Virus record (IMG/VR): IMGVR_UViG_3300029955_000018
Coordinates: 7,898-71,897 of that record
Length of the DNA stretch: 64,000 nucleotides
Source of the DNA: a virus
Direction: 5' to 3' (one strand)
A program made the position numbers and the translations under genes. Below the pieces are notes generated by a model that did no database searches, had not been told where the DNA came from, and saw only the letters and a list, made by a program, of their open reading frames with translations. Positions 1-64,000 of this stretch are shown piece by piece (the first letter of the stretch is position 1; each line of letters starts with the position of its first letter).

Positions 1-1568
1 TTGGCGCCCCCTGTTATCGCCGTGAGATCCGAGCCGAGCAAATGCGCGCCACTGTCCGTCCCGATGGTGCCCTCCGCGCGCTTGTCTAGATTGATCACCA
101 CATTCGTCGATCCTTGGACCGCGCAAAACACGCGTGTCAAGACGATTGCCGTGGGCGGATTGATCACCAGGATCAACCCGGAATCCGATGTTGCCGGCGC
201 CAGGTCCGTCATCGCCGCCGTCCGCGTCTGCAAGTGCGACAGGGTTGTCGCCTGCACCATCTGCCAGGAATTGCCGCTCGAATCCAAACATACCTGGGCA
301 CTCCCTCCCGATGTCGCGAAATAGCAGGACACAAAGCCGCTAGCCGGAGTACTGGGAGCGCTTCCCGTCGCCCCTGACACCAGCCACGGCCCACTAGCGG
401 TAACGCTCAGCATCTTCTTCCAGCTATTGGTTGCATAGCACCACCATTCGTCGCCGTTGGTCGAATCAATGTAGGTGTGAATAGCACTCGTAGTGGGTGC
501 CGTGCAATTGGCGCTTGGCGCGCCCGCCGCCACGGCGTCCACTTGATACGCGCCGCCGCCAGAATTGAGTTGCTGTGTCCATGTTCCTGAGTTGCACTCC
601 CATATATTCTGGCCTGCGATTGATCCTGTTACGAAACCTAGTTCGCCAACGGTGCAACCGCTTGGCAGTGAGCCACTCGTTGAAGCTACGACCATGGGCT
701 TGCTGTGCATGAGTCCGCTCATGTCTATCGTTCCAGGATAGGCTCCTGTAAATGCCGTTCCTCCGTTGTAGTAGAAGTACGGATTTACGGCTATCCCATT
801 ACTCCCCGACCCCTGGATGACGTAATCGGCCGTCAACCCAGAGCCGGTGACGTTCCCTCCGGCGATTAGTGCGCACCCCGTGGCGTTTCCACTTGCCAGA
901 ATGCCCGTGGGCGCGTAGCCCGTGGAGCAGAGGCTGGGAGCCGCTGCCAGTGCGGTGGCCGTGCCCGCGTTGCCGGTGGTCGATTGGTTCAGCGTGGGAA
1001 TATCGGCTGGGACGATGGCGCGAAACGCCGGGCTTCCGCTCGATCCATTGGGAGCCGCCAGGAAGAAGTTGGCGGTCTGGGAGCCGAACGGCACCTGGAT
1101 CTGGGCACAGCCAACTGCGTTTCCACTTGCCAGAATGCCCGTGGGCGCGTAGCCCGTGGAGCAGAGGCTGGGAGCCGCTGCCAGTGCGGTGGCCGTGCCC
1201 GCGTTGCCGGTGGTCGATTGATTGAGTGTGGGAAAGTTGCCGGCAACCGCTGGGACGGTGCTTCCCGGGGAATTGCGGTACGGAATGCTGTTCGATCCGG
1301 GATCGCCCAGTCCAGTGGAGGCCGCTACCGCCGCGTAGCTGTAGCCGTTCCACATGCACCAGGCGAGCGCGGTGCCGATCCCGGAGCAGACGCCCGAGGC
1401 GGAAGCATCCACGAACAGGTAGGGGGTATTTACCTGGGGGCTTATCGGTGGACTCGCGAAATGGGCGACGAAGTTGATTTGCGTCGGATTGAACTGCGTC
1501 TGCGCCGGCAGACAAACCGACAGCGCAAGGCAGGCGAGTACCGTGAAGCAACGAGAGAAGGTCCGCAT
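1..1568 (-). CDS. Putative tail fibre/virion appendage protein, 3'-partial (runs off the left edge), with N-terminal signal-peptide-like sequence
   Basis: ATG at 1568 gives MRTFSRCFTVLACLALSVCLPAQTQ... The frame has no stop to the window edge, so it is absent from the ORF track. Gly/Ser/Thr/Ala-rich with repeated PTLNQSTTGNAGTATALAA fibre-like segments. Confidence 0.7.
   Translation of the reverse strand, partial: MRTFSRCFTVLACLALSVCLPAQTQFNPTQINFVAHFASPPISPQVNTPYLFVDASASGVCSGIGTALAWCMWNGYSYAAVAASTGLGDPGSNSIPYRNSPGSTVPAVAGNFPTLNQSTTGNAGTATALAAAPSLCSTGYAPTGILASGNAVGCAQIQVPFGSQTANFFLAAPNGSSGSPAFRAIVPADIPTLNQSTTGNAGTATALAAAPSLCSTGYAPTGILASGNATGCALIAGGNVTGSGLTADYVIQGSGSNGIAVNPYFYYNGGTAFTGAYPGTIDMSGLMHSKPMVVASTSGSLPSGCTVGELGFVTGSIAGQNIWECNSGTWTQQLNSGGGAYQVDAVAAGAPSANCTAPTTSAIHTYIDSTNGDEWWCYATNSWKKMLSVTASGPWLVSGATGSAPSTPASGFVSCYFATSGGSAQVCLDSSGNSWQMVQATTLSHLQTRTAAMTDLAPATSDSGLILVINPPTAIVLTRVFCAVQGSTNVVINLDKRAEGTIGTDSGAHLLGSDLTAITGGA
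883..1220. repeat. Perfect 104-bp direct repeat (883-986 and 1117-1220) inside the fibre-like gene
   Basis: Copies identical base by base. Offset is 234 bp (78 codons), so the frame is preserved. Confidence 0.9.
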
Positions 1569-1570
1569 TC

Positions 1571-1807
1571 TTAGTGTCCGCTCCAATGGCCTGTTCCATC
1601 GCCGTGTTTCGACCGCGATTTCGCAGCGGGCTTCAGCACGTTCTCGTAATACCGTGCTTGTTCGCCGGGGAGTCCGGGCTTGTGGATGTCGGCCGCGGCT
1701 TCGGCCGAGACCGATTTTCCATGTCGTTGAGCGCGCGCGGTAAGGGCGCCTTTGCGCTTGACGTCGTGCTGGATGTCTGGCTGGTCGGGGCCGGGCTTAT
1801 AAGACAT
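1571..1807 (-). CDS. Hypothetical phage protein (78 aa)
   Basis: AAAGGA RBS upstream; packed in the late operon. Confidence 0.55.
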   Translation of the reverse strand: MSYKPGPDQPDIQHDVKRKGALTARAQRHGKSVSAEAAADIHKPGLPGEQARYYENVLKPAAKSRSKHGDGTGHWSGH

Positions 1808-1839
1808 GGGAGTTGTCCTTTGGCGATGCGGTTTCTACT

Positions 1840-2133
1840 TCAATGCCCCGACCAGTGCTTGGCCGGTGAATGCGGTTTCATCCCCACGCCGAGCGCCGAT
1901 TTGCGGGCCGTGACGCTCGCTGCCGGCGGCGCGCTTTTGCTTCCCGAATTGTGGGCCGGCTCCTCTTTCATGCTGGGGTGGGCTTTCAGCACGCCGTTGG
2001 CGGTTTCGATGGCCTGGGCTTCGTCGCCCGTTTTGGCCAGCACGCCGTTGGCGACGTAGCTCCATTGCCGCTGGCGGGCGGGAGTGTCCGCAAGGTGGGT
2101 ATGCTTCTGCGCGTCCGTGTGTTTCCAGGGCAT
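1840..2133 (-). CDS. Small phage protein, possibly ChaB-like
   Basis: ATG at 2133 overlaps the upstream stop (TAATG); motif RQWSYVANGVL..GDEAQAIETANG. Confidence 0.5.
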   Translation of the reverse strand: MPWKHTDAQKHTHLADTPARQRQWSYVANGVLAKTGDEAQAIETANGVLKAHPSMKEEPAHNSGSKSAPPAASVTARKSALGVGMKPHSPAKHWSGH

Positions 2134-2486
2134 TAGTTGACCACGTGGATTTCGTACATCAGGATGTCGCCGGCGTGCGTGCCCTGGAAGAAATACTGGT
2201 TCAGGGCAATGTCGTTGAAGTAGGAGTGCGACTCGACGGTCCACGTCCCGCCAGGCTGGCCGGCCGTCGCATTCGGAGTAACGAATATTCCCGGCGTGGC
2301 GTTGTCGGCGGTCAGGTTGACGTTGCCGCCCACCTTGAAGACGCCGGTGTTGTTCGGCGCCGACTGTACGACGATCTTATTAACCTTGGGCGATCCCGCG
2401 AAGGAACTCAGAGCGCCGGAAAATGCCGTCGCGGGAATCTGGACCGGCGCGGCGCCGATGGTGAGCGATCCGAAGTAAGTTTGCAT
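2133..2486 (-). CDS. Putative virion structural protein (beta-rich, 117 aa)
   Basis: AGGA RBS then ATG 2486 (MQTYFGSLTIG...); downstream of capsid genes. Confidence 0.55.
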   Translation of the reverse strand: MQTYFGSLTIGAAPVQIPATAFSGALSSFAGSPKVNKIVVQSAPNNTGVFKVGGNVNLTADNATPGIFVTPNATAGQPGGTWTVESHSYFNDIALNQYFFQGTHAGDILMYEIHVVN

Positions 2487-2500
2487 CGAAGTCCTGGCGG

Positions 2501-2532
2501 AAAAAAACGGGGCCGCAAATGGCAACGGCCCC
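2501..2532 (-). terminator. Intrinsic terminator inside the late operon
   Basis: Minus strand GGGGCCG-loop-CGGCCCC followed by GTTTTTTT. Confidence 0.75.
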
Positions 2533-2549
2533 AGGTTGGAAGGAGACTG

Positions 2550-3086
2550 TTAATAGCCGACGCAACTGTATTTGAAGCCGTCGGTATTGGTATTCGGACC
2601 GGTGAAGGTCACCGCCGACCCGGAGACGTAGCCCGCCGCCAGCACGCCGATGTTATTGGCGATGGTGGTGGTGTCCTGCGCGGTGCAGGTGAACGTGCTC
2701 GCACTGGTAAATGCCGGGCTGATGCCCGTCACCGCAAAGGTGGACGGCGAGCCGCTGGCGAGAGTGCCAGAACCCTGGACTACTTTCAGGCCGACGATGG
2801 CCGCTTTACAGGCAGCGGTAGAGCTGCACGCCTGCGCGGACACCGGGAGCGAACTCCAGACGTTGCGCGCGGAGCAGTAATGGAAGGCCACCAGGTCGGT
2901 GCGATAGTTGAGCGGCGATCTGCCGGGGACGCATCGCACGGGGTCGGAGCTTCCGGTGGTGAAGCCGATGAAGGGGACCGGGATCGGACTGGGATAGTCG
3001 ACGCCGGGAACGGGAGCGGACGCTTGCGCGAAAGCGCAGGCCGCGAAGATGGCGAAGGCGGAGAAGAGTTTCAGGAGGCGCGTCAT
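2550..3086 (-). CDS. Putative virion/decoration protein with Sec signal peptide
   Basis: AAAGGA RBS; MTRLLKLFSAFAIFAACAFA/Q; Cys-rich, Ser/Thr/Gly-rich. Confidence 0.65.
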   Translation of the reverse strand: MTRLLKLFSAFAIFAACAFAQASAPVPGVDYPSPIPVPFIGFTTGSSDPVRCVPGRSPLNYRTDLVAFHYCSARNVWSSLPVSAQACSSTAACKAAIVGLKVVQGSGTLASGSPSTFAVTGISPAFTSASTFTCTAQDTTTIANNIGVLAAGYVSGSAVTFTGPNTNTDGFKYSCVGY

Positions 3087-3105
3087 GGTGAGGGTTCCTT
3101 TTCGG

Positions 3106-3136
3106 AAGAAGCGGGGCTGGCATTTCACCAGCCCCG
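3106..3136 (-). terminator. Terminator-like hairpin with weak U tract
   Basis: CGGGGCTGG/CCAGCCCCG 9-bp stem followed by CTTCTTC on the minus strand. Confidence 0.5.
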
Positions 3137-3148
3137 GCGTTGAAAGCC

Positions 3149-3991
3149 TTAGTACGAAGGCACCCATTTGGAATTCACCGAGTCGTAACAGAAGGTCATG
3201 ACCTTGTTGACGATGGCGGTGGAAGCCACGGCGATGTTGCCGCCCGAGGCAGTGCTCGTCCAGACGGCATCGGGGATCAGCGCGAGGCAGCCGTTCGGAG
3301 CGAGGGCCGCCGGCACCGTGATGGTGGCGAAGGCCGAGCTGGTGCCCGAAACGTGATGCAGCGGATTGGTGGGAGCGATGGTCGTTCCTGCGGTCGACAG
3401 GGCCAGTACGGCGCCTTCGACTACCGGCACGCCGGGATCGAACGCGCTCCAGAGTTGCACCGTGCTGGTGGTGCCGGTGGCGCAGTTCCAGGCGCGTCCG
3501 GTCGCCACGGAGAGCTTGGGGAGCACTCGTTGCGTGCTGGCGGTGCAGGGAGTGCCGGCAACGGGTTCGACGAGCCCCGCGCCAGCGTCCTGCGCATCGT
3601 AATAGTTGGCGGGGCCGGTCCAGACCTTGACGCCCGAGGCGTGGCCGGTCGTTTTGGTGCCGTAGAAGCCGCGCTCGACAGTAACCTGGCAGGGGCTGAC
3701 CGCGCTATTCACGGCATTGACCCGGAACAGTTCCCGGTCGATGAACAGCAGGTAGTAGTTGTTGCCCGCGCCGTATCCGATGCCGCCCTGGGTAGCTTCC
3801 AGAGCCGGAGCCAGGATGTTGGTGCACGAGGCGACCGAGAGGACGTAGCGATTGGTGCCGGCGGCGGCCGTGGTGGCGTCCAGAACAGCCGCGGAAAGCG
3901 TGGTGCTCTGCATGGTCGCCTGGCCGAAGGCGAGGCTGGAGAGAGCGACGAGGGTAAACAGAAGGGCGAAAGCCCGCAGTTTGGTATTCAT
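3149..3991 (-). CDS. Putative capsid decoration/virion protein with Sec signal peptide
   Basis: Immediately downstream of the coat gene; AAGGA RBS; MNTKLRAFALLFTLVALSSLAFG/Q; TVERGFYGT and FCYDSVNSKWVPSY segments resemble phage structural proteins. Confidence 0.65.
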   Translation of the reverse strand: MNTKLRAFALLFTLVALSSLAFGQATMQSTTLSAAVLDATTAAAGTNRYVLSVASCTNILAPALEATQGGIGYGAGNNYYLLFIDRELFRVNAVNSAVSPCQVTVERGFYGTKTTGHASGVKVWTGPANYYDAQDAGAGLVEPVAGTPCTASTQRVLPKLSVATGRAWNCATGTTSTVQLWSAFDPGVPVVEGAVLALSTAGTTIAPTNPLHHVSGTSSAFATITVPAALAPNGCLALIPDAVWTSTASGGNIAVASTAIVNKVMTFCYDSVNSKWVPSY

Positions 3992-4029
3992 AGTTGGTTT
4001 CCTTGTTGGGAGAGTTTTCGTTTTACGGA

Positions 4030-4059
4030 CCTGTGCGGATCCCGAAAGATCCGCATAGG
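4030..4059 (-). terminator. Stable hairpin 3' of the capsid gene (attenuator or mRNA stabiliser)
   Basis: CCTATGCGGATC-TTTCGG-GATCCGCACAGG on the minus strand; no strong U tract. Confidence 0.5.
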
Positions 4060-4070
4060 CCGCCTGTTGG

Positions 4071-5972
4071 TTACGCCCCGCAGACGCGGACGCCCATGTC
4101 GTCGCGGACGCGCTTCACGCCGCCGAGGACGTCGAGACGAGTGATTTTCTCGTTGGTGCCGATCACGTAGCCGCGCAGCAGCCGGATGCCGATACCGGCC
4201 TTGGGGCTAGAGACCCATTCGGACCATTCCATGCCGCCGGGAAGTTCCTGCTTGACGATGGCCAGCGCGATGGCATCGCGGTGGAACGCCATCCCTTGAG
4301 CGCTGGTGACGTTGGCGATGGTCGAGAATGCGGTGTAGGGTAGGCCCCACACGAAGACTTGCGCGCCATCCGCGGGCAGCGCCGTCACGGTCTGGAACGG
4401 GCTGGTAGTGTCCGCGTTGATGGGCGGGGAGATATTGCACACCCCAACGCCCCCGGCAGTGGTGGTCATGGCCGAGGTCAGCACGAAGCTGCGCAAGGGT
4501 CCGACGTTGCGGTAGCTGATGGGGTTCACCGCGTAAGAGCCGGCGAACTGCACGATGTCGCCCAGGTTGAGGCAGTTGACGATGGAGTCGTCCCAGCTCC
4601 GGGTCTGGATGGTCGCTCCGTTGTTGGTGATGCCGCCGCCGGCGATGTCCACCAATGGATTCGAGGCGATGGCTCCCGCGGTACCGAGAGCGCCCACCTG
4701 GAAGCGGGCGATGTTCACGTCCTCGTTAAACCGGAAGTTCAACGCGGTGCCCATCTTGCCCGTCAGGTACTGCTGGCTGACTTCCTTCTGGGGATTCAGC
4801 AGGTTGGCGTTGAAGCCGAGCACCGCCGCGGTCATATCCGGGGAGATGACCATGGCATTGAGGCTGACAATGCGGGGCACGCCATTGTTGGTCATCTGTA
4901 CGCCGGCCTGGGCGTAAGTGGCCACGGAATTCGGCAGGACGCCGGGGGTTCCCACAAACGTGAAGAAGCCCGAGAAGACGTCGCACAGATCGCCGTCGAT
5001 CATGTTGGCGATGGTGGCCGAGGAGGGCTCGACGTACCGCTCGCCGAAGCGATCGATAGTCATCGTCAGGTCCTGGTCCGAGTTCTGCAGGTCCTGGCCC
5101 CACAACTCGTTGATGACGATGGGGACCATTTGCTCCTGGATGCCTTCGGGTTTGATGCCATCGCCACGCCGGCCGCGGGTACGGACGGGCAAGCGGGCAT
5201 TGAAGGTGTCGCTATTGTTGCGAGCGCAATCGCGAATCGCGCCCTTCTGAATCTTTGGATTCAGGCCAGACTATTTCATCGCCCCAGTGGGGCGCTCCAC
5301 GCTTCGGGCCGCTTGGCCCTACTCCCGATCAAGGGATAGTCGTTGAGCCTTCCTGTTTCCAGGCTTGGTTGCTGATTGCCGTGGCTTTCGCTTTAGGTGT
5401 CCCAGCAGTTCATGGAGTTCTTCGAGGCAGGTTGCCCTGCCAAGGGGCTAATTTACTAACCCGATCTTTTCGTTCTTTACTGCGAATTTCTCATCGACCT
5501 ATGTGTTCAGGCCTGGATCGCTACTTCCAGGCCCCGCCCGAACTTCGCTGGGTTCAGGCTGCTGCAACTTTCATTGCAGAGCAGACTATTTCATCACCCC
5601 GGTGGGGTGTGCTGCGCTTCCGGCCGCTTGGCCGTACTCCCTTGCGGGATAGTCGTTACGCCTTTCCTGGTGTTGGCACGCCGCCCGCAACGCAGAGTGC
5701 TTCGCCAACGGCATCCATACCAGGACTTGGTTCGGCGTTTCCGTGGGCATCGCTGATAGTCGCTTACTTGGTTAATCGTGTCAACCAAAAAGATGAACCA
5801 GTTTCAGCCTTTAGGGTTTCGCCGAGTTCACAGCATTTGCAATGGCGATTACTCGCCAAGGGAGCTAGATGTTGGCTAACTCGCGAGAGACCATCTTCAT
5901 CATGGTCAGGTCGTTTTCGAGCCGGATGAGCGAATCCTGTGCAATTACCACAGGGTTTAATAGTTCGTCCAT
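4071..5972 (-). CDS. P22-type major capsid protein, spliced: join(5879..5972, 5459..5497, 4071..5209), 423 aa
   Basis: GGAGG RBS plus ATG 5972. Spliced translation MDELLNPVVIAQDSLIRLENDLTMMKMVSRE-F-DEKFAVKNEKIG-Y-TFNARLPVRTRGR... is continuous and resembles P22-coat-family N-termini. C-terminal AFHRDAIALA...RLDVLGG motif. 94+39+1139 = 1272 nt. Confidence 0.9.
5210..5458 (-). ncRNA. Group I intron 2 (249 nt, ORF-less, IA2-like)
   Basis: P1 GGGU/UAG pairs with UUAGCCC (U.G at 5' splice site); P3 CUCCAUG/CGUGGAG; P4 GCUG/CAGC; R AACGACUA (5337-5344); S GAUGAAAUAGUCUG (5267-5280); two hairpins between P7 and P3'; terminal G at 5210 restores the frame. Confidence 0.92.
5498..5878 (-). ncRNA. Group I intron 1 (381 nt, ORF-less, IA2-like)
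   Basis: P1 GAGU/UAG pairs with CUAGCUC; P3 UGCUGUG/CGCAGCA; P4 UCGGCG/CGCCGA; R AACGACUA (5650-5657); S GAUGAAAUAGUCUG (5582-5595); P8 CACCCC/GGGGUG; terminal G at 5498 restores the frame. Confidence 0.92.
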
Positions 5973-6093
5973 TGATTTCCTCCGCTGTCATCGCGACAGG
6001 GGTGCTCTGCGAACAGAGCGGGTTAGTAAGTAGTAAAGTTGGCCGCCGCGTTATCGTCGCGACAGGCGGCGGCCGGAGGGGGCAAGAACTTGG

Positions 6094-7293
6094 TCAGGCG
6101 TTCTGCATATTACGCAGCCGGCGCACGTCTTCCATGGAAAGGGCGCGCAACTCCGGCTGTGTATAGTCCTCGGGATAGCGCTTGGTGACGGCGCCCCCAC
6201 GATGACCCACGGGCTTCGGAGGTGCGGCTTTCGGCCGCGGAACTTGTGCTTGTGCGGGCGGTAATGGAGCCGCTGCTACGGGCGTCTCGCGACGGCCGTC
6301 GGTCCCCGGAGCGGGTGCGTCCGGGCCGGGAGCGGCTGGCAATGCCGAAAGAATCCGGTCGTACTCTTCCCTCGCCGCATCCTCGACCACGCGAATAGCG
6401 CGTTGCTGCGCCCGTGGGCCGAGTTGCGCGAAGTTGTCCGGTAACTGGGTTTTGGCCATGATGCGCGTTTCTTCCTCGGGGTGGGTTCCCAGCCAATAAA
6501 GCAGTTCCCCCACTTCCTCGTAATCGCGCACTACCAGGCCCATGGCGACGGTGCCGTGAGTTGTCTTGGGATCGAGAAGGCGAGTAAACACCTCCTCGGA
6601 ATCGGGATGGACCGCTTTCAGGCGTTCCCGCGATTGGGTCCAGCGCTCTTCCGCGGCTGTCCGTTCCGCTTCGGTGGCCAACCGTGCGGTTTCTTCAGCC
6701 GTTGATTTGCGCGCAGATACCTCGTTCGCTTCCCGTTCCTGCTGGGCTCTGCCCACTTGCCGCCGCTCGTCGCGGACCAGCCAGCGGGTATGCCTTGCGT
6801 TGAACGGCTCCCATTCTTCGTCGGCGTCCATCACCGGCTCGGGATCGTCGTCAACCGGAATGACCGTTGAGGCCTCCTCCGCGGGTTTCACCGGCAGCGC
6901 AGCGGGTTTTTCCGCCAGCTTCCGGTTCATCTCCGCGAGGGTGGCCTTGAGGCTATCCAGTTCGACGGCCTGCCGCTCCAGTTTGCGGGCGAAGCCGCCT
7001 TTGGCCTTCTTCGGCTCGTGCGGCGCCGGTTCCCCGCCGGCGGCGGGCGTATGCCCGGTTTCGTCCGTTCCGTCTCCAGCGGTGTCGCCAAGATCGGGAT
7101 CGGACGCGGGTGGAATCGTTTCGCCCGGCGTGCCGGCGGGCGCTACGGCTACCTCTTCGGCGGCCGGGGGGGGAGCGGCGTCGGTGGTCTCGGTCGTCTC
7201 GATCGAGCCGTACCCGCTGTCCTCCAGAATCTTTTTGATGGTCTCCGCACTTTGGGTGCGTGACTCGATATTCAATTCCGCTAAATCTGCCAT
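6094..7293 (-). CDS. Capsid scaffolding protein
   Basis: Lies between portal and coat; acidic, Pro-rich, coiled-coil; ELLYWLGTHPEE and KAAPPKPVG motifs typical of P22-like scaffolds. Start taken at ATG 7293. Confidence 0.8.
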   Translation of the reverse strand: MADLAELNIESRTQSAETIKKILEDSGYGSIETTETTDAAPPPAAEEVAVAPAGTPGETIPPASDPDLGDTAGDGTDETGHTPAAGGEPAPHEPKKAKGGFARKLERQAVELDSLKATLAEMNRKLAEKPAALPVKPAEEASTVIPVDDDPEPVMDADEEWEPFNARHTRWLVRDERRQVGRAQQEREANEVSARKSTAEETARLATEAERTAAEERWTQSRERLKAVHPDSEEVFTRLLDPKTTHGTVAMGLVVRDYEEVGELLYWLGTHPEEETRIMAKTQLPDNFAQLGPRAQQRAIRVVEDAAREEYDRILSALPAAPGPDAPAPGTDGRRETPVAAAPLPPAQAQVPRPKAAPPKPVGHRGGAVTKRYPEDYTQPELRALSMEDVRRLRNMQNA

Positions 7294-7354
7294 AAGTTGG
7301 TGGGTCTCGTTGTGCGGCCAGGTTCTCAACGTCGTCGCGACGGAAGCGGCCGGG

Positions 7355-9760
7355 TTATGCTCCAGCAAGCGGCTGCGCCTGCGCGGGCGGGGGTATCGGC
7401 GGCGTGGCGGCCTGCGCCATATCGGCTTCGTGGCCTTGTTGCTGCGCGGCCATGCCCTGTTCATGGGCCTGAGCGTTGGCCTGGGATTGCGCCTCGGCCT
7501 GCTGCTTCTGTTGGGCCGCCTGCTGCAACTGGAGATGCTCGGCTGCGTCCGCCGCCGCGGCGGCTTCGACGTCCATCCCCGCTCTCAACAAAGCCGCTCT
7601 CCGGTCGAGTTCCGCCTGGAGGGCGGCGTGATCCAAGTCGGCGAGTTTGTTCATGGACGCCGATTTCGACATGGCTTCGGCTACCAGGATTTTGGTCTGG
7701 TTACCCTGGGTGGCCACGCGCTCGGCCGACTCGTACTTCAGCCGTTGGGTTTTCAGTTCGTCGGCCATTTGGGCGAGTTGCTGCATCAGAGTCTGGATCG
7801 CCTGGCTTTGTTGCTGCAGCTTGGCCATCATCTGCTGTGTGGTGGGCTGCTGGGCGGGATCCTGATTGTCCTGGTCCTGCGCGACGTCCGGCGGTCTCCA
7901 GCGGTCTATGAATTCCTGCGGCAGGTCGAGCATCTTGGCGATCAGGTCGAGAGCGCGCGCGCCGGCCTGCGGATTATTGGCCACAAGCTGCAGCACGCCA
8001 TCGGTCTGCTGGCGGAGCAGGCTGGCGTAGGGCGTGCCATCGCCGATGGTCACGTCGTAGCGCGCCGGGTCGAAGTCCGCGCCCACGCGCCACATGCGGT
8101 TGACGCCGTTTTCGAGTTCCTGTTTATTGATGTTCACCGACCGGACCTTGCCGTCCGGGTCCATGATGGTGATGGCGCGCGCCTCGGAGTAGACGTGCGG
8201 CATCAGGTCGAGGCGGATGCGCGTGGCGTGCCGGATGGAACGCGCGTAGTTATCGGCGTAGTTGAAGTGCGCGTTATCGCCCTGGCGCTGGATGGCGTTG
8301 ATCGCCTTGCCGGACTGGTCGCCCTGCGGCTCGCCCAGGTCGGGCCCCCAGATGTTCAGGGAGTTCTTGATGTCCTGGTCGCGGTGCATCAGGGCTTGGG
8401 TGATCGCCATGATGTTGGCCTCGGTGTTCACGCGGAAAGGCGGAGGCACCATTTGGCCGCTGACATCCTCGGCGTCGTAGACCAGCACGTCGTGCGGCTT
8501 GCGGTTGGCCTCGTGCCACTCGGGATGGTTGTCTATCTGGCCCGAGGAAGCGATGAAGCTGGACATGGGGGCGAGCGCGATCGCCTGCGCTTCCTTGCTG
8601 GCCATGTAGTCGTAGGCCAGGTTGGCTTCCATGGCGGGACGCACCATGCCGCGGACGGCGACTCGGCCGTCGACCAGCACCTCGCGGCCGACAACGCAGG
8701 GGAACGGAATCCACTTCCCTTTCCACTCCGTGACCGGTCCCACGATTTCGACGCCGGTCATTTTGGCCATTTTGACCACCGGGCGCCGGATGTCGCGCCG
8801 GCCGATCTCGTAGACACTCGCCGGATAGGTGTCGGCCTGGTAATCCTTCAGCCGCACCACCTTGCCGGTAGAGAGCATGAGGACGGTTTCTTTCGGGCCG
8901 CTCTCGATCCACCAGTACTCCGCCACGCGAATCGACTTCCTGCCGGGGAACCAGTCGTCTTTCTCTTTATCCGACAGGTGAATAAAGTCCCCGGTCATCG
9001 CCGTGGACGCGTCGGGATAGTCTTCTTTGAACACCACCGGATCCAGATCCTCGGTGGCGAACAGATACCGCATGTCGGAGCGGTCGAACTCGATACAGGC
9101 CGGGTCGCAATAGATGGAGAAGGGATTCGGGATGCGCTTCGAGATCAGTTTTTGCAGGAAGCAGGTCTGCAGGGAGCCGTCGTCGGTGTTATCGGTTTCC
9201 CAGTCGAACCATTCCCTCCACCATCCGATGCCGATCTTCACCGCGTGTTCGAAGGCCGTCGAGCGCGCCGTATCCGCGCCGCAATCCTGATCGATGTTGC
9301 GGTTCATCCCCTGGAGGATTTTGGCCTCTTCTTTGCTCGCGCCCTCTCCCACGGGTGAGATGCGGCCCTCCGGAGGCGACTGCCGCATGTTGTTGACGAC
9401 CTGATCGCAGGATGGTCCGATCTTGTCGAAAGCCAGGCAGGGAAGCCCCTTGCGCTCTTCGCGCTGCTCGGTCTTCCAATGGTCCATGTTGTCGACGAAA
9501 TTCAGTTCTTCGATGGCCTTGCGGCGGAATTTCTCCTCGTACTCGCAAATGGCGCGGAAGCGGACACGCGCTTCCTGCAGGAGGTCCCGGTCCACCGCGC
9601 CGTCTTCTTCGACCTGTTTCTTCGAGCCGGCCGTAGCTTTGACTTGAGGCGAACGGATCGACTTCGACGCGTCGGTCAGCGGGATTTGGGGATCCTGCTG
9701 GCTGGGCGCCATACTGGCTTGCGGCGGAACGAGCTGCGGGCCGTTGGTGGGAGGGAACAT
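7355..9760 (-). CDS. Portal protein, P22 gp1-like (801 aa)
   Basis: PCLAFDKI, RIPNPFSIYCDP, IRVAEYW, IPFPCVVG, DQSGKAI, RYDVTIGDG motifs; Gln-rich C-terminal coiled coil. Confidence 0.9.
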   Translation of the reverse strand: MFPPTNGPQLVPPQASMAPSQQDPQIPLTDASKSIRSPQVKATAGSKKQVEEDGAVDRDLLQEARVRFRAICEYEEKFRRKAIEELNFVDNMDHWKTEQREERKGLPCLAFDKIGPSCDQVVNNMRQSPPEGRISPVGEGASKEEAKILQGMNRNIDQDCGADTARSTAFEHAVKIGIGWWREWFDWETDNTDDGSLQTCFLQKLISKRIPNPFSIYCDPACIEFDRSDMRYLFATEDLDPVVFKEDYPDASTAMTGDFIHLSDKEKDDWFPGRKSIRVAEYWWIESGPKETVLMLSTGKVVRLKDYQADTYPASVYEIGRRDIRRPVVKMAKMTGVEIVGPVTEWKGKWIPFPCVVGREVLVDGRVAVRGMVRPAMEANLAYDYMASKEAQAIALAPMSSFIASSGQIDNHPEWHEANRKPHDVLVYDAEDVSGQMVPPPFRVNTEANIMAITQALMHRDQDIKNSLNIWGPDLGEPQGDQSGKAINAIQRQGDNAHFNYADNYARSIRHATRIRLDLMPHVYSEARAITIMDPDGKVRSVNINKQELENGVNRMWRVGADFDPARYDVTIGDGTPYASLLRQQTDGVLQLVANNPQAGARALDLIAKMLDLPQEFIDRWRPPDVAQDQDNQDPAQQPTTQQMMAKLQQQSQAIQTLMQQLAQMADELKTQRLKYESAERVATQGNQTKILVAEAMSKSASMNKLADLDHAALQAELDRRAALLRAGMDVEAAAAADAAEHLQLQQAAQQKQQAEAQSQANAQAHEQGMAAQQQGHEADMAQAATPPIPPPAQAQPLAGA

Positions 9761-9790
9761 GGGAAACGGAGATCTGGTATTACGCTCGGT

Positions 9791-10036
9791 TTAACTGTTG
9801 CGGTTGGGTCTTCGGCTTCTGAAAAGTGGATCGTAGTCCCGCATAAGTCGCTCCAGGAGGGCTACGGCGCGGGGAGTCCCAAAGACGTTGGCCTGGTGCC
9901 ACTCGGGATGGTTATCTATCTGCGCTTCGAAGCTCTCGCAATCGTTCGCGTGCTTTCCTCGCCCCCACACGCACCGTTCGCACGTGCCGGGAAGGGTCTT
10001 CGCCTGGTTGCCTTCGAAGGGTCGATCTACGGTCAT
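9791..10036 (-). CDS. Small Cys/His protein carrying a 12-aa near-copy of a portal segment
   Basis: ATGA overlap with the upstream gene; CERC...H..C; QIDNHPEWHQAN. Confidence 0.5.
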   Translation of the reverse strand: MTVDRPFEGNQAKTLPGTCERCVWGRGKHANDCESFEAQIDNHPEWHQANVFGTPRAVALLERLMRDYDPLFRSRRPNRNS

Positions 10037-10461
10037 GCGGCCACCGCCGCTCTCTCCACAATCACGGCAATGTGCTGTTCTTCGTGCAGGATGGAGTATT
10101 CCTTGCCTTCAATCACGACGTTGCCCCACGGGCGGCGCTCGTACAGAACGATATCTCCCCGGTGTGTGTCCATGGGGAATCGTCCGGTCGGATGCCGATA
10201 GGCGAAACGCTCGTCGTGGTAGCCCAGCTTCGATTTGTAGCGGTACGCATCTCCGGGCCCGGTAAGCGCCACGCGGCCCCACCAGAAAAACTCCGTGGTC
10301 TTGTCGCGCTTGGGATCGTCCGGGACAAATAACAGCCCGCTGACGGTTTTGCTCTCCCAGCGTTCCAGTTTGCGGAGGGGCTCGACCAGCACCTGGTCGT
10401 GCAGGAGGCGCAGCGCGGGAGCTGTCGGCAAGGGCGGAAGGTTTTCAAAGGAAGGTGTCAT
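10033..10461 (-). CDS. groES: Co-chaperonin GroES (Cpn10)-like protein
   Basis: LRLLHDQVLV...KTVSGLLFVP...GRVALTGPG...GDIVLY...IEGKEYSILHE follows the Cpn10 pattern, with an extended loop. Confidence 0.8.
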   Translation of the reverse strand: MTPSFENLPPLPTAPALRLLHDQVLVEPLRKLERWESKTVSGLLFVPDDPKRDKTTEFFWWGRVALTGPGDAYRYKSKLGYHDERFAYRHPTGRFPMDTHRGDIVLYERRPWGNVVIEGKEYSILHEEQHIAVIVERAAVAA

Positions 10462-10477
10462 AAAGGCGCGCGGTCGT

Positions 10478-12118
10478 TTACACGTTGAGTGCGGTATCGA
10501 TCTTGTGTGCTTCGGCTTCCGGACCGGTTCCGGGATTCAGCCACTCGTTGTTGATGGCCCGCTTGATGTGGGCGTTCATCAGCTTCGGATTTGTGAAAAG
10601 AAATTGCTTGGGTTTTCCGGCCGTGAAGTGGTGGAAGACGCGCATGCCATTCGACGCCGGCTTGAGGCTGATCTTCGTGAGCTTCGGCGCCGCGACCTTC
10701 ACGGGTTTGATGGCGTGAAAGCGCAGGGAAGGCGCGGGAAGGGAGGAGCCAGCGAAATTCATAGGGGTAAACTGGGAGTGCAGGTGGCCGGGAAACCGGC
10801 AGTCTGACCGTAATCAAAGCGTGGGGTCCGGTTCCCTGCGCGCCAAAAAGCGGGATCGCCGAAAGGTGCGGCTGGAGTTCCTCGGTTTGCCACCCGCCAC
10901 ACGTTAAGCCGGTCATGTCGTCCGGAGGCAGGGCGACCGCGATCTATTCGTCTTCGTCGTCTTCGTCGGGCTCGGCGGCGGGAGTCGACGCGCCGGAGCC
11001 GGATGTCCCGCCCGGCGTCTCACCCGGGTCCGCAGCTCCAGCCGCGGCCGGGAAGAATGCGGCGGTGTGCTTCTTCACGTGGGCCAGCAATTCCTTGGCG
11101 GTCTTGTGGATGGTCGGGTCCGGAGAAAGGTGCGGCCCGTAGGAGTCCTCGGGTTTGGCGTCGGGATGAGGGGCAAACTCCATATGGGAGACTACTCCGT
11201 TCTCGGCTTTTTCGAGGCGCATGGAGCGCATGGGGCCATGCTTTTTGGTGGCGCCTTTCCTGGTGGCGGTCACGCTGGAGATACGATTCATGAGGTGGTG
11301 CCGCCTCCTGGCGGTAATTCAAATTTGAGAAACGGCCGGATTGTCCCGAGTACTTCGAGGCGGTCCAGGCCATCCATGTCCTTCAGGAACTCTTCAAGCT
11401 GGGGGCGGTCGATGGTCTCGGCAATCTGCTTGAGCGCCACGAGATAGCAGGCCCCACAGCGTGTCTTGTTCCGCGAAATCCGCTTGCCGCACTGACAGGT
11501 ACCGAATGCGTGCGGCGCTTCAGGCTTCGGCGGGGCGGCGGCGACTCCGCCGGCGAGCAAGGTCATGCCGGGCATGCCGAACTGATAGAACGCGGAAATA
11601 CGGCGGGCCTGGCCGGCCTGGTCCGGACTAATGAGGATAGCGCGGGGTTCCATTAAGTCACTAAGTCATCCAATCTCTTCCACCGGCCCGCTCATACTTC
11701 GGCGGGATATAGGCGGTCTTCTTTTTCACCGGACACTCGTGTTGCTCTACGTGGCCCATGATGCACGTCAGCGGCGCCTTGCACCTGGCGCAACGGAAGG
11801 TGGGCTCGGGTCCGCCTTCGGGTTCGCCCGGCGGATTGTAGACGTCATCGCGGCGGTTCATGCGGACGTCTCGAAATAGGCGCGCGGTCTGGCGGCGGCG
11901 GCTTCACACCCGGGGGTGCAGAACTTGCCCCCGTGGCAGAACTCCTGGCCGCACCAGGCGCAGAATCGGCTGCACTGCACGCCAGTCAAGTAAGTTGCCA
12001 GTTGCCGCGGACCGGAAGACCCGGGATGAACCAGGTCGATCTGCTCGGCCGCGGGCAGGTTGGCGGGCGTGAGTCCGTCCTCCAGGAATTCGTAAGGGCT
12101 GTGGTGGTGGCTGCTCAT
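10478..12118 (-). other. Cluster of small hypothetical genes between terL and groES (10478-10762, 10944-11291, 11288-11653, 11661-11861, 11858-12118)
   Basis: Same strand, mostly overlapping start/stop codons; several CxxC motifs. Confidence 0.55.
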
Positions 12119-13578
12119 ACCATCCAACCCCGCTCGCCGCCGGAGGGTGTACGGCTACCGGGGATAGAGGGACGCGACGGACGAACGATCATTTTGTCCC
12201 TGCCGGAATTGACCATGTAACGCGTGGCGTCCATCAAATGATCGCTAACCTTCACGATGTTGCCCTTGTCGTCGCGGTGGTACTTGCGAAATTCGTTCCA
12301 CCAGTTATGGCAGCTCGGCATGACCTTGAAGAGTCCCGACACCATCAGCGTCCAGACCTTGGCGATTCCAGTATCGACGGCGTTGTCGGCCTCCGAGAGC
12401 TTCAATCCCAACTCGCGGTACATCGTCAGCAACTGGCGGCCGTCAACCTGCGATCTTCCGCGGGAGGCCGGGTCGATCACTCCGGGGATCCAGGATCCGC
12501 GCGCCTTGATGCCGGCGGCGTGCGTGGGCGGTTCGCCCTGCGCCTGGTAATACTCGTCGTAGGCCACCAGCACGCCCGATCCGGGATTGCGCGCCACCCA
12601 AAGAGCCGCGGTCCTGTTCCAGCCGACGTCTAGAGCAAATGCCCGTGGCCAGGTGTCCGGGATCGCGGCCAGCGGCGTGAGGATGTCTTCCTCCGCAGTC
12701 GGATAGATCGCGCCGGCGCCGAGCGTCGGTTCGCCCAATGTGCGCGCCTTGATCTGGTAGCGCGGCGTGGTGGCGAGGAGTTTCTTTTTCTCCTCCTCGT
12801 CCAGGTGAGGGACGTCCTTCCATCCCGCCTGCACGTAAAACTTGTATTTCCTGGCCTCGTCGTTGTCGGGCTCGAGGAAGCCCATCACCACCTCGGACAT
12901 GCCCTGCAGCGGGGTGAAGGTGATGTAGACGATGCCTTTGGTGGTCATCGTCCGGAGGACCATTTCGGTGTAGCAGTCGAGCGGCGGTTCTTCGTCGCAC
13001 CAGATGAAGTCGCGGGCCGTGCCTTCGAACGACTTGCGGCCCTGTTCGTAGGTCTTGAGGGTAAGCTTGCTGACTTCGCCCGAAATATGGCGCACCCATA
13101 CTTCCGAGATAGCTCCCGGCATGCCGTGCGGCCTCGGGGTGGTGTGGACGATGAGATGCTTGGGGATCATCCCCGTGCCGATGGCATCGACAGTCCCTAC
13201 CAGCTCGCGCTGTACGATATCGCGCGTGGTCTCCGAGGTAGTGCCGCAGGCCCAGCCTTCCGTAGCTCTGCAAAATCGCTTACCTGGCCAGAAGGCCGGG
13301 TACCGTCCCGTCAAGTGGGCAGTTGTCTCGTAAGCCCCGCTGACCGTCTTGCCGATGCGGTTGGCGGCCATGAACAGCCGCTCTTTGTAAGTCAGGCCGG
13401 CCGCGAAGAACTCAAGGTGCTTGGGGTACAGTGCGAGGCGAAACCTGCCGGTCGGCAGAAACAGGGTCTGCATCCGGTGGGTCAGCCTGCGGTCCATCTC
13501 CGGTTGCTGCGTCACCGACGCGTCGAGCACCAGCGGCTTCAAGCTTTCGGGTGAGAGCGATAAGGGTTCGGAGCTCAT
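12115..13578 (-). CDS. terL: Terminase large subunit (P22 gp2-like)
   Basis: Walker A MAANRIGKT, Walker B FIWCDEE, coupling motif TFTP, nuclease ALDVGW...DHLMDATRY. True start may be downstream (13497). Confidence 0.95.
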   Translation of the reverse strand: MSSEPLSLSPESLKPLVLDASVTQQPEMDRRLTHRMQTLFLPTGRFRLALYPKHLEFFAAGLTYKERLFMAANRIGKTVSGAYETTAHLTGRYPAFWPGKRFCRATEGWACGTTSETTRDIVQRELVGTVDAIGTGMIPKHLIVHTTPRPHGMPGAISEVWVRHISGEVSKLTLKTYEQGRKSFEGTARDFIWCDEEPPLDCYTEMVLRTMTTKGIVYITFTPLQGMSEVVMGFLEPDNDEARKYKFYVQAGWKDVPHLDEEEKKKLLATTPRYQIKARTLGEPTLGAGAIYPTAEEDILTPLAAIPDTWPRAFALDVGWNRTAALWVARNPGSGVLVAYDEYYQAQGEPPTHAAGIKARGSWIPGVIDPASRGRSQVDGRQLLTMYRELGLKLSEADNAVDTGIAKVWTLMVSGLFKVMPSCHNWWNEFRKYHRDDKGNIVKVSDHLMDATRYMVNSGRDKMIVRPSRPSIPGSRTPSGGERGWMV

Positions 13579-14119
13579 CGTTGTCTAAGGCTGCATATTT
13601 GTCGATGGTGATCTGGAGAGGCCGTTCGTCGACCGTGACGGCGACTTCCTTCTTGGTCTTCCACTGCCCGGTGTCCTCGGCGGCTTGCCGGCCGATGGAA
13701 AGCAGCGAGGCGACCGCGCCCGTGTCGATTTCGTATTCCGGGACGCGGGTCGAGACGCGATTGCCGTCCGCATCGACGGTGGCTTCCATCTTGTACTTCA
13801 CGGTCACCATGCCGGTGTCATGGCCGGGGATATCGGCCATGCCCTCGTCGGCCGCGCGCGCCAGGATGGCTTTCCATACGCGGTGGCGCAGCGCCTTGTA
13901 ATCTCCCAGGCGCCGGTCCTGATCGCTGGGTCCGCCCGTCCGGGCTTTTATCCGCCAGGCATCCTTGGCTTCGCGGACCAACTTCTGGAAGTCTTTATCC
14001 GCCCGCCAGGTGGTGACGGTGCGGCGGCAGACCCCGATTTCTGTGGCAATCTGCTCCGAAGTCAGCTTGTTCCGGGCCACCAGTGCGGCGGCCTTCTGCT
14101 TCTGTTCGGCGGGAGTCAT
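13412..14119 (-). CDS. terS: Terminase small subunit (N-terminal HTH)
   Basis: LTSEQIATEIGVCRRTVTTW HTH; directly upstream of and overlapping terL. Confidence 0.7.
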   Translation of the reverse strand: MTPAEQKQKAAALVARNKLTSEQIATEIGVCRRTVTTWRADKDFQKLVREAKDAWRIKARTGGPSDQDRRLGDYKALRHRVWKAILARAADEGMADIPGHDTGMVTVKYKMEATVDADGNRVSTRVPEYEIDTGAVASLLSIGRQAAEDTGQWKTKKEVAVTVDERPLQITIDKYAALDNDELRTLIALTRKLEAAGARRVGDAATGDGPQADPPDADPVSADRQVSPRTVPQAP

Positions 14120-14133
14120 GGAATAAGCTGCAC

Positions 14134-14460
14134 TTATAAAAGAGGTTTACGGGCTGAAAGGGCTGCTATCAACTTGCGCCGTGTCTCGCCGTGGCGCTCG
14201 CGCCGTTTGAGCGCCCTCTGTCTGAGGTCGTCGCTGAGAATAATGCGTGCCTGTCGTTCGCACCACTCCTTGGCCCCTTCCAGGTGAAGGTAGAGCCGCT
14301 CCGACTTATCCTCGGCGGTCGTGCAGTAGCAGAGGGTCTTCTCTGTGGGCCCGTCGATGGTGGCCAATACCCGCCCGGAATCGTGGACCAGGAACCACAT
14401 GCGGAAATGCAGTCCCTCGTCGGTGAGCCGCGGGTTCTCGAACCAGGTGAAGGGAAACAA
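14134..14460 (-). CDS. Hypothetical protein
   Basis: ORF in operon orientation; start uncertain. Confidence 0.4.
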   Translation of the reverse strand: MFPFTWFENPRLTDEGLHFRMWFLVHDSGRVLATIDGPTEKTLCYCTTAEDKSERLYLHLEGAKEWCERQARIILSDDLRQRALKRRERHGETRRKLIAALSARKPLL

Positions 14461-14464
14461 GGGA

Positions 14465-14686
14465 TTACGAATTGAAGACTTTGGAACCTGTGGCTGTCGC
14501 TGCCAGGTTATCCAGGGCGGCGTTGAACGCGGCCGTATCGGTGGAGAGCTGTGCTTGTGCCGGGGCTAACGGCGCCGTGGCCGTGGCGATGGCGGTTTGG
14601 ATGGTGCCTACGTTGGCGACGCTCGAAGAGTAGGTGGCTTCGGCGGCGGCGGCGGCGGTGATGGCTACGTCTAGATTCGATTGCAT
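14465..14686 (-). CDS. Small Ala/Thr-rich helical protein
   Basis: AAGGAG RBS before ATG 14686. Confidence 0.6.
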   Translation of the reverse strand: MQSNLDVAITAAAAAEATYSSSVANVGTIQTAIATATAPLAPAQAQLSTDTAAFNAALDNLAATATGSKVFNS

Positions 14687-14732
14687 AACGGAACTCCTTT
14701 TTCTGCGGTCAAAGAAACGAAACTGCATGCGG

Positions 14733-15383
14733 TTAGGTCTGCTTGAGCATGCGCCTGATATGCGTGTCGCTCACGCCCAGTTCCTTGGCGATGGCGCGCC
14801 GGCTCATGCCTTTCTCCAGCATGCCGGCGATTCTTCCCCGGTGAAAGATCTTCTTGGGCCGTCCAACGGGCAGGTCCTTGCCGCTCTTGGAGTGGTGGTT
14901 GCGGTTGCGGATAAAACGCGCGAAGGCCGCCGGTCCGGCGGCGTACGCGATCTGGTAAGCCGTAAAGCCTCCCTGGGTCCGCTCGTTGATGAAGCCGCGT
15001 TCCAACTCGGCCACGGCCGCGAAGATCGTGAGCATAAACTTGGCGGTGGGATTGTGGTTGTCCGTGTCGATGCCCATCGACGGACACAGGAACCGCACCT
15101 TGTAGGCATCCAACAACTTGATGTTGGTCAGCGTGTCCAGTGTCGAGCGTCCGAAGCGGTCCATCTTCCAGACCATCACGGTGTCGATCTGTTTCGCGCG
15201 CGCGTCTTCCATGAGACGGTCCAGCTCCGGCCGCTTGTTGCCTTCCTTGCCGGAGAGCTTCTCCATGTACACGGAGTACTCCGGCCAGCCGTACCGCTGC
15301 ATCAGTTCCTTGAGGCCGGCCAGTTGGACGGCGCAGTCCTGATCGACGGTGGAAACTCGGGCGTAGATGGCCTTGTCGCTCAT
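14733..15383 (-). CDS. Small serine recombinase (resolvase/invertase)
   Basis: YARVST catalytic motif, RPEL, VWKMDRFGRS, AELERGFINERT, C-terminal HTH. Confidence 0.95.
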   Translation of the reverse strand: MSDKAIYARVSTVDQDCAVQLAGLKELMQRYGWPEYSVYMEKLSGKEGNKRPELDRLMEDARAKQIDTVMVWKMDRFGRSTLDTLTNIKLLDAYKVRFLCPSMGIDTDNHNPTAKFMLTIFAAVAELERGFINERTQGGFTAYQIAYAAGPAAFARFIRNRNHHSKSGKDLPVGRPKKIFHRGRIAGMLEKGMSRRAIAKELGVSDTHIRRMLKQT

Positions 15384-15392
15384 AGGGAAGGG

Positions 15393-16691
15393 TTAGGCGA
15401 CGGTTTTCATTACGGCGCTGTTCGCGTCGAGGGCGTCTCGGAGCGAGAGGTACGCAAGCGCGACAGTGAGAGGGACACAGCCATTACCCAACGCTCGTAA
15501 ACGGCTGACGCGAGAGGATTGCCGGCGTCCGTCCATCCTGTCGGCACGTTCATAAGCAGCTCGACAAACCGCGGGTTCAACATCCGGGCGCTGCACGAGC
15601 AACCTGGCCCATGCATCAAGGTCCGCCGGGCCGGGAGGGAAAATTGCGATACCGCTTCGCACAGAGGCCGCGCGTTCGGCTTCGTCACCTTGCCCGTCAC
15701 TCCGGAGCGGTGATCGCCCACCACGGGTGTCGGCCACTGCTCGGCCTGTTCGGCGATCGTCGTTTGATGCCCTTGGCCTATCGAGGCCTTGCGGTTGCGC
15801 GGGCCGCCCGCGCCTGGTGAGTCCGGAGTGCGCCACCTCCGCGCCTGCTGGTCCAAGTCCTGCTCGTCCTTGCGATCCCGGCCCCGCGATCGGAACGAGT
15901 CCGTTGCCGGCGTCTGCCACGCCATCACCTGCTTGGCGAATTCCCCGCCGCCGCCCGCCGTCTTGCCGTTCTTGTCCGTATTCTGAAAGCCGTGCGGTGT
16001 CTTCCAGGCTTGGGCTTGCCTCCCCAGCATTTCGGTAGTGCGATTCGTTGCGGTACGGCTCGGCCTGGCCTTCGTGCCTTCGCCGGGGTTCGCGGTGGGA
16101 GTGGTCCAGTTCCGCGCCGCGCCCGTGAGTGAGTCCGTCGAGCCAGGGTGATTGCCGCAACTCTCGCCGTCTTCCGCCCGTGCGCTCGGCCAGCGCGAAG
16201 AGTCTGAGCCTTCGGTGAGGCGCGCGGACTTCCTCCGCGCTAAAGAGTCCGCACGCAATGCGGTAACCCATGCGCTCCAGTTCCTCGGCGACTTCATGGA
16301 AGCCGAGTCGAAGATGTGCGTCGACATTTTCGAGGAAGACTTGCTCTGGCTGGACTTCGCGGACGATGCGCGCGACGTGGGGCCAGAGGTGACGCGGGTC
16401 TTTCTCCGCGCGCTGCTTGCCGGCGCAACTGAACGGTTGGCACGGATAGCCGGCAGCGATCGTATGAATGCGGCCACGCCACGGTTTGCCATCGAAGGTT
16501 GCGAGATCGCTCCAAATTGGAGCGTCATCCAGGATGCCGTCTTTGATACGCGCGACCAGGATGCGGGCAGCAGTAATTTCCCGTTCCACGAAACATGCTG
16601 TGACAAATCGAGGGTCCGCGAGCTTGAGGCCAAGTCCGATACCTTCGTATCCGGAACAGAGGGAGAGAACTGTTTGGGGAGATGGATCCAC
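15393..16691 (-). CDS. C5-cytosine DNA methyltransferase (main frame)
   Basis: Motif I LSLCSGYEG, IV GYPCQPFS, VI FLENV, VIII PHRRLRLF, X RLRALGNGCVP. Confidence 0.9.
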   Translation of the reverse strand: MDPSPQTVLSLCSGYEGIGLGLKLADPRFVTACFVEREITAARILVARIKDGILDDAPIWSDLATFDGKPWRGRIHTIAAGYPCQPFSCAGKQRAEKDPRHLWPHVARIVREVQPEQVFLENVDAHLRLGFHEVAEELERMGYRIACGLFSAEEVRAPHRRLRLFALAERTGGRRRELRQSPWLDGLTHGRGAELDHSHREPRRRHEGQAEPYRNESHYRNAGEASPSLEDTARLSEYGQERQDGGRRRGIRQAGDGVADAGNGLVPIAGPGSQGRAGLGPAGAEVAHSGLTRRGRPAQPQGLDRPRASNDDRRTGRAVADTRGGRSPLRSDGQGDEAERAASVRSGIAIFPPGPADLDAWARLLVQRPDVEPAVCRAAYERADRMDGRRQSSRVSRLRALGNGCVPLTVALAYLSLRDALDANSAVMKTVA

Positions 16692-16693
16692 AT
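15410..16693 (-). CDS. Overlapping alternative-frame ORF (candidate MTase beta polypeptide) with WxTP repeats and a motif IX-like segment
   Basis: 427-codon open frame on the same strand; WTTP/WKTP/WQTP/WRTP/WPTP repeats and LNPRFVELLMNVPTGWTD. Confidence 0.6.
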   Translation of the reverse strand: MWIHLPKQFSPSVPDTKVSDLASSSRTLDLSQHVSWNGKLLLPASWSRVSKTASWMTLQFGAISQPSMANRGVAAFIRSLPAIRANRSVAPASSARRKTRVTSGPTSRASSAKSSQSKSSSKMSTHIFDSASMKSPRNWSAWVTALRADSLARRKSARLTEGSDSSRWPSARAEDGESCGNHPGSTDSLTGAARNWTTPTANPGEGTKARPSRTATNRTTEMLGRQAQAWKTPHGFQNTDKNGKTAGGGGEFAKQVMAWQTPATDSFRSRGRDRKDEQDLDQQARRWRTPDSPGAGGPRNRKASIGQGHQTTIAEQAEQWPTPVVGDHRSGVTGKVTKPNARPLCEAVSQFSLPARRTLMHGPGCSCSARMLNPRFVELLMNVPTGWTDAGNPLASAVYERWVMAVSLSLSRLRTSRSETPSTRTAP

Positions 16694-16803
16694 TTATTCC
16701 GGCGAACCATGTGGCCTACAGGGTCACCCCGCGGTAGGCCAGCGCCTTGACTGGCGGCGCGCGTTAAGGAGGGAACGCGGGTCGCCGGTCGAGCTTGTTC
16801 GAT

Positions 16804-17804
16804 CTACACCTTACTTGGGAGGGCTGGCGCGTCGGGCGTCTTGGGGGCGACACTCGGGGGATGGTTCTCGCCGCGATCGCGATCGGAATGCGAGATTTCA
16901 CCGAAGGGCTCCTCAACGATGGCGCCCTGCTGGCCCGAGACGATGGCTGCGCCGATTACGACTACATCGAACGCGGCTTCGCCGCCTTTCTCCGCGCCTT
17001 TCTTGATGTCGTGCCCTATCTTATCGATGAAGCTCATTGTGTTTTTCCTTTTCGCCATGCACGGCTCGGTCGATGGTGCGGATCGCGTTCTCAATCGCTT
17101 TGGTCGGCCGCATCTTGCGCAGCACGTCGCGCAGGGTAATCAGGCAGCATTCCAGGTCCTCGTAAGTCGGCTCGTAGTCGGGCTCCGATATCGGAGTCGC
17201 GGATGTGGGGGCTGGAGGCATGGCGTTTGGGGTTAGGAGTTAGGAGTGCCTGACCCGGACGGCGATCTCGACCAGCAGGCCGCCCAACGCCAGGATGGTG
17301 ACGTCGTGCGCCTCCGGGATTCTCAAACCGCAACCAACCAGGCCGAGCACCACAATCGTCAACAGAATGGCGATGTGGCCGCCCTGGGAGTCGAGCTTAT
17401 CGAGCACGGGGGTTTCTCCTTCGTTGTCGAGGTAAGAAGCGGTCATGGGGAACCTCATTCCATCAGTGGCGCAGCATATTGATGACGACGCCGACGAGGG
17501 CCAGCAGCGCGGTGGCCAGAACACCCATAATCCAGTTGCGGAGGCCGTCGATCTTACCTCCGAGGGTGATCGCGTCCGTTCTCTGTACGTCCGCGAGGCG
17601 CGACAAGTCTTCCTTTTGCGCGGCGGCTTCCACCTTGGCTTCCAGGCGCGCGAGGTCGGATTTCTGAGCGGCCAGGTCGGATTTCTGTTCCAGGCGGCGG
17701 AGCGATCCGTTCTGCGCGGTCTGCCAGCGTTCGAGCGCCTCGATATGGACGGTGGCAGTTGTCGCCAGCTCGCAGGCGCCGGGACATTGGGGTGGCATGT
17801 GCAT
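16804..17804 (-). other. Small genes, including membrane proteins (16804-17037, 17021-17221, 17240-17446 holin-like with 2 TM, 17463-17804 coiled coil plus C-terminal TM)
   Basis: Hydrophobic segments; operon-like packing. Confidence 0.5.
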
Positions 17805-17876
17805 TGAGTTTCCAGAAAAAAGAGTTTAAGTGGCTGCGCTTTTACCAGCCCCAGGGATAGAATCCGTGCGCCCGCA

Positions 17877-18251
17877 TCAAATCCTGGTGTACCCGGCTTC
17901 GAAGGCTTCGGCGGGACTGAAAGACCGGTAGCCGTCCGCGTATTCCACGAAGTAGCCGCCCGGCCGCGGGTCGTGTTTCAGCAGGTACGCGCCGTCCACG
18001 TGGATCGGCGACAGACCCGGGTCCACTGCAACAATCGATGCGCCCAGGGCTGGCCCATGGCTGGCTAGCCAATCGCAGCGCTCGCAGTTGCCGCAACCGC
18101 TTTGGAGCGCGAGGCTGCTCGCCGGCTGGTTCATGTAGAGCGTCCCTCTGCACGTGAACCCCTTGAAAAGCGGCATTCGGTCGCGGCGTACTTCCGCGAT
18201 CTTCACCGCGGAGACTTCCTTGTGGCAGCGGTATTGGGGGAGTGTCGTCAT
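17877..18251 (-). CDS. Conserved phage protein with a Cys-rich insertion
   Basis: LPQYRCHKEVSAVKI...GGYFVEYADGYRSFSPAEAFEAGY motif common in phage proteins. Confidence 0.65.
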   Translation of the reverse strand: MTTLPQYRCHKEVSAVKIAEVRRDRMPLFKGFTCRGTLYMNQPASSLALQSGCGNCERCDWLASHGPALGASIVAVDPGLSPIHVDGAYLLKHDPRPGGYFVEYADGYRSFSPAEAFEAGYTRI

Positions 18252-18742
18252 GCGGCCTTGCCGAGAGGAATCGATTCCAGTGAGAGCGGATCCACTTCAG
18301 CGCGGATGGAGCGCTCGATGCCGGCGAGGGTAACCACCACCCAGGCTTTCTTCTTCCACCGTAGGACATAGCCTTCGAGCCCTACCAAGAGTCCGTAGCG
18401 CACTCGTACACGGTCCCCGGCTATGAAGTGCTCACAGGCCGTGGCTTCGGGCAGGCTCACGATTCGCTTGACCTGCTCGATCTCGAAATCCGGGATGGCG
18501 ATGGCATGGCGGCCGGCCCCGACGATGCCCACCACCTGGTGGATGGCCACCACCGGGGTATCGTTCTCCAGATCGAACCGCGCGAACACGTACCCGGGCA
18601 TGAACCGCTGTTCGACGCTACGCCGCTTGTCGGCCGACTTCACCCGCCGAAACGGGTAGAACGCCTCGATGCCGGCGTTGGCCAGCTTTTGCGCTACGGC
18701 ATGCTCTTGACAGGAGCGGACGTGTAAAGCGTACCAGTTCAT
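18248..18742 (-). CDS. NusG/RfaH/UpxY-family transcription antiterminator
   Basis: NGN domain WYALHVRS..E...FMPGYVFARF; KOW motif GDRVRVRYGLLVGLEG. Confidence 0.9.
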   Translation of the reverse strand: MNWYALHVRSCQEHAVAQKLANAGIEAFYPFRRVKSADKRRSVEQRFMPGYVFARFDLENDTPVVAIHQVVGIVGAGRHAIAIPDFEIEQVKRIVSLPEATACEHFIAGDRVRVRYGLLVGLEGYVLRWKKKAWVVVTLAGIERSIRAEVDPLSLESIPLGKAA

Positions 18743-18877
18743 CGGGCTCGACAAGACCTAGGCGGGCATGTGGCAATGCCAGCGGGCCAGCAAGCCAGCA
18801 AGCTAAGAAACTGGCAGCCTTCGGCCCCTGGCTTGCGCTTTTCAGTGCAAGTAAAGGGGGTTAGTCGTCAAGACGTC

Positions 18878-19339
18878 TTACGCGGCCTTGAGCGCCTTGG
18901 CTTCCACGGCGTGGATCAATACGGCCGTCACGTCCCGCGTCCCGGTCCGTTCCTGGGTCACGAAGGACACCTGGTCGGCCGGCGCGACATGCGCGTCGAG
19001 CAACTTAAATGAGATGGTCAATGCTTCGATCAGCGGCTTCAGCCCCATGACCTTCTTCAATGCGTCGAAGGCTCTCAGCTTGTGGGAGACCGTGCGCTTG
19101 ATTTCGCGCTTGGTAAGATCGATGTAGTAGAGTGCGCCAGCCGCGCGCACCGGCACGTCGGCCGGACTCTTCTTATAATGCTCGCGAATCTCGGCTACGA
19201 GGCCGCTCAGTTCTTCGCGCCACGGCTCCGCGTTAGCGGCTTTTTGTTTGGCGAGGAGATATCCGCACCGGTCCAGTTTTTCTTTTGGGAATGCCGTGAT
19301 CGGAGTAGGTGGCACGAATCCAGTGTCACTCCATTTCAC
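18878..19339 (-). CDS. Hypothetical protein
   Basis: 153-aa ORF diverging from an AT-rich intergenic region. Confidence 0.5.
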   Translation of the reverse strand: MKWSDTGFVPPTPITAFPKEKLDRCGYLLAKQKAANAEPWREELSGLVAEIREHYKKSPADVPVRAAGALYYIDLTKREIKRTVSHKLRAFDALKKVMGLKPLIEALTISFKLLDAHVAPADQVSFVTQERTGTRDVTAVLIHAVEAKALKAA

Positions 19340-19475
19340 GTGTATAGCTATGAAACTAAACGGTTAAATTGGGACAAATCGCTCCGGTTAAGCATTAATT
19401 ATCAGAATGAGGATTATTCTCGGAGGTGCGAAGGCGCACGGAAGCGGAGGGCTACCCCAAAGGAGGGGGAAGCGC

Positions 19476-19817
19476 ATGGAACCGACAGGGGTAACGCTCG
19501 ATAAGGTGGATCGGGACGTCGCCATATTGCTGGCCGCCGGCGACGATCCTAAGATTGTCGCAGACCATCTCGACATGGCGCTGTCGACGGCGTACCGGCT
19601 GATTAACGGCATGTGCGCGCGCGCCCACGTGGCCGGCCGGGCCAAACTGCTGATCTGGATTCTGCAGCACCCGGGTTGTCTGTTTAAGGGTGTGATCTCG
19701 GTACCGGGCCTGCATGTGCAACCGTGCGAATGCGGTAGCCCGTATTGCCTCGGCATGATCGCCGCGCAATTGCCGCCCATCGATGAGATGCTGCAGCTTC
19801 CTACCGGCGCCGACTGA
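19476..19817 (+). CDS. LuxR-like HTH regulator with C-terminal Cys cluster
   Basis: GGAGG RBS; LLAAGDDPKIVADHLDMALSTAYRLI; CECGSPYC. Confidence 0.6.
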   Translation: MEPTGVTLDKVDRDVAILLAAGDDPKIVADHLDMALSTAYRLINGMCARAHVAGRAKLLIWILQHPGCLFKGVISVPGLHVQPCECGSPYCLGMIAAQLPPIDEMLQLPTGAD

Positions 19818-20115
19818 TATGCCGGTGGCCAGACCTATTTTTCCGGTAGTGGGGTCTTTTCGATTTCCACAGGCTGACAGCAAGCCGCCTTCTGTGCAGA
19901 CCGTAGTTGCAGGCATGTATCCCGATACGTTCCGCCATTTACACCCAAACTCGCCGCGCATCCCCCTGGATGTTTCGCCCTATCCGCGGCGCCAGCTGGA
20001 CCGTCCTCCATCCCGGCTCTTTCCGGCCGATCAGCGCCGACTGTCAGTACGCGATTCGCCGGTAAAATGGTACCCTGCGCGAACGCTCCCGCAAATGCGA
20101 TATGCTTTGGGGGCG

Positions 20116-20919
20116 ATGACTGTTTGCATTGCGGCGAGCACAGCAATAAAGGGGGTTCCGGCTGTTGTTCTGTGCGTGGATATGATGGGTTCAACCGACT
20201 ACACTAGTTCTGAAACCATCCACAAATTCTATCCGGTAGGGCCAGATTTCTTCGCGCTGCTCGCCGGTACGTTAAGCGATGCAGGCGAGTTCGCGCGGCT
20301 TGTACGGAGCCGCCTCTCGACTGAGAAGCCGGCAGACCAATCCGCTCTCCTGCGCCAGATCAGGGCAGCGGTGAGGGACTTCAAACATGCGATGGCGGAG
20401 ACGCACATCGAGACGGCGATAGGCATATCCTACGATGAATTTAGAAGGAAGGGAAAGAAGACGTTGCCAGAGGACCTGTACCGCAGCCTCTGTTGGGAAA
20501 TCCGTAACCAACAGACGGACGTCGAATTGCTGATCGCGGGCTTTCTCCCTGTTCCAGGTAAGCCGGAGAGGCTGATTCCAGCAATTGTGAAAGTATCCTT
20601 CGGAAAGGTCTGGTACTCCGACAACTTCGCGGTGGCGGGATCGGGGGCAGGGATTGCTGAGCCCGCACTGTTTCACAGAAATCAAAATTCTTTGGACACA
20701 TTCGAAGCCACCGTCTATCAGGTTTACGAGGCGAAGTGTCTGGCCGAAAGATCTCCTGGCGTAGGCAGGCGGCTAATCATGCTTGTACTACGGCCCAAAC
20801 AGAGGCCCCTAGTGTTAACCGAACCCGGGATAAAGTTTTTAGACAAGCAAGTCAAGAGGTTTTCTCCCCGTAGATTGAAGCTTCCCGATTTCCCTGATGG
20901 AATGTTCGATCAGGTTTAG
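20116..20919 (+). CDS. Proteasome-beta/Ntn-hydrolase-like protein (IS passenger)
   Basis: MTVCIAA (N-terminal Thr nucleophile position), VLCVD, LLIAGF, AVAGSG, SPGVG. Confidence 0.7.
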   Translation: MTVCIAASTAIKGVPAVVLCVDMMGSTDYTSSETIHKFYPVGPDFFALLAGTLSDAGEFARLVRSRLSTEKPADQSALLRQIRAAVRDFKHAMAETHIETAIGISYDEFRRKGKKTLPEDLYRSLCWEIRNQQTDVELLIAGFLPVPGKPERLIPAIVKVSFGKVWYSDNFAVAGSGAGIAEPALFHRNQNSLDTFEATVYQVYEAKCLAERSPGVGRRLIMLVLRPKQRPLVLTEPGIKFLDKQVKRFSPRRLKLPDFPDGMFDQV

Positions 20920-21770
20920 GCGGCAACGCGCCGGGCCGCAGATTCCGCATCTGCCACGGCTATAACCTCCCACCATGACCACACGTGAGTTGAGACTCCC
21001 GCTGCCATCGCTGGCGTAACCCTGAGCGTCTGGTGGATGCGCACGAAGTTGTAGTACATGTAGTGGAGTGCGACCGCGGCTTCGTGGTTCTGGATCTTTT
21101 TAGAGAAGCCGTTCGTCAGGCGCGTGAATCTGCGCATGGACATCCGCATGGTGAGATTCTGACGCTCCACATAGCTGGTCGAGATGAACTTTTCTTCGGG
21201 CTCGCCCAGTCTGGGAACCTTCTGGCACCCGGTGCAGATCGCTGGGCTGTAGCGCTTGTGGCCCTCCGGCTCGTTGCCAAAGTACTTCACAAGTTGCGCG
21301 TAGTCGATGTCGTCGGCGAAGGCGTCAATGACGGCGTTGAGATAGACCTTATGGCCATCGGTGGTGAGCTGAACGCGATTCGTCAGGCGCCGTTCCAGAT
21401 CGGCGATAAACTCCGTGGCGCAGCCGGCATCGCGGGTACCGACGAGCCAGCAGGGAACGAGCTTGGTCTCGGCGTCGATGGCAACCCACACCCAGGCATC
21501 GCCAACTACGCGCTCTTCGGCCATTTCTTTCGTGACGTGCTTTTGTTTGCATCCGACGAAACTCCAGATCTCGTCGCACTCCAGCCGCTTGCAGCTCAGG
21601 TTGCGGAACACGCGGTCCTGGTATCGGTAGCATGCTTTGCCGACACCCACAAGCAGGCGCGTCACGGTTCGCTTCTCGCGGCCCAACATGCGGCAGGTGG
21701 AGCGGATCGAATTGCCTTCAACCAGAGCGGCGAGGATTTGGGCGCGTTCGTCGATGCTCAAGCGGTTCAT
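20916..21770 (-). CDS. IS1-family DDE transposase
   Basis: N-terminal HTH, LECDEIWSFVG, QLTTDG, STSYVERQNLTMR, RFTRLTNGFSKK. Confidence 0.92.
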   Translation of the reverse strand: MNRLSIDERAQILAALVEGNSIRSTCRMLGREKRTVTRLLVGVGKACYRYQDRVFRNLSCKRLECDEIWSFVGCKQKHVTKEMAEERVVGDAWVWVAIDAETKLVPCWLVGTRDAGCATEFIADLERRLTNRVQLTTDGHKVYLNAVIDAFADDIDYAQLVKYFGNEPEGHKRYSPAICTGCQKVPRLGEPEEKFISTSYVERQNLTMRMSMRRFTRLTNGFSKKIQNHEAAVALHYMYYNFVRIHQTLRVTPAMAAGVSTHVWSWWEVIAVADAESAARRVAA

Positions 21771-21776
21771 GAATAT

Positions 21777-21805
21777 ATTATACGCGACCGCTCGCGCATA
21801 AGCAA
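21777..21805 (-). promoter_or_regulatory. Sigma70 promoter of the transposase (probably leaderless) with palindromic spacer
   Basis: TTGCTT-17bp-TATAAT 6 nt upstream of the ATG; spacer contains CGCGAGCGGTCGCG. Confidence 0.65.
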
Positions 21806-21871
21806 GAAGAATGAGCTATTATTGAGCCATGAAAAGACTTAGCGACGATCCACGCGGCAGAGAGGCCGATC

Positions 21872-22186
21872 TTACTGCGGCGGTCCTTCAAACGCTTCGA
21901 GGATGCGACGAAACTCGGTTTGCTTTTCTTCCTCGGAAGGACCGGGATCTTTTAGCAGGGCTATTAGCCGAGCATATAGGTCAGTTAGGTCGCTCCGAGG
22001 ATCTGCGGCTTGCTGCTCTTCGGCGCTCTGCAACTCTGCCCTAAATCGCTCGTCAACAGGTGGAGAGAGACTGCGCAACGTGCGTGCAGTAGACACCAGG
22101 AGGTTCAGGTCGGCTTGTCGGCCTTTCTCGATCTGATGAAGACGCTCCAGGATAAGCACCATCACCTTTCGCAGCGTATCGTCCAT
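21872..22186 (-). CDS. Hypothetical helical protein (IS passenger)
   Basis: 104-aa ORF within the IS ends. Confidence 0.55.
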   Translation of the reverse strand: MDDTLRKVMVLILERLHQIEKGRQADLNLLVSTARTLRSLSPPVDERFRAELQSAEEQQAADPRSDLTDLYARLIALLKDPGPSEEEKQTEFRRILEAFEGPPQ

Positions 22187-22255
22187 GGCCGGATTCTACC
22201 ACCGCGCGTCCGCTCTCGCATGGTAAAGGCCTCCACTTCCAATTCGGGGTCTGGC

Positions 22256-22543
22256 CTATGTGTACGGACCCAACTCAGAGTGTACGTCCAGGACTACCCA
22301 CGGGTCGGCTACGGCTGCCGCCAAGTTTCGAAGCGCCACGTAATCCAGTGTCCGAAGGTCAGCGAGAAGAGCTTTCCCCGAAGGCAATAGCCTTTCCATG
22401 TCGAATTCGCCTTCGCCCTTCCTGGTGAACATATCAGTCGCCAGTAGATCTTCGACTGTTCTGCAACCGCTTGTGCTTGGTTCCAGAAGGGAAGCAATGT
22501 CGAGCAAAAAGGTGACGAGGTTGTGTTTGTGTTCTTCGCTCAT
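22256..22543 (-). CDS. Hypothetical protein (IS passenger)
   Basis: ATGA overlap with the upstream basic gene. Confidence 0.5.
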   Translation of the reverse strand: MSEEHKHNLVTFLLDIASLLEPSTSGCRTVEDLLATDMFTRKGEGEFDMERLLPSGKALLADLRTLDYVALRNLAAAVADPWVVLDVHSELGPYT

Positions 22544-22803
22544 TTTGCCGCCTTGTCCGCTGGGTTTGCCCACCGCGCCTTGGCAGCTCGTTGCGCCGAC
22601 CTCTTCCGCTGGGCCGGTGTCAGCCTAGCGTTCAAGGTCGCCGCGCCCTTGAGACCGCCGCGTCGCCCCATGGCGGCCATGACCTGGGCGATAGTGGCGC
22701 GGTCGGGCTCTGCGGTCCCTTCGCTGGCTTCGATGGTCCGCTTCAGAGCGGAAGCGGCGAACTGGTTGATGTCCTGGAATTCTTTACGCGTGCGCTTGGG
22801 CAT
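22540..22803 (-). CDS. Small basic IS-associated protein
   Basis: MPKR...DINQFA...GRRGGLKG...LTPAQR...AAKARW; motif type seen beside this transposase group. Confidence 0.7.
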   Translation of the reverse strand: MPKRTRKEFQDINQFAASALKRTIEASEGTAEPDRATIAQVMAAMGRRGGLKGAATLNARLTPAQRKRSAQRAAKARWANPADKAAK

Positions 22804-22993
22804 GTCCCCAGTATCGCAGGTGGGGCGGCGGCGTCAAGCCTGTGGAAAACGAAATGACCCCACTACCATTTTTCCAGTCCGCACGATTTAGATAGCGTTC
22901 GCTTCCCATCTGGTGGTAGACTGTTCCTTCGCCGTACTGCCCGATTGCTGGCATTTAGGCAACTCGGATTGCCGTCCAGGAGGCGGCTGCCTC

Positions 22994-23650
22994 ATGAAAA
23001 CCATTGCGATCCTTTCCCAGAAGGGCGGGGCGGGAAAGACAACGATCGCCATCAACCTCGCCGGAGCCGCGGAAGCGGCTGGACTAAAGACGGTTATCGT
23101 CGATCTGGATCCACAGGCCAGCGCCAAGGTCTGGCACGACCACCGGCAGCGCGAAAGCCCGGTTGTAATCTCAGCGCAGGCTGCACGCTTATTTGAGGTG
23201 CTATCTACCGCCGCGAACCACGGAGCCGGCCTGTGCATCGTGGACACGGCGCCGCATTCCACCACCGAAGCCTTGGCGGCGGCAAAGGCGGCCGATCTGA
23301 TTCTCATTCCGTGCAGGGCCAGCTACATCGACCTCATCGCCATGGCGACGTCGGTCGAACTAGTGCAACTCGCCCGCAAGCCCGCGATGTTCGTTCTCAA
23401 CTGCGTGCGGCCCGGAGACAAGGCGCTTCCCGATCAAGCCGAGGAAGGGCTGGCGGGACACAATATCCCCGTGTCCGGCGTCCGGATTACGCAGCGCGCA
23501 GCGTTCGTTCACTCGCTCACGGCCGGCCAGACGGTGGACGAATACGAATTGGACGGCGCTGCGGCCGGAGAGATTCGTGCGTTATTCCGGTTGGCTTGCC
23601 AGCATGAGGGCATGACGGAGTTACGGCAGGGCAAGGGGGCAATCGCATGA
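22994..23650 (+). CDS. parA: ParA/ParF partition ATPase (type Ib)
   Basis: QKGGAGKTT, VDLDPQAS, IVDTAP, ADLILIP; short 218-aa form without an N-terminal HTH. Confidence 0.92.
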   Translation: MKTIAILSQKGGAGKTTIAINLAGAAEAAGLKTVIVDLDPQASAKVWHDHRQRESPVVISAQAARLFEVLSTAANHGAGLCIVDTAPHSTTEALAAAKAADLILIPCRASYIDLIAMATSVELVQLARKPAMFVLNCVRPGDKALPDQAEEGLAGHNIPVSGVRITQRAAFVHSLTAGQTVDEYELDGAAAGEIRALFRLACQHEGMTELRQGKGAIA

Positions 23651-23919
23651 AGAAGGCGCCGTCGTTATCTCAAGCTCTGAAACCGCTGGACCGGCGGACC
23701 GTGTCCGGGCCATCCCGGCCGTCACCGGCGCCGGCAACGAGGAGGTCGCCCGTACCGGCGACGCGGGCAGGGAAGAAGACCCTGAGCTTCTACGTTTCGC
23801 TGGAATGCCGGACGCATCTGAAGGTTACGGCAGCCGCCCAACAGCGGCCGCTGGAGCAGTGCCTCACAGAGGCGCTGAACGATTGGTTCAAGAAGTATGG
23901 CAAGGCGGAACTGGCGTAG
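23647..23919 (+). CDS. Ribbon-helix-helix centromere-binding protein (ParG-like)
   Basis: Coupled to parA; unstructured N-tail then RAGKKTLSFYV...LTEALNDWFKKYGK. Confidence 0.75.
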   Translation: MKKAPSLSQALKPLDRRTVSGPSRPSPAPATRRSPVPATRAGKKTLSFYVSLECRTHLKVTAAAQQRPLEQCLTEALNDWFKKYGKAELA

Positions 23920-24789
23920 GCCCTCCCCGCCATGTAGTACGGGAAACCAGCGCTGGCGTAAAGTGACCAAACGCACGGTGCGCAAGAGGGACCATTACCT
24001 CACGCGCGCGTGGGAGTAAGATGGGTCCTAGGTCCAACATGCATTTTTGGTATTTTTAGTGCAGGAAATAGAGGAGGCCGCCTGACGTTTTCCCCGTGTC
24101 GGCGGCCTCTTGAGAAACGATACTCATCGATATGTCGATTCAGTATAGCCAATTCGGCGCCACGAACACAAGGCGAAAGCCTCCCCCCACCACCGAGAAA
24201 CGCAAACTGTCGCCAGCGTTCGGGGTCAACTTTTCCAGGAGCAAATCCCGAAGCGCTTGAGGTAGGTGATTGAGGGGGAGGCGGAGGCCATCCCAATTGG
24301 ATCAAGTCATGACCGGGAATAGGGACGACTGTAGGGACATTACGCCAAAATATTACCAAACTTTCGGCGCTCTTGCATCTCTTTTCTGGGGCGGGATTCG
24401 GGATGTTTTTCGGGCCGAGGGGGTGCTACTAACACTCTCGCGGCGCGCGATAGCCAGCTTAGCGCACGCCAGCGAGCCTGGGCGGTCCTGCAAGTACTGT
24501 TTTAGGGCCTGCGGTACCAATGGAATGGGGGTTGCTGCGGGGCGTTGCAAAATCGGATTGTACCGCTTGAATGCCACCGGTTGCGGCAGCAGCCGGGAAA
24601 GATCTCCTCCAATTGGTCCCTGAAGTTCCTCAGTCGCTACGTTTCATCTTGGCGGAAGGACCGTAGCACCAAGTGCAAGATGCAGAGTTGGAAGAGTGCG
24701 GCTCGTCTTCTAGTTTACCGTACTACCCCAACTCATTACCAGAGGCATAAAACCGGAGGTCCGACCTCCAGAAAGCGTTTGGGGCAAGT

Positions 24790-25206
24790 ATGGCAAATTC
24801 GAGCGATGCGAGACGCAAGCTAACGCCCGGCCAGGTGAGGGCTATCCGGGAAGAATACGCGAACAGCGCGATCAGCCAGGAAGGGCTGGCCGGAAAGTAT
24901 GGAGTGGGGCACACTGCCATCGGTTCGGTAATCAACTGGAAGCGCTGGAGGCATATAGACGGAGCCGCCGCCCCGCCCCGCAAGAAAGTACGGGGTGCCG
25001 ATTGCGGACGCGCCAAACTGAGCGCCGGTGAGGTTGTGGCGATTCGCCGCGAATTCACTGAACGCCGTATCACTAAAGCGAGATTGGCCGCGAAATATTT
25101 TATTGACCCTTCCAGCCTGACTGAGATTCTTTGCGGCGAAACTTGGGGGCATGTTGGTGGTCCCCGCACTCCTCGTCGAAGCAACGCGATTTTCGGCCGG
25201 TTCTAA
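24790..25206 (+). CDS. Tandem HTH protein resembling C-terminal DNA-binding modules of HNH homing endonucleases, without a nuclease domain
   Basis: Two repeats of KLT/S..QV.AIR.E...I....LA.KY.......I.....W.H. Confidence 0.65.
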   Translation: MANSSDARRKLTPGQVRAIREEYANSAISQEGLAGKYGVGHTAIGSVINWKRWRHIDGAAAPPRKKVRGADCGRAKLSAGEVVAIRREFTERRITKARLAAKYFIDPSSLTEILCGETWGHVGGPRTPRRSNAIFGRF

Positions 25207-25316
25207 TCCTCGTTGCGCAAGCCAATCGATGCGGGCCGGAGGCTTAGCGATGTGGACGCGGCGTTTATATTTTCCCTGAGAGGCGCTGTGAGCTTTGGTA
25301 TCGAAGGAGGTAGTCA

Positions 25317-26254
25317 GTGACACCGGAACAGATTCGCCCCTACAGAATCAGCGAAGTGCCGCCCCTGACGGCGCTTCAAACAGCCCTACTCCAAGCCGGC
25401 ACCCCCATCCTCGACGCCGACGACGTGCGCGCCTGGCAGGAGGAAAAGCTCAAACAGGAGAAAGCCAGGGCCAAGGCGCTGTGCTTCCGTCTCCGGGTAG
25501 CGTTGGTCCTGTTGCCGGCTTGCGCCGCCGCCTTGCTGGCAGGCGGGCTGATGGCGCGCTTCTGGGTGCATGGCTACAGCCAGACGCTGGCCTGGATCGG
25601 AGTAGCGCTGGGCATGGCCTTGGCGCGCATCGCGTGGCGATTAGAGGTGGACAGCGCGGCAGACATGATGGCGTGGCGGCCCTACACGGTCGCCTATGTC
25701 GTGGGTACCGGCCTGGACTACAACCCCGTGTATGCGGAAGCCGCATTCCTGAGCGCGGGCCTGCAGACGCCAACCGTGGTTCCACCCGAGGCGGTGGCGC
25801 TCATGCGGGCCATCGCGGCAACCGGCGTGGAGGCCAGCTTCAGGGTGGAGCAGCTCGACGCGGACCCGTTCCTGTACGTGCGTGACTACCGCGAGGGCTA
25901 CTACATCGCGGTCTGGGACGAGAGGGGGTACATCCGGTGAGGCGCAACAGACCGCGGCGCCGTCCGGACCGCTTCCCCCCGGCACGGCCGCTGCCAGACA
26001 CCAGCCTGTGGTACGTACTGCACCAGGGCGATATCCACGGCCGCATCGGCCACGCCGCCTATCGGACCGCGCTGGGGATCGCGCGGGCCATGCTGCCCGA
26101 GCTGGCCGACGAGTTGCGCCTGGTGCTGTACGCCGAGGTGCCCCGCCCCGTGCGCGCCGACGTTGACCGCGCTCCATTGTGGACGCCGGCGTGGTGTACC
26201 GCGCGCGGCATCGCCTGGGCACAGGGGCTGACGGCTGCGGGAGGTGCGCGATGA
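25317..26254 (+). other. Two hypothetical genes (25317-25940 with 2 TM segments; 25937-26254)
   Basis: AAGGAGG RBS; GTGA overlap. Confidence 0.6.
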
Positions 26255-26385
26255 CCTTTGACGGTCGGTCGCAGGTGCCCGCGCAGGGGCTTTGTACCTG
26301 CGACTACCTGCGACTGCGCGAAGGCCGTGAACGCGTACCTGACGCGCGCGCGCCAGGGCAGAAAGGCCGGGGGCGAATGAAGGGC

Positions 26386-26490
26386 GCAGAATCGGACTCA
26401 CAAGTCTTAATGGCATCAGTACTGATGCGGACACCACGACCTAAGTCCTTTAGAATCTTAAATCGGACAAAGAGGTATCGGTTTGAGGCC
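26386..26490 (+). repeat. 105-bp inverted repeat, copy A; contains the palindrome GCATCAGTACTGATGC (26413-26428)
   Basis: Reverse complement of 37784-37888 with 5 mismatches. Confidence 0.95.
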
Positions 26491-26498
26491 CGTGAACG

Positions 26499-27794
26499 AT
26501 GAAGCAGCCGCCGAGCCCCGAAGCTCTGCTGTGCGAGAGGTGTAAAGCCTCTCTGAAGCAGGGCATGTACAAGCGGCTCAGTGCCGACCAGGTCATCTGC
26601 CGCGACCAGCCCTCGTGCCGGCAGCGCGTGCTCAGCGAGGAGCTGGGAATCGACCTCTTTACCAAGTACCCGCGAGAGCGGACCTACTTCGAAATGGACG
26701 TCCGGCCGGAGAACCATAAGCAGACCGGCTGGAAGCCGATCCACACCGAGGATGAGCGCGTGATGGCGGCCTGGATCTACTATTCCTGGTGTTATCCCGT
26801 GGGCCTGGCCTACGCGGTGCAGATCGACGCCGACGACGAGATCATGCACGACCGATATGGCAAACCCATGCTGATGACGCATGAGCGTTTGGGCCAGATC
26901 CTGGGCGTCCCGCGGCAGAGCGTCAGCCGGGCCACCGCGCGGGCCGAGGCGCGCAAGGAGCTGCGCCAGGATGACGGGCAAGTGTTTCCCGTAGCGAAGC
27001 CCACGATTACGCGCGAGGAGCGCGAGGCCGCGCGTGCGGAGGAGGTGGAGCAACTCGGAGAGGCGCCCAACACCATCCCGCGGCAATACCGCCACCTCCT
27101 CAACGATCTGCTCGCCGACGTGGGAGATGAGTGCATCAGAACTGATTCACTCGCGGAAGTCGTCGCGTCCTGTACGCAATACAATGACGATCACCACCGC
27201 ATCAGAACACGACGGAATGGGGTAATCGAAAACGTCTGTACACGACTCGCTACCTTATTGTCCAGACAGGTTACTTTTAGAAAGAAACCTTCCCTGTCGT
27301 CGGTCGGTCCTTCCGTAGCAGTACCTACGAGCGAAAACCTGGCCTCTCAAGCCCCCGGTAGCGAGGCGCTCAATGAGCTGTACGCAGCAGGACTGGGGAA
27401 GGGAGCCTTGGCCAAGCTGCCCCCGGTCGAGGAACGGCGAAAGCCTAAGACGACCGACCGACCGAAGGAGGAAGCCGTCAATCCATTCCGGGCCCAGATC
27501 CACGACTGGATGGAAGCCCACATCGCCATTCCCGGCTACGACCTGGAGGATACCGAGCTCGACTTGATAGCCGCGACCATCCAGACGCCCCTTCATTTTG
27601 CGCAGTTCAAGGCAGCCGCGCTAAGACAAGCCCACCCGAAGGGATGGAAAGTGTTTGTCCGGATCGCCCAACAGTGCGAGAAGCGCCACAAGACGTACGA
27701 GAAGTCGGTAGCGGCCGGCGGCTCGAGCGACTCGAAAGAAAAATCCGCCGTTGAGGAAATGCTGAAAATCCGCAAGAGGGGAGGAGAGGCATGA
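26499..27794 (+). CDS. Putative replication initiator (Zn motif plus HTH)
   Basis: CERC..C..C; HTH THERLGQILGVPRQSVSRA; low-complexity linker; followed by a loader-like gene as in lambdoid O/P modules. Confidence 0.5.
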   Translation: MKQPPSPEALLCERCKASLKQGMYKRLSADQVICRDQPSCRQRVLSEELGIDLFTKYPRERTYFEMDVRPENHKQTGWKPIHTEDERVMAAWIYYSWCYPVGLAYAVQIDADDEIMHDRYGKPMLMTHERLGQILGVPRQSVSRATARAEARKELRQDDGQVFPVAKPTITREEREAARAEEVEQLGEAPNTIPRQYRHLLNDLLADVGDECIRTDSLAEVVASCTQYNDDHHRIRTRRNGVIENVCTRLATLLSRQVTFRKKPSLSSVGPSVAVPTSENLASQAPGSEALNELYAAGLGKGALAKLPPVEERRKPKTTDRPKEEAVNPFRAQIHDWMEAHIAIPGYDLEDTELDLIAATIQTPLHFAQFKAAALRQAHPKGWKVFVRIAQQCEKRHKTYEKSVAAGGSSDSKEKSAVEEMLKIRKRGGEA

Positions 27795-28450
27795 GCGATC
27801 AACTCGACATCGAAACCGCCATGAAGCTGGCACGGAGCCTGACCACGATTGACGGCTTCCCGCGCTTCGAGGACGCGATCACAGCCACAGCCACGGATCT
27901 CATGGAGTGGTGCGAGGGCGCTATCCTCGATGGCCGCCGCTGGTCCGCGGCGAGTCAGGCGAACTGGCTGGTCCAAGAGGCGCGCCTAACATGGCGCAAA
28001 TGGAGTGGCACGGGCGACTTTTTCGCGCTCTTCCGCAGCAAATTCCCGCGGAAGCTTCCAGCGGGCAATACGAACGATTTCCACGAACCCGGGCTCAAGC
28101 CGCCAATCGCCTGCCGTAAGTGCAGCGATCGCGGCACGGTGAAGCTCTCTACCGGCCGGTACGACTGGTGCGATTGCGAGCAGGCCGGATACCTGCGCCG
28201 CGATTGGCCCGATTTCCTGGAACTAGCCAACAAGCACCTGGCGCCCAAGCCTCGCCTCGTACGAACCAAAGACGTGCCCCTTACGGCGGCCCAGATCGAC
28301 GCCATGCGGGCCGAAGAAAGGCGGCTGGTGGAGCAGGCCATCGACGGCGCCGAAACGATGCTGCACGATCCACGCGCCACCAAAGAGCAAAAGAAAGCCG
28401 CGCGCAAACTCCTCAAGCTCTACCGGCCAAAGAGAGAGGCGGCGTCGTGA
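27791..28450 (+). CDS. Replication-associated protein with CxxC..CxC zinc ribbon
   Basis: CRKCSDRG...WCDC; ATGA-coupled to the upstream gene. Confidence 0.5.
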   Translation: MSDQLDIETAMKLARSLTTIDGFPRFEDAITATATDLMEWCEGAILDGRRWSAASQANWLVQEARLTWRKWSGTGDFFALFRSKFPRKLPAGNTNDFHEPGLKPPIACRKCSDRGTVKLSTGRYDWCDCEQAGYLRRDWPDFLELANKHLAPKPRLVRTKDVPLTAAQIDAMRAEERRLVEQAIDGAETMLHDPRATKEQKKAARKLLKLYRPKREAAS

Positions 28451-29872
28451 TTTCCGCCCCGATCGAGAAGCTCACCAAGTCGGAACTCGAAAGCCGCGTG
28501 CGGTATCACCGGACTTTGGCGGACCTGTACGAGACCCGCAAGATGCCGGAGACGGCGAATAGTTTCCGCGCCCTGGCGCAAGAATACGACGCGGCACTAC
28601 AGGCGAAGCGCGATGTTCGCGCCGAAATCGAGAGCGAGTCCTCTGCGGGGGGTGGCGAATGAGCGAATACGGCCCCGCCGATCTCGAAATCTGTCGTGCC
28701 CGCGAGCGCCAATTAATTCGCGAGGCCGAGCGCGCCTGCCTGGAGATCCGCCGGTTGCGCGCCATCGAGGATTTCGAGCGGCTCCGGGAATGGGGCGACC
28801 GGCAAGCGAAGAAGCGCGCAGCAGGCCGCAAAACCCCAAACGTGAGGTAAGCAATGCCGAACCCAGTGTATAGCCCCGCCGTGACCTGGCACTGCGAGGA
28901 GTGCCATCAGGCCGGAGACCTTTCCATCCCGCCGGCGAACTTCCGCGCGGCAACTCCCTACGAACTGGCGGAGCAATCCCACGCGCTGGCGGATCCCGAG
29001 TGCGCCAAGCAATGGGGAGCGCGCTTCGTCTATGTGTCCCAATCGGAGTACCCCGACTAATGGACAAGCGTACCCAGTTTCCGGCGTCGAAGCTGCAGGC
29101 GAAGATTCTGACGGATCTCGCGACCGGCTGGGCCATCCGCAGCACTCCGCGGCTGCTCTGCCGGTTCGAACGGTTGCGGCCGTACCGGCAGGAAACCCTA
29201 AAGGAGAACAGTTTCCGGGCCCTGCGCGATGCCGGGTGGATCGAAGAGGATCCCACCGGCGTCCAGCAGTGGCGGATTTCGGAGAAGGGCCGGAAGGCCA
29301 TCGGACTAAAGGAGGTTCGATTGTGTCACTAGAAGATCGCCCGCTTACCAACCTGCAATTCTGCATCGCGCGCGCCCTCGGGCAGCCCCTGGAGAGTTTT
29401 CGGCCGCTATCCGAAGGCGAGACCGCGGCGGCGCCCGACGCCCCAACGGTTGTCGCGATCCGTTCTCCTTCGCGATCCACCCCGCGTGAGAGCGAGAAGG
29501 TTTATCGTTTGGACCGCCAGGAGCGCAAGATGACCCTCCGCGCGTTAGGAATACGAGGGGGCAAATGATCTCCGGCAGACTGCTATTGGAGTTCTCCGCA
29601 TGGATCTAGATCCAATTCTTCGGGAGTTGCGCGCCGAGTTGAAGCGCGTCGAGGACGCGATCTCGGCGTTAGAGGCGGTGTGCAGGCAAGGCCGCAGATC
29701 GATGGGAGAGGACGAACGCCAGCAGGTATCGATCCGCATGGTCAAATATTGGGCCTGGCTCGCCGAAAATGACGAAGACCCAGCAGTGAGGGAAGAAGCC
29801 CGGCGTCACCTATCGAATGCCGGCGTTCGCGCCGCGGCGGGGGACGACCGCCGTAGTCAGGGGGGCGCATGA
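28447..29872 (+). other. Early/middle small genes (28447-28662, 28659-28850, 28854-29060, 29060-29332, 29323-29568, 29600-29872)
   Basis: Overlapping start/stop chain. 29600 ORF (MDLDPILRELRAE...SMGEDERQQVSIRMVKYWA) resembles small Acidobacteria proteins. Confidence 0.6.
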
Positions 29873-30198
29873 CGGCCGCCGCAAACCCCTACGGCTACCG
29901 CTGGCGCACGCACACCCTGCCGGCGCTCCGGACCCGCGCCTGCCACGAATGCCAGCGGTGCGGGATGCCGGAGCGGCCCATGGGCTGGTACCGCCTGCTG
30001 GAGGGCGCGCACCTCGACGGAGATCGTGCCAACGATAACGATGACAATCTGGCATTGCTGTGCCGGACTTGCCATCGCGCCCACGACTACCGAGTCTGGA
30101 GTCTGACGTGGACCACCTGGCAACGGGCCCAGCACGAGCGGCGGATAGACGAGGCCGACGCGGCGCGGCCCATTCTCGCGTTGCTGAGGGCATCGTGA
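29869..30198 (+). CDS. HNH endonuclease
   Basis: CQRCG...AHLDGDRANDNDDNLALLCRTCH. Confidence 0.85.
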   Translation: MTAAANPYGYRWRTHTLPALRTRACHECQRCGMPERPMGWYRLLEGAHLDGDRANDNDDNLALLCRTCHRAHDYRVWSLTWTTWQRAQHERRIDEADAARPILALLRAS

Positions 30199-31988
30199 AG
30201 GAGCGCATCGCCCAACTCGCCGCCTCGGCCGCCCATCAACCCCATGGCACGCGATCCCGCTACAACTCGGGTTGCCACTGCTTCCAGTGCCGGGTTGCCA
30301 ATACGAACTACGAGACGGCACGCGCGGCCAAGCATAGGGCGGGATGGCACGCGCGGCTCGTGCCCACCGATAAGGCCCTGGCACATCTCGACGCGCTCTC
30401 ACAGGCTGGCGTAGGCTACAAATCGGTAGCGGATGCCGCCGGCGTGTCTCACACCACGTTGGCGAGGGTCAAGTACGGTCGCGGGCAGATCCGCGCGACG
30501 ACAGAGGCGCGTATTCTGGCGGTGGACCGCGGCGCCATGGCCGATGGAGCTCGCATCGCCGCTGGACCGACCCTTCGCTTGATCGCCGGCATGGTCCGCG
30601 ACGGGTACACCCGCCTGTGGATCGCGCGCCAGCTCGGCTACAAAAGCACCGGGCTGCAGTTCCGCCTCCCGACGGTCAGCGCTCTCAACGCGTCACGGGT
30701 GGAGCGGCTCTACCGGCGAATCGAGGAAGGCAGGGTAAGCCGATGACGTACCGTCAACCTACCGGAAACGCGGAGGCGTAGAGGAGTATGGCGCGACCTA
30801 AACCCTGGATCGGACAAATCGATCAGATCCAACAGAAGCTGCGCGAGTACCTGCCGACTCAGCCCCTCGGCCGGCGCGACATCGAAGTTTTGTTCGGGCT
30901 CTCGCGAAGCGCCGCAACCGAATTAATGGGACTGATGGAGTGCAGCCGCGAATTCGGCGCCGCCCTGATCGTCACCGCCGGCAACGTGCTCGAATACCTG
31001 CGCCTCTGTCCCGAGGGCCAGCACGTTGAACAGGAGCGGATCCGCCGGGACAAGCTGGCCAAGAACCTCCAGGAGGCGGCCAAGGATCAGGCGCTGCGCG
31101 AAATATCTTTCGGCGCCACGTCGGCCGACGAATGGGCACGCTGGAAAGAGCTGCCGATCCGCTTCGAGCCCGGCAGGATGACTGTGGAGTTCGATTCCGC
31201 GGAGGATCTGCTGCACACGCTCTGGCGATTTACCCGGGCGTGTCAGGGGCCGGACTGGGATACGTTCCAGCGGTTGACGGAGAGCGAACAGATGGTGTTG
31301 GAAGGAGAAAAGAAGGTATGACGATCAACAACGATCCCAATAGGCCAAAGTACGACCCAGACCGCATAATCCGCGAGTGGAAAGGTTTACCGCCGCTATC
31401 GGATAGCGAGGCAACTGCGCGTGGCATCGAAGTGGATCGGGACGGCCTGGTCCGCTGCCGCGTATGCGGCTGCACACAACGCGAGCCCTGTTGCCCTCCA
31501 TGCGGCTGGATGCCCGGGGAAGTGGACCTGTGCGATGCGTGTGGCCTGGCTGTGATGGCCCTCCGTAATTGGCTCGATGGCGCCCATCGGCCGAATAAAG
31601 CGGCGCTGTTCCGCGAAGTCGAGAAACGGCTCGCCGATTATTGCGCGAGGTGCCACGGCTCCGGCAAGGTGGACCGCGGCAATGGCAGCACGAAGCCGTG
31701 CGATTGTGCCGCCGGCCTGGCCGAACGGGCGCGGCGGAAGGCGAGGAGGCCCGTATGAGCGCCCCGCGCTGGGCAGTTGGCATGCGGCGCCTCATGCCGG
31801 GTGTGTACCTCGATGGCGATTGCGCGATCCATTTCGATCTCTACGATCTCTGCGTGGCTAACGGCTACGCGCCCACCGCAGAGAACGCGGATCTGCTGGA
31901 GCGCGTCGCACGTAGAGCGCTGCGCGAAGCGTGCGGGTGCGAGATTCCAACGACACAGGTGGAGGCCGCCGACGAAAATGAAGATTAA
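30195..31988 (+). other. Phage genes 30195-30746 (Zn plus HTH), 30788-31321, 31318-31758 (Zn fingers), 31755-31988
   Basis: HGTRSRYNSGCHCFQC; YKSVADAAGVSHTTL HTH; CRVCGCT..PC...C.W. Confidence 0.6.
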
Positions 31989-32643
31989 AGAGATTCCTAA
32001 CGCGCCAGCTTGGCTGGTGAAGGCAGAAACGCTGGACGCCGATGTCACCGTCCAGGATGGCCGAGTCGTCTGGCGCGGCGGCTTGTGGCTCGGCGGCGAG
32101 TGGCGCGGCGGCTTGTGGCGCGGCGGTGAGTGGTGCGGCGGCGAGTGGTGCGATGGCCAGTGGTGCGGCGGCCAGTGGCACGACGGCGTTTGGCGCGACG
32201 GCTTGTGGCTCGGCGGCGAGTGGTGCGATGGCCAGTGGTGCGGCGGCGAGTGGTGCGGCGGCGAGTGGCGCGGCGGCTTGTGGCTCGACGAGAAAACCCA
32301 GCGCCTGGAGTTTATGGCGGCGGCCTGCGGCATTGTGTTCGGCGCGGATGGCTGGGCTACTGCCTACCGCACCACCACCTTAGACGGGCACGGCCGATAC
32401 ACGAAATGCTTTGTCCAGCCAGAGGGCGAGTATTACGAGGACAATTTGCCCCCGCCCGGCTCCGGGACATGCGTGAGAGGCATTCACGTCTCGACCGCGG
32501 CGACGGCACACACTCTACTCGGCGTCGATCACAGTGCCCAGATGTGGGAGGTCCGATTCAAGAGGTCCGACCTCTTGGACTGCGATGGACAAAAGGCGCG
32601 GATATCGGGAGGCGTCTTTAGGAAAATTGCGAGGCCATTCTGA
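31978..32643 (+). CDS. W-x-G/D-G-x pentapeptide-repeat protein
   Basis: About 15 tandem 15-bp units (32071-32290); C-terminal CVRGIH domain. Confidence 0.7.
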   Translation: MKIKEIPNAPAWLVKAETLDADVTVQDGRVVWRGGLWLGGEWRGGLWRGGEWCGGEWCDGQWCGGQWHDGVWRDGLWLGGEWCDGQWCGGEWCGGEWRGGLWLDEKTQRLEFMAAACGIVFGADGWATAYRTTTLDGHGRYTKCFVQPEGEYYEDNLPPPGSGTCVRGIHVSTAATAHTLLGVDHSAQMWEVRFKRSDLLDCDGQKARISGGVFRKIARPF

Positions 32644-32785
32644 GCGAAGACCGCAAATACCTGGAAGCCGGCACCGGCAGCAAAAAGCAAGCGTCCCAAG
32701 CCCGAGGACCTGGTGGGCGGCAGGCGATACGCCCGTTACAGCGAAGGACCTGAATGATTAACGAGGAAGCCAAAGGAGCAACTGA

Positions 32786-33917
32786 ATGAAAACCGCCAAC
32801 GATTTTATGCGCGGCGCCGTGGCGCTCGACCAGCTCCGCGTGGAGATGTCCCCGCAAGCGGACGATCCGGAGCACGACCTCCGGCAACTAATCTGCTATC
32901 ACCTGTTGACCGCAGCGGCCAACTGCCGGCGAGTGGGCGAGGCGCGCGCTGCCCGCGATCGCACGGCCGCGGCGAAGGCGAAACCGTAATGGCGCCGCTC
33001 GTCGTGGTGTGCCGCAAAGCGTCCGACTCGCTCTTGCCTGGCGCTCAGAAGGGCTACCGGTGCCGTCGGTGCGACCTGGAAGTCCAAGTGACCGTCGACG
33101 GGCGCGCCTGGATCGCCGCCGGCGGTATCGCCCTATGTAACGATTGCGGCCTCGGCCTAATCGCGGAGCGCGAGCGCAGGGGGAACACGACCGTCCTTAG
33201 CGCCAGCCCCACGGCCCTCGCGCAAATCGAGCGCCTGGCGGCGGCGGAGGCGAAGACGGAGGCAAAACCGTGACTCAGGTGCAGGCCGTGCTGCAGGCCT
33301 ACCTCGACGGCAGCCGCACAACGAGCGAGGTATCCTCCCTCACCGGGCTGCCTCTGAAACACGCCTGTGCGATAACGCGCCTGCTGGAATCGCGCGGCCT
33401 AATCGAGCGCAAAGGTCTTGCGGCACGGACCCACGCGACTGGCGCGGCGCCGATCTTTTTCCAGCCCAAGGGAGAAAACTGTGTTTAAGCCTGGCTCGCC
33501 CGAATGGAAAGCGCGGATCGCGCGCATGCTGGCCGATGAGGAGGGTCAGCCGATGCGCTGGTGGTTCCTGAGCTTTGCTGCGCCCGGCAAGTCGCTGGGC
33601 GCCGTGCTGGTCGAGGCCCGCGGCCCCACCTCCGCATTACGGTTGACTCATCGGCTGGGAATCAATCCCGGGGGCCAGGTCATGACCTCGGAGGTGCTGG
33701 CGGAGTACGCCGCCAGGATCCCCGAGTCGATGCGCCATCGGCTCTGCAGCCGGAAGGAATGGGAGAGCCTGTGAAACTTCTGTTCGGCTCCCTTGTACTC
33801 GTCTACTGCCTATGCCGCATTTGGCGCTGGCGCAGGCGCAAGAGGTACGCCGAAGAGTGCATGCGCCTGGTTCGGACTGCCAGGGCGGCCAAGAATAAGG
33901 AGCCGCTCTGGCCCTAA
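32786..33917 (+). other. Small genes (32786-32989, 32989-33273, 33270-33488 wHTH-like, 33481-33774, 33771-33917)
   Basis: RBS and overlapping chain. Confidence 0.55.
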
Positions 33918-34296
33918 CTCGCGCCGACGTTGGCGGCAGAGCTCCTCGATCGACATGCCGCAGAGCGCCAGGCGACGAACGCCGAGGAACTCACCCTCCC
34001 ATGAGCCCCCCCCCGCTCCCGGAAACGGAGCAGGAGAGAGCCGCGGAAGGCGCGTTTTCGCGCCGTAGCGCCGCCGGCGGCCGAAACTGTGCCGAAACCG
34101 CGGCCCGAGAGGTCACTGAATTCACCGACGCCAATGTTTACAGGCCTTCCAGGCGATTCCGTGCGACAAAAACTGAAGTTATTGTCGCACCCGAATTAAT
34201 TCAAAATGAATTAATTTGCCCCTTTGTTTGCACTGCCCACTGAGCAGTTTCGACCCCAGTTTATGTCGCACCCCCAAAAGCCGCTCTTTTGAACTG

Positions 34297-35799
34297 TCAG
34301 ACGATGATCGCGCGCTCGCGGAAAAACGGGCAGCTCGGATCATGTCCATCTCCCGGCGGACACGTCCCGTCCTCGTTTCGAGCTCGGGTCCGGGATCGCG
34401 CCAGGGAATCGGCTCCGCACGGGCACCGCTTACCGGATCTGGGCCGGCCGCCATTGTAGCCCGCGCCAAATGTCTTACGCGCTTCCGCCATCTTGCGCGC
34501 GGTACGGGTGGGAAGGGAGTGGCGGCCCATTAGCGCACTTCCTTGGTTTCGGCCCGCGATTGATTGGTCGCAAGTTGTACGATCATCAGAGCGTTGTGGA
34601 GCGTGTCTCCGTCGGAGTTCCAGCCCGCTTGGTGGGCGAATTCGGCGAGCGGCCGTGCGGCCAGAAAGTCGCGGGAGTTTTGCATTACGTTGAGGTTGCT
34701 TTGCCACCGTACCCGATCGCCGAATTTGGCCTCTATTCCCGGAGATCGGTAATGTGCCAGTGCAAGATCGATCCCTGCCAGAATTTCATCCCGGATGGCG
34801 GCCAACCGCATAGGCTCCCGCGAGAGCCGCTTCTCGTGCCGCATCTCTTTCAGGGTGCTCTTGATCTTTTGTTCGGGCGACATATTGGTATCGCGCATCA
34901 GGCCCCCTCCATGCACAAGTGGCCGCCGCACCCATCGTTAGCATTTTTGGGGGAAACCCAAAGGAAGCGGCGATCAATTTTGCCGGCGAACTCGAATCCG
35001 CTGGTTTCAATCAGGATTCCGCAATCGCCAGTGGCGTTGAGATCGCACCAGGCGAAGCCGGCGGGAGTTGTTTCGAAGGGTATCATTTTTGTGCCACTCT
35101 GGCTCGACTCTCCGATCACCTGGAGGCTGCCTCCGCATCGCGCTCACCCAGCCCGCGAAGTTCGGATGCCTCTACCAAGACCAGGGCATTATCGTTGCGA
35201 CTCCAGCGGATATGGTGAGCACCGCGTTCACGCAGCGCGTCGATTTGGCATTGCACGGCGATGGCGTCGCGTCCGTCGATTGGCAGCGCGTGATGGCCAT
35301 TTTTCTCATAGGTCAGCTCCCCGAGGTAGCAATCTTCCGATTCCGCCAAGGCCGCCACTTCCGCCGCGTACTTGCCGGCGTCGTAGCGTGTACTCGTCAA
35401 TCCCTGCTCGCCCGTGTCGTGATCCTGCGCCCAGGTGTCGGTGATTTTCTCGCAGCCGCAATGTATGCAGACCTCGTGCATGATGATTCCGCCGCCGTGC
35501 CCCCACACGCCCGGATTCTCCTTGATGCCGCCAACAATGGCCAGCGGGGACTGCCAGTCGTGCTCGGACTCCGTGCAAGTGGGCTCATCGGGCTCGATAG
35601 TGACGGAGACGGTGTGCGATTCCCCGCTTTCCTCGCCGTCCTCTAGCTCGATCACGTAGGCGCTAACCCACACAGTGCCCTCGCTGGTATCCCATGAGCC
35701 ATCGCGTGCCCATTCGCGCGCTTCTTCCAGCGCCTCTGCAAGCGTTACGGCCGCAAGCGTCTGACTTGCGCCTTCCATCCTGACTTCGTATGTCGTCAT
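34297..35799 (-). other. Leftward operon (34297-34530, 34530-34898, 34898-35086, 35116-35799 acidic protein)
   Basis: TAATG/TGATG coupling; AGGAG RBS before 35799. Confidence 0.6.
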
Positions 35800-35889
35800 T
35801 GCTCGTTATCTCCTGTCGTTTCGGAAATTCAAAATTTCAATCCTCGAATCAGCGTTTTGTCTGGCATCTCAGATTCTCCTGGCTCTTCT

Positions 35890-35919
35890 ATAATAGCCGA
35901 ATACGCTGTATTCTGTCAA
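35890..35919 (-). promoter_or_regulatory. Near-consensus sigma70 promoter with an operator-like palindrome in the spacer
   Basis: TTGACA-18bp-TATTAT; GAATAC-N3-GTATTC at 35899-35913. Confidence 0.75.
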
Positions 35920-36002
35920 GCGGAATCGTCAAAAAATACGAAAATAAAGCAAGCCACACCGCATCCGCGCTTCTTTCGTCGGCCACCACGCGGCCGTGCT
36001 CA

Positions 36003-36881
36003 TCAGATTATGATGGCGCGCTCGCGGAAAAACGGGCAGCCTGGATCGTGCTCCGCCGACTTGCCCCGCGCTTCGGCTCTCCTGAGCGTCATCGCGGCGC
36101 ACGGGCAGCGGCCAGCGTCGCTACGCGGGCGGCCGCCGGCAGGATTCTTGCGCGCGCGGTTCAGGGTGCGCGCGGCATCGGATGTGTCTCCAACCTCCGC
36201 GATCTCCAGCACCCACGGCTGGCCCTGCAATCCGGCCTGGTCGCCGGTTATCCAATTCAGCCGCTCGCCGAAAATGCGGCGTGCCTCCCTGCGTGCCTCC
36301 GAAGGGCTATCGAGCCTCCGCGATTGCATCATTGGCGTATTGGATGCCCGGCCCAAGCGAATCGAGACGTGGTAGCCGCGATGCCGATCCTTGGTGACAG
36401 CCACCCAGAAGCTGTGTGGCGCCACCGTGACGGTCGCGGGGCGCTCGGGCGGGGTTGTGGGAGTGGGAGGCGGCGCGGATCGCGTGGGAGTCGCGTGGGG
36501 CGGCGTGGGCGGCAGTGTAGCCGGCTCAGGCAGCAGTGGCAATATCCGCTTCGCCGGTTTCGGCCGCGGCTTCGGCGCCGGCTTCTCGGCGCGCACCTTC
36601 TTGCCGCCGGCGGCGGCCTTGCGCTCCTCTTGAGTGATCTTCAGGCGCGCCGCCAGGCGGACGGTGGAATCGGCGCGGTAGCAGCCACAGGAGATCGCGC
36701 GTCCCGCTTTCTCCGCAGCGATGAGGTTCTTGCCGCGCACCAGGTAATCGGTGGCGCCGCACTCGCAGTCACACTTCCAGTAGGCATAGCCTCCACGAAT
36801 TTCGGCGAATTCGCGGACCTTGAGGCGGCCGAATGTTCGGCCGCGCAGATCGGTAGCGTTGGATGGAAGGGGAAGGCTCAT
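36003..36881 (-). CDS. Mosaic protein: N-terminal module found in phage HNH/AP2 endonucleases, Pro linker, C-terminal Cys/His motif
   Basis: DLRGRTFGRLKV...WKCDCECG...SCGC; C-terminal RCPCAA...HDPGCPFFRERAII. Confidence 0.6.
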   Translation of the reverse strand: MSLPLPSNATDLRGRTFGRLKVREFAEIRGGYAYWKCDCECGATDYLVRGKNLIAAEKAGRAISCGCYRADSTVRLAARLKITQEERKAAAGGKKVRAEKPAPKPRPKPAKRILPLLPEPATLPPTPPHATPTRSAPPPTPTTPPERPATVTVAPHSFWVAVTKDRHRGYHVSIRLGRASNTPMMQSRRLDSPSEARREARRIFGERLNWITGDQAGLQGQPWVLEIAEVGDTSDAARTLNRARKNPAGGRPRSDAGRCPCAAMTLRRAEARGKSAEHDPGCPFFRERAIII

Positions 36882-37668
36882 TTTGATTTGACGCGATAGC
36901 CGACCTCGGAAAGAGCGCGGACTATCTCCGCCCGCGAGCCTTCAATAGTTGCGGTCTCCTCGCAAGATCGCTTGCGCGGGTGAAAGGTCACTCGTAGCTG
37001 TGAGTCCGGGATCGTTACCCGCATGTCTCTGTGGGCGCGCAAGTCGAAGCCAACGTCGATGGCCAACAGGCTGATCTCCGTCATATGCCGGCGGCTTCCT
37101 GCACGGCGGCGATAACGCGCCGCACATCGCTCAACATGACGGGCCGGTCAACGGTCTCGTCGTCTTCGGCCGTTTCCGGCTGGACCTCAACGGTCTCGTC
37201 GTCTTCGGCCGTTTCCGGCTGGACCTCGGGCGCCGGAACCAACGAACGAAGGTACGCGATGCTTTCGGCGTTTTGCCGGCGATAGAGATCGTCCGCCGCT
37301 TGGCAGCGCTCCTCGTATTCGGCCGCGAGATGTTCGAGCCCCGTTCCCCAGGTGAGCGAATCCGCCGTCAGCTTGGCCAGCTCCGCCGCCGTGAGTCTGG
37401 CGATGATGTCGTACTCGACGCTGCCTTGAGCCTTTGGCGTGTGGATGGACACCCCACCGTACCTTCTATCCGGGGTAGTCACTCCACACCCCTTGGTTTG
37501 CGGCGGTGCCGGCGGTTCGGGCCGCTCCGGTGCTTCGACCGGAGTAGAGGTAGACGCGGCTAGCAGCCGCTCACAGGACTGCGTGGCGCGCGCGGCGGCG
37601 AGTAACAGGCCGGCGCAGGCGTTGAATCCGTAGACGTTTACTTGCGATGATCGTTTTAGGTCGGACAT
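36878..37668 (-). other. Hypothetical genes 36878-37084 and 37081-37668
   Basis: GGAG RBS; ATGA coupling; upstream TTGATA-17bp-CAGTAT promoter-like site (37738-37766). Confidence 0.6.
37149..37228. repeat. 39-bp tandem duplication (EVQPETAEDDETV x2)
   Basis: Seen directly in DNA and protein. Confidence 0.85.
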
Positions 37669-37783
37669 TGGGTATCTCCAGTGTTTGATTTAGGGGGCTG
37701 GGTGGCGGCTGATATCCGCTTCCCGTCCCCGATTCATATACTGACAGAACTACTTAGTTATATCAAGCGCTTTCTTGTGCGTC

Positions 37784-37888
37784 GGCCTCAAACCGATACC
37801 TCTTTGTCCGATTTAAGATTCTAAAGGACTTAGGTAGTGGTGTCCGCATCAGTACTGATGCCATTCAGACTCGTATGTCCGATTCTGC
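37784..37888 (-). repeat. 105-bp inverted repeat, copy B; palindrome at 37846-37861
   Basis: Reverse complement of 26386-26490. Confidence 0.95.
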
Positions 37889-38013
37889 CCGCATTCGTTC
37901 GCGCGTGGGCGAGTGTTTCAGTGGCCGCGCTGCGCTAGTGCCCGAAGAGGTCGGATGCCACCTCTTCTAAAGTATACCCGGCACGGAGTACCATTGAGCC
38001 AAGGAGAATCAGC

Positions 38014-38394
38014 TTGTCTAAAGCCGCAATCGCACCACCCACCATTCAAACCCGCCAGCCGACCCAGGCCTACGGGATCCACATCCACCTCGAGCCCCAC
38101 TGCATGCGGACCGATATTACCGGCCGCGATCTGCCCACCATCGCCGACGCCTGCCGGCAATTCCTCGGTGATGCGCAGCAAACCATGCAATCGGGGATGG
38201 GTAATCCCGCCGGGCAAGCCGCCGGCACTTTGACCCGCACCAGGACGATGAGCGCCGCCCAAAGGAAGGCCCTCAGTGAGGCGGCCAAGCAGCGATGGGC
38301 GGAGAGGCGGGCCGGGGGAACGAAGACGCCGGCCGCTGCCAACCAAACGCGGAAGACGGCAGCGAAACCGAGGGCCATGGAAGCCACCGGGTAA
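38014..38394 (+). CDS. Small basic protein, possibly DNA-binding
   Basis: AAGGAG RBS plus TTG; MSAAQRKALSEAAKQRWA motif. Confidence 0.6.
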   Translation: MSKAAIAPPTIQTRQPTQAYGIHIHLEPHCMRTDITGRDLPTIADACRQFLGDAQQTMQSGMGNPAGQAAGTLTRTRTMSAAQRKALSEAAKQRWAERRAGGTKTPAAANQTRKTAAKPRAMEATG

Positions 38395-38412
38395 AGAGTT
38401 TTTCCTCGACAC

Positions 38413-38461
38413 AAAAAAGCGGCGGTCTCAAACGAAAGGAGAATTAAAGAGAGGCCGCCGC
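38413..38461 (-). terminator. Terminator of the leftward early operon
   Basis: GCGGCGGCCTC...GAGACCGCCGC then TTTTTT. Confidence 0.6.
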
Positions 38462-38470
38462 ACTGCAAAC

Positions 38471-39152
38471 TTAATTGGATTTGTCGAGATCGATGCGGAC
38501 CGGCGCCACCATGCCCGCCGGATCTGTTCCGAACCGGAAGAAGCGCTCCTCGACGTTCGGCTCGTCCAGAAACTCGATCTCAATCATGTGCAGTTCGTGG
38601 GCGGTCACCATGACGGCGTTATCGCGTGCCGCTGCCGCAATTAACCCCTCGATCCGATCTTCCTCCAACTCGATATGCTGCTCGAACAGCAGCTTCCCGT
38701 TAGCGAAACGGCGAATTGCCAGATGGATAATCATAGCTTCCCTCCAGTCCGCTGGAACTCGCGCTTACGCGAGTCCAACAGAACGTCGTACTGGACCGTC
38801 AGCGGATCCCGCCGTCCTTTGACGCGCACCACTATGTAGCGCGCTGCCAGTTCCACCACAATCGGGCCTTGCAGGGGTAGCTTGGTCATCGTTGGCTCCC
38901 CCCAAGAAGCTTCTGGCCTTCCTGAAAGGCTATGGCCGCTATAATCGTTCGCGCGCAGCAGAGATCCCCCAGACCGACAAGCACGCGGTAGCTGTTGCCC
39001 AAATGCCGACCAGCTTGCCGGTCGGCGTCGTGCCGCGTGTCCCGGCGGATCTCGAACGAGGATTCGATGTGATGCTTTTTCAGTGCCTCCTGAAGCCTCA
39101 CCAACTCATCAAAGCTTCGGGCGTCTGTCAGTTTCCGTTTGCCCCTGGTCAT
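38471..39152 (-). other. Small early genes (38471-38734, 38886-39152)
   Basis: ORFs in operon orientation. Confidence 0.5.
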
Positions 39153-39409
39153 CGTTGAACCTTCTTTCGCATGGATTTCTCCTCGGTCGAAACGCACGCC
39201 ACAACAGGCGCGCTCCGGCCATGGCGTTGGCCATCCATATTGCCACAAACACGGCGGCCGCGATCGCATGGGCGCTCATCTGTGGCCATCCATTGTCATC
39301 GCCACGACGGCTATAAGCACTAACAGCACAAGCCCTGGCCAACCTCCAGCCAGGGCTTGCAACATGCGGCGCACTTCCTCGCATATGGAGCGGCTAGCGC
39401 TCAGTTTAC

Positions 39410-40165
39410 TCACTTCCGCACCAGATACGTTCCACCGGCGAGCTGAGCGCCGGGGACTGCGACGTCGGCCTTCAGGTCGGCCTTGACCAGGCTGAGGCTG
39501 ACATCGGCCTTGGGGGTCTTCACTTCGCCTAATACCTGGTCGCGAAGATCCAGGTCGAGCGAGTCGCAGACCAACTCCCACGTCTCGGCCGGCAGGGTGA
39601 CTGTGACGCGCTTGTACCTCGCGGGCACGGCTTGCTCATCGGTCACTTCCACTCGCTTATCGCACCCGCGCAGGGACAGGGTGACGGTATTGCCCTCCAG
39701 CCTCTTGTGCTTGCCTTTGTCGTCGACACCCAGGCTGTCGATTACGCGCATGACGTAGCCTTCCACGCGGTCGAGGGCGCGCCGGTAGAACTGCTCGCGC
39801 TCCTGCAGGCGCTTCGTTTCGGCGTGCGCAAAGGCAATCTGCGATTCGAGGTGCGCCAGGAACTGGCCCACGCGATCGCGCTTCTCGACGGTGGCCAGCA
39901 ATGTCGCGTGCAGCTCGAGGGCGTACTCGCGCTCGAGTTCCTCGGGCACCAGGTCCTCGGTGTCGAGGAGGGCGGCCAAGTGCGTCTCCAGATCGTACAG
40001 AGGCCGCGCCGCAGGTGGAGTCGCCGGCACCAGGCGCAGCGTCTCTCCTCCGGCCTTCAGGGCGGTTGCCTCGAATTCCCGTGCTTTCGCGGAGTCGGGG
40101 AACTGGAAGACCTTGCCGTCGCCGGTCTGTATCACGGCGGGAAGGGTATCGATGGCGGTGGCCAT
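39410..40165 (-). CDS. Siphovirus Gp157-like protein
   Basis: Coiled coil then LEG..VTLS...VEVTDEQAVPARY...VPGAQL...YLVRK; AGGAGG RBS. Confidence 0.7.
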   Translation of the reverse strand: MATAIDTLPAVIQTGDGKVFQFPDSAKAREFEATALKAGGETLRLVPATPPAARPLYDLETHLAALLDTEDLVPEELEREYALELHATLLATVEKRDRVGQFLAHLESQIAFAHAETKRLQEREQFYRRALDRVEGYVMRVIDSLGVDDKGKHKRLEGNTVTLSLRGCDKRVEVTDEQAVPARYKRVTVTLPAETWELVCDSLDLDLRDQVLGEVKTPKADVSLSLVKADLKADVAVPGAQLAGGTYLVRK

Positions 40166-40166
40166 G

Positions 40167-41603
40167 CTATTTGCCCTCCTTGCGGGCCTCGAGGTGGCGA
40201 TAGAGGTCCAGCACCTTGGCCTTCACTGCGTCTTTAGCTGGGCCCGCGCCCTTGATGGCATCGAGAGCGTTACGAATGGCTGCGAAGTCGCGCCAGCCGT
40301 AGCGCTCCAACTCTTCGCCCCACGCCGTCTCGCCCACTTCTGTCCGCATGCCTTCGAATGCCTTGGCCATTTCCGCCATGTTCTTCCATCCCGGCCGGAT
40401 CGGCTCGATGTTGCCGGTGCGGATCTTCTGCTCGGCGACATACTGCTGGGCAGACCGCGAGTTGGGCTGCCGTCCCCCGATATCGATATCCTCCTGCGGT
40501 GGCGTGAAGTCTTCCACGTCCTGGGTGAAGAACTCGGAGGCGCTGGTGGCGTTCACGACGCCATCGACCATTGCCCGCTTGCGTGCCATCTTCAGAATGG
40601 TGTTGACCTGGTCGGCCACGTCGGGATTTGGCTTGCGGCCCACCTGTTGCCCCTCGATAGTCTGATCGCCGTCGAGAAATAGCTTGCCGCAACCGCCCTT
40701 TTTTTTGAAGCAGAGCCAGCCTCCGCCGAATTCAGCCCGGCCCTTGATGATGGTGCTCTGGCCGCACTCGGGGCAAGTGCGCTCACCTTTGCGCCAGCGG
40801 TACTTGGCCTCCCAGGAATTGCAGGAGCCCAACCCTTCGGCGATCAGGAAGTCGCCGCGGTAGACCTGTGCCAGCAGTTGATAGTAGAAGAACGGCTCGC
40901 CTCCATGCCGCTCGCCGCTCCAGTCTTCGACTTTCTCATCGAACCGGTACCGGATGGTCAGGCCGAAGAGGTTGCACAGCTTTTCGGCGCCCGGCTTCAT
41001 CAGCGCAGGTCTTTCCCCGCCCGGGATCTTGCCGTAATCAACTCCATCGACCATGAGTTGCTTCATGGCCTGGACGATGACATCGCGGCGGGCTACCGCC
41101 TGCTGGATGTCCATCACCGGCAGGAACCGCGCCACTTCCGCGGTGCTACCATTCTTGTTGTCAGGTACGATCAGAGCGGTTTGCTTGTCCGACTCTGCCA
41201 GGGCGGGTGGTGGAACACTCGCCTTGGACCATCCATTTTCCGGCGCGTCCATCGCGACGGCCTTACCGTTTAGCCAACCCATACGTTTCTCCTTTTCGCA
41301 CTGTTTGCAATCTGTGAAGGTGCCCGGCAGGAGCGCGTCCGCGAAGGCCGTGTCCTGCCAGTGCCCACACTCTAATTCGATTCGTCCTTGTCCTATCACT
41401 ACTGCCCGCGAATACGGCGCTTCTGCAATTCCGTCTGTCCCGCAATACTCCCTCCACTCGCGATCCGTCATCCTTCGGAATTTGTGCCCCAGATCGTAGT
41501 GGAACTTCCGGATGACTCCACACGTTGCGCAAGCGGTCCACCGTAATTGAGGATCCTGGTAGTTGCGCTTGCGCTCGCAGTCGACTTGGAAAGCAGAGGT
41601 CAT
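40167..41603 (-). CDS. Putative single-strand annealing/recombination protein with Zn insertion; internal start at 41282
   Basis: DYGKIPG..PALMKPGAEKLC..F, GLGSCNSWE.KYR, NTILKMARKRA.VD; adjacent to a Gp157-like gene. Confidence 0.6.
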   Translation of the reverse strand: MTSAFQVDCERKRNYQDPQLRWTACATCGVIRKFHYDLGHKFRRMTDREWREYCGTDGIAEAPYSRAVVIGQGRIELECGHWQDTAFADALLPGTFTDCKQCEKEKRMGWLNGKAVAMDAPENGWSKASVPPPALAESDKQTALIVPDNKNGSTAEVARFLPVMDIQQAVARRDVIVQAMKQLMVDGVDYGKIPGGERPALMKPGAEKLCNLFGLTIRYRFDEKVEDWSGERHGGEPFFYYQLLAQVYRGDFLIAEGLGSCNSWEAKYRWRKGERTCPECGQSTIIKGRAEFGGGWLCFKKKGGCGKLFLDGDQTIEGQQVGRKPNPDVADQVNTILKMARKRAMVDGVVNATSASEFFTQDVEDFTPPQEDIDIGGRQPNSRSAQQYVAEQKIRTGNIEPIRPGWKNMAEMAKAFEGMRTEVGETAWGEELERYGWRDFAAIRNALDAIKGAGPAKDAVKAKVLDLYRHLEARKEGK

Positions 41604-41727
41604 GCAATCCTTCCCCTTTACCGCCCGGCACGTGGGTAGTTCCGGAACCACGCGCCAATCGCCCGGTATCTCCCGTAGAGGTATCCAGCGAGGAACAAAC
41701 CGAAACCGAGTAGCGCTACTGTCATCT

Positions 41728-42066
41728 TCATGCCGCCTCCATCCTGCGTCTGAGATTCTGTAGCGTGGCAGCCGCGGCCCGCAGGGTCCCCATGTCGGTT
41801 TTGTCCGTGGTGGCCTGTCCGTATCTGATGACCACCTCCATTTGCGCCAGGGCATCGGCGAGTCCTTCCAGAAACAGCTTGGCTTCGCGTTCCTGGTTGG
41901 CGGCCCAGTTGTGATCGGCGGCCTCGTACTCGGAATTCTTGGCGATCTCCGCCGCCTTCTCCTGCATGGCCTTGTGTAGCGCCGGCAGGAAGCGGTCCAG
42001 GTCGAGATGTTCGTCCCACAGGCACTCTACGACGCTTCGGGCGATCCGTTCGTATTCGTTCGTCAT
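41728..42066 (-). CDS. Hypothetical protein
   Basis: AAGGAG RBS; MTNEYERIARS. Confidence 0.6.
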   Translation of the reverse strand: MTNEYERIARSVVECLWDEHLDLDRFLPALHKAMQEKAAEIAKNSEYEAADHNWAANQEREAKLFLEGLADALAQMEVVIRYGQATTDKTDMGTLRAAAATLQNLRRRMEAA

Positions 42067-42383
42067 GCAGTTCTCCTTTGCCTCAGTTCCCACAGCTTGT
42101 TGAACTTCCGAATCAATGCCAGGATATCCAGGCCATGCTCCTTTGCGAATGCTCGCGGGTCCGCATCGAATGCGTCGTGGCACGTGCGGCAGAGCGGGAC
42201 GCACTTCAGATCGCAGGCCTTTTGCGAGGTTCCATGTGGGCCTGTATGGCACGGGTCTACCAGTCGCGTCGATCCACAGGCCGCACAGGCGAAGCCCTTT
42301 ACGAATCGCTTGTAAAGCGGGTTGCGGATCGGCTTCTCAGCTTTGTAGATCGGTTTCGATGCGAGTTGGAAAGCCTGGAACAT
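42063..42383 (-). CDS. DUF968/Ref-like Zn-HNH-type protein
   Basis: FACAACG...H....G..QKACD...VPLCRTCH. Confidence 0.7.
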   Translation of the reverse strand: MFQAFQLASKPIYKAEKPIRNPLYKRFVKGFACAACGSTRLVDPCHTGPHGTSQKACDLKCVPLCRTCHDAFDADPRAFAKEHGLDILALIRKFNKLWELRQRRTA

Positions 42384-42393
42384 GGCAGCCTCT

Positions 42394-42450
42394 TATTTAA
42401 TATATGATGATGATGATTGAGAAGTCAATAGAAAAATAGTGTATGATGAT
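42394..42450. promoter_or_regulatory. Divergent AT-rich control region
   Basis: Minus-strand TTGACT...TATATT with (ATC)4 in the spacer; TATGATGATG recurs at 42442. Confidence 0.6.
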
Positions 42451-43014
42451 GGGCATGGGTAAAGTTGGCCCTGCGGAACAAGCTGCGTCTGTGAGTTGCC
42501 TCCGGTGCGGGAATGCTTGGACTCCACGAGTTCCGGGCCGTCCCAAGCAGTGCCCGAGTTGTCATCAGGCCAGATGGGACGTTCCCGCGTGGAGCGGACG
42601 CCCGCGAGGCAGACCTAAGAAGAAGAGGGCGCCGAAATGAAGAACATTGTCACCCTTTCACTCTGCCTTGCCGTGCTTCTTGTCGCCGGTGCGGTTTGCT
42701 ACTACGTCGCGATTGCGTTACCGCGTGCATCGGCCGCTCGCCTCGAATTCGAAAAACAGAAGTATGCCGCTGAACAGGTGGCCCGCGAGACGGCGGAGAA
42801 GAAGCGAAAGCAGGCGGACTTTCAGCGCCAACTGGACTACCAGTATTGCGACGATGAGGCCGAAAAAGAGTACTGGGAGTTCATCAGGCTAAACGGGACG
42901 CCGGTTTCTGGGCAGAAAGATGTTTGGACCACTCCCGCATGGGTGAGAAAAGAGGGTGCCGCGAAAAAAACGGCTTACGTTGCTGGATGTCTGGCTAGGC
43001 TGGGCTCCAAATGA
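42443..43014 (+). other. Zn-ribbon plus AT-hook-like protein (42443-42640) and membrane-anchored protein (42637-43014)
   Basis: CLRCG..W...CPSC...RPRGRPK; N-terminal TM segment. Confidence 0.6.
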
Positions 43015-43048
43015 AGTACGATACGGTACGGAAGAAAGCCGCAAAAGG

Positions 43049-43195
43049 GTGAAGTTCAGAGACATCATCAAGGCTGTCGAGGCAGACGGTTGGAGGATGG
43101 TCGCACAGGAAGGAAGTCCCCGCGTTTGGGATGCGCGAGTGGTGGGACTCTGCTACGATTCGCCTTGGGCATTCCGCTATTACGAAAGGGCCTGA
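43049..43195 (+). pseudogene. HicA-like toxin N-terminal remnant
   Basis: MKFRDIIKAVEADGWRMVAQEGS follows the HicA start but breaks off before the catalytic His of GSH. Confidence 0.5.
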
Positions 43196-45684
43196 ATGCG
43201 ATCCATCGAGTTGCAAATAGACCTGGGGGACCTGGAGACCGGCGAATGTCTCCAGGCGAAGGTGGAGATTATCCTTGTCGGTTCGGCGGCCGTCACCGCG
43301 ATCCACTGTTCCCGTCCAGTCTCTCCGTTGGAAGAAAAGACAATTCACCTCCTGATCGAACGGGCACTGGAACAGATCACCGGTAGAGGGGCAAGCACCC
43401 AAGGATCGGCACACTTTACGGATGAAAGGGAATTGCAGAAGGCGATGCGATTGCATCTGGGAGGAGGGCAAGGCTGAAATGTCGGCGAACCTCAAGTGGA
43501 CGCCATCCAAACATACCGGGCACGATCTTCCCGACGCGCTGCGGTTTGCGCTCGAGAAGAACCCCTCCGGCAACGACCGTCGCCACTTCGGAGAGGCTTC
43601 GATTCCGTACCTGGAAGGACTGCGCGATGCCGGTATCGACGGAGCCCAGCAGCTTATCGACGCTATCGAGAAGTGCGGCGATGTAGAGGTGTATTGGGAA
43701 TACTGACAATGCCGACCAAGAAGACTGACAGCCTCTTCACCGAATCCACCGATGTGCCGGTATCCAAATCTATTGGCGAGATTCTCGCGCTGCTGGTCCG
43801 CGCCGGCGCCACAAGCATCAATCAGGAGCTGGAGGGCGGGAAGGTTACCGGGCTATCCTTCGTGATCCCCATGGGCGCTGGCCGTATTCCCTACAAGCTG
43901 CCAGTGAGAGTGGATCCCGTGTTTGCCAAACTCAACGGCCGCCGCGATGTCTGGGGGAAGTTCGGTCAGCGTGGGATGGCCGCGAAAGATCGCGAACAGG
44001 CGGAGCGCGTGGCGTGGCGGCAGCTCTACTGGTGGCTCAAATCTCAATTAGCTTTGATCGACCTGGGGATGGTGCAGGCGGGCGAGGTGTTGATGCCTTA
44101 CATGCTCGATAGGGAGGGGCGGACTTTCTATGAGGTCCACGGGCCCAAGTTGTTGGAGGCACCCAAGGGAGAAAGCGCATGAGCGACAAAGTTGTTTCTC
44201 GCGCACCGGAGAGTCCGTCTTCGCCTCAAGCTGCGTTGGGCCAGCTTGTCGATTTCGGTCTCAAGACTGTCGACGAGTGGTGGGTGATGCGAAACGGAGA
44301 GATGGCCCATGTCCAGGTACGCAGTGGTTTGATGTCCTGCGGAGGGGACAAACTGCAATGAGAGGCCCATGGAGCCACGAGGAACTGGGACGGCTGAAGC
44401 GCGTTACGCGGGAACGCCTGGAGAGCACCGAAACCGAGTATGCCAACGTGCGGCGGGGAGGAATTGAGGATGGACGACGGGACGATCAAAATGCGGGCGG
44501 ATTACCGGATGACGATACCGACCGATGAAGAGTTGCGCCGGGCTTACGACGCCATCGATAAAGACGGGCCGGGTGCCGAGTGGACCCTCCGCCTGTCGAT
44601 GCTGGCATTGAAACATCCCGTCGTAAAGCGCTGGCTGGATAATGTGACCCCTTTTACTTCGGCATCGCGGCCTGTCATTATGGCCGCCCTGGTGATGGGA
44701 CTGAACTTCGGCCTCCGCATTGGAGAGGAGAGATGCCGGAAGATAGAAGAGCGAAGGTAAGAATGCGGGCAAAGTCTACGGGTAGAGACGGTGCGCTTTG
44801 GGCTTGCAACACGTGCGGAGCGGAGAATCCGAAACCGTGAGCGAACACTACACGCTGATCGGACAGACGGCGGTGCCCGTCGAACCGTGCGACCCTTACA
44901 CACCGGAGGGCATTGCCGGCCTGCTGGGATGGGCCCGCTGGTATGAAGACGCCGACCGGATTGTGAAACAGGAAAACGTCCTGGGTATTTGCCGGGTGAG
45001 CACCGTATTTCTGGGCCTTGACCATTCCTTCTTCAGTGGACGGCATATGGAACAGCAGGTGGCCGAACTCGCGGGCAGGTTGGGATTGGCAGCGCAGCTT
45101 GTCCACCGGCCGATCCTCTTCGAGACCATGGCGTTCTGGGACGGCACTGGAGCGGAGGAGCAGTCTCGCTGCGCGACCTGGCTCGAAGCGGAAGCGATGC
45201 ACGCGCGCATGGTGGCGGAGGTAGCGCGGCCTCGGGCGGTACTGTCCTACATCGGCCGATTCATCGGGGAGCAGTTTGAGGGAGCACGAAACGATTGGAG
45301 GAAGTTGTGGCGGAAGAGGAGTTTTGAGTGAAGGTGGGCGGAGGCAAGGGGTTAGCGATCCTGGAGAAATGCGCCGTAGCTCTGGGATGCAGAACCGAGG
45401 ACCTCGTTTACCGGGTCAATCTGATCGTGGTGGCTTCCAGTGAGGAGATGATGCCGGGGCGAGTCCTGAATACGCCGGCCGGGCGAAAGTCCGTCGTAAT
45501 GCCGCTCACCCGCGAGGAATGGGACGTATGCCGGCAGTTCAATCGCTTCATGCAAGAGAGGCAGGGACGGGGGCCCGCCCGCTGGCGCTGCGCTGGGGAA
45601 CGCGCCGATATAATGCGGGATGCTCCGGAACTGCCGGAGGAACCACCCGCGGAGTATTGGCACTATCTGTGCCGGGAGGCCTGA
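43196..45684 (+). other. Rightward cluster of hypothetical genes (43196-43477, 43479-43706, 43709-44182 conserved phage protein, 44179-44361, 44470-44760, 44837-45331, 45328-45684)
   Basis: Tight packing; 43709 ORF has EQAERVAWRQLYWWLKSQLALI. Confidence 0.55.
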
Positions 45685-45895
45685 TACGACCAGGCGGAAT
45701 TCACCGGGAATCTGAAGATGTTCGGCGAACCGCCGGCGTGGATTGTCGAACAGATGCAGAACGCTCCTCCGGACTTGCTGGAGACGATACTGAAGTGCCG
45801 GAAGGCCTCTTCTTAGGTCTAGGCTTGGGCCGGTGGCAGGGCAAGTCCCAGCCGGGTAGCTCATAGATCTGGTCTTCGGTCTCCCCGGGGAACAT

Positions 45896-46360
45896 TTAAG
45901 GCTGCGCTTTGGCGATCGCGGCAGTCACCGCCGCATTGTGTGCCAGGGATAGGATCTCGGTAGCGTACCCGGGCGCGGTGGCGTAGATATGCGCAATCCC
46001 GCGAATCAGGTTGTCCAAGTCGCGGTCCTGTTCGTATTCCCGCCAGGCGTCGGAGTAGCGGCCACCTTGGATCAGCTTGGCGTGGGCAATGAAGCAATCC
46101 GCCAGGGAGTCGTAAGCTTCAAAGGCTAGGCGCATAGTCTGCCACTGACCGTTCAGGTACTCTTTGGTGAGTTGGTAGGTCTCATGCGTATCGCTCGCTT
46201 TTATGCCAAAGCAGTTGTTCCCTGGAGATGACTTCCCCCATCCGCTCTCGATCGCGCACTGAGCCACGCTCAACTCGGCGGGACATGCGGTGGCTTTCTC
46301 GGCGACTATCGCCGCTTGAGATGCCGACTGCAAAAAAGCGGTTTGTTGTGGAGTTAGCAT
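45896..46360 (-). CDS. Endolysin, GH73/FlgJ-type glucosaminidase
   Basis: AQCAIESGWG, NNCFGIKA, TKEY, YATAPGY. Confidence 0.88.
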   Translation of the reverse strand: MLTPQQTAFLQSASQAAIVAEKATACPAELSVAQCAIESGWGKSSPGNNCFGIKASDTHETYQLTKEYLNGQWQTMRLAFEAYDSLADCFIAHAKLIQGGRYSDAWREYEQDRDLDNLIRGIAHIYATAPGYATEILSLAHNAAVTAAIAKAQP

Positions 46361-46581
46361 TTTTCCTCGGTCGTAGGTCTGGCGGAGGTGACCAGGGAGG
46401 TAGGATCCGCAGGAGGACGTCCCCGTGCGGTTACCAGCGTCAATAGACAGCCCATGCAGCCACCGGCCGCCTGCAGGGCGAAAGCCGTGAGCTTTTCGTT
46501 GGTAAGGAGGGCCAAGCCGCACATGGCGAGCACCAGTGCGGCCATCAGGAGTTTGTCGAATTGCGTCTGAAGAAAAGTCAT
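46354..46581 (-). CDS. Putative holin
   Basis: 75 aa, two TM segments, overlaps the endolysin start. Confidence 0.6.
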   Translation of the reverse strand: MTFLQTQFDKLLMAALVLAMCGLALLTNEKLTAFALQAAGGCMGCLLTLVTARGRPPADPTSLVTSARPTTEEKC

Positions 46582-46584
46582 GGT

Positions 46585-47067
46585 TTACTTCTTTGCGGCC
46601 AGCGCCCTGGCTACAGTCACGCCCTTGATCCGCTCATATTCCGCAGTCCAGTCCGTCGTCAAAATCTTTTGCGCCGCGGCCAAGGTGATGCTCCCTTTGC
46701 AGACGCGGTGGGCAAGGTTGGTTTCCACCGCGTCCTTTAGCCGGGCTTGGGGCCAGATCTCAGGCCAGAGGTTTTTAGGATCGGTAGGATTGCCGCCCAG
46801 CTCCAGGCTGATGAGGTGATCGAGTTCGTAATCGCCAGGCTGTCCATTCAACCCGGCCTGCGCCATTTCCTGAACTTTCAGCTTGTTGGTATAGCTAACC
46901 GGCGGTCGAACGGTCTTCGTCCAGCCGGACTTGCAGATGGTTGCCTGGATGGTAGCCTGACTTACCGCCGGGTTTGTCGCTCCTGGCGTAACCGCCGGAT
47001 TCGGCAGATAGACGGGTTGCGCCAGCGCCGCGGCCACCAGGAGAAGTATGGAGAGAATCGTTTTCAC
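46585..47067 (-). CDS. Secreted HNH-fold protein
   Basis: GTG start, signal MKTILSILLLVAAALA/Q; TPGATNP...IC..GWT..VRPP; YELDHLISLELGG...NLWPE. Confidence 0.7.
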   Translation of the reverse strand: MKTILSILLLVAAALAQPVYLPNPAVTPGATNPAVSQATIQATICKSGWTKTVRPPVSYTNKLKVQEMAQAGLNGQPGDYELDHLISLELGGNPTDPKNLWPEIWPQARLKDAVETNLAHRVCKGSITLAAAQKILTTDWTAEYERIKGVTVARALAAKK

Positions 47068-47672
47068 TTCACATCTCCCTCGGGCAAATGCAATCTCCGC
47101 ATCACGACCCGCATCTGCTTGACGGTCGGGGATGCGGTTGCGGGGCTCGCCACGGGCACGGGAGTCTTCTGGAAGCCGTAGGCCACCAATAACGAGGGAG
47201 AGAACACGGCGGTCGCCAGAGCCCCGCTGGTGAGGCTGTAGGCGGCATTGCTGGCCTTCGCCTGTGGAATGATGTGGACGTTCCCGATACGGAAATCCAC
47301 GCCCACTCCCCCGGTGAATGCGGGCGCCGCTGCGGCTCCTCCCGCGGCGGCGGATACGCCTCCTGCTGCGTTTACTAGCAGGCACACCGATTTAGCCGGG
47401 TTGCAGGCCGCTACGAAGGTGGCCCCGGTGGTGATGGTGGAGGGCAGCGGCGCCGCGCTATTGGGATTTCGGGCGATCGGGGTAACGATGTCGGTCCAGG
47501 AATACCAACTGGAGGAGCCGAGACGAAGGGCAAACGAGGTGTCGTCGTTCAACGGGTACGACGCTCCGCGAATCCAGCTCGGCCCCGTGCCGATCATGTA
47601 ATCGGCGAGATTGCCCGTTTGCCCGAATGCGCAGAGAGATACCAACGAGAGAATAAAGGTTTTGAGTTTCAT
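47064..47672 (-). CDS. Secreted/outer-membrane beta-rich protein
   Basis: Signal MKLKTFILSLVSLCAFG/Q; alternating beta-strand pattern. Confidence 0.6.
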   Translation of the reverse strand: MKLKTFILSLVSLCAFGQTGNLADYMIGTGPSWIRGASYPLNDDTSFALRLGSSSWYSWTDIVTPIARNPNSAAPLPSTITTGATFVAACNPAKSVCLLVNAAGGVSAAAGGAAAAPAFTGGVGVDFRIGNVHIIPQAKASNAAYSLTSGALATAVFSPSLLVAYGFQKTPVPVASPATASPTVKQMRVVMRRLHLPEGDVK

Positions 47673-47726
47673 AGATTTTTCCTGTTTGGCCTTTTCAAAG
47701 AGATACGATTGAATAGTGATCGTTAA

Positions 47727-48347
47727 CTAAATACTGTCGAACCGAGATAGCTTCGGCTTGCCCAGCAGCGGAATCCATTTCGAGTAGATCGCCATTTCCA
47801 CCAGGTCTTGCGGCGTTTCCTTGGTCCAATCGATGCCCGTCAGCAGACCCGACGCGGTGAGGACGGCCGTCACCCAGGAGGAACATACCATTTTGGTTTT
47901 GTGCTCGGCCTGTCCGACATGGGCGCCGAGAATGGGGAAGCCACGCAGGACGAACTCGAACAGATCGGCCACGTCGTATTGCACGAAGCCGTCGGACGCG
48001 CCGATCACGGCGTAAAACTTCTCCCAGTCAACCTTGGAGCGCGCTTCATCGCTCAGCAGAAGCGCCGCGGCCGTCGCACCGGCGCCGTAGCCCGCGAGCG
48101 TGACACCGAGCGGTTCCGTTTGGACGCCGTTCAGGCTCCCGGCCGTCAATATCGTGGGCCGCGTGCTCTGGCTGATCTTCGCGTCTTCGCCTTGATCCGT
48201 CACGGGCTGGCGGACGATGGCCGAGTGCGATGGCCCGGCCTCGTAGAGTTCGATGATAGTGGAGAGCGGCTCGCGCCCCCAGAACATCACCAGGTCGCCG
48301 GCGCGGAGCTGGCCTTTGACTGCGTTGTATTGTGTGAGACTGTTCAT
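47727..48347 (-). CDS. Permuted papain-like (YiiX/YebB NlpC/P60) enzyme
   Basis: LRAGDLVMF, SHSAIV, YD, C-terminal VCSSWV, TPQDL. Confidence 0.8.
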   Translation of the reverse strand: MNSLTQYNAVKGQLRAGDLVMFWGREPLSTIIELYEAGPSHSAIVRQPVTDQGEDAKISQSTRPTILTAGSLNGVQTEPLGVTLAGYGAGATAAALLLSDEARSKVDWEKFYAVIGASDGFVQYDVADLFEFVLRGFPILGAHVGQAEHKTKMVCSSWVTAVLTASGLLTGIDWTKETPQDLVEMAIYSKWIPLLGKPKLSRFDSI

Positions 48348-48401
48348 GGATTTTCCTCGGAGGTATGATGGGCAAGGGCCGTAGGTCAAGCGGTCCACTT
48401 C

Positions 48402-49082
48402 TTACAGTCTTTCCGCGATGAGGAGAAGCGCCGGCAGTAGTCCCTTGAAAAAGTCGTCCACCTTCTGCTTTCTCGTTCGCGGCGGCGGGTGAAAAAACTT
48501 CATATCCAGGCTGTGGGTGGCGTCGTGGAAGTCGGCCGCGATCGCGTTCACGTTTCCCGCGAACTGCGGGGCCTCTTTGCGGACCGTTTCCATCGTCTGT
48601 GCGGTTTGCGTGGCGGCCACTTCGCCCGACTGCAGCAGTCCTCGCACGTCATCGTAGCTGTCGTCCCAGGAATCCTGCGCGTCTTTCACCAAAGCGGCGG
48701 AGGCTGCCAGCGTCGGTTGGAGGTCCTGCCGGATGCCGGCGGCCGTCCGGAGCGCTTCACCGGTTCGCGCGTCCACCAGGTGGAGCGTGGCGTCGTAGCG
48801 GCCGAGTGCGTCCCCGATGCGCCGGTCGGTGGAATATAACAAATTTGTGATATCGCGCCGGATCCCGGTAGTCTGCTTGTCCACTTCCGCCAGCACGGGC
48901 TTGGTCACCAGCGGAATAATATTCTTCGGTAATTTCTGGACCGCCGCCTGCAGGGCCGTCACGCGGGCCGGCAAGGTGGCCCAGGAGTCCAACATGCTGG
49001 CAGTATGGATTGTCAGCACGATGGCACAGGCCGCCATGGACAATAGAGCCGTTGCGGCGGCGATGGAGAGTAGTTTTCTCAT
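48402..49082 (-). CDS. Membrane-anchored coiled-coil protein (spanin-like position)
   Basis: N-terminal TM segment, helical body. Confidence 0.5.
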   Translation of the reverse strand: MRKLLSIAAATALLSMAACAIVLTIHTASMLDSWATLPARVTALQAAVQKLPKNIIPLVTKPVLAEVDKQTTGIRRDITNLLYSTDRRIGDALGRYDATLHLVDARTGEALRTAAGIRQDLQPTLAASAALVKDAQDSWDDSYDDVRGLLQSGEVAATQTAQTMETVRKEAPQFAGNVNAIAADFHDATHSLDMKFFHPPPRTRKQKVDDFFKGLLPALLLIAERL

Positions 49083-49110
49083 GGGGAAGTACGACAAAAG
49101 AGCTTGCTTA

Positions 49111-52100
49111 TTATTCGAGCAGCCCCGCGCGCTCCATCTTGTCCAATTGACGGTGCAGCTCGGACGGAGAATCCGTCTTCATAGCCGCCTGCAACTTCCT
49201 GTCCAACAGGACATCGGTGCGCCCGCGCTCTTCGGGATTCATGAGCCTGGAGGCTTCGATGGCGATAGTGAGCGGTAGCCGGTCGTATTCGGCCACCAGC
49301 GGATCCGTCTGCGCGGCTTTCATGGCGCGTTCCATTTGCCGGTCGGTGATTTTGCCTTCCTTCGTGCCCTTCTCGGCGATCTCGATAGCCTTCGCCCAGT
49401 TGTTCGCGCGGATGGCCTTCTCCATGTCCCGCTCCAGTTTTTGTGCTTCGGTGGGGGTTTCCGCGCGGCTATGCTCGGCCGAGTACTGCGCCATGTAGCG
49501 CTCGGCGGCGCTGCGGGTGATGTACGCCGGCGCCGTGCGCGTCCCCAGCATCTGGCCAGCCTGCATGCCGGCTCCGGCGCCGCGCTCTTTCTCGCGCAGC
49601 AATCCGGAGATCGACATCGGCAGGAAAAAGGAGCCGAGGTGCTTCAATTCCGAAAGTACGTTCTCGGGGACCGTGTTGTTCTCGCCGTCCCAGATTCTTT
49701 CGTTGTAGAAATTCCGGTTGGCCGTGGTCTCGGCGATCCAGCGCACGATGGGGCTCAGCTTATTGCGCGCCGAGGACGTGGGCTCCATGTACCAGGAAAC
49801 CAGGTCCTTGAGATAGCCGGGCAGCGCCATGCGCTCCTCGTGTCCGTGCTCATCGACGTTACCGGTGCGCGGGAAGAAATAATCGCGCCAATCGCGCTCG
49901 TGGCCGTCGTCGATCGATCCGTCCGGCCTGCGCCGGCCTTTGGTATTTACATAGTCGGTGATGGCCCCCATTGTCCCGGTCAGCAGGATGAGAGCCAGGG
50001 CGTAGGCCATGCGGCGGGTGAATTGCGGATTGCCTGGATGCGGCGGTGCGCCGGCCGGTCCCGCGGACTCCGCGCCGATCCTCCCGGACCCGGATCCACC
50101 GCCAGGACCGCGGCTGCCGTCATTGCCGCCCATGTCCCGGATGTACCGGCCCAGGTCGACGGCCGCGCCGCCCAGTTCCCGCACGGTTCCCAGGTTCCAG
50201 CCTACGGATTGCACCGTAATCATCATGAGATCCTTCGCCGTGCGGTTCCAGAAGAGATCGTCATAGACCAACTGGCCCATGCGATTGTCTACCGAGTCCC
50301 ACGCGCCGGCGAAGGCTTCGCGCACCTGCTCCCGCGTGGCGCCGGGCCCCATCCGTTGCAACTCGAAGTCCACCATGTCGGCGTACATGCCGAGTTTCAT
50401 GCGGGGCACCAGCCATTCGAGCACCGGCCACATGGCCAGTTCCGCCAAAGCGGGGATGCCGGTCAAAGCGATCATGCCCGTGTTGTGCTTGCGCCAGGCG
50501 TCCATAAACACCCGCCGCAGATTGGTGCGGTACTGCGCGTCCATCGAGACCCGGCCGCCGCCCTGCACGATGGCTTCGACATATTTCGAAAGCTCGGGAT
50601 CGTTGAGCGCTTCACGCAGGTAGGCGTTGCGAATCTTGTTGCCGCGGATGAGGTTCGTCACCGGAGCCAGCGGAACCGCGACCGCCTGTTTGGCCGCCTC
50701 GAGCGGTTTGCCGGCCGCCAGATACTGGATGGCCAGCGCCAGCTTGGACACGCCGGCGTCCATGGTGACGAATCCCGCGTGGAAGCCCGAAAAGCCCAGG
50801 GCGAACTGCAACATCATGTTCGACGCGCCGCGGAGTACCTGATACCAGGGTTTATTGCTCAACCCGGGGGAAAGATAGTTGCCGATAATCTGGGCGGCTC
50901 CCGAGGGCATGTAATAGTTGCCCGTCTGGATGAATCCTCCGGTGGGATACTCCGTCGTGTGTTTCACGATCTGCATGCCGTAGTTCAGTTTGTTGAGCGG
51001 CGCCAGTTCCGGGTGCGCGGCGATGAAGTTTTGGAACCAGGCAAACGTCTTGGGCGCGACCCGCTCGAAGGCCTTGGGGGCGTGCCCATAAGCCGCGATC
51101 ATGTTGGCGATCTTCTCTTCGCCGCGGCGGATGTAACTCTGGAAATACGCCGTATCGTTGCCCACCAGGCGGAGGTCGGCCAGTTTGCGCAGTTCCTCTT
51201 TGTAGTCCGGATCCTTGACGAGCTGGTCCGCGATGCCGTACTTCCAGTCCATCAGGTGGCCCAGTTCGTGCAGAATTACCGACTCCGGGCCCGCGAACCG
51301 GGTCTTGGCTTTGTTGCCGCCCTTGTAAGCCCGTCCCCAGGCGCTGCGCATCTTGGCTACGCGCTCGACGGTCATGCCGAGGTCTTTGGCCAGAGCGAGC
51401 AGGGTATCCATGAACTGCTTATCGTGGCCCTCGGGAATACGTAGGAACGGGGGCGCCCACACGGTGCCGATCTGGTCGGGAATCTTCACCCAACCCTCCG
51501 GCGGTTTCTTATTGCTCATGGCCCCGACGAACTTCGCCAGGCCGATCTCCTTCATCTCGTTCAGGAAGCGATGCGCCAGGATGTAGCGCTCCATTTCCTT
51601 GGCCTTGAGGAGCACCAGGTCCACGGGATTCTCGGACACGGGCACGAGGCCCTTATCGACGCCCTCCTGGAAGCTCTGGAATTTACGCTGCTTCAGGAAC
51701 GCTTTCGTACCTTCGATAGGCCGCTTGCCGAAGATCGCGCGGAAGATGCCCTCGGCTTCCTGGTTGCGTTTCCAAAGATGGGGGAAGTAATTCTCATAGA
51801 AGGTGGTGAGCTTGTTCTTGCCTAACTTCTGGACGGCGATGCGGTGCGAGTCCAGCAACTCGCGCATCGCGTCGGCGATCTGTTGCAAGGCGGCAGTGGG
51901 CTGCGGGTCGCCGGTCTCCACTTTGTTGATGAAATCCAGGTTTTCATCCCAGGTGCGCGTCGAGAACATCTTGCGGGCTTCTTCGAGCGCCTTCTCCGCG
52001 CGGGCGAAGGACTGCGCCGATTGTGCGGCGTGCTCGCGGAGCGAGAGTCCGGCGGTATTGGCGTCGGGGCTCAGGGCGTAGGGGTTGACGTTCTTGCGGA

Positions 52101-55100
52101 TGTCGTCGCGGGCCGACGCGATCGCTGTGGCGGCGCGGCTATCCGGGTACTTTGCGAGGATGGCGTCGAGCAGCGGGCTGGCGTGGACTACGGACGCGCG
52201 GGAACTGCGGGGGGCTGAATGCTCGCCGGCTCGCTCGAAGAGTGGGCCAGTTTGCCGATCGATTCCACCAGTGCGTCTAATTCCGCCAGTTCTTCCGGCG
52301 TCGGGGCCGGCTCGCCGGGGCCCCGCCCAGGCAGGGGCGGCGGGTTTTTCCCATCCCAGGTGGAGTAGGGTAGCCTGTCGCAATCTTGGATCAACATAGT
52401 GAATGATTCCTTTCATCTGGTCCCCATTTGCGCGGACCAGTGCTTCATAGTAAGGGGCAAATACCTTGACAGCTTCTTCCAGTTTCGCAGGATCGTACTC
52501 ACCCGCCGCAAAAGAGGCGCCCAATTCCAAGGCCACGGCCTGCTCCGAGAGCGCCGGGTCGGACGAGGCTTCCTTCTCGAAGGCTCGCAGGTATTCTGGA
52601 TTCTGTTTCAGTGCGGCAAGGTCGACCCAGGCCATGCTGGGGACATCCGCACCGGTGAGGCGATACTGCCAGCGGTGGAATTCCTCCTCACGCCGAGTGG
52701 CGCGAATCTCCTTGGTCGGTCTTTCCGGGCCGCCCTCGACGACAGTTACTGGATCGCCTCCATGCGCAACGGCAGCCTGCATTTCGCGCATGAGGCTCAC
52801 AATGCGGCTCCGAATGGGTGCCGCTTCGGAGCGCGCGATTGTGGCAAGAGAACGGATAGCGCGGCCGAGTTCTTTGGGGCCAAGGGTAACGCCGTGAAAC
52901 TCCTGGCGGGGATAGCCGGCATCTTCTAAGGCGCGCGTAATGAGCGCAGCTCCGGCGCGATTCACGTACACGTGGCCAGGAGCGTTCATAAGCCCCGGTT
53001 CGTACTTTGCGTCCGCGGCTGCGTACTGGCGGGGATCTGTCGCGGCGTAGGGGGACGGCTGGAGCTTCGGGCGGAATAGCGGCTGCCCCTGCATGACGCT
53101 CTCACGCATGGCGGGAGTAATGTCTATCGAATGCAGCTCGCCGGAGACGCGGGGGATCTTTACGGTCCCGACCGTTGCGCCCCATTTCTTGACGTATTTC
53201 GCGGCGTACTGCGGCAGGATCTGGTCATAGAATCCGGCCATGCCTTGGCCGCCCACTGTAAGTCCCTTGCCGGAGAGAGAGTGGCGGTCGTAGGTCCCTT
53301 CGTCCAGCGGGGCTTTCAGTAATCTTTCAGACAATTCCTTGCCGATGTACTCGGGCAGTTCGGTGGCTTCGACTGTTTTATCGACCACATCCTTGCCATC
53401 CTTTACGGCCCAGAAGCGCTTCTCTTCCGGCGAGTAGTGAATGCTGTCGACCTCCTTCGCGAGGTTATAGAGCGCTGCCTGTTGTGAGCCGGTAGTCCAC
53501 GCCAGCTTATCGTATCCGCCTTCCACGGCATGGCGGAGCATGCGGCGGAAAACTAACTCATGCCAGGATTTTGAGAAGGGGGCTAGGGGCACTCTCCCTT
53601 CTTCCGCTCGTGATGCGAATTCTCGGGCCTCTTGCTCGGTGGGGAGGTTGGGGCCCCAGATACCGACCGCGCTGCGTCCGCCATCTGCCGTATCGACTAC
53701 GGCATAGCCAATCGAAGTTGATCTCCAGCTGCGGACCTCGGGATACTCACGTGCCGCTTCCGAAATAGGCATGATGCGCCAATTCGGATTGATCTGGCCG
53801 CGATACCCCCTCTTCCGTCCAGCCTCGTGCCAATCGCTCTGGTTTTCCTGCATGACGGCGACTTTCTTGCCATCTGCCGTAGTGTAGTCGCTCATGCGCA
53901 GGTGCGCGACGACGCTGGGTTCGTCCCAGTGAGGGGATTGGTATCCCCGCTCAGCGATCGGGGGATTCGGAAGGGTCAAAGCCAGAGGAGATTGATAACC
54001 CAACTCGGCGGTTGGATGTTGTGGCAGCGTCAGTAGTACCTCGCGGTAGTTCTGACCGCCAGGAAGTTTATACTTCTGGAACTTGGTCGGCTCGCCCGTG
54101 CCTTCTTTAGCCTTTGCCAGATCGCTTTCGATGCGGGCGATGTTTGACTGTGCGGCTCTCGCGGCCTGCGAATCCGATACAGGGACGTTCGCCGTCACTC
54201 CGGTTAGCCAGGGATGCTGGGCGGCGGCCTTCAGTTCGGCAATGAACTTATCGCTCCGACCGGAGCGCTCGCCCCCAAACGTGTCGACCTTCTTCCAGAC
54301 GAGCAGGCCGTGTGAGTTTGGCTGCGCCTCGTAGATACGGCCTTCGGAATACGAATAGCCTCCCTTGCTGGGCGCGTGGCCCACTGTGGCGATGCGGTCG
54401 CCCGCTTTGAACTTGAGGCCCTCTTCGGATTTCGCGGCTTCGACGGCTTGCGTCAATTGCGATTGCAGTTCGGCGATCCTTGCTTGATCGACGTCCTTGC
54501 CATGGACTGTTTCGTGGACTTCCACGGCGTTCTGCTTCACGAAGTCCATTACTTCCTGCTTGGTGACAGGCCCGTGATGCCCGTTCAGGAAGTCGTCGAT
54601 TCCGGTCCATTTTCTTTCATCGGGCTTGACGCCATTCTGCGGGTTATCCAGGATGCCTTTCACCTGCGAAGGCATCGCGCGCGCCGGCATCTTCGCTTCG
54701 ATGGTGCGCTCTAGTTGGGAGTAGAAGCCGGGGACGGCGCGGGAGTAGAGGGGGCCTGGGCCTTCGTTCGGCTTGCTCCCGGTCCAGAAGGAATGCCCCA
54801 GTTCTCGGAGCCCGCTCTCCGGGCCGGTCTCGCCCGATGGCTGGCGCTCGGCCACGGCCACATAATATTGCCGCCCCGCTTTTCCTTCGGGCCCGAAGGG
54901 GTCGGATACGCTCGCGTGCCGGTCGTCCTGAATCAGCAGGCTGCGATCTGCCGGCGTGATGTTGTTCGGATCGGCGTGCCGCGACAGCGTGACCTTCTGC
55001 TCCCGCGAGAGATCGAGGGCGGCGTCGTCGAACTGCCGCTTCGAAAGCCGAGGCAGAGCGCGACGGAGTTGCACGGTCGATATGGGATCGCCTGAAAAGG

Positions 55101-58100
55101 TTTGAAGCTTGCGGACAGCCGCGAGCATGGCGGTGGCTGCACGGGTTGGAGCCGGCGCCATCTCTTGCAATCTGGCCTGGACATCCTGTTTCCCTTTCAG
55201 GGAAAGGTTGCCATGGCGGGCGTCGTCCGGGAGCGGACCGCGGCCTTCGAGATAGCGCCGATACTCTTCGGCGTAGCGTCTCTTGTCGGGATTCTCGATG
55301 CTTGCGATATATGCGGTGGCTGTGCCGCGCGGGATCGCTATCACCTCGCGAAGAGCCCCCGGATCCTCGGATTCCTGAAACGCGCCATCGTAGCCGCGCC
55401 TCTTTAATAGTTCAACGGCGATGGCGTCGACAATCCCACTGAGATCGCTCGTCGCCCGCCCGCGCTCGATTGCTGCATGAAGCGCCGCTTCCGGGATGCC
55501 AAGCTCTTCGGAGAGGTAGTCGGCATTGTCACCATGCTCATATCCCTGGGCAATGTCCTCGATTTCGTTTTGGGGTATCGGCGAAAGCGCCTTTAAGACC
55601 TGCGACCCGAGGGGTGTCGGGTACATCCACGCGCGTTCCTCGTAAGGTAAAACGAGCGGATTCGTAAAGCTAACAGTCGTGCTGATTTTATGGTACCCGG
55701 CCGTGTCGGGATTGTTTGCTGGATCGTAGGGGTTCCGGGTTCTTGCGCCCTCGTTGTCTGCTAGATACCATGTGGCTCCGGTCGTATTCTCGGGTTCCCC
55801 TGGCGACGGTTGCCACCGAATGACGTTAATCTGGGTCTTCGACACCGCCGGCGGCGCCGCCGGGTCCATCGACTCGGCGCTCTCTTCCTCTTCGTCCTTG
55901 GGCTCCGGTTCCTTTTCGGGTTCCTCCGGGGCCTTCTCCTGCTCCATGCCCTGCGTGCCGGCCGTATTCTTGTTGAGGTCCAGCCCGTTATTCAGTTCCG
56001 TCTGGCGCTTCAGCAGGCGCTGTAATTCGGCCTCGTGCTCAAAGGGCCGCGCCAGCAGCTCGCGGATTTCTTTCCCTTTCTTGTCCTGCTCCTCGATCCG
56101 CTTCCGCAAGCGGTCGATGTCGCCGTCGATGCCTTCCACGTGGTAGCGGATCGACGCCAGCGTGCCGATGGGGTTGCCCTCCTCGTTGGTGGAGGCCGCG
56201 TATTTGCCGGAGCCTTTGATGACCAGGTTGGCCAGATTGTAGGTGCGCTTGTTGTCCTTGTCGGTGTAACCGCGCCCGCTCGAAGTCGTGAAGATACCGA
56301 GCCCGCGGTATATGCCCAGGCGGATGGCGGGCCAGTTGGAGGTTACGTCGCTATCCGCGTTGGCGTACTCCGAGTGGAATTTCTTGGCCTCTTCCTCGAT
56401 CTCCTTCAGGCGCGCTTTGCTGCCCTTGACGTAGGCTTCGCCTTCCACCGCGGCGGCCAGCTTGGCGGCGTCGAGCCGCTTCATCAGGTCGAGGTATCGC
56501 GGGTGGTACTCGTTGTACACCGCCTGGTGGGCCGCCTCGAACCGGTCGCGGTCCGCTTCCAGCATGGCGTGAAGCCTGGCGCCGGCGCGGGCGGCGGCTT
56601 CGTCGCCCTCGAACGTCTCGCCGTCGAAATGCCACAACTTATCCGCCGCGTCCTTCGTCGCCTTGTCGGCTTCGAGCTGTTCCAACTCGGCGCGCATATT
56701 CTCGGATGCGCGGGGAGCCTGGGCGGCGTCGCGACGCATCTGATACCGTTCGTTCTCGTAGGCGCTGCGCAGGGTATCCAGTCTGCGGACCATGGTGTCC
56801 GTCAGGATCTTCTCTTTGACCAGCGGGTTGCCGGACGCAAGACCTTTCATCTCGGCATACGTCAGGGCCACGCCGTCGACGTCCTCGGCGTTGCGCACTC
56901 CCGCCTTGCCGCTCATCACCTGGGCGATGAAGCGGGCTTTGTTCTCCAGGAGCTGCCACATATACGCATCGAAAGTGCCCTCGGTGATATAGCGGTAGAT
57001 CTGGACTTCCTCGTTCCGGTTGCCTTGCCGCATGATGCGGCCGTCGCGCTGCTCGATATCGGAGGGACGCCAGGGAGCGTCCAGGTGGTGCATGGCGATG
57101 AGGCGCTTCTGCACGTTCATGCCAACGCCCATTTTCTCCGTGGATCCGAATAGGATGCGGATGGCGCCGTCGTTCACCGCGTCGAACAGGGCTTTCTTTT
57201 TCGCGTCGGTGTCGTAGTCGTGGATGAAGGCGATCTGATCCGCCGGGATACCGCGGGCAATCAGCTTGTCGCGGGCATCGGTGTAGACGGAGAATCCGCC
57301 GCCCTCGGGCTTGGGCGTCGAGAGATCGCAGAATACAAGCTGGGTGGCGAGAGTATCGGTGTTGTCCTTCCAGATGTTGTATAGCTTGTCGACGGCTTTG
57401 TTCAGCTTGCTGTCGGGATCGTCGGCGCGCGGTGCCTGCTTCATTGCATGCTTGATGAGGTTCCGCGGCACGCTGATCTCTTTGGCATCGTCGCCGGTGC
57501 CGATACGCACGCGCACGCGGCCCTCGGAATTGCCGTCGTAGGGCTCGGCGGTATACCCTTGCATCGGCTTTTGGGTGTCGGGATCGGTGAAGGCAATGCG
57601 CGAGCCTGCATCGAGTTGCTGCCGGTTCTCAGGCGTCCCCTGCTCCTCGGGCGACTGCGGCACCCATTCCATGGGGTCCACCAGGCGCATATCGAGTGCC
57701 GCCTTGCGCCCGTCGCCGGTAATGGCCAGCATATTATCTGCGCCCTTTTGGAATGCTGCTTTGCCCTTGGGCAGGTGGCTGGCGCGGTAGACCAGGCTGC
57801 CGGGTGTTGTGTCGTCGCCGATATAGCGCTTCTGCGCGTCGGAGGCCTTGGCAATGACCGCGAGAGCCTTGCCGCCCTTCAGTTTGGGGGTCGGCAACTT
57901 GAGCATCTCGGCGCTCTGCACGTCGGCGAACATGCGGAAGGCGGTGGCCAGTTCCGGCAGGTTCACGAATCTGGCGAAGCGCGTGTTCATCCGGTAACCC
58001 GCGCCACTGGGGGCAAGTTCCAGGCTGGTGACAGCCTCGCCGTATTGCGCGGCCCAGGCATCGAAATGTCCGAGGCCGCTTTCCTTCAGGCCCTTGGTAT

Positions 58101-61100
58101 CGAGGAAGCGCATGACCGTATACATCTCGGCCATGGTGTTCGAGATCGGCGTGCCCGTCGCAAAGACCACGCCGGCGCCGCCGCGCTTCCTGGTGAGCCA
58201 CTGGGTCTTCAGGAACATATCGATGGCGCGGTCGGATTCCCGGTTGGGAATGCCGGCGATGCGCGACATCTTGGTGCTGAAGAATAAAGCCTTACTTGCG
58301 TGGGACTCATCGTAGAAGATCTGATCGATACCCAGGTCCTCGAAATTGAGCGTCTTGTCTTTCGTCTCCCGCTTGGCGCGTTTGGTCAGCTTGGCTTCCA
58401 GGCGCTTCTTGGCTTTCTGCAGGTCCTTCACGGTCGGACCCTTTTCGCCCTCGGCCGCTTTCATTTCGTAGATGGCGTCTTCCAGTTCTTTGATCTGCTG
58501 GTCCATCCAGGAGTTGAACGTCGCATCCGCCACCGGCAACTTGGCGAAGGAGGCGTGCGATACGATCACCGCGTCGTAGTCGTTATTGGCGATCTTCGAC
58601 ATGGCTTTCGGACGGGCGGCTCCCGTGAACGTGTCCTTGCCTGCCACGAAGAGATTGGCGTTGGGGTAGAGCTGCGTAAATTCCGTGGCCCACTGCTTCA
58701 CCAGGTGATTGGGCACGATGATGACAGGCTTCTTTGCGATCCCCAGACGCCGCATTTCCATGGCGGCGGCGATCATCTCGTAGGTCTTGCCGGCGCCGAC
58801 GCAATGCGCCAGTAGGGTGTTTCCGCCCTGCAGCATGCGCCACACGGCGTTCAACTGGTGTGGCCGTAACTGAATGGCGGCATTCGAGCCCGGCAGCTTC
58901 AGGTGCGAGCCGTCGAATTCCCGCAGGCGCAGGTTGTTGTAGCCGTCGTTGTAAATCTTCGCGAGACGCGTGGCGCGATCGGTATCTTCCCAAATCCACT
59001 TGCGGAACAGATCTTTGACGAGTTGCTGTTTCTCGCGCAGCGCGGCCGTGGCTATCGGGTCGACTACGGTTTTCTCGCCCTTGGGGTCGTCGGGATCGGG
59101 CTTGCGCACCGTGGGAGTGCGCAGGTTCAGGGACTCTTCCACCAGGTGGTGGCCCTTCCATCCGTTGGCCTTCAGTCCGTACTCGGTTTCGTTGCGGGTA
59201 TCGAGGACGCCGCTCGTGGGGTTGACGTTCCAGGTGGCGATGGCTTCGGAGTGGCCGATGGTCGCGGTCACGCCCAGCTTCTCCTGCAGAAACTGCGCAA
59301 TCACGTCTTTCGGGATCCACGTGCCGGCGAGGCGCGCATCGATATCGCCCGGGCCGAGATCGTCGGGTTGTACACGCTTTAGGGCTTCGATGTTGGGTTC
59401 GTAGGTGGGATCGGTCTCGGTGGCGGCGATAGCGGCCTTCAGCTTGTCGCGCACCTTGCCGCTCAGGTATTCGTCGGCGGTTTCAAAGGCCCCGCCCTCG
59501 GGGTTGCGGTAGACCAGGCCGGCGTCGACGAGCGCTTTCTCGGCTTCCTCCCGCTCCATCCCGGTGAGCATCTGGATCCGCTTCCAGTTGATGCCGCCGT
59601 ATTCGTTGAGCGCGATCGCGAGAGCTGCGGCGGCGTCAGGTGCAGTCTCGGGTGGGACGTAGCCTACGTTGGTCGACTTGCGGAAGATATCGGATTTACT
59701 GGCGGTGGCCGCTCGTAGGACGATGCGCGGCTTTTTCTTTCCTGCAGCCGTCACGCCGCCGTCTGCGGTAGCACCAGGGGTATAGTCTTCGAGGCCCAGT
59801 ATGCCGGGCGCGTCGGGATCGCCACGAAAGGCGATGATATTGTCGCGGCTGTTCAGCGGTCCGTGGGGGCGAGTGAACGAGTCGTAGGCTTTGTTGAGCA
59901 GCTTGCGGGCGGCCTCCTGCTCGCTCTCGGGGGCCTTCTCCTGCTGCGCGCGCAGCACGTTGCGCCAGGCGTCACGGATGACCAGGATGCCACGCACGCG
60001 CATGGTCTTGGTGGCGTCGAGGCCTGCGGGCTTCAATTCGTTGCCGTCGCGGACCAGTAGCTGGCCGTCTTTGTGGATGTAGCCACCGTCCTTCACGACA
60101 CTCGGGTCCGGGAGGTCGCTCAGTGGCCTGCGGAGGTCGGGCTCCGCTTCGGCTTTCGGCTCGGGCTTCTCGATAACGCCCTTCGGTAGCTTGCCGATGG
60201 CCTGCTTCAGCAGTTCGGGAGTGAGATTACCTTCGAGCGCGTTCACCTGCCGGCCCTGGTATCCCTGGCGTACAATCATCGAGCCCATCATCATCTCGGG
60301 ATGCTTGACGAAATACTCGTTGATCGGAATCTTTACCTTGCCGCTGCCCCAGTTGGTGCGCTTGTCCGGTGCTTCGACTTCTTGGGTATCTACCCAGGGT
60401 TCGCCTGCAGGCCCGGTGCCTGGAGCGCGCTTGCGCAGGAAGATAATATCGGTAGTTACCTGGGTGCCGGCGTTCTCTTTGAACGCGTTGTGTGGCAGGC
60501 GGATGGCGCCCAGCAGATCGGCGTGCTCGGCGAGGTACTGGCGCACGCGCGGGTTGACGGCGTCCATCGTGTGGGAACTGGTGACGAAAGCCACCACGCC
60601 GCCCTCGCGCACCTTCGCGAGAGCCTTGGCAAAGAAATAGTTGTGGATCGAGAATCCCTCGGCGGGAGTGCCGCGGAATTCGGTGTCGGCCACTCCGTAG
60701 TTGCCGAAGGGCACGTTGCCGATCGCCACGTCGAAGAAGTCATTGGCGAGCGGGACTTTCTCGAATCCCGAGATTTTGACGTTGGATCCAGGATAGAGCA
60801 GCTTGGCGATACCGCCGGTGACGGGATCGAGGTCGATGCCGGTGCGAGTGCCGGAGTCGCGGAGGTCCTCGGGCTCCATACCGAAGAAGTTGCCGGATCC
60901 GATAGACGGTTCCAGCGTGCGCTCGCCACCTTGCATGCCCAGGTGCTTCATGGCGTCCCACATGGCTTTGACCACCATCGGGGCGGTGTAGTGGGCGTTG
61001 ACAGTGGACCCGGCGGCAAACTTGAATTCGTCCGGAGTCAGCAGCTCGTCGAGCGCTTTCCGGATGGGCTTCATGTCCTGCGGGATTTCCCAGTCGTTGC

Positions 61101-64000
61101 GGGAGAATACCTTGGCGAGATCGGACGCACCCCAGCCGGTGTACTTCGCCAGTTGGGCTTGCTCTTCTGGAGTAGCGGGGCGGTTCTCTGCTTCGCAGGC
61201 TTTCAGGATACGGATGGCCGCGATGTTCTGCTCGGCCTTTTGGCGGGGGGTGCCTTCGCCTAAGCGGTCGGCGTCGGTTAGCTGGTAGTCTCGGCTGTAG
61301 TCTGTGGCGATCTTTCGCCCAGATGCGGCTGATCCTTTTCGCTTGGGAGGAACTCCCGTTCCTGGCTCATCTCCTGCGCCTGGTTCGGCGGTACTCCCTT
61401 GAGGATGAGACTGGCGTACTCCTCCCCGGCTTCCTGGTGCATGCGTTTTACTACCGCTTCCAGCCGGCCGGCTCGTACGAGGTCCGCGTACATTCGGGGC
61501 CGGTTCTCCTTCAGGTGATCCGCCACTTCCTGTTCCCGGCAGTCCAGCTTCATTTTCTTTGGCGCCGTTAGTGGCATGGGGTTGCTCCGATTCAAGTGTA
61601 GGCTCTTTGGCGGGTTTTGCAATAGTACCGTGCTGCGCTTCCAGGATTGCCTTTACCGCTGGCGATATTGTTTTGACGCGCTCCCAGTGCACTGTCTGTT
61701 CTGTCTTGTCGTCGTCGTACTTGACGCGGATGCCGTCGCGGATCCCATCGGGGAAGCGGCGCAGATCGAGCATGGTGACCACCGCAGCGCGCGGCTTCTT
61801 GTCGGGCAGTTCCACGATGACGTGCTGGCCCACGGTGAATTCGTGGGGTAACTCGTGTGGCTTTATTTGTGCAGGAACAGGACCAGCTTCAACTTCTGCT
61901 CGAAGTTTCTTTGCTAACTCTGATTCTTGTTGGGCTTGATCGACAACTGGTTTTCTGGCTTGCGGGTTCAACTTACGAGCTTGGGCGAGAAGATCTTGGG
62001 CTTTCTGGTTGTGAACTTCAATCTGAGAAATGCGGGGATCGGAAACTGCGGAAGAAACTTCTTCTTGTTTGGCCGCCACAGGCGGGAGCGTGGCAGTCGT
62101 GGTTGGCGAAGGGGCTGCAGACTGTGGCTTTTCCACTACAGTTCGGGTACCATCCCCGATCTGAGTTTCCGAAGGTGCGGGCTCAGATTTCTCAGGGGTG
62201 GACGCAGCGGGAGATTGCCGCGCGGGGGATTCATTCGATTTAAGGGCTTCGGGCTTGAGAATCGCATAGGCGTCTACCGGTCTTCGAGTAGAGGCTTTCG
62301 TCTCCTTCACTGCCATGGCGTCGTATGGCGATTCCCTAAGCGCCTGTCCCAGGTTTGTGGCGCGCGTAGCGTCAAAGTCGCCGCCGCGAAGAAGGTCCCA
62401 GAGCTTCACGTCGTAATCGGCGTAGTCCGGATCGGTGATCTTGGCGTCAACTCCACGCGAACGGAAAAGATCGACCCACTCCTGGACGGTCTTCGTTGCG
62501 TGTCCGAACCTCTGCATCTCCGGAGTGGGCGTGGTTTCCTTCCGAAGGTCCAGGAGATTCCGGACGAGGACGTCGTGGCGGGAGGGTGTGCCGTATTCCG
62601 AAGCGTAGCCCTTGTCCGGCGTCAGCCACGATAGAGCGCCCGTATCGCGAGTTTTTGAAGGGTCGATGCTGCCGGTCAGTTCATTCGAACCGTGCCAGAG
62701 CGAGAAAGTACGAGGCGTTCCTTCTCCGGGCTTTTGCGGCTGAGTGGAAGGAACCTGTTCGCCCGGTCCGCCTTGTGCAGGCACTCCCGGTGATTGTACC
62801 GCCGGACCCGTCAATGGAATCTCAGTCTGTTTGCCGTCTTTCCCGCTGAACGTGACACTTGGCAGTGTGATGGTTTGGCCGGTGACGCCAGGGATCGGCT
62901 TGCCCGCATACTGAGCCCCTTCGCCAGGCTTCAGGTAAGCGACGGTGACGTGCGGCTTGTAATCGGGGAAGGTCTCGCCGGTGTGCGGGACATCATGCAG
63001 TTTTGTATTGAGCCGCCCCAGATCGGGCGATTCGACGGCCACCTTGAGCACATCGCCCTCGTCGGTATGAAACAGCGAAGCCGTATCGGCCAGCTTGACG
63101 GTGATCGGGCCTTCGCCCGCCAGGGCCTTCTGAACCGGCAGCGGGTCCGTGCTGGCGTTGCCGTAGCGCACTGTGACGTGCGGCTGCTCTTCGCCTTCTC
63201 CCGACTTGTCGCTGAGTTCGCCGGGGGGAATGGTCCCCGCAAATTCCCGGACTTTCCCGGCAATTCCCGCCGGCAGATTGGCCTGCGTGCTCGAATAGTC
63301 GTGCTCCTCGCCGGCATCGTTTGATGCCGGAAGGGGCGCTACTCGTGGTCCGGTGGCGCCGGGCGTGGCGCTGGCTGCAATTTGAAGTTCGGATCGAGCG
63401 GCGGCAGGCGCTTCGCCAGGTAAAGCATTCGTTCCTTGACTCGTCTGACCACTTCCGGGCGCAGTGGCGGATTCTGCTTGTCTTTGTCCATGGGATAACA
63501 ACTCCTGAACTGCATCTTCTGCGGCGGCGCGGATTTCGGCCTTTGTCGCCGTCTGCGGCCCGATAAAGTCCGGCCGTTCGTCATACACATCCTGTAACGC
63601 GCGAATGTGCGCTTCTTGCTCTTCGATGGCTTCGGCGGGGTCCGGATAATCCGGGCCGAAGTTTCTGGGCGGTCCATTCGCGGCGTCGTTCCGGCCATTT
63701 GTGACGACTTCATCTAAAAGGCTCGGAGAACGGTCTCCATCACTAACCCTATCGCCTATTGCATTCAAGAGCGGGGTCGGCTGGTGCGGATCCAGTTCAG
63801 TGGTCCTGGTGTACACCGTCCGGGCAATGCCGTCGCGCCCGGCGACTATTCGCGCCTGGGTCGTGGATGAAGTTCCAGGGGACTGCTCGGTAGGCCCTGA
63901 AGGAGATTCCTCCGGGGAGACACTACCGATTGTCCCGCCAGTCCCGGAATATCCCACGGCTCCCGGTGAGCCGGCGGCCTTCCACTCGGCTTCGAATTGC
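49111..64000 (-). CDS. Giant polyvalent DarB-like protein, 5'-partial (>4948 aa): 2H phosphoesterase, ART-like, Tudor-like, N6-adenine MTase, SNF2 helicase, HExxH peptidase-like and other domains
   Basis: PHVTV x2; LWHGS...WLTPD..YA; [10 protein letters not shown] and GNVPFG; [24 protein letters not shown]; VILHELGH. Frame stays open to position 64000. Confidence 0.9.
61278..61577 (-). CDS. Nested out-of-frame TnpV-like small protein (99 aa)
   Basis: GGAG RBS 7 nt before ATG; [19 protein letters not shown] resembles the TnpV core; lies in a low-complexity linker just upstream of the MTase domain. Confidence 0.6.

What the first reader, a model, noticed from the sequence alone, without database searches (positions are those of the whole stretch)
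5210..5972. Major capsid gene split by two tandem ORF-less group I introns around a 39-nt microexon
The ORF track shows only an N-truncated coat protein. Seen on the minus strand: exon 1 (5972-5879, with RBS), intron 1 (381 nt), exon 2 (5497-5459), intron 2 (249 nt), exon 3 (5209-4071). Each intron has a P1 helix with the U.G wobble exactly at the predicted 5' site, P3/P4/P7/P8 pairings, AACGACUA and GAUGAAAUAGUCUG core elements, and a terminal G. Their cores are clearly paralogous, with covarying P3 and P8. Joining the exons gives an in-frame 423-aa P22-like coat. Established: phage group I introns are best known in DNA-metabolism genes (T4 td/nrdB/nrdD), and Twort orf142 has multiple introns. 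Inference: twin introns in the highly expressed coat gene of a GC-rich temperate phage are unusual, and capsid synthesis would require two ribozyme reactions.
Basis: partly seen in the sequence, partly recalled or inferred. Interest (0 to 1): 0.93.

Follow-up and report, generated by a model that had tools for sequence, protein, structure and literature searches.

The report
Phage capsid gene with two introns

Summary
On the minus strand, Rfam's group I model matches both gaps above its gathering score. That frame is gap-free against intron-less relatives.

A public gene call, P0124, equals residues 8-423 of the predicted product with 0 mismatches. Metatranscriptome contigs from three studies carry circular forms of both introns. 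Each circle is closed at the predicted terminal G and 1 or 4 nt inside the predicted 5' end. The one DNA run laid shows none.

The introns are ORF-less and IA-like (P7.1/P7.2 present). Their fold shows strong covariation: 43 of 50 pairs, 0 of 500 shuffles.

Ten non-redundant relatives of this capsid gene hold 18 such introns at five sites within about 155 nt. One relative has three introns and a 17-nt micro-exon, and some introns carry HNH endonuclease genes.

Capsid-gene and multi-intron phage genes are already in print (PMC3706429, PMC12880540). This scan also noted similar cases on other DNA (e1-5989124, e1-3487492). Verdict: a new member of a known kind, of moderate interest.

The parts
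5979..5983 (-). Shine-Dalgarno-like GGAGG, 6 nt upstream of the start codon
   Evidence: read from the sequence
5879..5972 (-). Exon 1 of the major capsid (coat) gene: 94 nt, 31 codons plus 1 nt
   Evidence: Translation. It is identical to residues 1-31 of the intron-less homologue P0004. It ends in the U that forms the U.G pair of P1.
5498..5878 (-). Intron 1: group I, 381 nt, no homing-endonuclease gene, inserted in phase 1 in codon 32
   Evidence: RF00028 55.1 bits. Family core model R1 gives 110.6 bits at 5560-5662. The boundary has a U before and a G at the end. Its two internal ORFs of 54 and 64 aa have no Pfam match. A 377-nt circular RNA, 5498..5874, is present in RNA runs X15 and X16.
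5459..5497 (-). Exon 2: 39-nt micro-exon, 13 codons' worth
   Evidence: It is colinear with intron-less L003 and L048. Its residues equal P0004 residues 32-45 and lie inside P0124.
5210..5458 (-). Intron 2: group I, 249 nt, ORF-less, inserted in phase 1 in codon 45
   Evidence: RF00028 64.4 bits. R1 gives 102.8 bits at 5245-5349. It has a terminal G. Circular RNAs are seen: 5210..5454 (245 nt) in X15 and X17, and 5210..5457 (248 nt) in X16.
4071..5209 (-). Exon 3 of the coat gene, including the stop codon
   Evidence: PF11651 P22_CoatProtein, E 1.2e-15, covering only profile positions 61-423. phrog_283 major head protein, E 9.2e-40.
7355..9760 (-). Portal protein gene, two genes upstream (context for a P22-like head module)
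   Evidence: phrog_156 portal protein, E 3.3e-105

Best explanation
The major capsid gene of this uncultured phage carries two small group I ribozyme introns without endonuclease genes, of the IA-like type with P7.1 and P7.2. The phage comes from peat or permafrost, and its host is probably an acidobacterium.

The late transcript cannot be translated past codon 35 or codon 48 while an intron is retained, because each intron brings a stop codon within four codons. Each intron pairs its internal guide with the last bases of the upstream exon (P1, with a U.G pair at the cut). It is then removed by the usual two transesterifications started by a free guanosine. This leaves exon 1, the 39-nt exon 2 and exon 3 joined into a 423-codon P22-type coat message. 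The freed introns then circularise by attack of their terminal G near their own 5' end.

What is shown: the ribozyme fold, the exact boundaries, that intron RNA is excised and circularised in nature, and that a contig with the exons joined exists.

What is inferred: that exon ligation is efficient, that it needs no protein helper, and that the introns arrived by homing. The inferred route is HNH endonucleases of the kind still carried by sister introns at the same two sites in related phages, followed by loss of the endonuclease gene.
For: 1. Model match. RF00028 matches both gaps above its gathering score, and these are the only two gathering-level hits in 64 kb and in the whole 71.9-kb record.

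2. Structure. On 11 ORF-less family members, 50 pairs (P2-P9, including P7, P7.1 and P7.2) are 93.8% paired, against 30-43% when partners are slid. 43 of 50 pairs change on both sides, and 0 of 500 shuffles reach the observed values.

3. Boundaries. The joined exons are 1272 nt and gap-free against intron-less L048 (82% nt, 90.6% aa) and L003. P0004's first 50 residues equal the predicted junction-spanning sequence. P0124, a JGI/IMG gene call seen on 2 contigs, equals residues 8-423 of the predicted product with 0 mismatches.

4. RNA. Contigs from 3 of 3 metatranscriptome runs laid (three studies) close into circles at the predicted terminal G of intron 1 (2 runs) and intron 2 (3 runs). The circles lack the first 4 nt, or in one case the first 1 nt, of the intron. 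The 1 DNA run laid has one colinear 18.7-kb contig and no such joint.

5. Need for splicing. Pfam covers profile positions 61-423 with exon 3 alone and 10-423 in the full-length homologue.

6. Mobility context. Sister introns at sites A and B in L013, L014, L016, L018 and L060 carry ORFs. Three of these ORFs were searched, and all three match phrog_2255 HNH endonuclease with E values of 8e-16 to 9e-21.
Against: - No contig with an exon-exon joint was seen in the three RNA runs laid.
- In X15, one contig runs from exon 3 for 29 nt into intron 2, so unspliced RNA or DNA is also in that library.
- P0124 could come from an intron-less DNA variant of the same phage rather than from spliced RNA.
- Self-splicing in vitro and dependence on guanosine are untested.
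- The window holds no HNH gene like those of the sister introns (best tblastn E 0.26). Homing is therefore history or happens in trans, not shown here.
Confidence: 0.93

Rival explanations
1. The two introns are real ribozymes, but splicing is used as a switch. Because both introns are in phase 1 and exon 2 is 39 nt, joining exon 1 directly to exon 3 stays in frame. This would give a coat isoform 13 residues shorter. Alternatively, slow splicing could time or limit capsid synthesis.
For: The arithmetic of the exon lengths holds. Both introns start with the same three bases after an exon ending in GU. [quoted passage not shown]
Against: No contig joins 5879 to 5209 in the three RNA runs laid (contigs drop rare forms). 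The 13 residues include positions that are invariant in 24 full-length homologues: K42, G44 and Y45. Intron-less relatives make the same protein without any such switch.
Confidence: 0.05
2. The gene is dead. On this reading the introns, or the gene, are decaying remnants in a defective element, and the exons no longer make capsid protein.
For: The record is rated only 81% complete and linear. The introns have lost any endonuclease gene.
Against: Both ribozyme cores score highest, or near highest, of all family members with the family model: 110.6 and 102.8 bits. The exons are intact, and the product is 90.6% identical to that of an intron-less relative with no gap. Circular intron RNAs show catalytic activity in nature. 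The same DNA is held by 14 DNA runs at 99-100% of sampled words.
Confidence: 0.02
3. The RNA evidence is an artefact. On this reading the 'circles' are assembly cycles caused by repeats, and P0124 comes from an intron-less DNA strain. Excision in vivo would then not be shown, although the introns could still be real.
For: All runs laid are contigs, not raw reads. One of the five circle joints has only 30 letters on its shorter side. The source of P0124 is unknown.
Against: The joints share 0 or 1 letter between their two sides, so no repeat carries them. They fall exactly on the predicted terminal G of each intron and 1-4 nt inside the 5' end. They recur in three studies and are absent from the DNA run. 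This is the known circularisation chemistry of group I introns (established knowledge, recalled).
Confidence: 0.03

Closest known systems
Group I intron in the major capsid gene of mycobacteriophage LittleE (Pope et al. 2013, PMC3706429; passages read)
   Same: It is an intron in a highly expressed phage capsid subunit gene. There is a U at the end of exon 1 and a G at the end of the intron. It was recognised by comparison with intron-less relatives. Splicing was shown there by RT-PCR and N-terminal sequencing.
   Different: LittleE has one intron of about 820 nt that carries a putative LAGLIDADG endonuclease gene on the opposite strand. Here there are two ORF-less introns of 381 and 249 nt, 39 nt apart. 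The capsid family (P22-type) and the likely host phylum also differ.
Two group I introns in the large terminase gene of Escherichia phage RudolfGeigy (Vequintavirus, MZ501102.1)
   Same: Two small ORF-less group I introns sit in one late gene of a cultured phage. The gene is annotated as a three-piece join. RF00028 scores are 95.6 and 84 bits. Its second intron's core is 72% identical to both window cores, and blastn gives 76.7% identity over 115 nt of intron 2.
   Different: The gene is different (terL). The middle exon is about 357 nt rather than 39 nt. The host is a proteobacterium.
Staphylococcus phage Twort orf142, three group I introns in one gene (Landthaler and Shub 1999; title seen in a reference list; content recalled)
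   Same: Several self-splicing group I introns lie in one phage gene. Exon skipping was reported there.
   Different: The host is Gram-positive with low GC content. I did not read the paper, so details of exon sizes are not compared.
Jug (jumbo gut) phages, about 18.5 group I introns per genome (PMC12880540; passages read)
   Same: Essential late genes (terL) are split into two or three pieces by small ORF-less group I introns. Splicing was checked with metatranscriptomes.
   Different: Those are 360-402 kb phages of Bacteroides with introns throughout the genome. Here a 72-kb phage has exactly two, both in the coat gene.
T4 td / nrdB / nrdD introns (subgroup IA2; recalled, not tested here)
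   Same: They are phage group I introns of the IA type, with extra P7.1/P7.2 hairpins between P7 and P3'.
   Different: Those sit in nucleotide-metabolism genes, and two of the three carry endonuclease genes. No sequence comparison was made here.

Membership tests
Group I catalytic intron (Rfam RF00028) | Covariance-model score at or above the curated gathering score | tested here: met
   64.4 and 55.1 bits against a gathering score of 50; full model 1-253 matched for both
Group I catalytic intron (Rfam RF00028) | P1 helix between the end of the 5' exon and an internal guide, with a U.G wobble at the cleavage site | tested here: met
   In both cmscan alignments the last exon U (5879 and 5459) is paired with a G. 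It is flanked by 3 exon pairs and 3 intron pairs.
Group I catalytic intron (Rfam RF00028) | [quoted passage not shown] | tested here: met
   G at 5498 and at 5210. Both are the closing residue of the circular RNAs.
Group I catalytic intron (Rfam RF00028) | Conserved core P3-P9 with the P3/P7 pseudoknot, kept by compensatory change | tested here: met
   50 pairs in 12 helices, 93.8% paired; 43 of 50 pairs change on both sides; 0 of 500 shuffles; slid controls 30-43%
Group I catalytic intron (Rfam RF00028) | Excision from RNA in vivo | tested here: met
   Circular intron RNAs in 3 of 3 RNA runs laid, and none in the 1 DNA run laid. These are contigs, not raw reads.
Group I catalytic intron (Rfam RF00028) | Ligated exons in RNA | tested here: inconclusive
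   No exon-exon joint in the RNA contigs. P0124 equals the ligated product exactly, but whether it comes from RNA or DNA is unknown.
Group I catalytic intron (Rfam RF00028) | Guanosine-dependent self-splicing in vitro | not testable with these tools
   This needs a bench experiment.
Subgroup IA of group I introns (criterion recalled: extra P7.1/P7.2 between P7 and P3') | Two extra hairpins between the 5' strand of P7 and the 3' strand of P3 | tested here: met
   Helices at alignment columns 249-262 and 266-281 are 100% and 98.2% paired. 3 of 4 and 5 of 5 pairs change on both sides. Assignment to IA1, IA2 or IA3 was not tested.
Mobile (homing) group I intron | Intron-encoded homing endonuclease | tested here: not met
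   The window introns have no such gene: the internal ORFs have no Pfam match, and the window has no homologue of the sister introns' HNH (best E 0.26). Sister introns at the same sites do carry HNH genes (phrog_2255).
P22-type coat protein (Pfam PF11651) | HMM score above the curated cut-off over the whole profile | tested here: met
   Exon 3 alone scores 57.7 bits (cut-off 24) on profile 61-423. The 90.6%-identical full-length homologue P0004 scores 77.6 bits on profile 10-423. The joined window protein itself was not sent to Pfam.

The most novel reading that the evidence does not exclude
The phase-symmetric 39-nt micro-exon is sometimes skipped: the guide of intron 1 would be used with the 3' site of intron 2. 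The phage would then make a second, in-frame coat isoform lacking 13 residues of the N-terminal arm. Two-step splicing would thus act as a tunable gate on capsid assembly rather than as a neutral burden. The crowd of five insertion sites in this short stretch would reflect selection on that gate as well as selfish spread.
Probability: 0.05. Interest if true: 0.7.

Novelty: new member of a known kind. Interest (0 to 1): 0.4.

Why it matters
This is a clean, fully bounded example of ribozyme-dependent expression of the most abundant virion protein. It comes from a phage lineage from peat that is probably acidobacterial. My searches turned up no paper on introns in such phages.

Two points go beyond a routine annotation fix:
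- Public metatranscriptomes already hold the excised intron circles. Ribozyme activity of an uncultured soil phage can therefore be read directly from environmental RNA.
- The first 250 nt of this capsid gene family is a hot spot. Across ten phages it has five insertion sites, up to three introns per gene, micro-exons of 39 and 17 nt, and site-specific HNH lineages. This makes a compact natural system for studying how group I introns gain, share and lose sites.

In practice, more than half of the close homologues in protein databases are N-terminally short gene calls (53 of 97). Many of these are probably the same annotation error.

Tried and rejected
I could therefore not fetch the contigs of P0004, P0012, P0017 or, later, P0124. 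As the tool advised, I went on with the search for related loci and the listing of cluster members.
- The contig of P0004 came back as L048.
- The contigs of P0124 did not come back. One search returned only the 84%-identical L003 contig, so whether P0124 is spliced RNA or an intron-less DNA strain stays open.

Searches that found nothing:
- Pfam found nothing in the sister introns' ORFs. PHROGs then named them HNH endonucleases.
- Pfam found nothing in the two small ORFs inside intron 1.
- A scan of one genome per prokaryote species found a single locus.
- In L106 (MW202674), a P22 coat gene annotated as two CDS, neither Rfam nor my model R1 found an intron. That split is unexplained.

Model building:
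- I built a 103-position core model instead.

Core tree:
- The core tree rests on 103 columns, and many of its nodes have support below 0.8.
- I use it only to say that the two window cores are not each other's closest relatives.
- I reject any claim about which site was invaded first.

RNA laying:
- No exon-exon joint contig was seen.
- Exon 1 and the upstream leader have no contig cover in X15 and X16. Intron 1 has none in X17.
- One X17 contig ends at 5209 followed by two letters that fit the end of exon 2 and then Illumina adapter. Two letters are too few to count.
- Contig depths were not used to rank intron against exon.

Rejected reading: I considered a nested twintron and rejected it. 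The two introns are side by side, each with its own P1 and its own terminal G.

Supplements of the papers were closed. Tables S8-S12 of PMC12880540 may list capsid-gene introns that I could not see.
Full report
WHAT IS THERE

The window is bases 7898-71897 of a linear 71,897-bp IMG/VR virus record that CheckV rates 81% complete. Its GC content is about 0.60-0.65. Public peat and permafrost runs hold this stretch.

On the minus strand the gene order is:
- a portal gene at 7355-9760 (phrog_156, E 3.3e-105);
- an unassigned 456-codon ORF at 6094-7464;
- the coat gene.

The only long ORF for the coat is 5192-4071. It matches Pfam PF11651 (P22 coat protein) from profile position 61 onward only, and it matches phrog_283 major head protein. 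The N-terminal sixth of the protein is therefore missing from that ORF.

THE INTRONS

- Rfam's group I model gives exactly two gathering-level matches in the window, both on the minus strand and both over the full model: 5468-5247 (64.4 bits) and 5888-5562 (55.1 bits). They are also the only two in the whole record.
- Both introns end in G.
- Each has a GNRA-capped P2, the P7 strands, and two extra hairpins between P7 and P3' (P7.1/P7.2). From memory, these hairpins are the mark of subgroup IA, the type of the classical phage introns.
- Neither intron holds an endonuclease gene. The two small ORFs inside intron 1 have no Pfam match.
- The window has no homologue of the HNH genes found in sister introns (best E 0.26).

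THE BOUNDARIES

- Joining 5972-5879, 5497-5459 and 5209-4071 gives 1272 nt and 423 codons with one terminal stop.
- The joined frame aligns without a gap to the intron-less gene of L048 (82% nt, 90.6% aa) and to L003.
- The first 50 residues of P0004, the product of L048, are identical to what the joints predict.
- For joint 1, an enumeration of all donor/acceptor pairs within 24 nt left two tied best solutions.
- The 90% cluster of the window's own ORF has 10 members. One of them, P0124 (416 aa, JGI/IMG, on 2 contigs, the longest 4446 nt), is letter for letter residues 8-423 of the predicted spliced protein.
- P0124 comes either from an assembled spliced message or from an intron-less strain of the same phage. 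I could not fetch its DNA to tell which.

RNA EVIDENCE

I laid the contigs of three metatranscriptome runs from three studies, and of one DNA run, on 4071-6100.
- The DNA run has one 18.7-kb contig colinear with the whole stretch.
- The RNA runs have small contigs that close on themselves:
  - 5498..5874 (377 nt) in X15 and X16;
  - 5210..5454 (245 nt) in X15 and X17;
  - 5210..5457 (248 nt) in X16.
- On the coding strand these circles join the predicted terminal G of intron 1 or intron 2 to the fifth (or, once, the second) nucleotide of the same intron.
- This is the product expected when a freed group I intron attacks its own 5' end with its terminal G. That chemistry is established and recalled here.
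- The two sides of each joint share 0 or 1 letter, so no repeat explains them.
- The result fixes both 3' splice sites independently and shows that the ribozymes are active in nature.
- No contig with joined exons was seen. One X15 contig crosses the intron 2/exon 3 boundary unspliced. Ligation is therefore supported only by P0124 and by inference.

THE FAMILY

The capsid protein has 328 homologues at E <= 0.001. Of the 120 listed clusters, 56 are 385 aa or shorter. In the close clade the figure is 53 of 97.

Among the IMG/VR loci:
- Of the 20 with at least 48% identity (L003-L022), 9 are interrupted near the 5' end and 11 are continuous.
- Of the 24 more distant loci, none is interrupted.

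Metagenome contigs added L060, and otherwise mostly the same sequences again.

Splice-site enumeration and motif searches, together with a 103-position core model built from 11 introns (R1), give 18 introns in 10 non-redundant genes. The exact ends of L021's first intron (cut by the contig end) and of both L060 introns were not determined.

| Gene | Introns | Sites |
|---|---|---|
| window | 2 | A, B |
| L013 | 3 | A, B, D |
| L014 | 2 | A, D |
| L015 | 1 | B2 |
| L016 | 2 | A, B |
| L018 | 1 | B |
| L020 (= L019 = L047 = L059, 100% identical) | 1 | B |
| L021 | at least 2 | A, D |
| L022 | 2 | B, C |
| L060 | 2 | A, B2 |

The sites, in P0004 codons:

| Site | Codon | Genes with an intron there |
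|---|---|---|
| A | 32 | 6 |
| B | 45 | 6 |
| B2 | 47 | 2 |
| D | 51 | 3 |
| C | about 83 | 1 |

- L013 has micro-exons of 39 and 17 nt.
- R1 found every one of these cores, including 7 it was not trained on.
- R1 found none in the 13 intron-less loci or in the 22 loci. It found exactly two in the window.
- On the 11 ORF-less introns the shared fold is strongly supported: 93.8% of cells are paired against 30-43% for slid partners; 43 of 50 pairs change on both sides; 0 of 500 shuffles reach the observed values.
- The long versions at site A (L014, L060) and site B (L013, L016, L018) carry ORFs.
- The three ORFs searched match phrog_2255 HNH endonuclease.
- The site-A ORF (L014) is about 32% identical to the two site-B ORFs, which are 54% identical to each other.
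- The insertion sites lie in the best-conserved stretch of the protein, where K42, G44, Y45, N48, R50 and R54 are invariant. Homing endonucleases usually target such stretches (established knowledge).

HOW IT MOST LIKELY WORKS AND AROSE

The late transcript must lose both introns before a ribosome can read past codons 35 and 48. Each retained intron brings a stop within four codons.

I infer that endonuclease-bearing ancestors homed into sites A and B. They then lost their endonuclease genes, leaving the short ribozymes that are tolerated because they splice.

The two window cores are 78% identical. Each is 82-83% identical to L060's second intron and 72-75% identical to introns in cultured Ralstonia and Escherichia phages. 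They are therefore family members rather than a recent tandem duplication.

HOST AND LIFESTYLE

- A relative's capsid locus, 100% identical to L020, lies on a 311-kb contig of a Bryobacteraceae MAG.
- One homologue is named by its source as from an Acidobacteria MAG.
- The likely host phylum is therefore Acidobacteriota.
- That the window's own phage is temperate was not tested.

COMPARISON WITH WHAT IS KNOWN

- A spliced group I intron in a phage capsid gene is published for mycobacteriophage LittleE. That paper also cites one in lactococcal phage Tuc2009 (PMC3706429, passages read).
- Escherichia phage RudolfGeigy has a terL annotated as a three-piece join with two RF00028 matches. Its intron resembles intron 2 here.
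- Ralstonia phage BOESR1 has a split DNA polymerase gene with an RF00028 match.
- Jug phages average 18.5 group I introns per genome, and there splicing was checked by metatranscriptome reads (PMC12880540, passages read).
- Earlier notes of this scan describe capsid genes with two to eight introns and micro-exons on other DNA. I did not test those notes.
- My paper searches (listings and abstracts read) showed nothing on introns in acidobacterial or peat phages, and nothing on intron circles read from environmental RNA. This is not proof of absence.

VERDICT

The case is a new member of a known kind. Its added value is the environmental RNA evidence and the five-site hot spot. Interest is 0.4.

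Noticed in passing
L013:1531-3060 (IMG/VR contig, related phage): The same capsid gene carries three group I introns of 281, 761 (with an HNH ORF) and 281 nt. This leaves micro-exons of 39 nt (1903-1941) and only 17 nt (2703-2719).
   Followed up: yes
L106:1495-3010 (MW202674.1, Caudoviricetes sp., Manatee Spring): A distant P22-type coat gene (34% identity) is annotated as two 'P22 coat protein' CDS with a 120-nt 'hypothetical' CDS between them. Neither Rfam (E <= 0.01) nor my family model finds a group I core there, so the split is unexplained.
   Followed up: partly
L107:407-2541 (Escherichia phage RudolfGeigy) and L108:7-2243 (Ralstonia phage BOESR1): Cultured phages carry close relatives of these intron cores. 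RudolfGeigy has two in terL, already annotated as a 3-piece join. BOESR1 has one between two CDS both annotated as DNA polymerase, which are not annotated as joined.
   Followed up: partly
window 6094-7464 (-): A 456-codon ORF between portal and coat, in the position of a scaffolding gene, has no PHROG match. As listed, it overlaps the end of the portal ORF by 110 nt, so its true start is probably further downstream.
   Followed up: no
window 5210-5458 (-), RNA runs X15, X16, X17: Intron 2 circularises at two different sites in different samples: after nucleotide 4 in X15 and X17, and after nucleotide 1 in X16. Intron 1 shows only the site after nucleotide 4.
   Followed up: no
window 5498-5878 (-) and L019:1380-1769: Intron 1 (site A) and the 390-nt site-B intron of L019/L020 both have long insertions at the same places in P5 and P6. 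The other nine aligned introns lack them. The 5' 45 nt of intron 1 resembles the site-A intron of L014 (87%), while its core resembles site-B/B2 introns. This hints at recombination between introns.
   Followed up: partly
protein clusters: 53 of the 97 closest homologue clusters are N-terminally short gene calls (385 aa or less). Many probably reflect unrecognised introns in the same 5' hot spot.
   Followed up: partly
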